Shown: positions 1 to 64,000, counted from the first letter of the stretch. The stretch is 64,000 nt of DNA from Bradymonadia bacterium (GCA_046290225.1 JBKAGE010000035.1:384001-448000), one strand, 5' to 3'. Made by a program: numbers and translations. Notes: generated by a model not told the origin, from the sequence alone.

Positions 1-239
1 CCGGTCGGGGTGACCGGCATGCCGCGGACCAGACCTTCGGTGGTGTCCATGGCGATGGTACGGACCATGGAGTCACCGAGGTGCTGCGACACCTCGACCA
101 CCAGGTTGCCCTCGCGATCGTCGATGGCGGGGTTGGTGATCTTCAGGGCGGTCATGATCTCGGGCAGGTTCCCCTCGGGGAACTGCACGTCCACGACGGG
201 GCCCATGACCTGGGCGATGTTTCCAGTTTGATCGCTCAC
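1..239 (-). CDS. atpD: F1Fo ATP synthase beta subunit, N-terminal part (runs off window start)
   Basis: Not in ORF track. Manual translation from GTG at 239 gives [34 protein letters not shown]...[32 protein letters not shown] upstream; follows atpG. Confidence 0.95.
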
Positions 240-250
240 TGGGGTTCTCC

Positions 251-1129
251 CTACTTCAGAGACTCGGCGCCGCTGATGATCTCCATCAGCTCGGTGGTAA
301 TCGCGGCCTGACGGGCCCGGTTCATCTCCAGCGTGAGGCGGGAGATCATGTCCTGGGCGTTGTCAGTGGCGTTGTTCATGGCGTTCATACGGGCGGCGTG
401 CTCGCCGGTGATGCTCTCGTAGATCGCCTGCCTGACCTGAACCTCGGCGTATCGAGGTACGACGTAGTTGAACAGCGCCTGCTGGCTGGGTTCGTAAATC
501 AGATCCACGCTCGTCGCGGCGCCCTCTTCGACCTCGGGCTGAGGCACGGGGAACAGCTGCGACACGGTGGGGATCTGGGTAATCGCGTTCTTGAATCGGT
601 TCGACAGGATGAACACCTCGTCGAGCTCACCGCTGGTGAAGGCGGCGGCGACGGTCTCGGTGATCCCGCGAATGTCGAGCTCCTGGCCCGGCGGAATGAT
701 CTCCGCGAAGCTCTTGCCGACGGTGTAACCCATCTTCTTGACGAAGAGGTTGGCCCGACGGCCCAGGGGGAAGACGACGACCTCGACGCCCTCGCCCTGG
801 CGCTCAGCGACGTAGCTGGCCAGCTTGCGGTTGATGTAGCTGTTGAAGCCACCACACATGCCGCGATCACTGGTCATGACCACGATGCCGATCTTCTTGA
901 CCTCTTCACGGGTCTCGAGGAGCGGGTGGGCGGTGACGGCCTCGGGGCCGAGCTGGGCCGCAAGGTTCTCCAGCAATTCCCGCTGCTTGGTGGCGTACGG
1001 CTTGAGCTCGTTCATGGCGTCTTGAGCGCGCTTGAGCTTCGCCGCGGCCACCAGCTTCATGGCGCGGGTGATCTTCTGGGTGTTCTTGACTGAGGTGATC
1101 CGCTTACGGACCTCTTTCAGACTCGGCAT
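251..1129 (-). CDS. atpG: ATP synthase gamma subunit
   Basis: N-terminal [39 protein letters not shown]-terminal [19 protein letters not shown]. Confidence 0.98.
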
Positions 1130-1197
1130 TTGGGGGCCTCAGACCTCTTAAGGTGTGCCAGTGAAGTGGCTCGACCAGAACTCGGGGTGACCCGAGA

Positions 1198-2709
<1,512 letters not shown>

Positions 2710-2775
2710 GTTCTCCGTCTCGTCGGCCCGAAGGCCGCTGGCCCTCGGTGGGCCTGGGTTCTGTCGGCGAGGGCC

Positions 2776-3324
2776 TTAGAGGCTGGCCTCGCGGATACGC
2801 TGTTTCATGTTCTCGAGCTGGGTGCGCACGCTGCCGTCGTACACCTTGCCGCCCACGTGAGTGATGATGCCGCCCAGGATCGAGGGATCTTCTTTGATCT
2901 CGAGCACGATCTGCTGGTTGGTGATCTTCTGCAGCGCCGACTTGAGCCGGGACTGATCTGCATCACTGAGGGGGGTGGCCACGGTGACCCGAGCCCGCTG
3001 ACGACCGGACATGCTGTCGGTCAGATCATGGTAGGCGCGGGTGATCTCGGGCAGATGGCGGATACGGTTACGATCGGTGAGCAGGAACAAGAAGTTCCGC
3101 GTGATCGGGCTCACCATGACGCGCTTGAGCAGCTCGCCGAGCACGGCCTTGCGGCTGTCGACGTTGAAGCTGGGGTTGCGCATCAGCTCGGCGAGCTCGT
3201 CGCTGTTGGCGAAGAGCTTGCTGACCCGATCGAGCTCCCGACCGAGCTGCTCGAAGTTCTTCTTCTCAAGGCCGATCTCGAGGAGGGCCTGAGCGTAACG
3301 CTGATGAATGACGGCGGTGCTCAC
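2776..3324 (-). CDS. atpH: ATP synthase delta subunit
   Basis: RYAQALL N-terminus, DPSILGGII...VYDGSVRTQL C-terminus; operon position. Confidence 0.97.
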   Translation of the reverse strand: MSTAVIHQRYAQALLEIGLEKKNFEQLGRELDRVSKLFANSDELAELMRNPSFNVDSRKAVLGELLKRVMVSPITRNFLFLLTDRNRIRHLPEITRAYHDLTDSMSGRQRARVTVATPLSDADQSRLKSALQKITNQQIVLEIKEDPSILGGIITHVGGKVYDGSVRTQLENMKQRIREASL

Positions 3325-3349
3325 TTTGGCTCCTAAACCACGGGGCTCC

Positions 3350-3928
3350 TCAGCCCTTGATGCCCTCTTCGAGCTGGGTGAGGTAGTCGGCGGTCAAACG
3401 CTGACGGTCGGCGGCGTTGATCTTCTCGGAGATCAGGGCCGTGGCGGCGTCGACGGCGCGCTCGACGAGCTCGGTCTCCAGCTTGACCTTGGCCTGACGC
3501 AGCTCGTGGGCTGCGGTGCGCTCGGCCTCCTGGCGCAGGCGATCAGCGTCGGCCTTGCCCTCGGCGATGAGGTTGGCCTTCTCGCTCTCGCCCTGCTGGC
3601 GATACTCTTCGAGGATCTGCTTCTTGTTGGCGTCGAGCTCTTTGATCTTGGCGTCGTAATCGTCGAGGCGCTTCTGTGCCTCGTCGTGCAGCCGGCGGGC
3701 CTCGTCGATGTCGGCGGCCACGGCGGCGGCCTGATCTTTGAGGGCCTTCTGGATGGGGCTGCGTGCGTACTTGATCACCAGACCCAGCAGGATCACCAGG
3801 TTCACCGCGTGGAAGATCACGTTGGTGAAGCCAGCCTCACCATCACCACCAGCGATGGCGGGGGTGCTGAGGAGGGTGAGCAGGGCAACGGCTGACGCGC
3901 TCTTGAATGGCGTGCTCTGGAATGACAT
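3350..3928 (-). CDS. atpF: ATP synthase Fo subunit b
   Basis: Start moved to ATG 3928 (MSFQSTP). FHAVNLVILLGLVIKY transmembrane segment followed by coiled coil; directly upstream of atpH. Confidence 0.9.
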   Translation of the reverse strand: MSFQSTPFKSASAVALLTLLSTPAIAGGDGEAGFTNVIFHAVNLVILLGLVIKYARSPIQKALKDQAAAVAADIDEARRLHDEAQKRLDDYDAKIKELDANKKQILEEYRQQGESEKANLIAEGKADADRLRQEAERTAAHELRQAKVKLETELVERAVDAATALISEKINAADRQRLTADYLTQLEEGIKG

Positions 3929-3959
3929 GGCTGTCAGTATTCCTTCTGCGTGCTGCGGT

Positions 3960-4436
3960 TCAGACCGGACGGCCGATGATCTTCTCGGCGACCTGCTTGG
4001 CGAGATCGTCGACCTGGCCGAGCATGGACTGCCGGGCGCTCTCGACGTCTGCCTTGATCCCCGCCCGTACCTCGTCGAGGTGAGCGGTGGTCTCTGCAGT
4101 GGCCTTGGCGATGGCAGCTTCCTTGGCATCGAGACCCTCACCGCGGAGCGCGGCACGAGCAGAAGACGCCTGGGTGCGGGCAGCGCCGTACTCTTCGTCG
4201 TACCGGGATGACAGCTCGGAAGCGCGGGCGTCCAGCACGCGGGCTTCCTGCCGGGTCTTCTCAGTCTTCTCGGTCCGACGGGCGTCGGCTTCGAGGAAGG
4301 GCTTGAAAACCAGGCCTCGCATGATCATCAGCAGCGCGAGAAAGAGGCCGAGTTGGATGAAGAAAGTCGCGTCGATGTCGATGAGACCCATCGACTGTAC
4401 AGTGACGTGAAGGGACTGCATGGTTGGTAATGTCAC
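3960..4436 (-). CDS. atpF: ATP synthase Fo subunit b'
   Basis: IDATFFIQLGLFLALLMIMRGLVFKPF then Ala-rich coiled coil ending IAEKI-like motif (VAEKIIGR). Exact start uncertain. Confidence 0.88.
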   Translation of the reverse strand: MTLPTMQSLHVTVQSMGLIDIDATFFIQLGLFLALLMIMRGLVFKPFLEADARRTEKTEKTRQEARVLDARASELSSRYDEEYGAARTQASSARAALRGEGLDAKEAAIAKATAETTAHLDEVRAGIKADVESARQSMLGQVDDLAKQVAEKIIGRPV

Positions 4437-4464
4437 CTTCCGTGCCTAGCCAAAAATTCGGCGC

Positions 4465-4493
4465 AACCTATCACCGCCCACCGGCAACGTCAA
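4465..4493 (-). promoter_or_regulatory. Putative sigma70 promoter of the atp operon
   Basis: Minus strand reads TTGACG-N17-TAGGTT with a TG extended -10, about 30 bp upstream of atpF'. Confidence 0.55.
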
Positions 4494-4555
4494 TCGGGAT
4501 TCTGTGGACAAATTGTGGGTTCACATGACTGTGATGACTACCCAGATGGGTGAAG

Positions 4556-5353
4556 TCAGCCAAAGGCGGCCCGGCGACGGTAGTCTTCGCCGTTCATCGG
4601 CTGCAGATGACACATCTCGATCAGCCGGGAGTAGATGCGCTCCCCGACGCGATCGACGAGGACCTGCTGGCCATCTGCGCCGCCGTTCCCACGGCCTGGC
4701 GCATAGTTCGTCGTGAACAATGTGGTGCGGTTGGCGTTGTACCGCTTGCTGATCAGCTCGTCCAGCACCGAGAGCTCCCACTCGGTGCCCCGCCCCTTGC
4801 CCAGCTCGTCGATGGCCAGCACCGGAATGTGAATCAAGGGTTCGATGAGGGCTTCAGCGCTGCCATGACGGCCCTGATCAAATGAGGCGCGCAGATCGGA
4901 CAGCAGGTGCATGAACTCCACGAACCGCACCTGCACCCCACGTTTGATCAGCAGGTGGCGCAAGATCGCCACCATCAAGTGGGTCTTCCCGGTCCCACAG
5001 GGTCCGTAATAAAGAATGCCACGCTGCCCCGCGACGAACTCCGAGGCAAACCGATTCGCCAGCGCCCGGGCGTTGCGCTTTTGCAGATCAGGCGTCTCGA
5101 AGTTCATGAACGAGGCCTGGTTGTACCGCGCGGGCAACCGGGCGTGGTTGTAGAACTTGATGCGTTGATCGAGGGGGCTGCACTCGCAGGGCACCGCGTT
5201 CGTGTAGCCCTGATCATTGGTGACGAAGGTGAAGCCCACGCCCCCGCAGAGGGTACACTTCACCTTGCAGGTGCACCGCTCGGCGAGGGAATAGTCGCCC
5301 TGGCGTTTGGAGACGATGAACTCATTGCCGCAAATCGGGCACTCGCGCTGCAT
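4556..5353 (-). CDS. DnaC/DnaI/IstB-family AAA+ ATPase (putative replicative helicase loader) with N-terminal Zn-binding Cys clusters
   Basis: CPIC, CTC, CTLCGG and CEC clusters; GPCGTGKTHL Walker A; IDELG Walker B; FTTN; GERIYSRLIEMC...GEDYR. Confidence 0.85.
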   Translation of the reverse strand: MQRECPICGNEFIVSKRQGDYSLAERCTCKVKCTLCGGVGFTFVTNDQGYTNAVPCECSPLDQRIKFYNHARLPARYNQASFMNFETPDLQKRNARALANRFASEFVAGQRGILYYGPCGTGKTHLMVAILRHLLIKRGVQVRFVEFMHLLSDLRASFDQGRHGSAEALIEPLIHIPVLAIDELGKGRGTEWELSVLDELISKRYNANRTTLFTTNYAPGRGNGGADGQQVLVDRVGERIYSRLIEMCHLQPMNGEDYRRRAAFG

Positions 5354-5404
5354 GGCTGAACTCTCTGAAAACGGAACCGGCGTAGAGCCTTTGTGAGGGT
5401 GTCC

Positions 5405-6172
5405 TCACCACGAAGGGGGCGCAAGCCTCAACTGCAGATCGGGCAAACCCAGATGACGACGCACCTGCCGCAGACGTTGTCGATCACGGGTGGCCTGCCA
5501 ATTGGTCTGGTTCGCCACCTTGCGCTCCGCGGCGAGCATATCATCGACCTTCGCCGACAACATCTCCTGGGTGTCCGCGTCGAGGCGATCCCAGAAGGCC
5601 TCGCTGGCCTTCTCTTCTAGAGATTCCAGAGCGGTGACCGGGTCTTCAATTTTTCCGATCAAGGCATCATCTCTGAGCTGAGTCAGGCGACCGAGCAGCA
5701 GATCGACGAGGGCGATCAACCGATCTTCGTGCAGATCGGCTCTGGCACGCTCGACCTGGCTGAGCAACAAGTCGAAGGCCCGGGTCAGCTCGGCCTGCTC
5801 TGCAGCGAGGGGCTGGTGCGGTGCGATCTCCGGTCTGGGTCGAGGATCACGTGCGGGGGGTGTCAGCGGCGTCGACGGGGGCACGACAGGGGTGCCCGCT
5901 TGAGGGGTCGGGCGGCTACCCACCTGCCGGGCACGCCACGCCTGAGCGACGGCGTCCACTGACTTGAGCACCGACTCGAGGCCTCTGATCGATTTGGTCT
6001 TCTTGCGATGATCGAAGGCCCGCTCGATGCCTTGGATCACCACCTCGGCGGGCAACCCCGCCCGAGCCCAACGTTGGATCATTTCGAGATCTCGAGCGGA
6101 GAGCATCAGCCCCTTGCCGCTCTGTTCGAGGAAGGCACGCTCAATGGCGTGAATGTAGGCGCGGTCGAGCAT
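5405..6172 (-). CDS. Hypothetical protein with N-terminal DnaD/DnaB_2-like helical domain, Pro-rich linker and helical C-terminal domain
   Basis: AFLEQSGKGLMLSARDLEMIQRWARAGLPAEVVIQGIERAF...SIRGLESVLKSV resembles the DnaD domain pattern; sits between gyrB and the DnaC-like gene. Confidence 0.6.
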   Translation of the reverse strand: MLDRAYIHAIERAFLEQSGKGLMLSARDLEMIQRWARAGLPAEVVIQGIERAFDHRKKTKSIRGLESVLKSVDAVAQAWRARQVGSRPTPQAGTPVVPPSTPLTPPARDPRPRPEIAPHQPLAAEQAELTRAFDLLLSQVERARADLHEDRLIALVDLLLGRLTQLRDDALIGKIEDPVTALESLEEKASEAFWDRLDADTQEMLSAKVDDMLAAERKVANQTNWQATRDRQRLRQVRRHLGLPDLQLRLAPPSW

Positions 6173-6200
6173 GGTGAGACCAGTGTTACCGGTTCACTGA

Positions 6201-8777
<2,577 letters not shown>

Positions 8778-8961
8778 TCAAGCGCCACCGGCTCGCCAAC
8801 CCCGCGTTTATGCGGCAAATCAGCGGCCTTGAGCGCTTTACATAAAGACGAAGAAATGTACCACAAAAGAGCGCCATCCACAAGTAAACCTGCGGACCCC
8901 AAACACCTGATTTTAAAGGGAAAAATATGGTGTGAACGGCGAGGGGGTCGAGGGGGCTGAA

Positions 8962-9486
8962 TCAGGCCTCCGCGGAGGCCTCTTCGGCGACCTTTCTGGG
9001 GGCTCTCGCAGGGGCCTTTTTGGCGAACTTCCTGGCCACTTCTGCAGGCTCCAGGAGCAGGGTGCGAGGCTCGCCTTCGCCGACGCTGCGGGTGCCCACC
9101 TCGTCGTCGCCCATGAGGGCGGTGTGCGCCAGGCGACGCTCTGCAGGGGAGAGGCCGTCGAGGACCCCTCGGCGACCCGTGCGCACCACCATATCGGCGA
9201 TCTCCACCACAGCGGCGCTGATGATGGCCTTGCGACGATCGAGATCACCCCCGACGTCGAGCGTGCAGCGTACGCGGCCGCCGGTGGCCTGAGAGGCCGC
9301 GCTCGAGGTCAGCTGGGTGATGGCGGTGACCAGCTCGGGATCACGCAGCTTGGAGATGCTGCCGGTGAGGCGCAGGATGATCTCGCCGTCGACCTCGGTG
9401 CCCTCGACGTCGATCGAGAGCTGCATGCGGTCGAAGAGGCCAGTCAAAAACTCGGAGGCCGCTTGAATGGCCTGACCGTTGCTCAT
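8962..9486 (-). CDS. jag: Jag/EloR (KhpB)-like RNA-binding protein with R3H domain, short form
   Basis: LSPAERRLAHTAL...TRSVGEGEPRTL R3H motif; canonical position after yidC; N-terminal Jag domain apparently absent. Confidence 0.8.
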   Translation of the reverse strand: MSNGQAIQAASEFLTGLFDRMQLSIDVEGTEVDGEIILRLTGSISKLRDPELVTAITQLTSSAASQATGGRVRCTLDVGGDLDRRKAIISAAVVEIADMVVRTGRRGVLDGLSPAERRLAHTALMGDDEVGTRSVGEGEPRTLLLEPAEVARKFAKKAPARAPRKVAEEASAEA

Positions 9487-9526
9487 GGAATTCTCCTGAA
9501 AATCGAGTGGAAAGCGTCGAGGGCGA

Positions 9527-11281
9527 TCAGGCCCGGGCGTTCTTGCCCTTCTTGAGGGAGGGCGCCGGCTCTGCTTCTGCCTTCTTCAACAGCACGTACT
9601 GCTGCACCAGACCCATGATGGTGTTGGCGGCAATGTACAGCACGAGGCCCGCCGGCAGGAACAGCATCATCAAGGTGAAGATGACCGGCATCAAATACAT
9701 GATGATCTTCTGCTGTGCCTGATCGCCCGCAGTGGGCGACAACCGGCTCTGCAAGAACATCAGCCCACCGAGGGCCAGAGGCAGAATGTAGAAGGGGTCG
9801 GGCTGGGACAAATCGTGAATCCAGCCACCCAGATCAGCCTGGTACAGCTCCACCGAAGAGTAGATCGTCCGGTACAGGGCCAGGTAGATGGGCATCATCA
9901 GCACCACCGGCAGGCACCCGGCAAGAGGGTTCACGTTGTGCTCTTTGTAGAGCTTCATGATCTCTTGCTGCTGCTTGAGCTTGTCCTCCTTGTACTTGGC
10001 CTGAAGCGCCTTCATCTGAGGCTGGATCTTCTTCATGGAGGCCATGGACTTGTACTGCTTCTGGGTAAGAGGCAGCGTGAGCAGCTTCACGAGGATGGTG
10101 AGCAGCACGATGGCGATGCCCCAGTTGCCCACCCAGCTGAAGAAGAGCCGCATGATCTTGAGCATGGGCACCGAGACCACGGTGAACCAGCCGAAGTCTA
10201 CGGCGTCGCTCATGGGGGGCGTGGTGGCGCTCACCACTTCGTACTTCTTCGGGCCGCCGTAAATCTGGAACTTGCGGGAGAGCGTCTGGCCAGGCTCGAG
10301 CTTGGAGGCGCCGAAGTCGGCCACCGTGACGGCGAGGCTGAAGCCCACGGGGATCTTGGTGGTCTCGGGCAGACCGGCGTTCTTGGGATCGACGAAGAAC
10401 TCACACGCCTTGATGGGATCAGCGCCGACGCCGGGCAGCATACCCATCATGAAGTAACGGTTGTTCACCGCGGCCCACTGCACCCCGTTGGCGAAGGCGG
10501 TCGGCTCTTCCGGGTCGTTCAGATCGCTGGCCACGGAGGCGATCATCTCCCGGTGGAAGACCTCTTTCTCCTGACACAACGACTCAAACAGGTAGATCGG
10601 GGGGGTGAACATCGAGCCAGTGGCTTCGCTGTCGTTCTGAAGGCCGGCCATACGACCCTTCAAGGCCACGTCGACGGCGGCATTGCCCGTGTTGCGCACG
10701 GTGACCTCGCCATCAAGCACGTACTGCAGATCGCTCACCCGCCAAGTGCGGACGATCTCCAAACCCGTCGTGGCATCACGGTGGGTGAAGCTCACCGACT
10801 TGGCATCATCTGCGACCTTGGCGTCGTACACCCCGACGACCGAAAGATCGTTCGCCAGCACGTCGAGCTGAGGCGGCAGGAAGACGCTCTTGTCGTCGGC
10901 CTCACCGAGCGGACGCACGAAGCGATCAGGCTTCAGCCCGTCATCGGTCTTGATCAGGTACTGATCTTCAGTGAGGGACCACGACTTCAACGCGCCGTTC
11001 AGGTTCGACAGCTCGAGGTTGAAGAGATCGCCGGCCTTGAGGCCAGTGATCTTCTCGAGGCTGGGGTCGAGAACCGGGATCTTCGGCGCGGGCTTCTCGT
11101 CGGGCTTCGTAGCGTCTCCGCCAGCCTTGCCTTGCTCACCACCGTTCTGAGCCACGCCCGCATCAGGGGCGTTCTGCTTCGGGGGTGGCTGCTGAGGGAA
11201 CATATAGGTCCAGAGGGCCAGGACCACGCCACTCATCACCACCGCGAGGATCATCCGCCGGTAGTCGGTGTTCTCATTCAT
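9527..11281 (-). CDS. yidC: Membrane protein insertase YidC
   Basis: [46 protein letters not shown]. Confidence 0.97.
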
Positions 11282-11493
11282 GGCTCATCCACTGGGTCGT
11301 AACCGCCTGGGCTCCAGGGGTGACAACGACAAATACGGCTACACGTGCGGCGACTGCCGCCGAAGAAGCCGTGTTTTTGATAGGCCTCGATTGCGTACTC
11401 AGAGCAGCTCGGCACGAACCTGCACGAAGGAGGCAACAACGGGGAAATGAAGTTCTGATATCCGCGAATGAACCAGACGCACAGCGCAGTCAT
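11278..11493 (-). CDS. yidD: Membrane protein insertion efficiency factor
   Basis: Start moved to ATG 11493. [23 protein letters not shown]...[16 protein letters not shown]. Confidence 0.95.
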
Positions 11494-11494
11494 G

Positions 11495-12028
11495 TCAGCC
11501 CCTCGTCTCGGACTGAGTCTGGGCGCCACCTTCGTTCTGGCTGCGCCCATGACCAGACTGACCGGTACGACCCTTCTGACCACTGTGCTTGTGGCTGCCA
11601 TGCTTCTGGCCGCCTTGCTTGTGGTTCGAGTGCTTTCGCCCGGAGCCCCTTTTGCCAGAACCCTTCTGAGGCGGGTTACGCAAACGACGCAACCCTTCAG
11701 AGAGCTCTTTGTAGATCACAGCGTAGTCATCTGGCGGGGTCTGGTTCTTGGCCACGAGCACCACATCGAGACCCTTGGTCTGCGCAGCGGGGTGCTTGCG
11801 GAAAGCTTCGCGCACAAGCCGTTTTAAACGGTTGCGCACGACGGCGTTGCCCACCTTCTTGCTCACGGTGATGCCGAGACGAATCGGACGACCGCCTGTG
11901 AGGCGACCATAGAACACGAAGTGGCGGGTGCTCACCCGTGATCCTCGGCGTTGCACGAAGAGGAACTCCCTGCGACGGCGAAGGCGGCTGCTCTTGGGGA
12001 ACTGCTGACCTTCAGGCAAGGGGCTCAT
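11495..12028 (-). CDS. rnpA: Ribonuclease P protein component with low-complexity C-terminal extension
   Basis: Start ATG 12028. [41 protein letters not shown]. Confidence 0.95.
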
Positions 12029-12172
12029 CGGGCACCGAATGGGTTGTCGCTGAGGGGACAGCGGTGGGCACGGGGGTGGAGGCAATCGAGCGGTGACATC
12101 TTATCTCTGCGCGCGCGAGGATAAAGCGCGCACGCGTGAGAGGTGCCTGATCGGCTCGAACCCCCCAGGGGA

Positions 12173-12322
12173 TTACTTGCGGTAAGTCGCCGGGGCCAGG
12201 TTCTTGCGGCCCTTCTGACGGCGGCGCTTCAGGACTGCGCGGCCGGCACGGGTGGAGGCGCGCTTACGGAAGCCGTGGGTGCGCCGGCGGGAGGTGTTGC
12301 TGGGCTGAAAAGTGCGCTTCAT
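12173..12322 (-). CDS. rpmH: 50S ribosomal protein L34
   Basis: [42 protein letters not shown], start ATG 12322. Confidence 0.98.
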
Positions 12323-12423
12323 GGAAAATTCCTCACGTTCGAATAGCGTGCCCTCGATTTGAGGGCGGCGAATGGAACCACAACCCCCTCGGAAGATCAA
12401 CCAAGATCACCAAACCCCTTGCA

Positions 12424-12517
12424 GATGGCACCCATGGGTCGAGCCATGGCAGTCGATGACTCCCTCGATGGCAGCCCATGACTTCCGGGATGGCACCCCA
12501 TGGCATCCGATGCCATC
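12424..12517. repeat. Degenerate ~22-bp tandem repeat (4 units, core ATGGCA-N3/4-ATG) in the rpmH-dnaA intergenic region
   Basis: ATGGCA at 12425, 12446, 12468 and 12490 (spacing 21, 22, 22); ends in palindrome ATGGCATC-C-GATGCCAT. Confidence 0.65.
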
Positions 12518-13040
12518 TCGAGCGGCCCGTCGGGCACCCTCCAAAAAAAACTTGAGCCGAAGATCGACAAAAATTTGGGCCCACGAGGGGGTAGACGGAG
12601 AATGGCCTGGAGCCCGTCTCAATGGGGTCACAGCGCCGGAACATGCCTGACACATTGAAAAACTCGACAGCATTCGAGTTCGGGGGTAACCACTGCACGA
12701 GTGTTCGGTTCTCTCCGGCAAAACTCAGAGTCCCTGCGACCCAAGCCCGAAACATCTTATGTAAAAGGTGAAGAAATGGGTGGCATACATCTGAAACCAC
12801 TGCTATTCTCACGAGCATAAGAAAAGAACTTGCGGGGTGATCGAGCGCCATGCTTAATGGGCCTCACCGCGGCACTGATTACGACTCGCAAGGGGACTCA
12901 GCGAGCGTGGTTTTTTGTCAGGTCACCCCGTAAAAACGATAACCATTAATGTTCGGTCGATAGCACCCTGGTGCCATCCCATATTGATATAGGGATACGG
13001 CCCCAATACGTGCCATTGACCATGATGCGAGTGCAGACAC

Positions 13041-14432
13041 GTGCGTCAGGTCTGGGAATCCGCTCTCTCCTCGATCCGATCTCGAGTCACTGCGGCCAAT
13101 TACACCACGTACTTCGAACCTCTCCGCTTGGTGAAGATCGAAGGTGGTCAGGCCCTGATTCAGGTCGAAGATCCATTCTTCGGTGACTGGGTCCGCGATC
13201 ACTACGCTGACCTTCTCGTCGATGCCCTAAGTGAAGCTTCAGGGCGTCCCGTCTCCGTAGAAATTGAGGTCAAAGAGTCAAATAAAGCTGCTGTTGGGTC
13301 CCCTCAGTCGGGCTCAGCAACAAAAGCACCTCACATTTCAAACAAAAACAGCACCAAATCGAACGCACGCAAGCGTGTCGAAGCGGTAGAGGACGACCGG
13401 ACAGCTCTTCCGGACTTCCCGCTGAACCCCCATTACACCTTCGATCAATTCGTCGTAGGTGACAGCAACCAGTTCGCCTATGCGGCGTGCGATGCCATCG
13501 CACAGCGACCCGCTCAGGCCTACAACCCGCTGTTCATCTATGGCGACACCGGTCTGGGCAAGACTCACTTGCTCCATGCCATCGCCCACGAGATGCGTGC
13601 GCGACATCAAGGTGTTCGGGTGGCTTACTTGAGCGCTGAGGAATTCACCAATCAGGTGATCAACGCCATCTCGACGCAGAGCATGGATCGTTTCCGTGCA
13701 GCTTTCCGCATGAAGTGCGATGTGCTGCTCGTCGACGACATCCACGTACTGTCGGGTAAGGAGCGTACTCAAGAAGAGTTCTTCCACACGTTCAACGCGC
13801 TCCACGCCGCTCAGAAGCAGATTGTGCTCACCAGCGACAAGACGCCCCAGGAGATCCACGGCTTGGAGAACCGACTCCGGTCACGGTTCCAGTGGGGTCT
13901 CATCGCTGACATCAAGCCCCCTGCACTGGAGACCCGTGTGGCCATCCTGCGTGCAAAGGCTGCCCGGAACGGCATCGAGCTGCCCGACGACGTGTCGATG
14001 TTCCTCGCCGAGCACATCCGCAACAACGTGCGAGAGCTCGAAGGCGCCCTGATTCGTCTCGCAGCGTATTGCAGCCTGTCGCGCAAGACGCTGACGTTGC
14101 CTGTGGCTCAAGAAGCACTGCGCAACTTGATCGACACCCGGGCGCGAGCCATCAGCATCGAAGCGATTCAGCGTCTGGTCGCCGATCACTTCGACGTGAA
14201 GATCTCCGATCTGAAGGGTCACCGGCGTCACAAGGCCGTGGCGCACCCACGAAGCGTGGCCATGTACCTCTGCCGGAAGCACACCCAGTGCTCCTACCCG
14301 CAAATCGGTGCCCGGTTCGGTGGTAAGGATCACAGCACGGTCATCGCCGCCTTCCGCAAGGTCGAACGCAACCTGAAGACCGACATGGGCCTCCGCGCCG
14401 AGGTCGAGGCCATCGAGCGCCGCATGCCCTGA
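13041..14432 (+). CDS. dnaA: Chromosomal replication initiator DnaA
   Basis: LNPHYTFDQFVVG, YNPLFIYGDTGLGKTHL, QEEFFHTFNAL, NVRELEGAL, FGGKDHSTV. Confidence 0.99.
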   Translation: MRQVWESALSSIRSRVTAANYTTYFEPLRLVKIEGGQALIQVEDPFFGDWVRDHYADLLVDALSEASGRPVSVEIEVKESNKAAVGSPQSGSATKAPHISNKNSTKSNARKRVEAVEDDRTALPDFPLNPHYTFDQFVVGDSNQFAYAACDAIAQRPAQAYNPLFIYGDTGLGKTHLLHAIAHEMRARHQGVRVAYLSAEEFTNQVINAISTQSMDRFRAAFRMKCDVLLVDDIHVLSGKERTQEEFFHTFNALHAAQKQIVLTSDKTPQEIHGLENRLRSRFQWGLIADIKPPALETRVAILRAKAARNGIELPDDVSMFLAEHIRNNVRELEGALIRLAAYCSLSRKTLTLPVAQEALRNLIDTRARAISIEAIQRLVADHFDVKISDLKGHRRHKAVAHPRSVAMYLCRKHTQCSYPQIGARFGGKDHSTVIAAFRKVERNLKTDMGLRAEVEAIERRMP

Positions 14433-14460
14433 AGCTGATCTCTTCAGCTTCAACCCCAAC

Positions 14461-14491
14461 AAGGCCCCTGCTCCAAGGGGCCTTTTGTTTT
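14461..14491 (+). terminator. Rho-independent terminator after dnaA
   Basis: AAGGCCCCT-gctcca-AGGGGCCTT stem-loop followed by TTGTTTT. Confidence 0.8.
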
Positions 14492-14567
14492 CCGTGCACC
14501 TCGGAGGCAGGCTCACCTCAGTCTGGGCCACTTCTTCGCATGAATCGAGATGTCTGTACGCCCCGGC

Positions 14568-15434
14568 TCAACGTTCGACACCTGCCGAACGGGAGGCCAG
14601 TTGCCACTGCTTGGGCGTCACCCCATGATGTCGAGCGAAGGCCTGAACAAAATGGGAGAGGTTCCCGAACCCACACTCGGCACATGCATCCGTGACCGAG
14701 ATGTCGGATCCTTGCAGCAAGTCTGCGGCGAGGCCGAGACGACGCGTTCTCAACCAACGACCCGGTGAGATGCCATAGCTCGCCCGAAAGTCCCGCTTGA
14801 ACTTCGACAAGCTCCGCCCACTCAGCGCGGCGAACTCTTCGAGACCAAGTGGCGATCTGAAGTGCCTCTCCATCGTCTCTCGCAGACGCCCCTCGTGCTC
14901 TACGCCGAATCGAACGCCGTCCACCAGAATGCGACATCCTCGGACCGACTCGTGGATCAGCCGCAACACGATCTCTTCGAGCCTGAGTTTGACGATCCGC
15001 CGGCCGAGAGATCCCTCGACAGCCTCCGAGACATCACGCACCAGCGTCTGAATTGATGGCAGGGGATCCACGAGACAACCTTCCGTCCACGCCTCGCTGT
15101 TGTAGCTGGAGGCAGGGATGGTGCGCACCAGGTAGTCCGCGTCGAAGGCGATGACGGTGCTTTCGTATGCACCGTGCTCCGGGATCACTTCGGACATGTA
15201 CCGAAAGCCCACGGGCAGGAGCACCACCTCACCTGCCTGTACCACCTGGATCGGCTCACCTGGCACGCGCAGCTGCTTGATGCCTCTACGCACGTACACG
15301 AGGGTGGGGTGGGCGACCAGGACTGGCAGATCAGCCACGCCCTCCAGGTTGCGATACGCCACCACCCAGGCAGCGCGACTTCGCAGCACCGACCCACGGC
15401 CTCCGTCTTGTAAATCCCTCGGGATGGTCAACAT
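14568..15434 (-). CDS. AraC/XylS-family transcriptional regulator (N-terminal cupin-like domain)
   Basis: LEEFAALSGRSLSKFKRDF...SPGRWL...SVTDACAECGFGNLSHFVQAFARHHGVTPKQW. Confidence 0.92.
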   Translation of the reverse strand: MLTIPRDLQDGGRGSVLRSRAAWVVAYRNLEGVADLPVLVAHPTLVYVRRGIKQLRVPGEPIQVVQAGEVVLLPVGFRYMSEVIPEHGAYESTVIAFDADYLVRTIPASSYNSEAWTEGCLVDPLPSIQTLVRDVSEAVEGSLGRRIVKLRLEEIVLRLIHESVRGCRILVDGVRFGVEHEGRLRETMERHFRSPLGLEEFAALSGRSLSKFKRDFRASYGISPGRWLRTRRLGLAADLLQGSDISVTDACAECGFGNLSHFVQAFARHHGVTPKQWQLASRSAGVER

Positions 15435-15807
15435 GTGTGCTCGATCTGGTAGTGTGCTGGTGATCCCGCCCTCACTGTAGCCGCACTCGACGCTTGAATC
15501 TGCGTCCCACAGTCCAATTTTTGTTGAAATCGGGCCAACTCAATTCGTGCCCGAGCACCTCTTCTGGCCTGGCTCAGAAAGTCGTTCGCTGACCTTCGAG
15601 CCCCACCTGGAGGGATCCTCAACCCCAGCCAGACCCAGGGTCATGCATCAGGAGGTCCATGAAGGGGCCTTCATCGGTCGTTTCCGTGCGAGGCCACCCC
15701 ATGGGCAGGGTGGGACGAAAACGGTCGTGAGCTGCACGGACAGAGATTTCGGCCGAACTCCATGCTCGAGCCTTATCCGACATCAACCGACAAACCGACG
15801 TTCCAGC

Positions 15808-16160
15808 TGATCCACACGCTCTCGGTGGGGTGCGCTGACCCCAGAGCGCATTCGACACCGTTGAGCTCCGTATTACCGATTCGTTAATGGCCACATCTGG
15901 TGCCTACACATCGGTGGGATCTGCGGATCCGTGATCCACAGCGATCAGTGGGTGCCTCTGGGGGAAACTTGTGGATAAACTGTGGTCGAAATGTGGACAA
16001 AAATGAAGGAGAAGATATCCCCATGTTGTCCACAGAGGTTATCGACGGATCCTGTTGAGAAAAACGATCATAAAAATCGTAGGCTTGCCTAGTTTATCCA
16101 CAAATCCACAGCGCCTACTGTTATTACGATCTCCACATAAGATCTGATCGATCCTGTACA
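15808..16160. other. Chromosomal replication origin (oriC)
   Basis: Perfect DnaA boxes at 15970-15978 (TGTGGATAA) and 16094-16102 (TTATCCACA). Near-matches at 15808, 15932, 15992, 16026 and 16102. Followed by GCGCC and trio-like CTACTGTTATTACGA; A/T-richer than flanks; directly upstream of dnaN. Confidence 0.92.
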
Positions 16161-16205
16161 AAGAAGCGGAAAGTATCGCTGGAACATCCGTGGAGCGGAG
16201 AGCCG

Positions 16206-17324
16206 ATGAAACTGTTTGTCAGCAGGGAGCGCCTCACTCGTGGCCTGGCCCGGATCCAAGGGGTCCTGAGCCGGAAGGCCACCCTGCCAATCTTGTCGAA
16301 CGTCCTGCTGGAAGCCCGAGCTGATGGCGCTTTGCGCATCGCAGCCACCGATCTCGACGTGACCTTCGATGGTCAGATCGAGGCCCGTGTGGAAGAGGCG
16401 GGCCGCATCACCGTCGATGGGAAGAAGATCTACGACATCTGCCGAAACCTGCCTGGTGAGGAGGTGAGCCTCTCGGTCGATGATCAACAGCGCATTCAGC
16501 TGAAGTGCCGCACTTCGGATTTCGTGCTCAACGGATTGTCGGCGACGGATTACCCCTCGCTGCCCGATGGCGAGGGTCTGAATCTGGTGCCTGTCGATGG
16601 AGAGGCCCTTAAGGAGCTCATCGAGCGCACGTCGTTCTCGGTGGCCACCGACGAGTCACGGCCCAACCTCACCGGCATCTACTTCCACTGCATTTCGGGC
16701 AACCGGATGCGCCTGGTCTCGACCGATGGTCATCGCTTGAGCAAGGGTGAGCGGGTCACCAGTCGAGATGACGTGGAGATCCCCGAGCGGGATGGTGTGA
16801 TCGTGCCCCGGAAGGGCGTCACCGAGATCAAGCGTATGCTCGATGAGGCCGGCGCCGAGGTTCAGTTCGGATTCCTGGACAACAATTTCGTCCTGGAGAC
16901 GCCTGAGGTTCGCCTCTTCGTTCGCTTGATCGACGCAGCCTTCCCAGATTACCAGCAGGTGATCCCGAAGAGCACCGAGCGCGAGGTTGTGCTCGATCGT
17001 CTCACGTTCCTGCAATCGCTCAAGCGCATCGCGATCCTCGCGAGCGAGCGTACGCACGGGGTGAAGATCGAGCTGTCGGAAGGGCAGATGACCCTCGGCT
17101 CCGACAACCCCGATCTCGGACGCGCCCGTGAAGATATGACGCCGGAGAGCTACAACGGCTCTGATCTGACGATCGCCTTCAACTCTCGCTACCTGATCGA
17201 CATCTTGTCGAACCTGAAGGCGGAGAAGGTGGCGATGCACCTGAACGAGGCGCTCTCACCGGGCATCATCCGCGAGCACGAGAACGATGATTATCTCTTC
17301 GTGGTCATGCCGATGCGCCTCTGA
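16206..17324 (+). CDS. dnaN: DNA polymerase III beta sliding clamp
   Basis: TLPILSNVLL, ATDLD, VSTDGHRL, RLIDAAFPDYQQVIP, AFNSRYLID, VVMPMRL. Confidence 0.99.
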   Translation: MKLFVSRERLTRGLARIQGVLSRKATLPILSNVLLEARADGALRIAATDLDVTFDGQIEARVEEAGRITVDGKKIYDICRNLPGEEVSLSVDDQQRIQLKCRTSDFVLNGLSATDYPSLPDGEGLNLVPVDGEALKELIERTSFSVATDESRPNLTGIYFHCISGNRMRLVSTDGHRLSKGERVTSRDDVEIPERDGVIVPRKGVTEIKRMLDEAGAEVQFGFLDNNFVLETPEVRLFVRLIDAAFPDYQQVIPKSTEREVVLDRLTFLQSLKRIAILASERTHGVKIELSEGQMTLGSDNPDLGRAREDMTPESYNGSDLTIAFNSRYLIDILSNLKAEKVAMHLNEALSPGIIREHENDDYLFVVMPMRL

Positions 17325-17333
17325 GGCGATGCT

Positions 17334-18437
17334 GTGCACCTGACCCGCATTACCCTCCAAGATTTCCGCAATCTCTCCCAGGTCGAGCTGCAAGCCCACG
17401 AGCGCTTCAACGTGCTGGTGGGCGAGAACGGCCAGGGGAAGACCAATCTACTCGAAGCCATTTACTGGTTGGCGACGCTACGCCCACTTCGGGCCAACCG
17501 CCTAGTGGAGCTGATCCGCTGGGGTTCGGATCTGGCCCGTGTGAGAGGTTTCGTCGACGTGGATGGTCTCGAGCACAGCCTCGAGGTGCGCTGTAATCGC
17601 GGCGAGCGTACGGCACTGCGAGAGGGCAAGAAATGCGGTCACTCTGATTTCTTCGGGGTGCTCTCGGTGGTCCTCTTCACCCCTGAGGATGTCGGTCTCG
17701 TACGTGGCAGCCCGGGGGATCGGCGCAAGTTCCTGGATCGTGCGATCTTCACGGGTCGATCGGCATATCTCAGCGAGGTGCAGGGTTATCGTCGTGCACT
17801 GGCTGGGCGAAATGCCCTGCTTCGTCAAGAGGCTGAAGATTATGCCCTCGAGGCGTACGAGATGACCCTGGCACGTCATGGTGCGAAGCTGATGGCTGCA
17901 CGTCGTGCCTATGTGTCTGATCTTTCACCTTTATTCGAAGAAGCCTTTGTTGCGATTGCTGGGGCGGGCCTGAAGTCGAAGATCAAATACCGCCCAAGTG
18001 TTTCTGCTCAATCTGAAGACGATGAGTCTGCTCTGCTGAAGCTCTGGCAAGGCGAGCGCGAGAAGGATCGACAACGTGGTCACACGTTGCACGGACCTCA
18101 CTCTGATGATCTCGCCATCGAGCTGACCGGGCGCTCTGCCCGAGCGTATGCGAGCCAGGGGCAACAAAGAGCCATTGTGCTCGCGTTGAAGATCGCAGAG
18201 ATCAGGTTGCTCACCGCTCTGAGAGGGGTGACCCCGGTGCTCTTGCTCGATGATGTGTCGAGTGAGTTGGATCCACAACGCAATGCCCGACTGTTCGAGT
18301 TCCTCAATGCGTTCGAAGGTCAGGTGTTCATCACCACTACGGATCCGTCTTTCTTGAAGCTCGATGCCGAGCACCGCCAGTTCAATGTTCATGAGGGGGC
18401 GATCGAAGTCGATCGTCCTGATCATCAGGAGTCCTGA
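17334..18437 (+). CDS. recF: DNA replication/repair protein RecF
   Basis: GENGQGKTNLLEAI, RRKFLD, GPHSDD, ASQGQQR, LLLDDVSSELD. Confidence 0.98.
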   Translation: MHLTRITLQDFRNLSQVELQAHERFNVLVGENGQGKTNLLEAIYWLATLRPLRANRLVELIRWGSDLARVRGFVDVDGLEHSLEVRCNRGERTALREGKKCGHSDFFGVLSVVLFTPEDVGLVRGSPGDRRKFLDRAIFTGRSAYLSEVQGYRRALAGRNALLRQEAEDYALEAYEMTLARHGAKLMAARRAYVSDLSPLFEEAFVAIAGAGLKSKIKYRPSVSAQSEDDESALLKLWQGEREKDRQRGHTLHGPHSDDLAIELTGRSARAYASQGQQRAIVLALKIAEIRLLTALRGVTPVLLLDDVSSELDPQRNARLFEFLNAFEGQVFITTTDPSFLKLDAEHRQFNVHEGAIEVDRPDHQES

Positions 18438-18439
18438 TC

Positions 18440-19723
18440 GTGGAGAAGTTCGTCATTGAAGGTCGCCATCGCCTGAACGGCACTGTGCGTCCGAACGGCA
18501 GCAAGAACGAGGCATTGCCTGTTCTGGCGGCAACGCTGCTCACTGAAGAGCCGATGATTCTGGAGAACGTGCCCCGCATCGTCGACGTCGAGGTGATGTG
18601 CGATGTGCTCCGAGCCCTGGGCGCTCAGGTAGAATGGCAGGCTGACAACCGCCTCTACATTTGTACGAAGGGGGTTTCGGACGATGCCCTCGATCCTGAT
18701 CTCTGCCGCCGCGTACGGGCGTCGATTCTGTTCGCCGGGCCCATGGTGGCCCGCCGCGGCCACGTCGTTCTGCCTCCACCTGGTGGTGACGTGATCGGCC
18801 GCCGCCGAGTGGACACACACCTGCAGGTGCTGGAGGCCATGGGTGTGCAGACGCGTGTGGACCAGAACTACGAGTTTCGGGCGGATCGCTTGCAGGGCGC
18901 TGACATCTTCCTCGACGAAGCGTCAGTGACGGCCACGGAGAACGCCATCATGGCGGCTTCGTTGGCCCATGGCACGACGATCCTGCGCAACGCTGCTTCC
19001 GAGCCGCATGTGTGCGGGCTTGCACGTATGTTGAACAACATGGGCGCTCACATCGAAGGCATCGGTACGAACACCCTGACGATCCACGGTGTGCCTCATC
19101 TGAAGGGTACGACCCACACGATCGACAGCGATTATCTCGAGATCGGCAGCCTCATCGGCCTCGCAGCGGTGACGAACTCCGATTTGGTCATCGAGCACAT
19201 TCGTCCTGAGAGCCTGCGCATGATCCTGACGGTGTTCGGGCGCTTGGGCATCGAAGTTCAAATCGAAGGCAACCGCCTGCGTGTGCCGCCGAACCAGTCT
19301 CTCGAGGTGCGCCGTGATGTGCACAACCACGTGCCCCGGGTCGACGATGCACCCTGGCCGGCGTTCCCCACTGACTTGATGAGCATCGCGATCACCGTGG
19401 CCACGCAGTGCAAGGGCACGGTGCTCTTCTTCGAAAAGATGTTCGAGGGCCGCATGTTCTTTGTGGATCACCTTCAGAACATGGGTGCGCAAATCATCTT
19501 GTGTGATCCCCACCGAGTGGTGGTGGTCGGCCCGACACCACTCCATGGTGGTCGTGTCGAGAGCCCCGACGTACGCGCGGGTATGGCCATGCTGATTGCG
19601 GGGCTGTGCGCTGAAGGTAAGACGACGATCTACAACGTGCGGCAGATCGATCGCGGTTACGAGCGCATCGACGAGAAGCTCCGGGCGTTGGGCGCGAAGA
19701 TTGAGCGCCTGCCCGTAGAGTAG
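18440..19723 (+). CDS. murA: UDP-N-acetylglucosamine 1-carboxyvinyltransferase, Asp-type active-site loop
   Basis: GSKNEALP, RASIL, PGGDVIGRRRVDTH, SVTATEN, PWPAFPTD, DVRAG, IDRGYE. Confidence 0.96.
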   Translation: MEKFVIEGRHRLNGTVRPNGSKNEALPVLAATLLTEEPMILENVPRIVDVEVMCDVLRALGAQVEWQADNRLYICTKGVSDDALDPDLCRRVRASILFAGPMVARRGHVVLPPPGGDVIGRRRVDTHLQVLEAMGVQTRVDQNYEFRADRLQGADIFLDEASVTATENAIMAASLAHGTTILRNAASEPHVCGLARMLNNMGAHIEGIGTNTLTIHGVPHLKGTTHTIDSDYLEIGSLIGLAAVTNSDLVIEHIRPESLRMILTVFGRLGIEVQIEGNRLRVPPNQSLEVRRDVHNHVPRVDDAPWPAFPTDLMSIAITVATQCKGTVLFFEKMFEGRMFFVDHLQNMGAQIILCDPHRVVVVGPTPLHGGRVESPDVRAGMAMLIAGLCAEGKTTIYNVRQIDRGYERIDEKLRALGAKIERLPVE

Positions 19724-19732
19724 CCTGCCTGA

Positions 19733-20908
19733 TTACTGGTTGAGACCTGCCGCGGCCCGCAACTCAGGGGCCTTGTCGATCTGCTCCCACCGGAAACCCA
19801 TGTCTTCCCGACCGAAGTGGCCGTAAGCGGCGGTGCCTCGGTAGATGGGCTTGAGCAACTCAAGGTGCTCGATGATGCCCCGAGGCTTGAGGGGGAAGTG
19901 CTCCCGCACGAGGGCGGCGATGCGATCTTCGTCGATCTTGTGGGTACCGAAGGTCTCGACGTTGATGCTCACAGGATCGGCAACACCGATGGCGTAGGCG
20001 AGCTGGACCTCGGCGCGATCGGCGAGGCCGGCGGCGACGACGTTCTTGGCGATGTAGCGGGCCATGTAGGCGGCGCTGCGGTCGACCTTGGAGGGATCCT
20101 TACCGCTGAAGGCACCACCACCGTGACGGCCCATGCCACCGTAGGTGTCGACGATGATCTTGCGGCCGGTGAGGCCAGCATCACCCATGGGGCCGCCGAT
20201 GACGAACCGGCCCGTGGGGTTGATGTAGTACTGGGTGTCAGCGTCTACGAAGGCCTGAGGCAGCACATGGTCGATGACCTCGGTGCGAATGCCGGTGCGC
20301 AGAGTCTCATTGTCGACCTCTTCGTCATGCTGCGAGGAGACGACCACAGTGGAGATCCGGGTAGGCTTGCCGTTCTGGTACTCGACAGAGACCTGAGCCT
20401 TACCGTCGGGACGCAGGAAGGGGAGGGTGCCGTCCTTGCGGACCTTGGCGAGACGCGCCGTCAGCTTGTGGGACAGCGAGATCGGCAGAGGCATGAGCTC
20501 AGGGGTCTCATTGCAGGCAAAGCCGAACATGAGGCCCTGATCACCAGCGCCCTGCTCCTGGAAGTCACCTTCACCCTCGTTGACGCCCATGGCGATGTCG
20601 GGGCTCTGCTGGTCGAGGGCGACGAGCACCGAGCAGGTGCTGGCGTCGAAGCCCATGTCGGAGCTGGTGTAGCCGATCTCTCGGACAGTGTTCCGAATGA
20701 TGGACTGGTAATCGATCACAGCTTTGCTGGTGATCTCACCGGCAATGCAGATGAATCCGGTGCTGACCATGGTCTCACAGGCCACCCGGCTGGTGGGGTC
20801 CTGCTCGAGCATTGCGTCGAGGATCGAGTCTGAGATCGCGTCAGCGATTTTATCGGGATGACCTTCGGTCACCGACTCGGAAGTGAACAGAAATTTCTCA
20901 GTTGCCAT
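19733..20908 (-). CDS. metK: S-adenosylmethionine synthetase
   Basis: Start ATG 20908. [46 protein letters not shown]. Confidence 0.99.
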
Positions 20909-20959
20909 GCTTCGTCGTACCTCCATCAAAAACAGGCGGAGAGGCAATAAAATCGGTGC

Positions 20960-20988
20960 ATTCTCCTGGTGACGTGAGTCGGTGTCAA
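20960..20988 (-). promoter_or_regulatory. Putative sigma70 promoter of metK
   Basis: Minus strand reads TTGACA-N17-GAGAAT, about 50 bp upstream of the ATG. Confidence 0.5.
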
Positions 20989-21516
20989 TCACAGAAAAAA
21001 CTCACGCAAGATCACGAAGATCGAAGCGGTAATGAGCCCACCGAGCAAGATGCCGATGATCAGGTGGTAACTTCTGGTCCGGGTTTGGACTTGTTTGGGA
21101 AATGTGATCTGATAGAGCCAGTCATTGTCAGCATCAAGAAGCAGCAAGCCATCCACTGGAAAATGAAGGCTGTATTCGAGCATCTGACGACGTGTGAGGG
21201 TATTTTTGGGTGATGCGCTCTTGCGTGTCTTCACTTCGACCAGATAAAGCTCGCCATCTCTCGATACGATCATGTCGGCTTCGAGCCGTACTTGATGAGG
21301 CTCTTCGTCAACCCAGAGTGTGTAGAACGTCTCGGGGTGGATCGCTTCGATGGTGTACCCCCGACGCCTCATCAGCTCAGGGGCTTTCTTCTCCTGGTTT
21401 CGACCATGCGCTCTGACTTTGGTGAGTTGCCGGCGACGCCACTTATTGGCGATGCTCGCGCCCATCCAGGTAAAGCCGATGGCCGCTGCGAGCCCGAGGA
21501 TGATGTAGATGCCCAT
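20989..21516 (-). CDS. Membrane-anchored PD-(D/E)XK nuclease-fold protein (YraN/Hjc-like motif)
   Basis: [14 protein letters not shown]...[20 protein letters not shown], with hydrophobic segments at both termini. Confidence 0.65.
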
Positions 21517-21546
21517 GGGTCGGGATTGTATGTCACACTTCAGCCG

Positions 21547-23046
21547 ATGAGCACTGAGACGCCCACTTCAAAGTTCGATCATGGCCTGTGCGCCCGGTGC
21601 GGGGCCGAGACGCCCACCGATGCCTCGGAGTGCGCGGCATGTGGTGCTTCGCCACTGCTTCATGATCGCTTCCGTTTGATCGAGATTGTGGGGCAGGGCG
21701 CTGCTGGGGTGACCTATCGAGCGCTCGACCAGGAGACCGGGGACACAGTCGCCGTGAAGGAGATGCCGCTCCGACACACTCAGGCTGAATCTGTAGGTGC
21801 CCGTATGGAGCGAGAGGCTCGGGTGATCCGCGAGCTTTCTCATGGGTGCATCCCTGCCTACGTAGCGCATTTCGTCACTGGCTCGGGTAAGCACCGCGCG
21901 TTTTATCTCGTGCAGGCCTTCATCGAGGGTGCCACGCTGGCCCAGGAAATGGAGGCTCATCGCTATACCGAAACCGAGGTGTTGGAGATCGCTGATGAGG
22001 TGCTGGAGATCCTCGAGCACCTGCACAGTCTCGCGCCGCCAGTGATTCATCGTGATCTCAAGCCTGGCAATTTGATCAGGCGTCGCTCGGATAAACGCCT
22101 GGTCCTGATCGACTTCGGGGCGGTGCGAGATGTGCTCAAAGATCCTCGCTTGGGTGGCAGTACAGTCGCTGGAACGTACGGATTCATGGCACCTGAGCAG
22201 TTCCGTGGAATCGCTGAGCCTCGCACGGACTTGTACGCTGTAGGGGTCTTGATGGTGGTGCTCTTGAGCCGCCGCGATCCTCTCGATCTCGTGGGCCCTG
22301 ATCACCTGCTCAGCTGGACGCCGCATGTCCACGCTTCTCAGTCTGTGAAGTCGCTGATCTCGGCGTTGTTGTCGCCAAAGGTGGAAGACCGCCCTGAGTC
22401 TGCTGCTGAGACACGCAGTCGTCTTCAGCTCATCCTCAACGGAGAGCCTGAGCCGTCTGCACTGGTGGAGAAGCGCTCAGAGGCATTGACTCAGGTGCCT
22501 ATAACTCCACCCACGAAGAGACCACCTCAGATCATTGATCGAAATGCTCGCCGCCGCCTCAGGGCCAGAAGCAAATGGATGGCGGTGTTCCTGGCTTTGG
22601 TGGGATGTGTCTTCGGGATTCACAACTGGTATCTCGGCCGCATTGCTCGAGCCATCGGCAGCGTGCTGTTCTTCTGGACCACGGTGCCGTTCTGGATGTC
22701 GATTTATGACGTCTTTGCCCTGTCTTTCACATCTCAGGAAGCCTTCGACGAGACCTTCAACCCTGCACTGATCGAGCTCAGGCGTGGGGATGTGGGCTCC
22801 CTTGCGGAAGAGATCCGTGCGCTGCATCAACTCAAAGATGATGGGGTGATTTCGCAAGAAGAGTTCGATCAACTCAAGAGCCGTCTGCTCGGCAAACGCG
22901 AGGGGCTCATCAAGGTGTTGGGCTCAAGCGGAATCGATGGGCTGGAGAAGTTCGCCGAGGTGGTGGATCGAATCTTCGACGAGACGCCCAAGCGACTCAA
23001 GGATGAGCTCTCTCGTGCAGATCGACGTGGGCGCAAGCACGATTGA
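21547..23046 (+). CDS. Hanks-type Ser/Thr protein kinase with N-terminal zinc ribbon and C-terminal TM2-like and SHOCT-like domains
   Basis: Start ATG 21547. CARC..CAAC, GQGAAGVTY, VAVK, HRDLKPGN, DFG, GTYGFMAPE; GIHNWYLG..FFWT; LKDDGVISQEEFDQLKSRLL. Confidence 0.92.
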   Translation: MSTETPTSKFDHGLCARCGAETPTDASECAACGASPLLHDRFRLIEIVGQGAAGVTYRALDQETGDTVAVKEMPLRHTQAESVGARMEREARVIRELSHGCIPAYVAHFVTGSGKHRAFYLVQAFIEGATLAQEMEAHRYTETEVLEIADEVLEILEHLHSLAPPVIHRDLKPGNLIRRRSDKRLVLIDFGAVRDVLKDPRLGGSTVAGTYGFMAPEQFRGIAEPRTDLYAVGVLMVVLLSRRDPLDLVGPDHLLSWTPHVHASQSVKSLISALLSPKVEDRPESAAETRSRLQLILNGEPEPSALVEKRSEALTQVPITPPTKRPPQIIDRNARRRLRARSKWMAVFLALVGCVFGIHNWYLGRIARAIGSVLFFWTTVPFWMSIYDVFALSFTSQEAFDETFNPALIELRRGDVGSLAEEIRALHQLKDDGVISQEEFDQLKSRLLGKREGLIKVLGSSGIDGLEKFAEVVDRIFDETPKRLKDELSRADRRGRKHD

Positions 23047-23063
23047 GACACTGAGCAAGAGCT

Positions 23064-23592
23064 GAGCTGTGTTGGAGGTTGTGACTGGGCCTTGGTAGGC
23101 AGTCATCGCTTCGCTCTGCCTGCGTAGGCAGCTTTGTCGGCCGGCCTTCGGCCCGCCTTGGAGCTGCGTACACGTCGGCACACTCGCTGGCGCGAGCAGG
23201 CCTCCGGGTAGGCAGGGTCGCTCAAGGCTTCGCCTTATTCGCTCGCTCCCCTGCGTAAAAAGTCAGTTCTGGTGTGGCTTTGTGCTGCTTCCGACGCTGT
23301 TGGGGCTTACGCCGAGCCTTGGGGCACAGGAGCTTGCAGGCTCGCGGTAGGTCGAGTCCCGGCGGGTCCAGCAATAAGATACAGAAGAAGCTCATTACGC
23401 AGGGGAGCGAGCAAATAGGGCACAGCCCTGAGCGACCCTGCCTACCCGGGAAGGTGCCTGCGTCAGCAGGTGGCTGTACGTGTACGCGACCGACGAGGCG
23501 CATCGAAGATGTGCCGAAGGCCCGGCGCCTACGCAGGCAGAGCGTAGCGATGACTGCCTACAAAGGCCCAGCCACAATGCCCGTCACAGCTC
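23064..23592. repeat. Long imperfect inverted repeat (arms 23064-23258 and 23395-23592) built from GTAGGCAG REP-like hairpins
   Basis: Arms share near-identical inverted blocks: GTAGGCAGTCATCGCT(T/A)CGCTCTGCCTGCGTAGGC, GGCCTTCGGC, GCGTACACGT, CCGGGTAGGCAGGGTCGCTCA, GCTCGCTCCCCTGCGTAA. Lies between convergent genes. Confidence 0.9.
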
Positions 23593-23624
23593 GAGTCGAT
23601 CCTGAATCAGCATTTGAGTCTGCT

Positions 23625-24434
23625 TCAGTAATCGAGGCCGAGGTTGAAGCTGTAGGTCTGGATGCCCTGGGCGAAGCTGGCCTCAGGCGTGAAGTTCACG
23701 TTGGCGAAGATGAAGCGCATGCCGAACACGAACCGATTCAAGAAGGGCTCTTCCTGAGAGAGGACAAAGTTTTGCTGGGGATCGTCGGCGATGGCCGGTG
23801 TAGGATCGAGGACCTCACTGCTGGCAAACACCCAGAGGGGGCTGTACGCCATGTATGGCGCGATGTTCACGACTCCGGCGACGCCAAAGCTCTTGCTCAA
23901 CACAAAGTCCATGTTGAACGACGACAGGTTCATCTGAATTGAGCCCACCATTCGGCTATAGGCTGCTCGGACAGCGAAGTCGACTGGTGCATCGTCAATG
24001 GCTTCGTTCAGCGCCCATTTGCCCTCGGCGCCGAAGGCCCACAACTCACTGTTGATCAGATACGTGGCGCTGCCCCCGACCTCGAAGCTGAAGGGGAGAC
24101 CCTTCCGAATGATGAGGTGGCTCGCCATCAGGGTTGTCGGGGGACTCGAGTCTTCCACGCCCAACTGCCAGTAGTCCTCACTGTCATTGATGTTGGTGAT
24201 GGACAACTGGGTTGCGAATTGGAATCCGTTGATGCCCAGCGTTTCGGCGGGGGCCAACAGCTTGGGCGACAGGGTGCTGCCCAACTCCAGAGCGTATTCT
24301 TTGAAGGCGGCCTGGTCTGGACGACCGTCGGCATCTTGGAAGCGATACAAACTGGGATCATTGTCCTCAGCACCGGCCTGGTGACTGCAGATCATCAGCC
24401 CGAGGAGGGTCCAGCTCGTGAGTGCGCGGCGCAT
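23625..24434 (-). CDS. Exported protein, probable outer-membrane beta-barrel
   Basis: Start ATG 24434 with GGAG RBS; signal peptide; amphipathic beta-strands; ends YSFNLGLDY (terminal aromatic residue). Confidence 0.7.
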   Translation of the reverse strand: MRRALTSWTLLGLMICSHQAGAEDNDPSLYRFQDADGRPDQAAFKEYALELGSTLSPKLLAPAETLGINGFQFATQLSITNINDSEDYWQLGVEDSSPPTTLMASHLIIRKGLPFSFEVGGSATYLINSELWAFGAEGKWALNEAIDDAPVDFAVRAAYSRMVGSIQMNLSSFNMDFVLSKSFGVAGVVNIAPYMAYSPLWVFASSEVLDPTPAIADDPQQNFVLSQEEPFLNRFVFGMRFIFANVNFTPEASFAQGIQTYSFNLGLDY

Positions 24435-24614
24435 GGTCAGCTCCACTGAATGTATGGGCTTTTCTTAGCAATCTGTGGTGGATAGAGCAAGGGGGAGGGC
24501 AATCGTACGTAGAGGAGCCTGACCTTGGCTCTGGTGCGGCCTCAGTTATGTGTTGTCATGGAGGCGCAGGGGCTGAGGTGGGGCGCAGCAAGTAGAGAGT
24601 TTTTTGGGTGAGAA

Positions 24615-24630
24615 TGTTTCACGTGGAACT
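24615..24630. promoter_or_regulatory. parS centromere-like site
   Basis: TGTTTCACGTGGAACT versus consensus TGTTTCACGTGAAACA; intergenic. Confidence 0.85.
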
Positions 24631-24646
24631 GTGAAACAGAGTGCGC

Positions 24647-26551
24647 TCACTCTTTTTCGTACACTGCCCAGTAGGGGATGTGGTTGCCACTCTCGAGGCT
24701 TTGGCCGGGGAGCCAGAATGCCGGTGAAGAGGGATCTTCGCCCCGTGCTGCGGCTTCAGGATCAATGGCAGTGATCCAAATTTGTGGGTTGGCGAATTGC
24801 CTCTGGTCGTTTTCGAGGCGGTGTCCATAGTTACGGGTGCTGCTGAAGGCAACCCAGAGGCGACCCCGCCCGTCATCGGGTGCCCACTTGGGCCAGCTGT
24901 TGCCCAACAATGCGCCCTGATTGGCTCGGCTGAGAGGGATGGGGGCACCCCCAGTGCTGTCGATGAACCACAGCTCTGAGTTCGGGTTGCCCATGTCATC
25001 GTCAGGGTTTGGGTCAGAGCCAATGCTGTTGTAGACCACCCAGTCTCCATCAGGAGAGAAGGCAGGACGGTCAAGCCAGCGCTCAGCAGGCTTTTGAACC
25101 AGAAGCTCGGGCATCTGCCACATGCCATCGACCAGCTGCCAACGATAGATGTCCGCGCTGTTGATGCCTGCATCGGGGAGGGGATTGGCCAAGCCAGAGG
25201 GGCCAATGGCTGCAACGATGCGATCACCCTGCCAGGACCAGTCAGGCGAGCCACCGACTGTGCTTGCAGGCAGAGGCAGCTGATCCATCTGTGCCCCAGT
25301 GTCAGCATTTCTGATGAGCAGTTGCCCGTTCGACCCAGCGACGATTTGCACGTTGTCAGGGGCCCAGCTGGGGAAGTAGCCCGCGATCCCCGTGGGGTCG
25401 TAGAGCATGTCAGCGGGGGCATCCACGAGGGATGTGGCCATGTCACCGAAGGGCGGGAAGCTGGTGCGCGTGAAGGCGATACGGCTGCCATCTCGCGATA
25501 GGGCATGGCATGCCGGACAGTTGATTTGAGGGGCTGTCTGAGGGTTCAGGAAAGCCTCTGCCTCATCACCTGGAGCCAGCCGCATGATGCCGGAATCAGC
25601 AGTCGACCAGTAGTAGATGGCGCCCTGAAGACTGGATGTATCGACGGTGAAGGCGTTGGTGGCCGTCGCGCAGGCGATGGGCCCATCACCCCCCAAGCCA
25701 TAGATCGTGAGGCGCAGGGGCTGACCCACCGCCGCTTGCTGCAACAGGCTGGCCCAGGAGCCTTCAGCGGGCGTGTATGCATTCTGGTTCGTGTAGTATC
25801 GGACGCTGCTGTTGCCTGCCTCGAAGGACAACATGAAGAGATCGTGGCCGTTGGTGTCCCACTGAAACTCTACGCCGGTGATGGTGCGGGGGAACACAGT
25901 GAAGGGCTCAGGGTAGAGCAGGACAGGGGGGCTGCACTCACCATCCCTGGGCGCCTCGGCAAAGCGCTCTGGAGCGTTGGGATCAGTGCCTTCAGCGACG
26001 ATGTCAGCTGAGCCTGCGATCTCTACAGTGGCGAATGCAGAGACGCCGTCCAGTCGGGCTTCCACCCGGCCCATGCCCAGCTGGTTGTTGCTGGTGAAGA
26101 GGCCATTTTCATCGATGGTGCCCAAGGTGGTGGGATTCAACAACCATTCGGCCTCGTTGCCGTCGATGGCGGTCGCGACCCCTTCCTCATCGACATCCTC
26201 GAGGGTGAACTGAGCTGTTGGCGGTACATTGCCGATCTCGAGCCGAATGCTCTCAGGGGTGAGCCGCAGACCTGGTTGAATGCCTGCGTCAGGCATGGGC
26301 GCCATGCCGCCGGCACCACCTGCCATCATGCCACCAGCACCGCCCTCGGCCATGCCGCCAGCACCACCCATTCCACCCTCTCCGCCAGCACCTCCAGGCT
26401 CAGCATCGAGCATGATGTCCCGGCCGCCGGAGCCCCCTTGACCTTGATCGGGCTCACCTGTAGCCGAGGTGCTGTCGTCACATGCCGTGAGACAGCCAAT
26501 GCTCAGCAGGGCGGTGGCAAGCCACCCCCTGCGGTGAAGACGGATATGCAT
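24647..26551 (-). CDS. Lipoprotein with Gly-rich linker, Ig-like segment and TolB/PD40-like beta-propeller
   Basis: Lipobox-like CLTAC; PSWAPD, PDWSWQG, PAFSPDG and PKWAPD repeats; CPACH motif. Confidence 0.8.
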   Translation of the reverse strand: MHIRLHRRGWLATALLSIGCLTACDDSTSATGEPDQGQGGSGGRDIMLDAEPGGAGGEGGMGGAGGMAEGGAGGMMAGGAGGMAPMPDAGIQPGLRLTPESIRLEIGNVPPTAQFTLEDVDEEGVATAIDGNEAEWLLNPTTLGTIDENGLFTSNNQLGMGRVEARLDGVSAFATVEIAGSADIVAEGTDPNAPERFAEAPRDGECSPPVLLYPEPFTVFPRTITGVEFQWDTNGHDLFMLSFEAGNSSVRYYTNQNAYTPAEGSWASLLQQAAVGQPLRLTIYGLGGDGPIACATATNAFTVDTSSLQGAIYYWSTADSGIMRLAPGDEAEAFLNPQTAPQINCPACHALSRDGSRIAFTRTSFPPFGDMATSLVDAPADMLYDPTGIAGYFPSWAPDNVQIVAGSNGQLLIRNADTGAQMDQLPLPASTVGGSPDWSWQGDRIVAAIGPSGLANPLPDAGINSADIYRWQLVDGMWQMPELLVQKPAERWLDRPAFSPDGDWVVYNSIGSDPNPDDDMGNPNSELWFIDSTGGAPIPLSRANQGALLGNSWPKWAPDDGRGRLWVAFSSTRNYGHRLENDQRQFANPQIWITAIDPEAAARGEDPSSPAFWLPGQSLESGNHIPYWAVYEKE

Positions 26552-26630
26552 GATTCCTCCAGAGCGTGAGGCTGATGCGTGGGCATCTCCTCAGAAAGCA
26601 GGGCAGCTTAACTTCTGGAGCGGAGCAGCT

Positions 26631-27143
26631 TCAATCACTCGGTGAAGGTGGTCGTGGTCGAGCGAGGCCAGGCACATTCAGGAGCCGTACCCACAAGAAA
26701 GCCATCAGGCCGTATGTCACGACGCCGAGGCAACATGCGCCAAAGATGAAACCCCAGCCTGAGCCGATGATTTCGGGGGGGCTTAAAATCGCGATCAAAG
26801 CGACTGCACCACCTGGAGGGTGAATCGCGTCGAGAAGCACCATCAGGGTGATCGTAAGCCCCAAGGACAACCCCAGGGCCAGTGGATCTGGAAAATCCAA
26901 AGATCGCACCAGAACGCCAACAACCGCAGCGATGAGGTGGCCAAGGATGAGATTTCGTGGTCGGGCAATGGGGGCGTCGTGCAAACACAACAGGACAACT
27001 GAGGTGGCGCCGTATGATCCGATGAGCATGATCATGCCGGTGTGTTGGGCCCAGAGGTGCGCGAGCCAACCGAACACACCCATGCACACCGCACAACCAA
27101 GACCCATCAGAGCCGCAGAGCGGACTCGGAGTGCCAGTGTCAT
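26631..27143 (-). CDS. HPP-family membrane protein
   Basis: SYGATSVVL, PIARPRNLILGH, AIHPPGGAVAL; several transmembrane segments. Confidence 0.9.
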   Translation of the reverse strand: MTLALRVRSAALMGLGCAVCMGVFGWLAHLWAQHTGMIMLIGSYGATSVVLLCLHDAPIARPRNLILGHLIAAVVGVLVRSLDFPDPLALGLSLGLTITLMVLLDAIHPPGGAVALIAILSPPEIIGSGWGFIFGACCLGVVTYGLMAFLWVRLLNVPGLARPRPPSPSD

Positions 27144-27147
27144 GGCT

Positions 27148-27819
27148 TTAGATTCCGACTAACTCACGGATGTGGTCGGAGGCCGTCTGGGAGCGTGCGG
27201 AGAGCGCTCGGATCTCCTGAGCCACGACCTCGAAAGCTCGGCCTGCATCGCCCGCACGGGCCGCCTCGATGGTGGCATTGAGTGAGATCATACGCACCTG
27301 ATTGGTGATTCGGGCAATTTCGTCGAGTACGCCGCTGACAGCGTCGCTTTGCTGGTTGAGTAAGTGTTGGTGGTCATCTGCAAAGGCCTGGGTGAGCCGA
27401 TTGAGGATGGCCAGAAACTCTGTAGTCGTAAATCGAGTCAACTGGTCGATGACTTCTTGGGAAGGCTGAGCTTGATTTGCCAACCCTTCTACTTGCTGGA
27501 GCCAACCGTCAATGGTGGCCTTTGCTTCAGTGGGGGCATCGAACAAGATTTGCCTCGCAGTCGGCGAAAACAAAGGCGGCACGTGTAGTTTCTGATCTCC
27601 ATCGATGAGCATACCCAAGATGCCCTTGAACGCCTGCAAGATCTGAGAGAGCTCAGTATGTGCTGATGCGCGCTTCTCTGAATCTGGGGTCACTGTGATG
27701 ATGTTGAGAAACAACATGGCACGATGTGACAGCATGCGTAGCTTGCCTGCTGAGTTGATCAGCTGACCATATGCGGATTTCTGTAGACCCAGTTGTTGCT
27801 TGTCCGTTGAGCCCGACAT
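27148..27819 (-). CDS. Small soluble methyl-accepting chemotaxis-like protein with N-terminal PilJ/NarX-type sensor domain
   Basis: Start ATG 27819 (GGAG RBS). [15 protein letters not shown]-box; [33 protein letters not shown] hairpin tip; no transmembrane segment. Confidence 0.82.
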
Positions 27820-27890
27820 CGCGTTCTCCATAGATGATGGATCTTCATCGGAAGAAGGAGAGGCTTTTCTGAAGTGTTCTTTGGGCTGAA

Positions 27891-29750
27891 TTACCTTCGG
27901 CCTGCCCTGAAATGGCTCAGCGCGTCGTGTATTTCGGTGGCCAGAGTCCATCCGATGCCCGGCACATCTGCGATCTCGTCGATGGGGGCATTTTTGAGGG
28001 CTTTGACGCTGCCGAAGGTCTTGAGCAGCGTCTTCTTGCGCCAGGGGCCCACGCCAGGGATGGCGTCGAGCACGCTGTCGAAGTTGCGCCCCATGCGAAG
28101 TTTCCTGTGAAACGTGATCGCAAAGCGGTGGGCTTCGTCGCGCAGGCGGGCCATCAAGAACATCTCGTCGGTGTTCGGCCGTAGGATGATGGGATCTTTC
28201 ACGTTGGGTTTGAACACCCGCTCGTCTGATCTCTCCATGCCGCGATTGTCGTCTCGGGGGCCATCCAGCACTCGGGCTTTCGCAAGGCCCACGACGTCTA
28301 CCCCCTCGATGCCCAGATCTTTGAACACCGCCAAGGCGACGTTCAGTTGGCCCTTACCACCATCGACGACGATCAGATCTGGCAGATCACTTTCTTTGAG
28401 GCCTCGCTTCAGACGACGAATCAGCACCTCACGCATCATCGCGTAGTCATCAGTGCCCTCGACATGCCTGATTTTGTAGTGCCGGTAGGCCGAGCGTTTG
28501 GGTAATCCACTCTCGAAGACCACCCGAGATGCCACAGGTGCGGTGCCCTGGAACAGCGAGATGTCATAGCACTCCATCGTCCGGGGGAAATTGCTCAGCT
28601 TGAGCCGCTTCTGCAGACGCTCGAGCCCCTTGTGACGTACATCTTCGGAGCGTCGCGCTTGGAAGAATGCCTGCTCTGCGTTCTTGGCCGCCATCTCCAT
28701 CAGGCGTTTGTTGGGGCCTCTCTGAGGCACCTTGATGACGCTCTTGCGACCCCTCACTTGAGTGAGACGTGCTGTAAGTGCCTCTTGCCCTTCAGCGGGT
28801 ACAGGCAGCAACACCTCGTCGGGCACCTCGTGACCTCCGTTGTAGTAGAGGTTCAGGAAGGTACTCACCATCTCCTCGTCAGGGCACTCCTGGTTCTCGA
28901 AGCTGAAGGTCTTGGAGCCCACGAGCTTGCCCGAGCGGATGAACAACAAAGCGATCTCGACAAGGCTGCCCTCTCGATAGAGCCCCATGACGTCACGATC
29001 GATGTTCTGTTGGACCACGACCTGCTGAGGTTGAAGGCTGGTCTCGATGGCCCGCACTCGATCACGGAGCACCGCCGCACGCTCGAAGTCCATGAGCTCT
29101 GCGGCCTTGATCATCTGCGCTTTGAGCTGCTCTACGAGATCGGCCTTACGACCCTGTAGGAACATCATGACGTCGCGGACTTCTTGTCGGTAGCTCTCCT
29201 CGAGGTTGGGCAACACACAGGGCGCCGAGCAACGTTTGATCTGGTACTGCAGACAGGGCCGAGCCCGATTGTGGAACGTGCCGTCTTCGCAACCACGCAG
29301 CTGGAAGTTGCGCTCGATGATTTTCACCGTCTCACGGAGCTTGCTTGCCGAATAGTACGGGCCGAAATAGCGAGCGCCGTCGTCTTGCACTCGGCGCACC
29401 ACCGAGAGGCGAGGCCATTGCTCCCGCTCGTCGATGCGGATGTGCAGGAAGCCCTTGCCGTCTTTCAGGCGCACGTTGAAACGCGGTTGGTGGCGCTTGA
29501 TCAGCTCCGCTTCGAGGATCAGCGCTTCAGCTTCGTTGTTGGTGATGAGCACCTGAACGTCGTGAAGCAGTTTGTCGAGCAGGCTGACGAAGTAGCGGGT
29601 ATCGCTGGTGTTGCCGAAGTACTGGCTCAGGCGTTTGCTCAGGTTGGCCGCCTTGCCCACATAGAAGATCTCTCCGTCGGCGCCCTTCATCAGGTACACC
29701 CCAGGATCATGTGGGATCAGGGCCAGATCAGTCTCGGGGTTGAACGGCAT
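27891..29750 (-). CDS. uvrC: Excinuclease ABC subunit C
   Basis: [48 protein letters not shown], HhH IPGVG. Confidence 0.98.
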
Positions 29751-29760
29751 CTGAACCTCT

Positions 29761-31767
29761 CTACAGGGTCAACAGAAGCTTCTCGAGGGTGAGCATCTTG
29801 TCACGGACCTCGGCGGCCTTCTCGAACTCGAGCTCTGAGGCGTGTTGCCGCATCTCGTTCTTGAGGCCCTCGATCTGGCGTTCGAGATCTTTCTTGTCGT
29901 CCAGCGTACTCAGGGTCTCGGCGATCAGGCTGGCTTCGGCCCGTTGCTTCTCGTCGTCGATGAGCGACTCCACCACCTGCTCGAGATCAGTGATCGACTT
30001 GGTCACCGTTCTCGGGGTGATGCCGTGCTTCTCGTTGTAGGTGATCTGCTTGTTGCGTCGGCGGTCGGTCTCTTCGATGGCCGCCGTCATCGATTTGGTC
30101 ATGCGATCGGCATACAAGATCACTCGACCCTTGGCGTTGCGTGCGGCGCGGCCGATGGTCTGAATCAGTGAGGTACGGTTTCTGAGGAAGCCCTCTTTGT
30201 CGGCGTCGAGGATCGCCACCAAGCCCACCTCGGGCAGGTCGAGCCCCTCTCGGAGTAGGTTGATGCCCACGAGCACGTCGAACTTGCCCAAGCGCAGATC
30301 TCTCAAGATGGCCGTGCGCTCGATGGTGTCGATGTCGCTGTGCAGATACTTCACCTGCACACCCACCTCTCTGAAGTAGTCAGTGAGATCTTCGCTCATG
30401 CGTTTGGTGAGGGTGGTCACCAGAACCCGCATGCCCTGATCGACCGTGGGGCGAATCTCGCCGAGCAGATCATCGACCTGATCGAGCGCTGGTCGAACCT
30501 CGACGACTGGATCGAGCAAACCGGTGGGGCGGATGATCTGCTCCACCACCACCCCCTCTGATTGCTCGAGCTCCCAATCGCCGGGGGTGGCCGAGACAAA
30601 GATGGCCTGACGTACCAGGCCTTCGAACTCCTCGAACTTGAGCGGGCGGTTGTCGCGGGCGGAGGGCAGACGAAACCCGTGATCGACGAGGACATCTTTT
30701 CGGGATCGGTCGCCGCGATACATGCCCGAGACCTGAGGGATCGTCACATGGCTCTCGTCGACCACGAGCACCCAGTCTTTGGGGAAGTAGTCGAGCAGGC
30801 AGGGTGGTGGCTCACCGGGCTCACGACCTGTGAGGAACCGGGAGTAGTTCTCGATGCCACTGCAGTAACCGAGCTGTTCGAGCTGCTCGATGTCGAACAT
30901 CGTGCGTTGCTCGATGCGTTGCGCTTCGAGCAGCTTGCCCTGAGCATTGAAGAGCTGGATGCGCTCTCGAAGCTCGTCCTGAATCTCGGTGATTGCCTCT
31001 TTGAGCCGCCGGGTGCCCACGACGTAGTGGCTACCAGGGTAGATGGCGATCTTGTCGAGGCTGGCGATCTTGCGACCTCTCAAGGGATCGATCTCGTGGA
31101 TCGAATCGACCTCGTCGCCGAAGAACTCGATGCGGTAGGCGTTCTCTTCGGAGTGCACGGGGAACACCTCGATGATGTCGCCCCGCACCCTGAAGGTGCC
31201 GCGGTGGAAGTCGTAGTCGTTGCGGTCGTATTGAATCGAGACCAGCTGCGCCATGACCTCGTCGCGGTCGATGCGCTGGCCTTCTTCCAGAGCGACGAGC
31301 TGGTTGTAGTACGCCTCTGCTGAGCCCAGGCCATAGATGCACGACACGCTGCTCACGATGATCACGTCGCGGCGCTCCAACAAGGAGCGGGTGGCGGCGT
31401 GGCGCATGCGATCGATCTCTTCGTTGATGCTCGACACCTTCTCGATGAAGGTATCGCTCACCGGCACGTAGGCCTCGGGCTGGTAGTAGTCGTAGTAGCT
31501 GACGAAGTATTCGACGGCGTTGTTGGGGAACAGCGCCTTCAACTCTCCGTACAACTGGGCAGCCAGAGTCTTGTTGTGGGCCAGGACCAGGGCAGGTCGC
31601 TGCGTCTCGGCGAGCACGTTGGCGATGGTGAACGTCTTACCTGTACCCGTGGCGCCGAGGAGTACCTGGCGGGGCAGGCCCATGTTGAGACCTTCCACAA
31701 GCTGTTCGATGGCCTGTGGTTGATCGCCTTGAGGTGTGAACTCGCTGACAAGCTCGATGGGATTCAT
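29761..31767 (-). CDS. uvrB: Excinuclease ABC subunit B
   Basis: Start ATG 31767. [56 protein letters not shown]. Confidence 0.99.
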
Positions 31768-31889
31768 TCTGCTCAACCGTTCAGTGTAGACCGATGGATG
31801 ATGCCATGTTTCGACCGACAGTTGCACCGCCTGTCATGGACTAGATCGAGTCTGATGGCACTGAATGACAGGTATATGTCAGGTTTTTT

Positions 31890-32492
31890 TCAGGCAGGTT
31901 GGGCTTGAGCGAGATCGATGATGGGGAGCATCTGGTTCACCATTCGGTGAAGATCATCTGCAGAGGCATCATCTTGTGCTTGGGCAGAGAGCGCTTGGAG
32001 AACCCCGAGGATGGCCCGGGCGAGGCCCTTCGCGTCTAGATCTGGCTTGAGGTGTCCATCGCTCACGCCTTGCTCAATGCGTTGGGTGAGCATCATCAGT
32101 GTCGCAGTACGGCGGTTGATGAGATCGGCATCAGCGTCAGCGCTCTTGGGCTGGTCGAGGCGCCCGGAAGAGAGCACCGCGCACCCACGTGGGCGGTCAG
32201 GGCGAGTAAAGGTCGACACCGCGCTGACCAGCAACGCTCTGAGCGCCTCACCAGCATGAGGGCGGCTCAGAGCGCTCACCATGAACCCGCCGTTCTGGGC
32301 GTTGTAGAGGTCCATGGCACGACGGAACAGATCCGCCTTGCTGCCAAAGGTGTTGTAGAGGCTCGACGGGCCGATCTCGAGGGCCTCGGTGAGATCATTG
32401 ATCGAGGTCGCCTCGTATCCGCGGCGCCAGAACACCTCGGCGGCGATCTCCAAGCTCTCGTCCACAGGGCGTTTTCGGGGTCGGCCTGCCAT
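31890..32492 (-). CDS. TetR/AcrR-family transcriptional regulator
   Basis: GRPR..FWRRGYEATSINDLTEALEIGPSSLYNTFGSKADLF; RGC motif. Confidence 0.93.
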   Translation of the reverse strand: MAGRPRKRPVDESLEIAAEVFWRRGYEATSINDLTEALEIGPSSLYNTFGSKADLFRRAMDLYNAQNGGFMVSALSRPHAGEALRALLVSAVSTFTRPDRPRGCAVLSSGRLDQPKSADADADLINRRTATLMMLTQRIEQGVSDGHLKPDLDAKGLARAILGVLQALSAQAQDDASADDLHRMVNQMLPIIDLAQAQPA

Positions 32493-32500
32493 GGCTCACC

Positions 32501-33253
32501 TCACAGTTCGGTCATCCCGCCGTCGACCACGTACTCGGACCCTGTGACGAAGGCGGCGTCGTTGGACAACAGGAACGATGCCACCGCAGCAACATCTTCA
32601 GGAGTGCCGAAGCGGCCGAGGGGCACCCGTGCGACGATTTGCTCTGCCATGCCATTGATCTGCTCTTGGGACATGCCCGTGCGATCGAAGAAGCCAGTGC
32701 TGATGGGCCCGGGGCTCACAGCGTTGACCCTGATCTTACGGCCGGCGAGCTCAGCGGCGAGCACGCGGGTCACGGTGCGTAGGGCGCCCTTGGTGGAGGC
32801 GTAGACCACGGCACCTGGCATGCCGAGGTCTTGTGCGACCGAGGTGTTCAGGACGACCGCTCCACCGTCGGCGATGAGCCCGGAGATGGCGCCTACCTGA
32901 AGCACTGGGCCTCGAACGTTGACGTTGTACTGTTGATCGAAGGCCTCAGCGGTGATTTGGTCATGGGGGATGAAGACGCCGTACCCAGCATTCAGGAAGA
33001 GACCATGGATCTGACCGAAGTTGTCTTTGATCCAGCTGGTCAGGGTGGCGACAGCCTCTGGATCTCCTGCGTCGTTCACCAAGGTGCGCAGGCCGGGGAT
33101 TTGGGCCTTGGCGGCATTGAGTTTCACTTCGTTGGTGCCGGTGACGAGGACCTCGCCGCCTTCTTCGATGATGCGCGCTGCCGTGGCCAGGCCGATGCCA
33201 CCAGAGCCACCCGTGATGACGATCTTCTGTCCTTCAAAGCGCTTCATGGTCAT
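32501..33253 (-). CDS. Short-chain dehydrogenase/reductase (SDR)
   Basis: TGGSGGIG, LNAG, YASTK, IRVNAVSPG, VDGG. Confidence 0.95.
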   Translation of the reverse strand: MTMKRFEGQKIVITGGSGGIGLATAARIIEEGGEVLVTGTNEVKLNAAKAQIPGLRTLVNDAGDPEAVATLTSWIKDNFGQIHGLFLNAGYGVFIPHDQITAEAFDQQYNVNVRGPVLQVGAISGLIADGGAVVLNTSVAQDLGMPGAVVYASTKGALRTVTRVLAAELAGRKIRVNAVSPGPISTGFFDRTGMSQEQINGMAEQIVARVPLGRFGTPEDVAAVASFLLSNDAAFVTGSEYVVDGGMTEL

Positions 33254-33284
33254 TCTCCTGTGATGTCTTTCGAGATGCGTTTCA

Positions 33285-33365
33285 TTTTGGAGTGATCACT
33301 TCATGATGAATCGCAGAAGGGCCATCAACAGGATTTCGTACTTTTTTGGAGTGATGGCTTCAAAA
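33285..33365. promoter_or_regulatory. Two imperfect palindromic operators upstream of the SDR-TetR operon
   Basis: TTTTGGAGTGATCACTTCATGA (33285-33306) and TTTTGGAGTGATGGCTTCAAAA (33344-33365). Confidence 0.7.
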
Positions 33366-33396
33366 GGGTGGGATGCCCCTGAAAGGGGCACAGGTG

Positions 33397-34896
33397 TCAG
33401 GCCTCGGCGGGGGCGGCGCTCTCTTGCACGTCTTGTACGAACCAGTCAGTGCCCGAGGTGCCGTCCATGATGACCACGCCGGCTTCGAGCAGTTCGTCGC
33501 GGATGCCATCAGCAGCAGCCCAGTCTTTGGCCTGACGGGCGTCAAGACGGGCCTGAATACGCTCTTCGATCCACTCGAGAGAGAGCTCACGACGAGCGGC
33601 TGCCTTGGTGCGATGTCGCTCGAGGTAGCTGACGGGGTCGTCGCTGAAGAGGTTGAGTACGGCATCGACCTTGCGCAACGCCTGCATGAGCATGCGAGCC
33701 CCGGCGGCGGCCATGGGCTTGCGCTTGGCCTTCCGGATGGAGGCGAACTCGTTGAGCAGCTTGAAGGCTTCGGCGAGCAGGGCCATGGACTTCGCGGTGT
33801 TGAAGTCGTCATCCATGGCCTCGCGGAACTGGGCCTCGAAGGTCTCGATGAACTTCTGGCCCTCGACGGGCCCGTTGAAGGGCGCGATGTCTTCGGCGAG
33901 CAGCAGGTCCACCTTGCGCAGCGTCTCGTAGAAGTAGCCCATGCGCTGGGCGGCCTCGTTGAGGGTGACGTCGCTGTAGTTGATGGGGTGCCGGTAGTGG
34001 GTGCTCATCAGGAACAACCGCAAGACGAGGGGCTCATAGAGATCGAGCACCTCTCGAATGCTGAAGAAGTTGCCCAGCGATTTGGACATCTTCTCACCAT
34101 CGACGTTCACGAAGCCGTTGTGCAGCCAGTAGCGTACATACTGGTGATTGTGGGCACCCTCGGATTGGGCGATCTCGTTCTCGTGGTGAGGGAACACCAG
34201 ATCGCTGCCGCCACCGTGAATGTCGAGCTCTTCGCCGAGCACGCTCTTGGACATGGCAGAACACTCGATGTGCCACCCGGGCCGACCAGGGCCCCAGGGG
34301 CTGTCCCAAGAGATCTCGCCTTCTTTGGCACCCTTCCATAGAGCGAAGTCCATGGGGTGACGCTTCTTGGTGTCTTCAGCGTTCACCCGACCGGATCGCC
34401 CGGCCTCCATGTCTTCGAGCTTGCGACCGCTGAGCTTGCCGTACCCTTCGAACTTTTCCACGGCGTAGTACACGTCGCCCTCGGAGGCGTACGCCATGTC
34501 GTTGTCGATGAGCTGCTGCACAAGGGCGATGATCTCGGGGATGGTGCCGCTTACCCGTGGCTCGTGATCAGGCCGGGCCACACCCAGATCGTCCATGTCG
34601 CGATGGAATGACTGGATGTTGGTCTCAGCGAGATCGAGAGGGGGTACACCCTGCTCTGCTGCACGCTTGATGATCTTGTCGTCGACGTCGGTAAAGTTCC
34701 GAACGTAGGTGACCTCGTAGTTGGCGTACTTGAGGTAGCGGAACACGACATCGAAGGCGACGTAACAGCGGGCATGTCCCATATGGCTGTGGTCATAGGG
34801 GGTGACCCCGCAGACGTACATGCGCACCTTGCCCGGCTCGATGGGCTCGAAGGGGACTTTGGCGTGACCCAGGGAGTTGTAGACCTTCAACGTCAT
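33397..34896 (-). CDS. cysS: Cysteinyl-tRNA synthetase
   Basis: Start ATG 34896. YVCGVTPYDHSHMGH, NFTDVDDKII, DFALWK, GRPGWHIECSAM, FPHHENE, KMSKSLGN. Confidence 0.99.
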   Translation of the reverse strand: MTLKVYNSLGHAKVPFEPIEPGKVRMYVCGVTPYDHSHMGHARCYVAFDVVFRYLKYANYEVTYVRNFTDVDDKIIKRAAEQGVPPLDLAETNIQSFHRDMDDLGVARPDHEPRVSGTIPEIIALVQQLIDNDMAYASEGDVYYAVEKFEGYGKLSGRKLEDMEAGRSGRVNAEDTKKRHPMDFALWKGAKEGEISWDSPWGPGRPGWHIECSAMSKSVLGEELDIHGGGSDLVFPHHENEIAQSEGAHNHQYVRYWLHNGFVNVDGEKMSKSLGNFFSIREVLDLYEPLVLRLFLMSTHYRHPINYSDVTLNEAAQRMGYFYETLRKVDLLLAEDIAPFNGPVEGQKFIETFEAQFREAMDDDFNTAKSMALLAEAFKLLNEFASIRKAKRKPMAAAGARMLMQALRKVDAVLNLFSDDPVSYLERHRTKAAARRELSLEWIEERIQARLDARQAKDWAAADGIRDELLEAGVVIMDGTSGTDWFVQDVQESAAPAEA

Positions 34897-35075
34897 GGTT
34901 CTGATGCCTCGGCCTCCGGTCAGGAGGCTCTTTGTTGGTTCTGCGCCCTCAACCATCACTCGGCTGAGGGGCTCGACATGATAGGGGACTCGTCAATGCG
35001 GAGCAATCGCAGGGGATTCCCCCGCGATTGCTCTGTGAGGTGTGGTTTAATGCCGAGGTCCGTGTTTGAGGGAGG

Positions 35076-36005
35076 TTGATGCGCCACTGTCCGTCTTGCG
35101 GCCGAGATTTGAAGGGGGCTCGCCGCCGCTGTCCTTATTGTGGAGTGCCTCTGCCCATGGAGGGTCAGACGCTCGTGCAGCCCACGCTGCCACGGGGCAT
35201 TACGCCTGGTGAAGGCAGCACGCTCAGGGAAGGCAGCACTGCTGACGAGCATGTGGACGGCTCTACCCTCACCGAGACTGCTCAGAGCAGTCGTGGTATT
35301 CTCGGCACCCTGGTCGGGATGCCCACGATGCCCAAATCCCCTGATGGGACCCTTGGCGCGAAGGTTCAGGGGCCGCCTCCACGGGTGGGCCCGCCCGGTA
35401 AAGACGCCACCCTCGAGATGAGCCCCATCGAGCGTCCTCGGCCCCGGGCCCGATTCGAAACTCGACCTCTGGGTACGCCCAAAGAGCTTGCTCAGACGAT
35501 GATCCGCGATGATGACGGCACTGAGCCTGTATCGGCACCGATTCATTTGCTCACTGAGCCCGCCAACAGCACGCGCCCGACCCTCCAGGCCCCCCCAGTG
35601 CCAGTGTCCACGAAGCTCGACCAGACCGATCCGGTGAACCTCACCGAGGCAGAGGTTCGGGCCATGGCGGCTGATACCCCTGTCGAGCCTTCGCCATCAC
35701 CTACGCCCTCCAAGCCCAAAGCCAAACCGGGCATTCATACGGCGCCGACTCAGCAAATGGCTCGGATCCGACCTGCCCAAACGCCCCCACCTGATGCTGC
35801 TCGGGTGGCGCGGCCGATGACCCCGGAAGAGCAGGAGAAGCATCGCGAGGCCCGGGCCCGTCGCGAAGCGATGGACATGACCCAGCAGCTGCCCCGGATC
35901 CCAGAGAGCCAGAAGAAGCCCATTGATCAGCGCCCCTTGATCATGGCCCTCGCTGTCGTGGGCGCGGCTCTCTGTGGCGCCCTCATGTACTTTGTCGTGG
36001 AATAG
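35076..36005 (+). CDS. Zinc-ribbon, Pro/Thr-rich protein with C-terminal membrane anchor
   Basis: CPSC..CPYC N-terminus, disordered middle, LIMALAVVGAALCGALMYFVV tail. Confidence 0.7.
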   Translation: MMRHCPSCGRDLKGARRRCPYCGVPLPMEGQTLVQPTLPRGITPGEGSTLREGSTADEHVDGSTLTETAQSSRGILGTLVGMPTMPKSPDGTLGAKVQGPPPRVGPPGKDATLEMSPIERPRPRARFETRPLGTPKELAQTMIRDDDGTEPVSAPIHLLTEPANSTRPTLQAPPVPVSTKLDQTDPVNLTEAEVRAMAADTPVEPSPSPTPSKPKAKPGIHTAPTQQMARIRPAQTPPPDAARVARPMTPEEQEKHREARARREAMDMTQQLPRIPESQKKPIDQRPLIMALAVVGAALCGALMYFVVE

Positions 36006-36163
36006 CGACGTCCCCCACAGCGATCCAAACGGTAAAGACCAGCGGCACACCAGGGCTGCAGGGCACAAATGAAGATCTGCTTGAGCAGTGGGTCTGTATG
36101 TACCCTTCTTTTGAAATCAGGCCCTTGCTACCGTGATTGCCGAGCATTTGAACGAGGTACCCA

Positions 36164-39100
36164 ATGTTGAAACGTCGCCATGTATGGGGGGCCTGCGCGT
36201 CCCTGAGCTTGATGGTGTTCTTTGGCTGTGCAGATGGGGGAGATCCTGTGGGTGCCTCCGACACGGATGCCATGGCCCCCCGAGACACCGGCCCACCCAT
36301 CAGACCTGATGCTTCTCTCGTCTTCAGACCCGACGCTGCGATGCTCGGTGCCTTCGGTGATCCGTGTCGCAGTGGGGCTGAGTGTGCTTCAGGCTTCTGT
36401 ATCGAAGCCCCTGCCGGTGGAAAGGTGTGCACCGAGCGCTGTGTGGGCGGTGAGTGTCCAGAGGGCTTCGAGTGTACTCCCGTTGATTCTGATGGTGCCG
36501 ATCGCGACTTCTACTGTCTCGCTGATCGCCCTGATCTCTGTCGTCGGTGCGCTTCGGATCGCGAGTGCGACGACAATGAAGATCTCTGCCTGCAAATTGG
36601 CTTGAGCACCTGGTGTGGTGAGGACTGCTCCCGCACGGGAGTTTGCCCTGATGGTTACGAGTGTGTCGATGTCATCGGGCGTCAGATCGCCGACGAGATC
36701 GAGGATCTCGATGCTGGGGTAGGGGATGCTGGCTTGACCTTCCGCCAGTGTGTGCCCGTGGAGCGGGCCTGCGCGCCGTGCACTGATGCTGATGGCGATG
36801 GGTACGGTGATGGCGATGATTGCCTGGGCTTCGACTGCAACGACAACGATCCTCTGACCCACGAGGGGGCGCCGGAGCTGTGTGATGGTCGCGACAACAA
36901 CTGCAACTCCCTGGTGGACGAGCCAGAGTCGCTGACCACGCCCCCTGCAGACATGACCTGTCTCAGCGACGGGGTCTGCCTCGGCAGTGTGGTCATCTGC
37001 TTGGAGGGTGGCTGGGCCTGTAACTACCCTGAGGTCTACGAGAGCCCCGCCGAGCTCAGCTGTGACGGGCTCGACAACGATTGTGATGGTACAGCCGACG
37101 ACGACTTTGATCTCCAGGTCGACAACGCCAACTGCGGATTCTGTGGCAACGCGTGCACCTATGAGAACGCTGAAGGCCTCTGCGAAGCGGGTCAGTGTCT
37201 GCTCGGGCCCTGTGAAGAGGGCTTCCACAACAACGACGGCATCATCGAAAACGGTTGTGAGTACGTCTGCGTGATCACCCAGGAAGGCGTAGAGGCCTGC
37301 GACGAGGTGGACAACGACTGTGACGGGCAGACCGATGAGGACTTCGACGTACAGACAGATGTGGCCCATTGCGGCGCCTGCAACAGCGCCTGTGATTTTC
37401 CTCGGGCCATGCCGGTGTGCGCCGAGGGTGCTTGTGCCATTGAAGCGTGCGAAGCGGGATGGGTCGATCTTGATGGTGAGCTGGCCAACGGTTGCGAGTT
37501 CGAGTGTGCGCCGAGCAATGGCGGGGTCGAAGCCTGTGACGAGGTGGACAACGACTGTGATGGGCAGACCGATGAGGACTTCGATCTGCAGATCAGCCTC
37601 GATCACTGCGGCGCCTGTAACGCGGTGTGTGCCTTCGCCAACGCCAACCCGCTGTGTGCCGCTGGTGATTGCCAGCTCGAGTCGTGTCAGCTGGGCTGGT
37701 TCGATGCCAACAACAGCATCGACGATGGCTGCGAGTATGCCTGTGTGCTCACCAACAATGGTGCCGAGGCCTGTGACGAGGTGGACAACGACTGCGATGC
37801 TCGGACCGACGAGGACTATGATCTGAGCTCGGACGTGCAGAACTGTGGTCAGTGCCGAAACCAGTGCTTCTTCGCCAACGCAGCCTCTGCCTGTGAGGAT
37901 GGCGGGTGTGTACTCGCGGCCTGCAACGAGGGCTTCTTCAACATCGATGGTCGGCTGGACAATGGCTGCGAATATGCCTGTGTGCCGAGCAACGGTGGTG
38001 TCGAGATCTGCGACGAGGTGGACAACGACTGTGATGGGCAGACCGACGAAGATTTCAACCTGCTCTCCGACGTCGACAACTGCAACCGGTGTGGGAACGC
38101 ATGTGCCCTGCCCAACGCCTTCAATCGCTGTGTCACCGGCGCCTGCCGCATTGCCCAGTGCCAGGAGAACTTCTACGACATCGACGGGATTCTGGAGAAC
38201 GGCTGTGAGTACAGCTGCGCGCTGACGAACGGCGGTGTCGAGGTTTGCGACAACATCGACAACAACTGCGATGGCCAGGTGGATGAGGTCTTCGACTTCG
38301 ACGTGAGCCTGGAGCATTGCGGTGGGTGCAACCAGGCCTGCGAGCGTGACGGCGCGACGGCGGTCTGCTTTGGTGGGAACTGCCGACTCGACACCTGCCT
38401 CGAGGGTTTTGAAGATCGCGACGGCCTCGAAGAGAACGGCTGCGAGTTCGAGTGTCAGGACGAAGACTGGCCCGACGCCGAGGGCATCGACGCCAACTGT
38501 GATGGCATCGATGGTGACATCTCTGATGCTGTCTTCGTTTCAGCTGACGGTCGCCCCGGCGCTGCGGGCACCATCGACGACCCCTTCGACAGCATCAATG
38601 CCGCCATCACCCGGGCCGAGGACCTGGACATGCATCAGGTGCTGGTCTCCAGCGGGACCTACTCAGGCATCGTCGTGGTGCGCAACGGCGTGGGTGTGTA
38701 CGGCGGGTACGATGCCATGGGTGGCTGGCGGCGAAACTTCGGTGCCTTCATCAGCCGCATCGAAGGGGCCGGCTTCGGCATGATCATCGCCAACATCGAC
38801 GAGCGCACTGACGTACAGGGCATGCACATCACCAGCCTCGACGCTGCGGTCTCAGGGCAGTCGGTCTACGGCGTGTATGTCCGTGATGCCGTCGAGGGGG
38901 CGCTGACCCTGTCTCACAACGTGATCTCCTCCGGTGACGGCGGCAACGGGACGGGTGGCCGGGACGCGACGTTCCAGCCCTCCGCTGATCTCAACGGTGG
39001 GGCTGGCACCAACGGCCAGAACGGCGACGATGGCGGGAGCAGCAACGGCAACGGTGGGCCTGGGGGCACCTCGAGCTGCAACCGGACCGGCGGCAACGGC

Positions 39101-39919
39101 GGTCGTGGCGGTTATGGCAACGGTAACAGCGGTGTTGGCGGCACAGGCGTCGGTGGCACCTCTGGCGGTGTGGCGCGGAGCGCGGGGTGCAGCAACCCTG
39201 GCGATGCAGGTCGAGACGGGGCCAACGGTGGCAACGGCGCCCACGGAAGCGCGGGCAATGGCAACGGCCAGGTCATCAACGACTTGTGGATCGGCAACGC
39301 AGGGACCTCGGGCCGTATCGGCAGCCATGGCAATGGTGGCGGCGGCGGCAGCGGTGGCGCCGGTGTGAGCAGCTGCCATCGTTGTGGTCTCGAGCCCTGT
39401 GACCTCGACTTCGTGGGGTGTGTGTGCAACGCGGATCGCGGCGGCGGTGGCGGCGGCGGTGGTGCTGGCGGTTGCGGTGGCAACGGCGCCTCTGGTGGGA
39501 CTGCTGGTGGTGGATCCTTCGGCGTGTTCATGGTGCGTGCCGACGTGGAGCTCATCAACAACGAGATCAGCAGTGGCCGTGGCGGTGTCGGCGGTGCCGG
39601 TGGCCGTGGCAACAACGGTGGCGACGGTGGTGGCAATGGCAACCCTGGTGGTGGCCGTGACGACTCCAGTGACGGCGGCCGTGGTGGTCGCGGCGGCGAT
39701 GGTGGCTGTGGCGGCCATGGTGGCGGTGGCAGCGGTGGCGTCAGTTATGCGGTATACACTCGAACTTCTGATCCTGATCTGGCGGGCAACCTCTTCATCC
39801 CCGGCCCTGGTGGCCAGGGGGGTGCTGCCGGATGTGACGACCTGAACGGGCGCTTCTGCTGCGCGCGCCAGGGCAACCCTGGGGCCCGTGGCTTGTCGGC
39901 GCCCCGTGGGGGAGATTGA
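36164..39919 (+). CDS. Large Cys-rich surface lipoprotein with repeated CDxxDNDCDG (MopE-like putative metal-binding) motifs and Gly-rich C-terminus
   Basis: Lipobox FFGC; six 79-aa repeats; GTIDDPFDSINAAI...GTY beta-helix-type start; PGRS-like Gly-rich tail. Confidence 0.85.
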   Translation: MLKRRHVWGACASLSLMVFFGCADGGDPVGASDTDAMAPRDTGPPIRPDASLVFRPDAAMLGAFGDPCRSGAECASGFCIEAPAGGKVCTERCVGGECPEGFECTPVDSDGADRDFYCLADRPDLCRRCASDRECDDNEDLCLQIGLSTWCGEDCSRTGVCPDGYECVDVIGRQIADEIEDLDAGVGDAGLTFRQCVPVERACAPCTDADGDGYGDGDDCLGFDCNDNDPLTHEGAPELCDGRDNNCNSLVDEPESLTTPPADMTCLSDGVCLGSVVICLEGGWACNYPEVYESPAELSCDGLDNDCDGTADDDFDLQVDNANCGFCGNACTYENAEGLCEAGQCLLGPCEEGFHNNDGIIENGCEYVCVITQEGVEACDEVDNDCDGQTDEDFDVQTDVAHCGACNSACDFPRAMPVCAEGACAIEACEAGWVDLDGELANGCEFECAPSNGGVEACDEVDNDCDGQTDEDFDLQISLDHCGACNAVCAFANANPLCAAGDCQLESCQLGWFDANNSIDDGCEYACVLTNNGAEACDEVDNDCDARTDEDYDLSSDVQNCGQCRNQCFFANAASACEDGGCVLAACNEGFFNIDGRLDNGCEYACVPSNGGVEICDEVDNDCDGQTDEDFNLLSDVDNCNRCGNACALPNAFNRCVTGACRIAQCQENFYDIDGILENGCEYSCALTNGGVEVCDNIDNNCDGQVDEVFDFDVSLEHCGGCNQACERDGATAVCFGGNCRLDTCLEGFEDRDGLEENGCEFECQDEDWPDAEGIDANCDGIDGDISDAVFVSADGRPGAAGTIDDPFDSINAAITRAEDLDMHQVLVSSGTYSGIVVVRNGVGVYGGYDAMGGWRRNFGAFISRIEGAGFGMIIANIDERTDVQGMHITSLDAAVSGQSVYGVYVRDAVEGALTLSHNVISSGDGGNGTGGRDATFQPSADLNGGAGTNGQNGDDGGSSNGNGGPGGTSSCNRTGGNGGRGGYGNGNSGVGGTGVGGTSGGVARSAGCSNPGDAGRDGANGGNGAHGSAGNGNGQVINDLWIGNAGTSGRIGSHGNGGGGGSGGAGVSSCHRCGLEPCDLDFVGCVCNADRGGGGGGGGAGGCGGNGASGGTAGGGSFGVFMVRADVELINNEISSGRGGVGGAGGRGNNGGDGGGNGNPGGGRDDSSDGGRGGRGGDGGCGGHGGGGSGGVSYAVYTRTSDPDLAGNLFIPGPGGQGGAAGCDDLNGRFCCARQGNPGARGLSAPRGGD
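37064..38485 (+). repeat. Six intragenic 237-bp repeat units
   Basis: Unit starts at 37064, 37301, 37538, 37775, 38012 and 38249. GACGAGGTGGACAACGACTG is identical in four units. Confidence 0.85.
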
Positions 39920-40422
39920 TGAGCGATCGTATCAGCCGCCCGGTGGCGGAGAGCCAGGCGGAGATGACCCAACTGGTGCTGCCACCTGACACCAATCACC
40001 ACGGCACCATCTTCGGCGGCCGGGTTCTACAGTGGATCGACATCGCCGCAGGCATCTCTGCTCAGAGGCACTGTCGGCAGAAGGTGGTCACGGCAGCCAT
40101 CGACGAGATGCACTTCAACCTGCCCATCAAGCAGGGCGATATTGTCATCTTGCGCTCATCGGTGAACTTCGTGTCGCGATCTTCCATGGAGATCGGCGTA
40201 CGGGTCGAGCGAGAGTCACCGGCCACGGGTCGGCGTTTTCATGCAGCGACGGCCTACCTGACCTTTGTGGCTCTCGATGGTGACGATCATCCTGTCGAGG
40301 TGCCGATGCTGACCCTGCTCACCGATGAAGAGCGTCGTCGGTGGTCCGAAGCCGAGGCGCGCCGTGCTGCTCGTCTCGAGCGTCGCGCTGTGCTGTTGGC
40401 GAAGCAAAAAGCCGAGCAGTAG
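39916..40422 (+). CDS. Acyl-CoA thioesterase (hotdog fold, YciA-like)
   Basis: VLPPDTNHHGTIFGGRVLQWID, RSSMEIGVRV, AYLTFVALD. Confidence 0.93.
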   Translation: MMSDRISRPVAESQAEMTQLVLPPDTNHHGTIFGGRVLQWIDIAAGISAQRHCRQKVVTAAIDEMHFNLPIKQGDIVILRSSVNFVSRSSMEIGVRVERESPATGRRFHAATAYLTFVALDGDDHPVEVPMLTLLTDEERRRWSEAEARRAARLERRAVLLAKQKAEQ

Positions 40423-40428
40423 CACCTG

Positions 40429-41319
40429 GTGCCTGCCCCGCTCCGCCCACCTCCATTGCCCGAGCACCCAGTTGTTCGGGTCGTCCACCCATCTGGCAGC
40501 ATTCGTCCAGCACATCGTCCCCGCCTGCAGGCTGGCGTCGAGGCACTTCGAGCCGCCGGCTGTGAAGTCCGTTGGGCGTCGGATCGCATGTTCGATGTCT
40601 GGCGCGGCTACTACGCTGGCTCTGACGAGGTTCGAGCGCAGGAGTTGATCTCGGCGCTCTCCGAGCCTGGTGTCGACATCATCTGGTGTGCCCGTGGGGG
40701 CTCTGGCGCGGCGCGAGTGACCCCCGAGATCATCAATGCTGCCCGAGGTCTATCGCCGAGGATCCTCGTGGGCTTCAGCGATGTCACCGCCTTGTTGAGT
40801 GGTCTCCAGCGTCATCTTGGTTGGGTCACGTTCCATGGGCCCACCGTGACCCTGCTCGGTGATGATCCGAGCCTGGCTGTACGATCGCTCGATGCGCTGA
40901 GGCGACCTCGATGGTCCGTCACATGCCCGCCTGGACCAGGGCCAGAGCTGAGAGGCGCCATCTTGGGTGGGAACTTGATGGTGCTCGCCTCACTGGCAGG
41001 CACCAAGCTGATGCCTGTCGATTCAGGTTCGATTGTATTGCTCGAAGAGGTGGGTGAGTCCCGCTATCGGATTGATCGAGCGTTCCATCAGCTGCTCCAA
41101 ACCCCATGGCTCCAACACGCTCACGGTGTATGGCTGGGCGATTTGGGCCTCGACGCTGAGAGTACGCTCCAAACCGAGGCCATGGCACTGGATGTCTCAC
41201 CTCTACCCCTGATCACAGGTGCACCGGCTGGTCATCGAGGGCCAGTTCAGATCGTGCCGCTCGGATGGCCTGGGGTCTTGTCGCCGGAACAGGGCATATG
41301 GAGAGGGGACGAGGGTTGA
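40429..41319 (+). CDS. ldcA: LD-carboxypeptidase (peptidase S66)
   Basis: CARGGSG, GFSDVTAL (Ser), GGNL, LLEEVGE (Glu), PAGH (His). Confidence 0.85.
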   Translation: MPAPLRPPPLPEHPVVRVVHPSGSIRPAHRPRLQAGVEALRAAGCEVRWASDRMFDVWRGYYAGSDEVRAQELISALSEPGVDIIWCARGGSGAARVTPEIINAARGLSPRILVGFSDVTALLSGLQRHLGWVTFHGPTVTLLGDDPSLAVRSLDALRRPRWSVTCPPGPGPELRGAILGGNLMVLASLAGTKLMPVDSGSIVLLEEVGESRYRIDRAFHQLLQTPWLQHAHGVWLGDLGLDAESTLQTEAMALDVSPLPLITGAPAGHRGPVQIVPLGWPGVLSPEQGIWRGDEG

Positions 41320-41320
41320 G

Positions 41321-42430
41321 ATGAGCCATTGGATCGGACACATCGACGAAGCCCTGAAGACTGCAGCCCTCCCAGATGCCAAGGGCCTGAGAGTGGCACC
41401 TGCTCTGGCCCTTGGCGTGAGCACGCTCAGAGGTCAATCCCGATGCTGGTACGCGGGGCAGGCGACACCTCACACGATCTTCGATCTCGCTTCCTTGACC
41501 AAACCACTGACCACTCTGTTGTGGGGTTTGAGACTGGTCGAAGCTGGCCGTCTGACGCTGACCGAGCCCATTGGGCGTTGGATCGATGTGAAATCACGAT
41601 CCCTGGCCACGAGCCCGGTGTGGCGTTTGCTCAATCACACCACAGGCCTCGCGGCGCATCGCTGCTACTTCGAAGAGCACGCTTCAGCAGCGCTGGCCGG
41701 CGAGCATCGCAAGGTCTACACCCAGGTGCTGGCGTCGATCAGACAAGACGCTTTGGAGGCTGATCCTGGCGCTCGAGAGCGATACAGCGACTTGGGCTTT
41801 CTATTGCTTGCCGAGCTCTTGGGTCGGGTCGATGGCTCACTTGGCGATGTATGGCCTCAGCTCCCTGGCCATTCACCCTCGGCTCTTCATTTTCGAGCCT
41901 TGGAGCAACCACTCCACGAGGTGGCGCGCTATGCGCCCACCGAGCAGTGTGATTGGCGGGGCCGGTTGCTCCGTGGCGAGGTACACGACGACAACTGCTG
42001 GGCCATGGGTGGCCTCTGCGGACATGCTGGAGCCTTTGGTGATCTAGAGAGTGTGCTCGCTCTGGGGCAGGGGTTTCTCAAGGCCTGGTTGGGGCAGGGG
42101 AGTGATCTGGGTATTTCACCGGAGCTGATGCAGCTCACGTGTGATCGAAGCTGGATGCATCCCAATGGCACTCGGGTGTTGGGCTGGGACACCCCGACAC
42201 CGGGTCGTAGCTCTGCTGGTCAACACATCAGCCTTGGGAGCGTCGGTCATCTGGGATTCACGGGCACATCCATCTGGTTGGACCCCGAGAGGGAGGCCGT
42301 GGTGGTGTTGTTGACCAATCGGGTGAGTCCCACGCGAACAAACACATTGATTCGGCAGTTCAGGCCATTGATCCACGATTTGGTGTGGCAGTGGTTGGAC
42401 GAAGCTCAAAGGATGCGCAGTGACGACTGA
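41321..42430 (+). CDS. Serine hydrolase, beta-lactamase class C-like family
   Basis: Start ATG 41321. FDLASLTKP (SxxK), LLNHTTGL, YSDLGF, GEVHDDN, GHLGFTGTSIWLDP. Confidence 0.9.
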   Translation: MSHWIGHIDEALKTAALPDAKGLRVAPALALGVSTLRGQSRCWYAGQATPHTIFDLASLTKPLTTLLWGLRLVEAGRLTLTEPIGRWIDVKSRSLATSPVWRLLNHTTGLAAHRCYFEEHASAALAGEHRKVYTQVLASIRQDALEADPGARERYSDLGFLLLAELLGRVDGSLGDVWPQLPGHSPSALHFRALEQPLHEVARYAPTEQCDWRGRLLRGEVHDDNCWAMGGLCGHAGAFGDLESVLALGQGFLKAWLGQGSDLGISPELMQLTCDRSWMHPNGTRVLGWDTPTPGRSSAGQHISLGSVGHLGFTGTSIWLDPEREAVVVLLTNRVSPTRTNTLIRQFRPLIHDLVWQWLDEAQRMRSDD

Positions 42431-43241
42431 GATGCCAGGAGGCAGCCTCGAGGCTGATTTGATGGTGGCTCGACATGCGGCAGAGCAAGCAGGTGAGATC
42501 ATCCGCCGGGCTTGGGGCCAGAGCCTGCAAGTGTGGTCAAAGGGCAAGGTTGATCTGGTGACGGAGATCGATCTGGCTGCAGAAAAAGCCATCGTCTCGA
42601 CGCTGCGCAGTCAGCGTCCCGCTGATCGGATAATCGGCGAGGAAGGTGGCCAACAGGAGAGTGGGGGAGGGGCCCGTACCTGGTTTGTCGATCCACTGGA
42701 CGGGACGACAAACTTCAGCCACGGCGTACCTCACTTCTGCGTCTCTGTGGGCCTCGTGGATGATGAGGGCCCTCGAGTGGGGGTGGTGTACGAGCCTCTC
42801 AGGCAATGGTGTTTCTCTGCCCTGCGGGGAGGGGGTGCCTGGCTCAACGGGCAACGCCTCAATGTCAGTACAGCCCCAGATCTTGGCCAGTCGGTGCTGG
42901 CCACCGGCTTCCCCTATAACAAGTGGGTAGAGCCTGATAACAACGGCCATCGATTCACTCATCTGCTGCGCAAGACGCGCGGTCTACGTCGTATGGGCGC
43001 GGCGGCTTTGGATTTGTGTTATGTCGCCGCCGGCTGGTTCGACGGCTACTGGGAGTTCCGTTTGAAACCCTGGGATGTCGCCGCTGGCGTATTGTTGGTC
43101 ACCGAAGCTGGAGGTAAGGTCTCCAGCTTCGAGGGTGGACCCATTGATTTGCAATCTGGTGCCCTCGTCGCCACAAACGGGATGTTTCACGTGGAACTGA
43201 TCAATGCCCTCGCTGAAGCAGAGGAGACCCGCACTTCATGA
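42420..43241 (+). CDS. suhB: Inositol monophosphatase family protein
   Basis: DLVTEID, IGEE, WFVDPLDGTTNFSHG, RRMGAAALDL, LKPWDVAAG. Confidence 0.93.
   Translation: MTTEMPGGSLEADLMVARHAAEQAGEIIRRAWGQSLQVWSKGKVDLVTEIDLAAEKAIVSTLRSQRPADRIIGEEGGQQESGGGARTWFVDPLDGTTNFSHGVPHFCVSVGLVDDEGPRVGVVYEPLRQWCFSALRGGGAWLNGQRLNVSTAPDLGQSVLATGFPYNKWVEPDNNGHRFTHLLRKTRGLRRMGAAALDLCYVAAGWFDGYWEFRLKPWDVAAGVLLVTEAGGKVSSFEGGPIDLQSGALVATNGMFHVELINALAEAEETRTS
43183..43198. promoter_or_regulatory. parS site inside the 3' end of suhB
   Basis: TGTTTCACGTGGAACT, identical to the site at 24615. Confidence 0.8.
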
Positions 43242-43792
43242 GATTTGTCTCTAAACTGGCCCTGGCCGGTACCGCCGCATTTTGGGCGGTCACCCAGACC
43301 GCCTGCACCGACGAGTACACACTGCCCAATGTGGCCCCTGAGGTTCAGGCGATTGCCTATTGCCAGCAGAATGATCGGACCTATCTCGTCCTCGAAGTTT
43401 TCGACATAGAGCGAGATCCAATCGATGTCTCCATTCAGGTCAGTGGAGCGCCCTGTGGCGGCTCATCTTTGGCTGTCGGCCCCACAGGCAGTGGAGTGAT
43501 TGGGTTGAACAGCGAGCGCGCTGATCACCCACGGCGCATCTCTGGTGAGCGCCCCGAAGTTCATCTGATCGAATGGGCCAGTGGGGATGACGTTCAGTAT
43601 CTGTGTGCAGCAGAGCAAGAGACCACAAATTGTTGTGTACTCGAAGCTGCGGCGCCCAACTCCATCGAGGTTCGGCTGTCTGCCACCGACAGTGACAACT
43701 TCAACGAGGCGGAGTGGCAAGGATCCCTTTCGCTCTCCGCTGCTGACTGCACCACCGTGATTGAGGCCATGGCTGATGGCACGCAGGAGTAG
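43238..43792 (+). CDS. Hypothetical lipoprotein
   Basis: Signal peptide ending QTAC; ATGA overlap with suhB. Confidence 0.65.
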   Translation: MRFVSKLALAGTAAFWAVTQTACTDEYTLPNVAPEVQAIAYCQQNDRTYLVLEVFDIERDPIDVSIQVSGAPCGGSSLAVGPTGSGVIGLNSERADHPRRISGERPEVHLIEWASGDDVQYLCAAEQETTNCCVLEAAAPNSIEVRLSATDSDNFNEAEWQGSLSLSAADCTTVIEAMADGTQE

Positions 43793-44435
43793 AGCGCCAT
43801 CAGTGCCCTTTGACCCAGAGGGCTTTCAGAGGCATCTGGCCAGCGCAGGGTTGCCCATCGAGCTGACCGATGACGCCCTGAGCCTGATCGGGCAGTACCT
43901 CGAGATGCGTCAGAAGTGGGCCCGGGTACACAACCTTACGGGGCCGCAGGCGAGCCAGGACGTGCTCTATCGGGATCTGGTGGACAGTGTCGCGGTATTG
44001 ACCGTGTTGCGCGGTGACCAGCCACTCTTCGATGTTGGCTCTGGCAATGGCACACCAGGGTTGGTGCTGGCATGTGTCTGGAGTGAGCAGCCCATCACCC
44101 TCGTGGAGCCCATCTCCAAGCGATCTGCCTTCTTGCGAACAGCTTCAGTGAAGATGGGCCTGAAGCATGTGCAGGTCATCAACGGTCGTTGGCCCACCGA
44201 ATTGAGTCAGGGTGCCCAAGTCGTCTCTCGGGCAGTCGCGCCCGTCGAGGTCTGGCCTGAGCTCGCGGTCGAAGCTGGGGCCCATGTCGACAGCTTCATT
44301 CGCATGCTCGCGGCCCGCCGGCCGCCAGTGAACGTGAGTGACTTTGAGTGTGCAGTTGGGGTCGATTATCGGCTCTCAGACGGGGTCTCGCGCCGAATTG
44401 AGCGTTGGGATCGGGCCGTGAAACCTGCCGTGTAA
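43776..44435 (+). CDS. rsmG: 16S rRNA m7G527 methyltransferase (GidB)
   Basis: KWARVHNLTG, DVGSGNGTPG, LVEPISKRSAFL, VSRA; upstream of parA; start uncertain. Confidence 0.9.
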   Translation: MARRSRAPSVPFDPEGFQRHLASAGLPIELTDDALSLIGQYLEMRQKWARVHNLTGPQASQDVLYRDLVDSVAVLTVLRGDQPLFDVGSGNGTPGLVLACVWSEQPITLVEPISKRSAFLRTASVKMGLKHVQVINGRWPTELSQGAQVVSRAVAPVEVWPELAVEAGAHVDSFIRMLAARRPPVNVSDFECAVGVDYRLSDGVSRRIERWDRAVKPAV

Positions 44436-44448
44436 CCCGCGCCAAAAA

Positions 44449-44464
44449 TGTTTCACATGAAACA
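44449..44464. promoter_or_regulatory. parS site upstream of parA
   Basis: TGTTTCACATGAAACA, one mismatch from consensus. Confidence 0.85.
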
Positions 44465-44511
44465 CCCTTCTGCCATTGGCACCCCCCTGACCATGTGGTA
44501 TCCGTCGACTC

Positions 44512-45381
44512 ATGAGTGCTCGCATCATCGCCATATCAAACCAGAAAGGTGGGGTGGGTAAGACCACCACCGCCGTCAACCTCGCCGCAGGTCTCGCCCT
44601 CGAAGGGGCGCGAACACTGCTCGTCGATCTTGATCCTCAGGCCAACGCAACCAGCGGCATCGGATTCGACCCTCGCCAGAGAAGACGCAGCGTGTATCAC
44701 GCGCTCATTGGCATGGCTCGGGTCAAAGACATCCGGCTCGAGAGCCCGGACGTCGAGAATTTGTCGCTGTTGCCAGCCAGCCACGACTTGCTTGGGGCTG
44801 AGATCGAGCTCGTCGACTCTGTGGCTCGGGAATATCGACTCAAAGAAGCGTTTCAGGCCGATGATGATCTCGAAGACTTCGTGATCATCGACTGCCCGCC
44901 GTCTTTGGGGCTGCTCACCGTCAATGCCCTCGCCGCTTCGAGCTCAGCGTTGATCCCGTTGCAGTGTGAGTACTATGCCCTTGAGGGCATCTCTCAGCTC
45001 ATGCGGACCATCAACCTGATGCAGAGGAACATCAACCCAGCCCTCGAACTCGAGGGGGTGTTGCTCACCATGTTCGATCGTCGAAACAACCTGTCTCATC
45101 AGGTCGCTGAGGATGCACGGGGCCATTTTGGCAACCGCATCTTCGACACCGTGATCCCTCGAAACGTGAGGCTTTCCGAGAGCCCCTCCCACGGAAAGTC
45201 GATCCATCATTATGACAAGGCCAGTCGGGGTGCCCAGGCATATCGGAGCCTGGCCCAAGAGCTGATCAAGCGACACCTCGATCCCAGCAAGCGCGTGTCG
45301 TCGAAGGCCAAGAGCCCGGCGAAGGCCAGGACGACCTCGGCTAAAGCGAAGACCAGCCAGAAAGGAAGCAGCGCCCGATGA
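44512..45381 (+). CDS. parA: Chromosome partitioning ATPase ParA/Soj
   Basis: NQKGGVGKTTT, DLDPQANAT, IIDCPPSLG, QCEYYALEG, IPRNVRLSESPSHG. Confidence 0.98.
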   Translation: MSARIIAISNQKGGVGKTTTAVNLAAGLALEGARTLLVDLDPQANATSGIGFDPRQRRRSVYHALIGMARVKDIRLESPDVENLSLLPASHDLLGAEIELVDSVAREYRLKEAFQADDDLEDFVIIDCPPSLGLLTVNALAASSSALIPLQCEYYALEGISQLMRTINLMQRNINPALELEGVLLTMFDRRNNLSHQVAEDARGHFGNRIFDTVIPRNVRLSESPSHGKSIHHYDKASRGAQAYRSLAQELIKRHLDPSKRVSSKAKSPAKARTTSAKAKTSQKGSSAR

Positions 45382-46265
45382 GTCGACCCAAGCGCGGACT
45401 GGGTCGCGGACTCTCCGCTTTGATCCCCGCCGCTGATGAAGAGAGCACCAAAGCCGGCCGACCACTGGAAGTCCCCATCGGACAAGTGGGGCAGGCTGAT
45501 CATCAGCCCCGTACTGCTTTTCGTGAGGAGAGCCTGCAAGAGCTGGTCGACTCCATCCGCACAAATGGGGTGATTCAGCCCATCATCGTGCGTCAGGCCG
45601 ACACCAACGCTTACATCATCATCGCCGGTGAGCGTCGATGGCGTGCAGCTCAGCGGGCAGGTCTCGAGCGGGTGCCCATCGTCATTCGCGAGGCCACAGA
45701 TGCTGAGGCGTATGAGCTGGCACTCGTCGAGAACATTCAGCGTGATGATCTTGGTCCCCTCGAAGAGGCAGAGGCCTATCACCACCTCATCGACGCATAT
45801 GATCTCACTCAAGAAGAGGTGGCTCTACGGGTAGGTAAAAACCGCACCACCGTCACCAATGCCCTCAGGTTGTTGAAGTTGCCTGAAGTCATTCGTGCTG
45901 CTGTAGCGGGCGGTCATCTCAGCGGTGGCCATGCCAGGGCTCTGCTCACCGCACCTGATGAAGAGATCATGGTGGAGCTTGCTGATCGGGCTGTGGCCGA
46001 GGGCTGGTCAGTGCGTGAGACCGAGCGCCAGGCACGGGCAGCCAAACAGGCTCAGAAGGCCGAAGCTGCTGCGGCCGAGCCCGAATCCGAGCCAGAGCCA
46101 CCCTCATTGGTCCACGAAGCCGTAGAGAGCCAGCTGCGGACTGCGCTCAGAGCACCTGTTCGCCTGGTACATCGAGGGGGCAAAGGGCGCATCGAGATCA
46201 AATTTCACAGCTCTGATGAGTTGAATCGGCTCATCGAAATGCTGAGCACTCTCGAAGAAGAGTAG
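45378..46265 (+). CDS. parB: Chromosome partitioning protein ParB/Spo0J
   Basis: GLGRGLSALI, QPR, GVIQPI, IAGERRWRAA, ALVENIQR, HTH, GHARALL. Confidence 0.98.
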   Translation: MSRPKRGLGRGLSALIPAADEESTKAGRPLEVPIGQVGQADHQPRTAFREESLQELVDSIRTNGVIQPIIVRQADTNAYIIIAGERRWRAAQRAGLERVPIVIREATDAEAYELALVENIQRDDLGPLEEAEAYHHLIDAYDLTQEEVALRVGKNRTTVTNALRLLKLPEVIRAAVAGGHLSGGHARALLTAPDEEIMVELADRAVAEGWSVRETERQARAAKQAQKAEAAAAEPESEPEPPSLVHEAVESQLRTALRAPVRLVHRGGKGRIEIKFHSSDELNRLIEMLSTLEEE

Positions 46266-46330
46266 TTTCTCGGCAACCTCCACCCTTCGGTGCCATCCTC
46301 TTTGAACACGAAGAGCACGGATAAGGCACC

Positions 46331-46954
46331 ATGGGGCGTCCATCAGGCACCCGAAACCCCGGATACGCAGATCGGCGAGAGCGTTTGATCGAGGGCATGA
46401 TTCCCATTGTGCTCTCACCGGGTCGACCTTTGCCCAGTTTCCGTCAACTTGCAGAGAGTGCCGGTGTCAGTGTGCCGACTCTGAGGCACTACTTTGGTGA
46501 TCAAGAGGGTGCTCTGCGATCCATCTTCGAGTTCTGGTCAGACAGAAGTCAGCCGTATCTCGATCAGGTGGCCTCCGAAACAGATCAGACCTTCGAAGAC
46601 TCGCTGTGGTGGTCAGCCGACTTTTTGATCAAAGGTTGGCGGATGTTCGGCGTGGGCCGAATTCACGCCACAGGCATCGAGCTTGGTCTGGGGCACACCA
46701 CCCGTGGGCCTGGATATCTGGACGGCTTGTACGAGCCACTTCAGCAAGCCCTCGAAGCGCGCATGCGACATCACATGAATCAGGGCCACCTGCGTGAGGG
46801 TGAGCCACGTGTGATGGCGTTGTGTTTCTTGAGCCCTCTCTTGATGGCCTTGTTGCATCAAGACGAACTCGGCGGGCATGCGTGCAGGCCCCTGGACTTC
46901 AACCTCTTCTTGCGAGAGCACATCGACGGCTTCATGCGAGGTTGGGGCGCTTGA
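46331..46954 (+). CDS. TetR-family transcriptional regulator
   Basis: MGRPSG...SFRQLAESAGVSVPTLRHYFGD HTH. Confidence 0.85.
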   Translation: MGRPSGTRNPGYADRRERLIEGMIPIVLSPGRPLPSFRQLAESAGVSVPTLRHYFGDQEGALRSIFEFWSDRSQPYLDQVASETDQTFEDSLWWSADFLIKGWRMFGVGRIHATGIELGLGHTTRGPGYLDGLYEPLQQALEARMRHHMNQGHLREGEPRVMALCFLSPLLMALLHQDELGGHACRPLDFNLFLREHIDGFMRGWGA

Positions 46955-47072
46955 TCGAGCCCATTGTCGAGCCCATTGAGGCTGGCCACCGAACAACCAA
47001 TTGATCACGACAGGGAATGCAGACCAACATGGCGCGTCAAGAGCCCAGTTGATCCATGGCGAGGCCTGCCCT

Positions 47073-48950
47073 GTGAATCCCATACGACGTACTCTCCGCC
47101 GACACATCATCGTCGGCGCCGCCCTGACGCTCAGCCTTGGTGGCTGTGCTGAAGAAGACAACGGTTTGAGCAACATCGCACCCGGTGGGGAGCAGATGGG
47201 CCAGGCCGGCAGTGGGGGCACCCCCATGGGTGGAGCTGGAGGTGCTGGCGGCAACGCTGGATCACCCCAAGGCGGGCGCCCAGGCGGCGCTGGTGGCGCG
47301 GTGGGCGGCATGGGCGGTAGCCCAGGTGGCCAGGGTGGATCTCCAGGAGGCGCAGGTGGTCAGGGCGGAGCCGGTGGTGCAGTCGGCGGTATGGGTGGCA
47401 TGGGCGGTGGCCCCAGTGGAGCCGGTGGTGGATTCCTCGACGGGGAGTCGATGTCCCAATTTGCTGATCGTACCTGCTTTACGGAGGGTGACGAGACCCC
47501 AGTAGAGTTGCTCGATGGGCTCTCCACACAGCTCGTCAACGCCATCAACTGCCTGCGCCCGGGATCATTGTCCGACATTCCTGATGGCAACTGGCAAATG
47601 CTCAGTCCGCTGAGGCCCGCCCTCGTCGATGCTCGAGGGGTAGATGATCTGCTCGACGCCGCAGCGAGCAGCAATGAACCCATGGTGATCAGGTGGGCCT
47701 ATCGAGACATCGCGCTCCAGCATCTCTTCTTCTTGTGGACCCTGAAGGGCTGTGACTTCGCCGCACCTGCAGGGCTCTCCAATCACCAGAACGGGCTCAG
47801 CGTCGACTTGAACGATCCTGGTGCATGGCGTGGGATCATGGAGCAGCGGGGTTGGGAGAACAATCTGCCCACCGATCGGCCGCACTTCGACTATGTGCTG
47901 GCGGAAGATGAGGGCATGGCCACGCTCTCCATCATGGCGTTCCAGGCTTTGTGGAATCACAACCGGGCCGATGATCCACTTGAGCTCACTGGTGAGTTCG
48001 ACGACGCCACCGAAGCGGCGCTCAATGCGACTCCCCTGCTCGGGTTCCAGCGCGAGCTGTGTGAGGGCGACGGGCCGCCAGAGTTGCCGCCGTTGCGTGG
48101 GCCCACGGTGGCTCAGGCGGCCTGGCGTGGCTGCGAGCCGCCGGTGGATCTGCTCGAGGGCCTCTCCAGTGAGATCTCAGAATTGATGCGATGTGCTGAT
48201 CCCAACCGGTTCGTGCCCCTGAGCCTGTGCAACGGGCCCGGCTGTTTCTCGGTCGCTGCGCCGCCCAAGCCCGAATGGCTCGAGGCGAGAACCCACGAGG
48301 CTGCCCTCAGAGCCAGTGAAGATGCCGGGGTACCCCTCAACGTGTTGTGGGCTTTTCGAGATCCGGCTTTGGCGTGGTTCTTCTATAGCGTTCGAGACAA
48401 CCTCAGCTGCGACAACACCGATCGGCCGCCTTCAGCCAGCGCATATGTGACAGGCCGCGCGCTGTCGCTCACCAACAACAGCCCTGCTCAGCTCGACGAT
48501 GCCCTCGAGCGGGCCGGATTCACCGCCATCAACGAGTCTGATGGTTGGACCTATCCGGAGGGTGATGATCTGCGCACATTGGCTGTCTATGCCTTCCAGG
48601 CCCTCTGGAATCACAACCGACCTGACGATCCCCTCGAGACAGATGGGATCATGGGCCCTGGGACTCAGTCCGCTCTCGATCGTTCTCCCATCGGTGGGTT
48701 TGGCCGCCTGCCCCGCTGTGAAGATCTCGATCCGCCGTTGCCTCCCGAGAACGCCTTTACGTGTATCGAAGGCTGCGTGAACCAGACATGCCCTGGTGCG
48801 TATGACTTCTGCACCGAGCAGCATGGGGAGTGTGAGGCGGTGCCGTGCGACATGGACGACGACTGTGACGGCCTCTTCGCCTGTGATGATCCCGGACGTG
48901 GTTCATCACCGAACTTCTTCTGCGACGATGGTCGGTGCCGACGGCGATAA
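47073..48950 (+). CDS. Lipoprotein with two tandem M15-like (D-Ala-D-Ala peptidase fold) plus peptidoglycan-binding modules
   Basis: Probable GTG start 47073; lipobox LGGC; Gly-rich linker; AYRDIALQ, SNHQNGLSVD, DRPHFDY; AFQALWNHNR occurs twice. Confidence 0.75.
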   Translation: MNPIRRTLRRHIIVGAALTLSLGGCAEEDNGLSNIAPGGEQMGQAGSGGTPMGGAGGAGGNAGSPQGGRPGGAGGAVGGMGGSPGGQGGSPGGAGGQGGAGGAVGGMGGMGGGPSGAGGGFLDGESMSQFADRTCFTEGDETPVELLDGLSTQLVNAINCLRPGSLSDIPDGNWQMLSPLRPALVDARGVDDLLDAAASSNEPMVIRWAYRDIALQHLFFLWTLKGCDFAAPAGLSNHQNGLSVDLNDPGAWRGIMEQRGWENNLPTDRPHFDYVLAEDEGMATLSIMAFQALWNHNRADDPLELTGEFDDATEAALNATPLLGFQRELCEGDGPPELPPLRGPTVAQAAWRGCEPPVDLLEGLSSEISELMRCADPNRFVPLSLCNGPGCFSVAAPPKPEWLEARTHEAALRASEDAGVPLNVLWAFRDPALAWFFYSVRDNLSCDNTDRPPSASAYVTGRALSLTNNSPAQLDDALERAGFTAINESDGWTYPEGDDLRTLAVYAFQALWNHNRPDDPLETDGIMGPGTQSALDRSPIGGFGRLPRCEDLDPPLPPENAFTCIEGCVNQTCPGAYDFCTEQHGECEAVPCDMDDDCDGLFACDDPGRGSSPNFFCDDGRCRRR

Positions 48951-49354
48951 TGAGCGAGTATCCCGAGGGCACAGGCCCAGGCACCCTGCATCAGCAAATC
49001 GTCGATCGCATCATGGAAGAGATGGACGATCGGGCGTGGTCCGTCTCGGAGCTGGCCCGCCGGTGTGGCGGGTATCCCAAGGCGCCTCAACTCAGCGACG
49101 CCCTCTCGGGGAAGCGGAACCGCACCCTGAACTTCAAAATGATCGAGTCCATCGCTGTGGCGTTCGATCTGCCCCCTGTCGATCTCGTGCTCGTCGATGC
49201 AGACACACCCACTGAAAGTGTCGAAATCAGCCCACGACCGCAGACACAACCCAGCGCAGGTTTCAGCGACGAGGCCGCCACGATTGCGCGGCTCTTCGAT
49301 GCCCTCGGGCAGGACAAGCGCGCCCTCATCAAGTGGTTGATTGATCAGATTTGA
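48950..49354 (+). CDS. XRE/Cro-CI-like helix-turn-helix protein
   Basis: WSVSELARRCGG..QLSDALSGKRNRTLNFKMIESIAVAFDL; TAATG overlap with the upstream gene. Confidence 0.75.
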   Translation: MSEYPEGTGPGTLHQQIVDRIMEEMDDRAWSVSELARRCGGYPKAPQLSDALSGKRNRTLNFKMIESIAVAFDLPPVDLVLVDADTPTESVEISPRPQTQPSAGFSDEAATIARLFDALGQDKRALIKWLIDQI

Positions 49355-49402
49355 GCGGCAGGTGCTCAGTCACGCTGAGCAGGTGGGGCGGGTCAGATCA
49401 GG

Positions 49403-52048
49403 TCAGGCGCTGGGGTTCTCGTCGGCGAGGGTGACCTCGACGGCGAAGCGATCTCCTTCAGCGGCCTCGCCGGCGGTGAGGGTCACGCCATCATCAGCGA
49501 CGTTGCCCGAGCGACGGATGTCGTCGATGGCGGGGCCGATGGCGTCGAGGAGATCCTGAGCGCCGGTGATCTGCAGGTTGGTCACGGGCCAGCGCAGGCT
49601 CTTCTTCGCCGAGGACTTCGCCGAGCGGACCTGAGCGAGCAGTGAAGCGGCGTCGCGGTACAACGTACGCTCCGCGCCCTCAGGCAGGTGGGCGAACTCG
49701 TCATCAGTGGGCCACTGAGCGGTGTGCACCGAGGGGTTGTCCTCGGTGGCCATTCGCCAGGACCACACCTCTTCGGTGACGTACGGGATGAACGGCGCCA
49801 GCAGCCGCAGGTACGTCTTGATGGCGTGGCTCAGCGTGGCGATGGCCGAAGCGCGATCCGCCGAGTCTTCCTCGGCGTAGCTGCGGGACTTCACCAGCTC
49901 GAGGTAGTCGTCGCAGAAGTCCCAGAAGGACTCCTCAGCGGCCTGGAGCGCGCCAGCGGGCTCGTAGCTCTCGTACTGCGCCGTGGCCTTGCGCACCGTC
50001 TCGCGCAAGCCTGCGAGGAACGAGATGTCCACGGGGTGCGTCACCGCCGAGAGATCCGGGGCGGTCGCCCCCTCGCCCATGGCGCGCTCGATCTGCATGA
50101 AGGTGAAGCGGCAGGCGTTGAACACCTTCCGGGTCAGGCGGTTGCCCACCTTGAATACCTTCTCGTCCAGGGCAGTGTCGGTGCCCATGCGGGCCCGAGC
50201 CGTCCAGTAACGCACAGCGTCGACGGAGTTCTTGTCGAGCAGATCATCAGGCGTCTCGGCAGCGTTGCCCTTCGACTTGCTCACCTTGCCACCGCTCTTG
50301 GCCACGACCCAGCCGGAGATCACCACATTGTGCCAGGGCACCTGCTTGTAGTGCATCCAGGCCTTCACGATCGTGTAGAAGGCCCAGGTCCGGATGATCT
50401 CGTGAGATTGAGGCCGGATGTCCATGGGGAACAGCTTCTCGTGCCGCTCGTCATCCGTGACGCCCATGCTCTGGATGAGCGGAGACACCGACGAGGTGGC
50501 CCAGGTGTCCATCACGTCAGGATCACCGGTGAAGCCGCCGGGCAGATCACGCTGCACCTCGGTGTAGCCCGGAGGTGAGTCCACCATCGGATCCACCGGC
50601 AGGCGGGCCTTCGGGGCCACGATGGGGCTGCCGTAGTCGATCACGCCGTCGAGGCCGATGGGGTACCAGACCGGGAACGGCACGCCGAAGTAGCGCTGGC
50701 GGCTGATGCACCAGTCCTGGTTCAGCCCTTCAACCCAGATCTGGTAGCGGTGGGACATGTGGCTGGGGTGCCAGGCGATCTTCTCGCCCTGGGCCAGCAG
50801 ATCGTCTTTGTGCTCCAGAATCTTGATGAACCACTGGCGGGTGGGCACGAACTCGAGGGGACGATCGCCCTTCTCGTAGTACTTCACCGCCTGCTTCACC
50901 TTCTGAGGCTCGCCGGTGAGGGCTACGCCGTCGCCGTGAGGGCCGGTCCCCTCTTCGGCGAGCATCTCCAGCACCGCGCGACGGGCCTGGTTCACGTACA
51001 GGCCCGACATCTTGTCGTAGGCCGCCTGGGCCGCCTCGGCGTCGAGGCTCAGGAAAGGTGCCTCACCAAAGCGGGCGGCGGCGAGCTTGCCGCCCATGCC
51101 GATGACCCGCTTCAGGGGCAGGTCAGAGGCCTTCCACCAGTCGACGTCGTGGATGTCGCCGAAGGTACAGACCATCAAGATGCCAGTGCCCTTCTCGGGC
51201 TCGGCGTGATCCGCAGCAATGATGGGCACCGGTGCCTTGAAGAGCGGGCTGATGGCCTTCTTGCCGAAGTAGGGCTGGTAGCGCTCATCGTCGGGGTGGG
51301 CCACCACGGCGATGCAGGCCGGCAGCAGCTCGGGTCGGGTGGTGCTGATGGTGAACTCACCGCCGCCTTCGATGGCGAAGCGGATGTCGTACATCTTGCC
51401 GTCGCGATCGCGATCTTCCACCTCGGCCTGGGCCACGGCGGTGCGGAAGTCCGTGTCCCACATCGTCGGCGACTCGGTGTTGTAGACCAGCCCCTTCTCG
51501 AACAGGTCGAGGAACGACCACTGCGACGTGCGGCGGCTGCGCTCGTCGATGGTGGCGTAGGTCTGATCCCAATCGATCGACAGACCCATACGGCGCCACA
51601 GAGCCTCGAAGGCCTGCTCGTCTTCGTGGGTCAGCTGCTCGCAGATCTCGATGAAGTTCTTGCGGCTGATCGTCTCGACCGGATCCTTCTTGCCCTTGTC
51701 GCGACGAGGCTTCCAGTCGGCGTCGTAGGGCACCTGCGACTCACAGCGCACCCCGAACACCTTCTGCACCCGGCGCTCTGTAGGCAGGCCGTTGTCGTCC
51801 CAGCCCATGCCGTAGAAGATGTTCTTCCCCTGCATGCGGTGGTAGCGGGCCAGCAGATCCTGGTGCGTGTAGCTGAATACGTGGCCGATGTGCAGCGAGC
51901 CCGAGACCGTCGGAGGTGGGGTGTCTACGACGAAGGTCTCTTCCCGGGGTCGGCTCGGGTCCCAGGTGTAAATGCCCCACTCTGCCCAGCGGGCTGCCCA
52001 ACGCGCCTCCGCATCTGCGGGGTCGTACTTGTTCGGGATCTCACTCAT
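49403..52048 (-). CDS. valS: Valyl-tRNA synthetase, type 2 (archaeal/actinobacterial-like)
   Basis: Start ATG 52048. DTPPPTVSGSLHIGH, GWDDNGLPTER, TTRPEL, WCISRQRYFG, RPQSHEIIRTW, KVSKSKGN; no C-terminal coiled-coil arm. Confidence 0.96.
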   Translation of the reverse strand: MSEIPNKYDPADAEARWAARWAEWGIYTWDPSRPREETFVVDTPPPTVSGSLHIGHVFSYTHQDLLARYHRMQGKNIFYGMGWDDNGLPTERRVQKVFGVRCESQVPYDADWKPRRDKGKKDPVETISRKNFIEICEQLTHEDEQAFEALWRRMGLSIDWDQTYATIDERSRRTSQWSFLDLFEKGLVYNTESPTMWDTDFRTAVAQAEVEDRDRDGKMYDIRFAIEGGGEFTISTTRPELLPACIAVVAHPDDERYQPYFGKKAISPLFKAPVPIIAADHAEPEKGTGILMVCTFGDIHDVDWWKASDLPLKRVIGMGGKLAAARFGEAPFLSLDAEAAQAAYDKMSGLYVNQARRAVLEMLAEEGTGPHGDGVALTGEPQKVKQAVKYYEKGDRPLEFVPTRQWFIKILEHKDDLLAQGEKIAWHPSHMSHRYQIWVEGLNQDWCISRQRYFGVPFPVWYPIGLDGVIDYGSPIVAPKARLPVDPMVDSPPGYTEVQRDLPGGFTGDPDVMDTWATSSVSPLIQSMGVTDDERHEKLFPMDIRPQSHEIIRTWAFYTIVKAWMHYKQVPWHNVVISGWVVAKSGGKVSKSKGNAAETPDDLLDKNSVDAVRYWTARARMGTDTALDEKVFKVGNRLTRKVFNACRFTFMQIERAMGEGATAPDLSAVTHPVDISFLAGLRETVRKATAQYESYEPAGALQAAEESFWDFCDDYLELVKSRSYAEEDSADRASAIATLSHAIKTYLRLLAPFIPYVTEEVWSWRMATEDNPSVHTAQWPTDDEFAHLPEGAERTLYRDAASLLAQVRSAKSSAKKSLRWPVTNLQITGAQDLLDAIGPAIDDIRRSGNVADDGVTLTAGEAAEGDRFAVEVTLADENPSA

Positions 52049-52234
52049 CTCTGCTGCTCCATGCACAATCGATCAGCGCTGATCGTGCCGGTGAATAAGC
52101 CACAGGGGCTCTGAGGCCGCAACCCGAGTGGGCCCACGGGTCGCTTCGAAAACGATGTGAATGCAGATAGATGCATTTTGTGTGCAAAATTTTGCTTGTC
52201 GTGGTTTGGCATATGTCGCTAACGTCGCCCCACC

Positions 52235-53041
52235 ATGAACGAGCGCAACCCCACATCCATCCCCGAGCACCAGCGCAGGCTGGTGTATTCGCTGTTGCGG
52301 CCCGTAGCCCGGCTGTGTCGGCGGTTCCACCTGCCTCTGAAGGCAGTGGAGGAGCTGTGTCGGCTGGCCTACTACGAAGAGCTCAAGCGCACCCCTGATC
52401 TCACCCAGACCGACATGGCTCGGCTGCTGGGCACATCGCTGCGCACTGTGGGCAACCTCGCCCACCAGCACCGCGGCGATTTCTTGAGCCCCGAGCAGGA
52501 GCAGGGCCTCGCCCGTGAGATCGAAGAGGCGCTGAGCCACGGCCCCCTGAGCCTCGACGGCCTGATCGCCGCCCTCACCCACGTGAGCCCGGATCAGATT
52601 CAGCGTCTGTTGCCGAGTCTCGTGGACTCTGGCCGTCTCACGGCAGAGGCCGGATCTCCAGTGACCTACCGCCTGGAACCAGCGTGGGTCTCCCTGGTCC
52701 GCGAAGACATGCAGGCCCGGATCGATGGTCTGAACCATCAGCTCGATGTCATCGCTGCGGCGGTGCGCACCCGTTTTCTGGCCATCGACGAGCGTCCCGC
52801 AGTGGCGCGGACCTTGTCTTTCGCGGGTACGCCAGAAGACATGCAGAAGCTCGGTCGGGCCATCGCCCAGCAGCTTCGAGTGCTCTGCAGCGAGGCAGAA
52901 GAAGACGCCCTCGAGGCTGGGGGCCACCAACGTTACGCGGTGACCTTCGCCCTGGCGCCCGTCGACGAGCCCCCACATTCAGCACAAGACGATGATCTCG
53001 CCCATCGGGCGCCCAAAACAGGTACGCGGAGAAAGAAATGA
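52235..53041 (+). CDS. Hypothetical HTH/winged-helix protein (DUF6502-like N-terminus)
   Basis: LLRPVARLCRRFHLPLKAVEELCRLAY...LTQTDMARLLGTSLRTV. Confidence 0.65.
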   Translation: MNERNPTSIPEHQRRLVYSLLRPVARLCRRFHLPLKAVEELCRLAYYEELKRTPDLTQTDMARLLGTSLRTVGNLAHQHRGDFLSPEQEQGLAREIEEALSHGPLSLDGLIAALTHVSPDQIQRLLPSLVDSGRLTAEAGSPVTYRLEPAWVSLVREDMQARIDGLNHQLDVIAAAVRTRFLAIDERPAVARTLSFAGTPEDMQKLGRAIAQQLRVLCSEAEEDALEAGGHQRYAVTFALAPVDEPPHSAQDDDLAHRAPKTGTRRKK

Positions 53042-54513
53042 AGATGCGCAATTGGCTGACGCTGGCCGTGATGCTGGGCATGACCGGCTGTATCGCCGAG
53101 TCGGCGACGGACGAGGGTGGAGAGGTCGCTGTCGGCTCAGGCGGCGCGAGCGGCGAGAACACCCCGGAGATTCGCGAGACGGGTTATCTCGTGTGCATGC
53201 CCGGCGCTGCTGCGTGCATCACCGGCCTCGCCTGTGAGACCCCCAACGGGGAGATTGATTGTCTGCCGTTCGCTGAAGCGTGCGCCGAGAACCCTACCTG
53301 CGAGTGTGCGGGCGATGTGTGTCGCCAGGGTCGTGTCTGTGTCGATCAAGATGACGGCAGCATCGCTTGTGAAGGCCCCAATGAGCCAGACCCGGATCCA
53401 GGCCCTGGTCCAGATCCTGATCCGGCCCCTGGTGCGTGCGAAGCGCTCGGGGAGGCAGCCTGCGCCGACAACGCTGATTGTGTGGCCTACTACGGGTACC
53501 CCTACCCCGCAGCCTGTGACGTCGAGTCGAACCCCGAGGCTCGGACCTTCGTGGCGTGTGGAGACGCGGAGCCCAACGCCGGCGCCTGCAACCCCGCCGT
53601 GGAGTGTGCGGCTGGCCCTGAGGGTGTCTTCGGGTTCCCGGAGTGTGTGCCCCCGGGCTATGGCGCGTGTCCGCCGGTGGACATGTGCTTCGAAGAGCCC
53701 AATGCATGCACGGGCCTCGATGAGGATGCGTGTCGAGCGGCTGACGGATGCTACCCGTACATGGCGTACGTGCTCGGGCAGGAGAACACGAGCTTCGTGG
53801 CGTGTGACACCCCGCCTGAAAACGGGTGCGATGACGTGCTCACGTGTGCAGCGAGCGCCGAGACTGGCGAAGCGCGCATCTTCCCCGACTCGTGCGTCGC
53901 CCCTGGCTGGGTCGCGGATGCGGAGGCATGCAACGCGCCCTCGCCCGCCGGGTGTGAGGGCCTCGACGAGGCCAGCTGTGTGTCCAAGCCTGAGTGTGTG
54001 CCTGTCATGGGGCATGTCTGGTGTGGCCCAGAACTCGACACCTTCATCTTTTGTGGTGAGCAAATCCCTGAGGAGCAGGACAAGCCTGGCATTGGCATCT
54101 GCCCTGCCTGTGCTGTCACCGCTGGAGGCGTCTGCATTGGGGTGCCTGGGGTGGGGGTGATCCAGACGAGCGAGAATCAGGAAGATGTATATGTCTACGA
54201 TGACTATGAGATCTTCGAGTGTGAAGAGCTGCCACCCTGCAACATCGGCTGTGACGAGCTGGGCGAAGAGGCCTGTATGGCGGCAGAGGCCTGTCGCCCG
54301 GTCTATGGCGCCCCTGCTCAGGAGATTTGCATGGAGGACTTCAGCAATTGGATGAGCGTTTATGGCGGCTGCATCGATGTTGATCGGGGCTGCGGCGACG
54401 CCGAAACGTGTGGTGAGGATCCGCGCGCGCTCATGCAATCACCCCTCGTATTCCCCGACACTTGCTTGCCCCAGGGCTGGGTGCCCTGTGATCTGGAGCA
54501 GGTCTGCGAATAG
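53038..54513 (+). CDS. Cys-rich repeat lipoprotein
   Basis: Lipobox MTGC; four CxxLxExxCxxxxxC repeats and recurring FPxxCxxxG(W/Y); ATGA overlap with the upstream gene. Confidence 0.8.
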   Translation: MKMRNWLTLAVMLGMTGCIAESATDEGGEVAVGSGGASGENTPEIRETGYLVCMPGAAACITGLACETPNGEIDCLPFAEACAENPTCECAGDVCRQGRVCVDQDDGSIACEGPNEPDPDPGPGPDPDPAPGACEALGEAACADNADCVAYYGYPYPAACDVESNPEARTFVACGDAEPNAGACNPAVECAAGPEGVFGFPECVPPGYGACPPVDMCFEEPNACTGLDEDACRAADGCYPYMAYVLGQENTSFVACDTPPENGCDDVLTCAASAETGEARIFPDSCVAPGWVADAEACNAPSPAGCEGLDEASCVSKPECVPVMGHVWCGPELDTFIFCGEQIPEEQDKPGIGICPACAVTAGGVCIGVPGVGVIQTSENQEDVYVYDDYEIFECEELPPCNIGCDELGEEACMAAEACRPVYGAPAQEICMEDFSNWMSVYGGCIDVDRGCGDAETCGEDPRALMQSPLVFPDTCLPQGWVPCDLEQVCE

Positions 54514-54650
54514 CTGTGCAGTGGATGCCTTTTGTTGCTGTTCAAATGTTCAGATGTGGGGTATGTGAACCATGCCCCGATGAAAGACGCCGCCTGTATC
54601 TACACAACAGGTGACGATCCCCACATCATCGGGCACTCTCCGATTTCAGC

Positions 54651-55226
54651 ATGCTCACAGCTGAGCGAGGACCGATGATGAAAGACGTTACACTCTACAC
54701 GCGGGCGTACGATGGTGGTCTCAACGCAGGCCGGATCTCAGAGACGCTTCAGCAGGCCATCCTCACCACACTCAAGGCGCACTACATCTATCGTGGGGAC
54801 TTCGAAGACGCCCAGGAGACGCTCGACGATTATTTTGAGGACAGCAACATCGCCGACATGGACTACGACACCATGTCGTTCGAGGACCTCGATGATCCGG
54901 CCATCGCGTACATGATGGATCCCGAGGCGGATTTCCTCTCCTATGTCGAGATCACGCACGAAGACGGCGAGATCTTGTACGCAGTGGTGGCCAACGGGTC
55001 GAACCCAATGGGGATCGTGCTCTCGTCCTCTGGCGAGCTCGCATACCGTATCGACGACAACACGGTGAGCGAGCCCGATGACGCGGCTGAGGAAAAGCCC
55101 GCTCTCTATGCGGCGATTCACGTGGTGATTTTTCACGCAGAAGAGGGCCAGTCGGTCATCTCTCTCAAAGAGTCCCTCAAGGCTGAAGAAGAAACCGAGA
55201 GCTTGTACGAGGCGATCTTCGAGTAA
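54651..55226 (+). CDS. Highly acidic hypothetical protein
   Basis: Asp/Glu-rich ORF with coding-like codon bias; likely start near 54675 after GAGG. Confidence 0.65.
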   Translation: MLTAERGPMMKDVTLYTRAYDGGLNAGRISETLQQAILTTLKAHYIYRGDFEDAQETLDDYFEDSNIADMDYDTMSFEDLDDPAIAYMMDPEADFLSYVEITHEDGEILYAVVANGSNPMGIVLSSSGELAYRIDDNTVSEPDDAAEEKPALYAAIHVVIFHAEEGQSVISLKESLKAEEETESLYEAIFE

Positions 55227-55448
55227 GAGATCGCTTCAGGGTGCCTCTCTGTCAGTGCTCGCCCCAAGGCGTGAGCGCTCGTCTCGATGCAGCTTTGCCA
55301 TCAGGCCTGCAACACCCTGCCTTTGATCCCCACTCCCCAACACAGCTTCTGTGAGACTGAGCACATTTGATCGTGTGCTTCAGCTGATGTCTGGCATGAC
55401 CAGTGCCGACATGCATGCTCAGATGCACCATGCTTTCGAGGTTCGCTC

Positions 55449-57179
55449 ATGCGACATGCCCTCTGCCTCACAATGTGTACGTTGTTCTTTGTCGGCTGCG
55501 ACGACGGCACTTCGGCAACTGAAACCTCATCCGACGCTGAAGTTGAACAGCCCGATGCTGCAGCCTCGACAGACCCCGGGACTGGTGGAGGCGGCGGTCA
55601 GGGTGGTGCTGGTGGTGAGCCTGTGGGTGGTATGCCTGAAGGCGGTGCCGGCGGTGTTGTGGCGCCTGGGGACTGCCCCATAGATGACATTGAGGCCCCT
55701 GGCCTCGTGGCCACCACCGAGGGCCATCTGCAAGGGGAGGCGTCCGGCGACACATGGCTCTATCGCGCTGTGCCCTTCGCTGCGCCTCCAGTGGACGATC
55801 TTCGATGGCGCGCCCCTGAGCCGCCGGCCTGCTATGGGGGCATTCGCGTGCAGGCTGACTATGCACCTGCCTGTCCGCAGCTCAACGCCCAGGGGACGAT
55901 GCTCGGCGATGAGGATTGCCTCTACCTCAACCTCTGGACGCCCAAGGCTGCCCTCGAAGGGGGGCGCCCCCGGCCCATCATGTTCTTCATCCATGGGGGC
56001 GGAAACGCCATCGGCAGCGCCACCGTCGGCGCAGGGAACCAGATTCTGTACGACGGTCAGGCGCTTGCTGAGGCCCACGATGCTGTCGTTGTGGTGATTC
56101 AGTATCGCCTAGGTGCCCTGGGCTATCTCACCCACCCCGCCCTCGACGCTGAAGATCCCGAGGGCCACAGCGGCAACTATGGTCAGCTCGACATCATCGC
56201 TGCCCTCGAATGGATCAACGCCAACGCTGCAGCTTTTGGTGGAGATCGAGATCGGGTGATGATCTTCGGCGAGTCTGCTGGTGCCCGGAACACCTGCATC
56301 ATGGTGAGCTCACCGCTGGCTCGGGGGCTGTTCTATGCCAGCATCATGCAGAGCGGGCCGTGTCGGGTGACCCCACGGGCGGACGTCGAAGCCGAGGGCC
56401 GCACGCAAGTGGAGAACAGCGGCTGCGCCGACGCTGAAGACATCCCATCGTGCATGCGGGCGCGCACTGCAGAGCAGCTGCTGCTCGATCGACCCCCTGT
56501 GGTGTCCGTGGGCGCTGCGAGCGATGCCATGAAGCCCTACGTCGATGGCCATGTACTCACCGATCAGCCCATCGAGGTGATCCGTCGAGGTGAGCACAAC
56601 CCCGTGATCTTCGTCTCCGGCGCCAACAGCGACGAGACCGCTCGAGACACCCCCGAGATCGCTACAGTCGCAGGGTACGAAGCGGTGGTCCGCAGCCAGT
56701 TCGGCGCCCTCGCCGATCAGGTGCTCGCGCTCTACCCCGCGGAAGACTACGAGACACCGACCCAAGCCTTCGTGCAGATCAGTACCGACGCCCGCTTCGT
56801 CTGCAACAGCCGGCAATCATTGGAGGCGGCTTCGGCCCATGGCCCGACGTTCGGCTACTTCTTCACCCAGAACCTCGAGAACTCTGCACGCCTGAGAGAC
56901 TTTGGGGCCTATCACGCCATCGAGCTGTTCTTCGTCTTCGACCAGATGACCCTCGCAGGGTATCGCCCCACGGCCGCTGAATCAGCGCTTGCGGAGATGG
57001 TCGGTGGATACTGGGCTCGGGTGGCGCGTCAGGGAGATCCGAATGACGGTGTGGCGCCGATGTGGCCTCAATACGACATCACCGAGCAGTTGCTGGTGCT
57101 CGATGGGGCCGGTGTCACCGCCGAGGCTGGTATTCGAAGCGAGAAGTGCGACTTCTGGGATACGCTGCTTGAGCAGTGA
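55449..57179 (+). CDS. Type-B carboxylesterase/lipase lipoprotein
   Basis: Lipobox FVGC; PFAAPPVDDLRWRAP, EDCLYLNLWTP, IHGGG, FGESAG, AYHAIEL. Confidence 0.95.
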   Translation: MRHALCLTMCTLFFVGCDDGTSATETSSDAEVEQPDAAASTDPGTGGGGGQGGAGGEPVGGMPEGGAGGVVAPGDCPIDDIEAPGLVATTEGHLQGEASGDTWLYRAVPFAAPPVDDLRWRAPEPPACYGGIRVQADYAPACPQLNAQGTMLGDEDCLYLNLWTPKAALEGGRPRPIMFFIHGGGNAIGSATVGAGNQILYDGQALAEAHDAVVVVIQYRLGALGYLTHPALDAEDPEGHSGNYGQLDIIAALEWINANAAAFGGDRDRVMIFGESAGARNTCIMVSSPLARGLFYASIMQSGPCRVTPRADVEAEGRTQVENSGCADAEDIPSCMRARTAEQLLLDRPPVVSVGAASDAMKPYVDGHVLTDQPIEVIRRGEHNPVIFVSGANSDETARDTPEIATVAGYEAVVRSQFGALADQVLALYPAEDYETPTQAFVQISTDARFVCNSRQSLEAASAHGPTFGYFFTQNLENSARLRDFGAYHAIELFFVFDQMTLAGYRPTAAESALAEMVGGYWARVARQGDPNDGVAPMWPQYDITEQLLVLDGAGVTAEAGIRSEKCDFWDTLLEQ

Positions 57180-57200
57180 GCGTCGTGGAGTCCTGGCAGA

Positions 57201-57998
57201 TCAGGGCAGCTGAATCTCACCCTTCATGAAGTCCACCGCCTGCCCGGTGATGAAAGTGCGCTCCCCGGCATAGCGCACCCGCAAGTGCCCACCTCTCGCC
57301 GAGATTTGCCGAGCGATCATCTCGTGCTTGCCCAGCCTCTCGAACCAGTACGGCGCCAGAATACAGTGGGCTGATCCGGTGACAGGATCTTCGGGGATCC
57401 CGTGCAGTGGAGCGAAGAACCTCGAGACAAAGTCACAGTCCGCGAAGTCACCCCCACCAGGGCCGGTGACGATGAGTCCCCGAGTGTCGAGGGCGGCGAT
57501 CTTGCCCATATCGGGCTTCAGTTGATGTACCTCCTCGGCGGTGGCCACCACGGCCATGTCGTCCATGGAGCGCCAGACTTCGAGCGCTGAGGTGCCGATG
57601 GCTTCAGTGTACGTCTCGACTTCGCTCAAAGGCTCGATGGGCTGGGTCGGAAAGTCGAGGGTGTAGCCCTCGGCGCTCCGCGTCACCGTGAGCGGCCCGC
57701 TCAGGCTGTCGAAGACGATCGAGTCGCCCTCGACGCCGATGTGCGTGAAGATCACGTGAGAGGTGGCCAGCGTAGCGTGCCCGCAGAGCGTGACCTCCTC
57801 TGCAGGGGTGAACCACCGCAGATGAAAGCGCCCTGGCCCCAGAGGCACGAAGAAGGCGGTCTCCGAGAGGTTGTTCTCCACGGCGATGGCCTGCATGACC
57901 GGCTCGGGCAGCCAGTCCTGCAAAGGCACCACCGCTGCGGGGTTGCCGCCGAAGACATGATCAGTGAAGGCGTCGACCTGGTACTGAGTGAGGTGCAT
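57201..57998 (-). CDS. PhzF-family isomerase
   Basis: VDAFT..FGGNPAAV, NLSETAF, LRWFTP.EEVTLCGHATLA, EDPVTGSAH. Confidence 0.95.
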   Translation of the reverse strand: MHLTQYQVDAFTDHVFGGNPAAVVPLQDWLPEPVMQAIAVENNLSETAFFVPLGPGRFHLRWFTPAEEVTLCGHATLATSHVIFTHIGVEGDSIVFDSLSGPLTVTRSAEGYTLDFPTQPIEPLSEVETYTEAIGTSALEVWRSMDDMAVVATAEEVHQLKPDMGKIAALDTRGLIVTGPGGGDFADCDFVSRFFAPLHGIPEDPVTGSAHCILAPYWFERLGKHEMIARQISARGGHLRVRYAGERTFITGQAVDFMKGEIQLP

Positions 57999-58039
57999 GG
58001 GTGCGCTCCCGGGGTGAAAGTTGACCGGTCGCGTCGAGG

Positions 58040-58696
58040 TTACGCCGCCTCGGCCACGAAGGCCTGGGCCAGTTTCCGAATTTTGAACTGCCAGTTGTAG
58101 ACCACCTGCCGGTTGACCCCCATGAGCTCTGCGGCCTGCTGTACCTCACAGCCATCGATGTAGAGCAACCGGAACACCAGCTGACCCTTCGGCGGGAGCG
58201 TCTGCATGAGGTGCGCTGACAGCCGGGCGGCCATTTGTCGATCCGCAGCGCTCTTTTCGGGATCAGCATTAGGGGCAGAAAGATCGTGGGCGTCGTCGAT
58301 GTCGGTCATCTTCTGATCGCCGCCTCGTTTGATGGCTCGGGCCTTCTGCAGCCGATTCCCGATCTCGCGATCGGTCACCATGCCCACGTACCACTCCAGC
58401 GAGGCCTTGCGCGGATCGAAGTTGCGCAGCTGGGCGCCGTCCTCCCGCATGAGCACGAGCCAGACCTCTTGCACGATGTCGTGGCCATCTTCTGCGGCGG
58501 TCATGCGCCCCGACTGTCGAGCGAGGGCCCGACGCACATGGGCGCAGATGACGGGCATCAGGCGCCGAATCAGCATCTTCTGAGCAGCGCGTTTGCCTGT
58601 GAGGGCGCCGCGGATCAGATCGAAGTCGGGGTGTTCGACGCCTTCGGCAGCGAAGACGACGGCGAGGAGTGTGGGCCAGGGGATCAGGACGTTCAC
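58040..58696 (-). CDS. ECF-type RNA polymerase sigma factor
   Basis: Region 2 DIVQEVWLVL..LRNFDP..SLEWYV; region 4 LPPKGQLVFRLLYIDG..AAELMGVNRQVVYNW. Confidence 0.9.
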   Translation of the reverse strand: MNVLIPWPTLLAVVFAAEGVEHPDFDLIRGALTGKRAAQKMLIRRLMPVICAHVRRALARQSGRMTAAEDGHDIVQEVWLVLMREDGAQLRNFDPRKASLEWYVGMVTDREIGNRLQKARAIKRGGDQKMTDIDDAHDLSAPNADPEKSAADRQMAARLSAHLMQTLPPKGQLVFRLLYIDGCEVQQAAELMGVNRQVVYNWQFKIRKLAQAFVAEAA

Positions 58697-58723
58697 GGCA
58701 ACCCGAAGGGCGGCCGTCAGTGG

Positions 58724-59578
58724 TCACGGCCGCTCGATCTCGTCAGCAGAGCGTCGATAGTCGACGAAGACGGGATACCATTGTGTGGTTCGGGCGTCCA
58801 CGCTGGCTCCATCAGTGAGCGCTGTGTCGGGCTCGCCGACGAGGGCGCTGGCGGCATCAGGATCGGTGGAGATCACGACATAGAGTACGAAGCGGCCATA
58901 GCGCTCGCCGAGCCATGGTCCGATCTCGGCGGTCAGCCTGAAGGCGCCCGAGGCCCCAGTGTCGAGGGTGTAGCCGGCGGGCGCTTTGCTCAGAGCGCCG
59001 CCCTCTTCGGCCATGAGCACAGCGAAGGTGGGGGCTTGGCCCGAGATGTCTTTCTTGGGACGCACGATGAGCTTGATTTTGCTCTCGGGCAGGTAGACAC
59101 CCCATTTGGCTTTGGGCTGATCTTCGCTGCGGATCATCGACACGGCGCCTTGGGGGGTGTCCATGCCATAGCTGGGCAGAGCGGGCAGATCTTTCCGGGA
59201 TCCGATCGTGGTCCATACGACCAGCAGCACGCCAGCAGCGAGGGCGCCGAGGGAGACCCACGTGGCCCATTGCCGCTTGGGCGCAGGCATTTGCTCGAGA
59301 GCCCACTGCTCCAGGCTGGCTTCGGTGGTGGGCGCATAGGCGAGGGCGAGACGCCGAGCTTCAGCATCCACGGCGAGCTGTCCGGCGACGGTGTCACTGG
59401 TCTCGTCGTCGAGGCGACCCCCACGGAGGGCGGCGATGGTGACGAGATCGAGCTCACTGTCCAGGGGCTCACTGCTCAGGGACTCACTGTTCAGGGGCTC
59501 GCTCGGAGGGCAGAGCTTGAGCAGATCGTCGATGGGATCAGGCTCGAGAGGGCCTTCTGGTGGCGTGGGTGTGCTCAT
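58724..59578 (-). CDS. Putative single-pass anti-sigma factor
   Basis: ASD-like N-terminus ([29 protein letters not shown]), transmembrane WVSLGALAAGVLLVVW, beta-rich C-terminal domain; adjacent to ECF sigma. Confidence 0.7.
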   Translation of the reverse strand: MSTPTPPEGPLEPDPIDDLLKLCPPSEPLNSESLSSEPLDSELDLVTIAALRGGRLDDETSDTVAGQLAVDAEARRLALAYAPTTEASLEQWALEQMPAPKRQWATWVSLGALAAGVLLVVWTTIGSRKDLPALPSYGMDTPQGAVSMIRSEDQPKAKWGVYLPESKIKLIVRPKKDISGQAPTFAVLMAEEGGALSKAPAGYTLDTGASGAFRLTAEIGPWLGERYGRFVLYVVISTDPDAASALVGEPDTALTDGASVDARTTQWYPVFVDYRRSADEIERP

Positions 59579-59590
59579 GTGTCGTGCATG

Positions 59591-62068
59591 TTATGGCGAC
59601 TCTGGCTTCATGCTCAGAGCCGAGTAGTTCGTCGCTGTCATGCTCGATTGAGTCATCTTCACCGACAACAGCGCACCCTTGATGTCGGGTATCAGGTGTG
59701 CGTCGAAATGAGATTCGATGTTCTCGATTTTCACCTGACCTCCAGGCACCCAGTCGCCCAGATGGCTGTAGTGAGTGAGGTCGACCTCGTGCACATCGCC
59801 ATTGATGAGCACATACAGTTTGGGATCAGTGATGATCGTCTCTTCCGGATAAGCGCGGCTGAGCCATAAGTCCAACGAGAAGCGGATGGAGTCATCTCGA
59901 TCGTTGGTGGCGACGACCCCGTTACACGCCGGGCAGAGTTCACCACCCGGTTGAGGCCCGAGGCGCCCGAGGGTCACGCGATCCCAGTCGAAGCGCCCGG
60001 CGCACACGCCATCTTCGCATGGGAGCCAGGCGTCGGGGCCCGGCGCTGACTCTGGCGGGGTGACCTCTTGCCCATCGAGACAACGGTTGTGGGCGCTGGT
60101 CATCTCATCCGACCAGTCGACGGTGATCTCCGAGGGCTCACAGCTGCGATCTTGAGTCATCTCGATGCGGCAGAGTCCCTCGATGAGCCTGCTGCATGCT
60201 TGAATGAGATCTCGGTTTGCGAAGACTTCAGGGCCTGCTGCTTCATCGAGGCATCGGAAGATCTTGGGCAAGAACCGAGCGTCGCACTCAGAGACCAGCG
60301 CCTCGGCGCGGGCAAGGGACACTTGGCGCACGGGGGTGCCATCGCCGGTCTCGCGACAGAGGCCCTCGCCGGTGATGTAGAGCAGCCGGGACATGACGTG
60401 ACCTGAAGGCAGATCGAAGGTGTCGCCTTGATCCCGGCGTACGCCGAGGTGCCCGTAGAGACGGGAGGCCGCTGCGGTGACCAGAGCCGTGGCCACCGAG
60501 GTGCCCGTGAAGACGGCGGGCAGGCGCAGCACACGCTCTCCCGTGTCGTGATCGGCTTCATCGACGCTGCACAGATCCACCCCCGTCCAGTCTTGGACGA
60601 TGTCGGGGTTGTCGGGGAGGGTGATCGAGCCCCCCGAGGTGACATAGACATGCTCGGCGGGCGCCACCAGAGGGGTCTCCTGATCAGGGATCGAGAGGCC
60701 GATGGGATCACGGGCAGCGTTGACGCCGCTGATGGGCGTAATCAGAGCCATCTCGTGGCCTCGATGATCACACGAGGGGTACTGGCCCCAGCGGGCTGGG
60801 TACAGGAGATGAGGGCCCTTGATCGATGGCGGAGGGCACGGATCACCCTCGGTGTCATCGATGCGGTTGTTGAACATGTCAGGTCGGGTGTGGGTGAGGG
60901 GTCGGTTGCCCGCTGCACCCAACACCATGATGGGCTGGCGCGCAGAGTCCATCTGCCGCGCGCCGGAGAGCATGTATCGCACCGGCTCGCCCTGGCTCGC
61001 TTCTACGGTGGAGCACTTGTTGAGGCCCTCTACCGTACGCGGGTGCTCCAGCTCGGGGGCCCACCCCAGGCTCATGTTGAGCAGCAAGGGCTTGTCCGCC
61101 GCTGGCCCCTCGCGCTCGAAGATCGCCTCGTCCAGCGCTTGAGCCAGGTGACCGCTGACCCCGCTGCCGTTGTTGTCGAAGACCCTCAGAGATCTGACCG
61201 CGGCGGAGTACTCGGTGAGAGAAGAGAGCAGGAGCGCCATGCCCAGGCCGTGCAGGTGGGGCGTCTGATCGCCGGTGTCTCCGATGTCGGCGTTGCTCTC
61301 CATGCTGCCGTTGACCCGTACGAAGTCATCGCTCAAACCTGTATCGATGAGCACTGCCGAGGTGGCCTGGCGCCAGGCGGGTTGATTGATGGCGTCCTGG
61401 TTGGGTCGAAAGCTGATCGCCTTTTTATGCCATGTGGTGAGGCGGCCCTCTGCCAGGGCTTGAGGGCCAGAGACACCCATGGCGCACCAGCGCCGGCTCA
61501 CTTTCATGTCATCGGCCAGCCGGTTGGCCGACGCGCTGGCCTCTTGGATGAGCGAGAGCACAGTGCACACATGATTTTCGTGCACCGAGAGCGGCCTCAC
61601 GTCGTGATGGGTGAGCGCGTCGGAGTGGAAAGACACCTGGTAAAAGCGCAGATGACCATCGCGCCGCCACTTCGGGATGCCTTTGTGACTGCGATTGGGC
61701 AGCACCATGTCCACGGATGCGCGGATCATCCGCCCTCGGCCGATCGCATCACATGCGTCTTCGCCACGATCTCCCGGATCGCAGAAGACGTCGCTCATCT
61801 CATTCTCTGCGAGCTGTGCGTTCAGCGCCTCGGCCAGGCGTGCTGCGAATCCGGCGTCTGGGGCTGAAGACCACAAGGGCGTGTCGACATTGAAGACGCG
61901 TGTACGCTCGGTACATGCCGCATTGGGGATGGGCTTGGTGTCACCGTGCGCAGCCAGAAGTACCCGGTCAGATCCCGGTTGAGCCTTCTTGGGGGCGCTG
62001 CAGGCTGGGGCCGCGGCGAGAAACATGGCGGCCAACACGACACCACTGCACCAGTGCTCTTGCTTCAT
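59591..62068 (-). CDS. Exported subtilisin-like (S8) serine protease, Cys-rich, probable lipoprotein
   Basis: Catalytic motifs VLIDTG (Asp), HGLGMA (His), NMSLG, AAGN (oxyanion Asn), FTGTSVATA (Ser); signal ending APAC; GAGGTG RBS. Confidence 0.85.
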   Translation of the reverse strand: MKQEHWCSGVVLAAMFLAAAPACSAPKKAQPGSDRVLLAAHGDTKPIPNAACTERTRVFNVDTPLWSSAPDAGFAARLAEALNAQLAENEMSDVFCDPGDRGEDACDAIGRGRMIRASVDMVLPNRSHKGIPKWRRDGHLRFYQVSFHSDALTHHDVRPLSVHENHVCTVLSLIQEASASANRLADDMKVSRRWCAMGVSGPQALAEGRLTTWHKKAISFRPNQDAINQPAWRQATSAVLIDTGLSDDFVRVNGSMESNADIGDTGDQTPHLHGLGMALLLSSLTEYSAAVRSLRVFDNNGSGVSGHLAQALDEAIFEREGPAADKPLLLNMSLGWAPELEHPRTVEGLNKCSTVEASQGEPVRYMLSGARQMDSARQPIMVLGAAGNRPLTHTRPDMFNNRIDDTEGDPCPPPSIKGPHLLYPARWGQYPSCDHRGHEMALITPISGVNAARDPIGLSIPDQETPLVAPAEHVYVTSGGSITLPDNPDIVQDWTGVDLCSVDEADHDTGERVLRLPAVFTGTSVATALVTAAASRLYGHLGVRRDQGDTFDLPSGHVMSRLLYITGEGLCRETGDGTPVRQVSLARAEALVSECDARFLPKIFRCLDEAAGPEVFANRDLIQACSRLIEGLCRIEMTQDRSCEPSEITVDWSDEMTSAHNRCLDGQEVTPPESAPGPDAWLPCEDGVCAGRFDWDRVTLGRLGPQPGGELCPACNGVVATNDRDDSIRFSLDLWLSRAYPEETIITDPKLYVLINGDVHEVDLTHYSHLGDWVPGGQVKIENIESHFDAHLIPDIKGALLSVKMTQSSMTATNYSALSMKPESP

Positions 62069-62116
62069 TGTCACCTCACCTCCCGAAAAACCAAACCAGA
62101 GTATGGTGTACAGGGC

Positions 62117-64000
62117 CTAAGGGCGACCCCAAATCTGAAATACTGACCTCACCTCGGGATCTTTACGTGCGAGGGTAGAGATCGCTTTACGAAAAGCCTT
62201 TCCTGGCTCGCTGAGGCCTCCGTGACCGTAGAAAAGTCGAGTAAATTCAGAGCTGAGTCGATCATCCACGTCTCTGCTGGTCGACACCACGGTGCGGGTG
62301 CCCGACGCCAGAAAAACTTCGGGCAGCCCGATCGACTCGTGTTGACTCAGCTCACCCTGAGCGCCTGTCCTGCACCCCGAGAGCACAGCCAGTCTGGCCC
62401 TGGGCTGGATCGAAATGAGCTCGGCCAGGGTGAGCTTCTCTTCACCTGAGAGCTTGAGGTTGATCTTCCAGGGCTGTCGCGAGAGCAGCGCGCCGTGACC
62501 TGCGAAGTGAAACAGAGTGGTGCGCCCCAAACTGCGCGCGATCTCACCCTTTGCCGTCTGATGATCCATGAGGTGGTGCTCGACCTTGAGCGCCTTGAGG
62601 TGATCCGACAGCCAGTGACCTTCTCTGCGGGCGAAGGGTAGATCCTGGTTTGGGTCCATCACGATGACTGGCTGACCAGTGAATTTGACGTCATCCAAGT
62701 TCGACAGTGTTGAGATGGACGGCAACAGACTGATCGAGTGCTCGGGGAACACCAGGTGGCCTCGAAAGGCTTCGTGTTTTCTGTTTGGCACGAAGAAATG
62801 GTGCCTTGCGGCGCCCTCGGTGACTTGTGCGCTGAGGGCGGCGAGCGTCGGCGCGTACTTCACCTGTGTTTTGTCGATGTAGTACGTCTCCCAGTCACGC
62901 CCATCTGGCTTGAAGAAGATGATCGCTTCACCCTCTTCGAGCGAGCTGACGTGATGATCGAAGTAGGACGCCAGCGTACGATCGACGCCTCGTTGGCCGG
63001 CCTCTGCATATTGTTTGTCGAGAGATGACAGCAGTTTGTCTATTCGGTCAGACTCCGCGCGCCTTCGCCGTTTGAGCGCGTCAGCTGACATCAAATCATT
63101 CGATGCCGTCTCTTGCTCCAGTAGAGCGTTAGAAGGTGTGTTTGCTTTGTTGACCGCGAGGTGGCTGATGATCCTGTTGCTGGACAAATCATACAGAGAG
63201 ATCGCCTCTTTCAGATGATCTGAGCTGATCAGCTGATCTGCAAAATGATGAATGAATCTAGATTGGTTGCTGTATATCAGGCTCTTGGAATGGCTGAAGT
63301 CGGCCTTCCTGGCCGAGTCATTCAGGTGCGCCCACGCTTCGTTCAACAGAGCGAGCGTCTCCTCTGGGCGAGAGAGGCCCTGATTGATCTCGGAGATCGT
63401 GCTCTTGGCGATGAAGTTGTAGTAGGTGTTCAGGCCATCAGGGCCATTCTGAGAGGCGTTGACGAGCTGAAACAGTAAGGCTGTTGATGCCTCCTCATGC
63501 CCGAAGTCTCTCATGATCATCGAGAGCGTCAGGATCGAGAAGAGCCTGTCATCCAAGGTTGTTTTGTCGTCATGAATCTGATCGATGATTTGCTCAATGG
63601 ACAGGAGATCACCCGTTGCCAGTCTGATTGAGCTGGATTCGGTCAGCATCAAGCTATAGGCCGAATCAAACCCATGCTTCATGGCAATGTTGAGTGCTGC
63701 GTTGTAGTCCTCTACCGATAAATCAAATAAAGACGAGCTTTGGTGTGCGACTGCAGCCTGGAAATATTCGTATCCTCGGGTCCGGTAGACTGTCATTTGC
63801 TCAACTGGGCTGAGAAATCCCAGGCTCGACTCGATGATCGAGCTGTACCCATCAATCGCACCCCAGCTCTCACCTATCATCGAATTGATCTTCGACATCG
63901 AATAGTTCGAGCTCAGGAAATACCGGAACATCCCGCTCATCGAAGCGATGCGTATGGACTCGAGGGTTTTTTCACCGGCGGAGATGATGTCTCCATCAAA
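62117..64000 (-). CDS. CHAT-domain (caspase-like) protease with helical/TPR-like N-terminus, 5'-truncated by window end
   Basis: DLPFARREG, FHFAGHG (His), VLSGCRTG (Cys), GLPEVFLASG, VDD, QIWG. Frame stays open to 64000. Confidence 0.88.
   Translation of the reverse strand, partial: FDGDIISAGEKTLESIRIASMSGMFRYFLSSNYSMSKINSMIGESWGAIDGYSSIIESSLGFLSPVEQMTVYRTRGYEYFQAAVAHQSSSLFDLSVEDYNAALNIAMKHGFDSAYSLMLTESSSIRLATGDLLSIEQIIDQIHDDKTTLDDRLFSILTLSMIMRDFGHEEASTALLFQLVNASQNGPDGLNTYYNFIAKSTISEINQGLSRPEETLALLNEAWAHLNDSARKADFSHSKSLIYSNQSRFIHHFADQLISSDHLKEAISLYDLSSNRIISHLAVNKANTPSNALLEQETASNDLMSADALKRRRRAESDRIDKLLSSLDKQYAEAGQRGVDRTLASYFDHHVSSLEEGEAIIFFKPDGRDWETYYIDKTQVKYAPTLAALSAQVTEGAARHHFFVPNRKHEAFRGHLVFPEHSISLLPSISTLSNLDDVKFTGQPVIVMDPNQDLPFARREGHWLSDHLKALKVEHHLMDHQTAKGEIARSLGRTTLFHFAGHGALLSRQPWKINLKLSGEEKLTLAELISIQPRARLAVLSGCRTGAQGELSQHESIGLPEVFLASGTRTVVSTSRDVDDRLSSEFTRLFYGHGGLSEPGKAFRKAISTLARKDPEVRSVFQIWGRP

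Follow-up and report, generated by a model that had tools for sequence, protein, structure and literature searches.

Two adjacent genes in the window, the whole 64,000-nucleotide stretch of Bradymonadia bacterium DNA analysed here, probably code for an unlisted, phage-related helicase loader of the DnaC type that is resident in its host lineage, and for an adaptor protein acting with it, as judged from sequence comparison, complex modelling and analogy with characterised loaders. This role is suggested by the co-occurrence of the two genes, their vertical-looking inheritance, the intact DnaC-type residues of the ATPase and the homology of the N-terminal domain of its partner to a phage initiator whose gene precedes a DnaC-like gene. 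A first-pass annotation of the locus had proposed a domesticated pair serving as the chromosomal loader for want of DciA; residency, the DnaC signatures and the phage relatives make the loader plausible, but the part concerning DciA did not hold.

Genomic context of the gene pair

The minus strand of the window carries, in order, yidC, jag and gyrB (6201-8765, with Pfam gyrase B domains), an ORF of 255 amino acids (P0002, the partner; 5405-6172) with DnaB_2-like and DnaD-like profile matches, an ORF of 265 amino acids (P0001, the ATPase and proposed loader; 4556-5353) and an ATP synthase b' gene. The spacings of 28 bp between gyrB and the partner gene and of 51 bp between the partner and ATPase genes are as first annotated, and 119 bp separate the ATPase gene from the F0 b' gene. 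The upstream gene of the probable transcript is gyrB; no promoter-like sites occur in 4300-9600 and no terminator-like sites in either intergenic gap of gyrB-partner-ATPase, with one terminator-like match located inside the ATPase gene. The gyrB product has an acidic Pro/Glu-rich insert near residues 670-710, and no gyrA follows the gene.

The pair had also been described as lying next to oriC. A cluster of DnaA boxes before dnaN (15808-16102, no strand assigned; seven one-mismatch matches, two perfect) likely marks oriC, which places it approximately 10 kb from the pair; the cluster holds seven of the 30 one-mismatch matches in the window, a whole-window count that is itself at chance level. 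The gyrB gene is found outside the dnaA-dnaN-recF run, on the other side of dnaA and behind yidC-jag. Between dnaA and the DnaA-box cluster is a gene for an AraC-type regulator (14568-15434, minus strand; labelled by reading its translation). One further one-mismatch DnaA box (4503-4511) occurs between the ATPase stop codon and the ATP synthase operon, single matches being at chance level here.

Homology and catalytic residues of the ATPase

P0001 matches PF01695 (1.8e-20; 73.9 bits against a cut-off of 24.1) and PHROG 50, 'DnaC-like helicase loader' (4e-54). It scores under the curated NCBIfam cut-offs for DnaC (NF005931; 65.7 against 357 bits), DnaI (NF006505; 61.4 against 228) and IstB (NF038214; 82.4 against 200 bits), and among the Pfam profiles the DnaI_N domain PF07319 has no match in it. 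When a P0001 profile was compared with solved proteins, Aquifex DnaC (3ecc, 3.4e-41) and E. coli DnaC (8.8e-28) ranked ahead of DnaI-type proteins (3e-23 to 2e-18) and IstB (1e-15), while Foldseek with the P0001 model (pLDDT 93) likewise placed Aquifex DnaC (3ecc, 8.5e-14) and E. coli DnaC at the top, followed closely by DnaI and IstB. Many orthologues are already named 'DNA replication protein DnaC' by automatic annotation. The language-model neighbours of the ATPase, which serve as leads only, are clusters from Myxococcota, Acidobacteriota, Aminicenantes, Sumerlaeota, phage and Aquificota.

Alignment to E. coli DnaC locates Walker A (K123), Walker B (D182/E183), sensor I (N216), the arginine coupler (R239), the arginine finger (R243) and sensor II (R259) in the AAA+ domain (4568-5149, minus strand), the aligned E. 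coli positions being K112, E170, N203, R216, R220 and R237. Each of K123, E183, N216, R239, R243 and R259 is kept in 52-54 of 54 resident ATPases. According to the accessible part of PMC8213410, the arginine coupler does not vary in DnaC, and IstB has a small residue in its place; the position is Arg in 53 of the 54 residents and Ala or Val in all four IstB proteins compared, while the position of the IstB Walker-B-loop Tyr is K or R in all 54 (K186 in P0001). Read from these positions, the active site is of the DnaC rather than the IstB type. The N-terminal region (residues 5-58; 5180-5341, minus strand) contains eight cysteines arranged as CxxC..CxC..CxxC..CxC, of which C33, C36 and C56 are invariant and the remainder at least 90% conserved in an alignment of 30 rows. 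The strands E13-26 and E41-55 are modelled in this region (pLDDT 93), and the cysteines presumably form two Zn sites with two beta-hairpins. The first label for the protein, a Zn-binding AAA+ ATPase of the DnaC/DnaI/IstB type, can be narrowed to the DnaC type, with the eight cysteines borne out, the Zn sites presumed and IstB set aside.

IS21 IstB was rejected as an identity on account of the missing istA, the coupler R239, K186 in place of Tyr and the score under NF038214. The earlier observation that no istA transposase is nearby was borne out, as the gene upstream is that of the partner and the IS21 transposase model NF033546 has no matches in this 99%-complete genome.

A partner protein with one DnaD-like domain

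P0002 is barely over the cut-off of the Pfam DnaB_2 profile PF07261 (22.9 against 22 bits, residues 16-79) and also matches PHROG 7498, 'DnaD-like helicase loader' (3.7e-10). Together with HHalign, these matches delimit a DnaD/DnaB_2-like four-helix domain at residues 7-89 (5906-6154, minus strand). PHROG 7498 matches 16 of 28 partner members, PF07261 three of the 28 and none of 32 Acidobacteriota-like members. In the P0002 model, a four-helix part (4-85) is joined by a flexible linker rich in Pro to a C-terminal domain of five helices; no known relative of this domain was found in the sequence and full-length-model structure searches run: sequence searches returned no solved relatives of the partner, Foldseek with the full-length model nothing at E<=0.001 and VIA-align generic helical hairpins only. 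YxxxIxxxW, given as the motif of DnaD/DnaB accessory proteins in the accessible part of PMC13326638, is absent as such from the partner alignment, where the family pattern is LxYxxxxVE with a later, variable W; P0002 has S at the Y of this pattern. The DnaB_2-like domain of P0002 begins at residue 7-16, which leaves no room for an N-terminal oligomerisation/DnaA-binding domain. The DnaD/DnaB_2-like N-terminus claimed at first is upheld by PF07261 (marginally), PHROG 7498 and a phage DnaD-like protein, but lacks YxxxIxxxW and the N-terminal domain, and PF07261 misses most members. On sequence grounds the partner is DnaD-like in one domain and is not a DnaD orthologue; by analogy, it is proposed to be an adaptor. 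The accessible part of PMC13326638 describes the DnaB_2-domain protein DnaB of B. subtilis as bridging DnaA, DnaD and DnaI.

The phage protein in question is gp77 of Brevibacillus phage Jimmer1, the C-terminal part of which is 38% identical to the partner N-domain over residues 7-85 (HHalign 97.4%). It is annotated as DnaD-like and is immediately followed by the DnaC-like gene gp78, such that the Jimmer1 cassette (PHROG 7498 plus PHROG 50) shares both gene order and the partner N-domain with the pair. Approximately 215 N-terminal residues of gp77 are, however, absent from the partner, a new C-domain has been added, and the pair is chromosomal, single-copy and vertically transmitted in appearance. 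Jimmer1-type proteins are the sole phage match to the partner (four records among 50,697, from two phages).

The partner family extends to 2,208 clusters (50% identity) at E<=1e-10, among its members proteins of Pyrinomonas and Chloracidobacterium that align along their full length (HHalign 100%). In Acidobacteriota-like metagenome loci the partner gene occupies a housekeeping context, birA-coaX-partner-rlmD-comEC (labels by reading translations), and none of the 80 loci, many of them short, carries the ATPase. The Acidobacteriota-like partners end in a conserved PRLSLFYL-like tail that is reminiscent of the B. subtilis DnaB tail binding DnaI.

Distribution and inheritance

A phylum sample of 201 genomes (at least 92% complete) contains 115 that encode the ATPase (E<=1e-30), and exactly these 115 also encode the partner (E<=1e-11). 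Each gene is nearly always single-copy, and families are all-or-none for the pair. As 28 of these sequences went into the partner profile, the identity of the two sets is circular for the corresponding genomes only. Both genes are present but unlinked in all 20 genomes of family f6, so that their co-occurrence is more than linkage. A strong ATPase orthologue is encoded by 39 of 41 relatives, and 18 of 19 loci from the family keep the gyrB-partner-ATPase order. In a set of 80 named loci, 61 have the partner gene directly upstream of the ATPase gene and 33 have the position behind gyrB, other contexts being found elsewhere; many partner/ATPase pairs overlap by 4 bp. The claim of a module of this lineage tied to gyrB consequently fits the family but is too narrow for the other families and for the unlinked genes of f6. 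The closest relatives that bear a name are assigned to Bradymonadia, Myxococcota or Myxococcales, so that the host probably belongs to Myxococcota in the wide sense. Among the carriers with names are Anaeromyxobacter oryzae, A. oryzisoli and a Myxococcaceae MAG. A second draw, taken around A. oryzae, had the ATPase in 60 of 121 genomes and the partner in all four loci checked there. Many families of Myxococcota sensu lato carry the pair, and the partner reaches into Acidobacteriota as well.

Several groups are common to the quick trees of the ATPase and DnaB (f1, f21, f13, f11, f27+f15+f33+f34, f37+f43+f46+f48, and the Anaeromyxobacter and Myxococcaceae-type sets), the backbones of which are unresolved; 23 of the 110 ATPase-like rows had been removed as partial or nearly identical to others. 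The ATPase and DnaB distances are correlated over 49 genomes (Mantel r 0.49, a value reached in none of 2000 permutations). In the ATPase tree the IstB proteins group by themselves (support 99); the group containing the residents (support 95) also includes five viral sequences and four that are second copies or weak hits. The pair is thus a resident and conserved one, with vertical-looking inheritance.

These observations bear on the very improbable reading of the pair as a mobile or decaying element, either an IS21 IstB or the remnant of a prophage replication module. In its favour are the identity of PF01695 as the IstB family, the existence of homologues of both genes in phages and an AU test that did not reject a grouping of f1 with IstB (p 0.156), although this test is poorly posed on an unrooted tree. 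Against this, the genome has no IS21 transposase, the flanks are housekeeping genes, the distribution is single-copy, family-wide and tree-congruent, the GC3 of the pair genes (0.83 and 0.73) is inside the range of the neighbours (0.63-0.92), and the best phage and plasmid ATPase matches are 22-34% identical as compared to 34-67% among chromosomal orthologues. A prophage remnant was rejected on residency, tree congruence, housekeeping flanks and low identity to the phage matches.

The closest viral relatives of the ATPase are encoded on four viral contigs (30-34% identity, one CxxC, no partner alongside), and no partner gene was found beside any of 80 viral ATPase matches. Elsewhere in this genome (C45:77125-82400), a second, phage-like DnaB helicase is encoded together with a weak DnaC-like ATPase nearby and a methyltransferase-like ORF, in what resembles a prophage replication module distinct from the resident pair.

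Predicted contact with DnaB

Modelling of the ATPase with DnaB, proposed in the first-pass annotation, was carried out with two copies of the genome's own DnaB C-terminal domain and one ATPase, and predicted a contact with a score of 0.63, the best of three controls reaching 0.00. Runs agree in at least 86% of contacts and the partner pLDDT is at least 79. Among solved complexes, 116 of 157 attain the score mark, as do two of 215 mismatched pairs, although these counts are only rough for the 2+1 layout and the custom alignments, both of which are outside the calibration, and the score may reflect likeness to solved DnaB-DnaC/DnaI complexes. The second hairpin (residues 39-55; 5189-5239, minus strand) makes the predicted contact, touching one of the DnaB copies at the equivalents of E. 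coli 210-215, 251, 278, 452 and 461-464; DnaC, lambda P and DciA use a different site, the LH-DH module. The site of DnaI on the helicase is not settled in the accessible text of PMC9912922. Pair-positive and pair-negative genomes cannot be told apart by the DnaB residues that lie at the predicted interface. The DnaB 'determinant residue', which in Enterobacterales is Ser in dciA species and Gly in dnaC species, is variable in all three genome classes here and thus uninformative.

Coexistence with dciA

Directly after recF is a MurA-like ORF (labelled by reading the sequence), in agreement with the initial remark that no dciA follows recF. An intact dciA is, however, found on another contig (C34:57662-57907; 40.4 bits against a 24-bit cut-off; full-length ORF of 168 amino acids), as it is in nine of ten family relatives, and the premise that the pair is used since DciA is missing therefore fails. 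An intact dciA alongside a patchy and dispensable pair had been named in advance as evidence against a loader; the dciA is indeed intact, but the pair is all-or-none by family rather than patchy.

With Pfam PF05258, the 201-genome sample divides into 41 of the 115 pair genomes that also have dciA, 74 with the pair only, 83 with dciA only and approximately three with neither (draws differ by at least one genome). A lineage-specific dciA profile built from 21 diverged proteins, which found six of six positive controls, recovered two more dciA genes among the 74 (in G183 and G151; missed by Pfam, one of them in the profile itself), giving approximately 43 genomes with both and 72 with the pair only; nine other genomes with only dciA fragments at E 0.002-0.04 were counted as negative. 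No dciA was found in families f13 (17 genomes), f27 (12), f21 (11), f15 (9), f3 (4) and f40 (3); the pair-only families are mostly fragmented assemblies, such that dciA is 'not found' there, though consistently by family. Approximately 83 of the 86 pair-less genomes have dciA. Around Anaeromyxobacter, dciA is kept in 57 of 60 ATPase-positive genomes and is often high-scoring. In genomes with the pair, dciA scores lower than in those without it (median -log10 E of 8.6 versus 16.1), which may reflect relaxation or just lineage. A DnaB quick tree of 81 rows, which were chosen to represent groups and the backbone of which is unresolved, requires at least four changes of the pair and at least seven of dciA, and all 24 dciA-negative rows are pair-positive; the four independent contrasts on well-supported branches between dciA loss and pair presence are not significant. 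The complementarity of pair and dciA counts in favour of a loader role, while the intact dciA of this genome, of approximately 43 among the 115 genomes with the pair and of 57 of the 60 ATPase-positive ones around Anaeromyxobacter counts against it, as a loader is already present there.

The latter genomes could instead reflect a division of labour, in which DciA would load DnaB at oriC and the pair would serve as a restart or stress/developmental loader at stalled forks. In Bacillus, DnaD, DnaB and DnaI also serve PriA restart. Full-length dciA is stably retained together with the pair in f1, in f6 and around Anaeromyxobacter, the predicted DnaB site unlike that of DciA would allow both to bind, and in one genome of the Anaeromyxobacter-centred draw (G307; C8, L431:2976-5090) the partner, ATPase and dciA genes are contiguous on one strand. 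This reading is nevertheless rather unlikely, since in the 72 genomes without detectable dciA, among them the whole of f13, f27, f21 and f15, the pair would have to serve oriC too.

It is also distinctly unlikely that the ATPase, as a resident member of the initiator clade, has a job other than DnaB loading, such as Hda-like regulation of DnaA or DNA remodelling with gyrase. Weak DnaA/Hda profile matches of P0001, the gyrB linkage, the partner C-domain without known relative and the atypical predicted DnaB interface would fit such a role, but loaders outrank DnaA/Hda in all sequence and fold searches, the arginine coupler is kept, nearly all genomes that lack dciA are ones with the pair and gyrB linkage is absent in 47 of the 80 named loci.

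Comparison with known helicase loading systems

For the preferred reading, a DnaC-type loader with an adaptor, the closest counterparts of the ATPase are Aquifex aeolicus DnaC (3ECC/3EC2) and E. coli DnaC (6QEL/6QEM), with which it shares the PF01695 AAA+ fold and the six catalytic motifs including the coupler. The N-domain has eight cysteines, whereas that of E. coli DnaC is a helical helicase-binding domain. IS21 IstB shares the Pfam family and fold but differs in its association with IstA, Ala/Val at the coupler position, the Walker-B-loop Tyr, the lack of a Cys-rich, presumed Zn-binding N-domain, and mobility. The Bacillus DnaD/DnaB plus DnaI system, as described in the accessible part of PMC13326638, similarly combines a DnaB_2-domain accessory protein with an AAA+ loader bearing a Cys-rich N-domain; here, by contrast, there is one accessory protein with an N-terminal DnaB_2-like domain and an unrelated helical domain, there is no PF07319 and no YxxxIxxxW as such, and the hosts are of Gram-negative type.

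Domesticated dna[CI] loaders (PMC5109545) have chromosomal residency and congruence with the host phylogeny in common with the pair, which differs in its obligate DnaD-like partner, in a lineage outside the seven listed domestications and in occurring (as the ATPase in the Anaeromyxobacter draw) together with dciA in approximately 100 sampled genomes. The absence of dciA by which such loaders are recognised hence does not extend to this pair. VdhL1 and VdhL2 of Vibrionaceae are likewise virus-derived loaders, there replacing dciA, and three Vibrionaceae genomes hold both dciA and vdhL2, according to the accessible part of PMC11087808; VdhL is, however, not a PF01695 ATPase and the events are recent, whereas the coexistence observed here spans families and orders.

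None of 1,426 genomes was reported to co-maintain dciA and a resident dnaC/I, which was termed a striking discovery (Brezellec et al. 2016, PMC5109545), and the mutual exclusion is repeated in the accessible part of a 2023 structural paper. The approximately 100 genomes with both (at the level of the ATPase in the Anaeromyxobacter draw) conflict with this rule. At the Pfam level, the tables of PMC5109545 list one PF01695 protein together with dciA for each of Stigmatella and A. dehalogenans 2CP-C, and four PF01695 proteins with dciA for M. xanthus. Six of six Leptospira genomes (Supplementary Data 1, rows 1337-1342) have exactly one PF01695 protein plus dciA, and the former may be another overlooked resident DnaC. 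A homologue from a Leptospira phage record is placed outside the studied group in the ATPase tree. No description of the pair was found in the literature searched, a scope that excluded most subscription papers, and the accessible parts of bioRxiv 10.1101/2022.01.24.477630, PMC8216460, PMC9912922, PMC8213410 and PMC13326638 make no mention of it. New here, within the domesticated DnaC/DnaI kind, are the obligate new partner and the large-scale coexistence with dciA.

Proposed mechanism and implications

By analogy with E. coli DnaC and with DnaB/DnaD/DnaI of B. subtilis, the partner would bring loader and helicase to the DnaA-opened oriC, and perhaps to restart sites, and ATP-dependent oligomerisation of the ATPase on single-stranded DNA would deposit the DnaB ring. 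From the complex modelling, the ATPase is predicted to grip the DnaB C-terminal domain with its second, presumed Zn-binding hairpin. The history would be one of an old capture of a phage initiator-loader cassette, after which the pair would have coexisted with dciA in some lineages while dciA was lost several times in others. With approximately 100 genomes holding both and 72 the pair only, why and how one loader replaces the other becomes testable in culturable soil myxobacteria. The loader role would also give a function to the large unannotated partner family (2,208 clusters at 50% identity), and would add an unlisted domestication of a phage replication cassette. More tentatively, and with the balance tilted against it, an old and so far unrecognised class of two-component loaders, each an eight-Cys DnaC-type ATPase with an adaptor of a new family, may run initiation across much of Myxococcota sensu lato and probably Acidobacteriota, gripping DnaB outside the LH-DH module. 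If this is true, the distinct site would explain how whole orders can have DciA as well, the exclusion rule for dciA and dna[CI] would be overturned, and living genomes would preserve three stages, with DciA only, with both systems and with the pair only.
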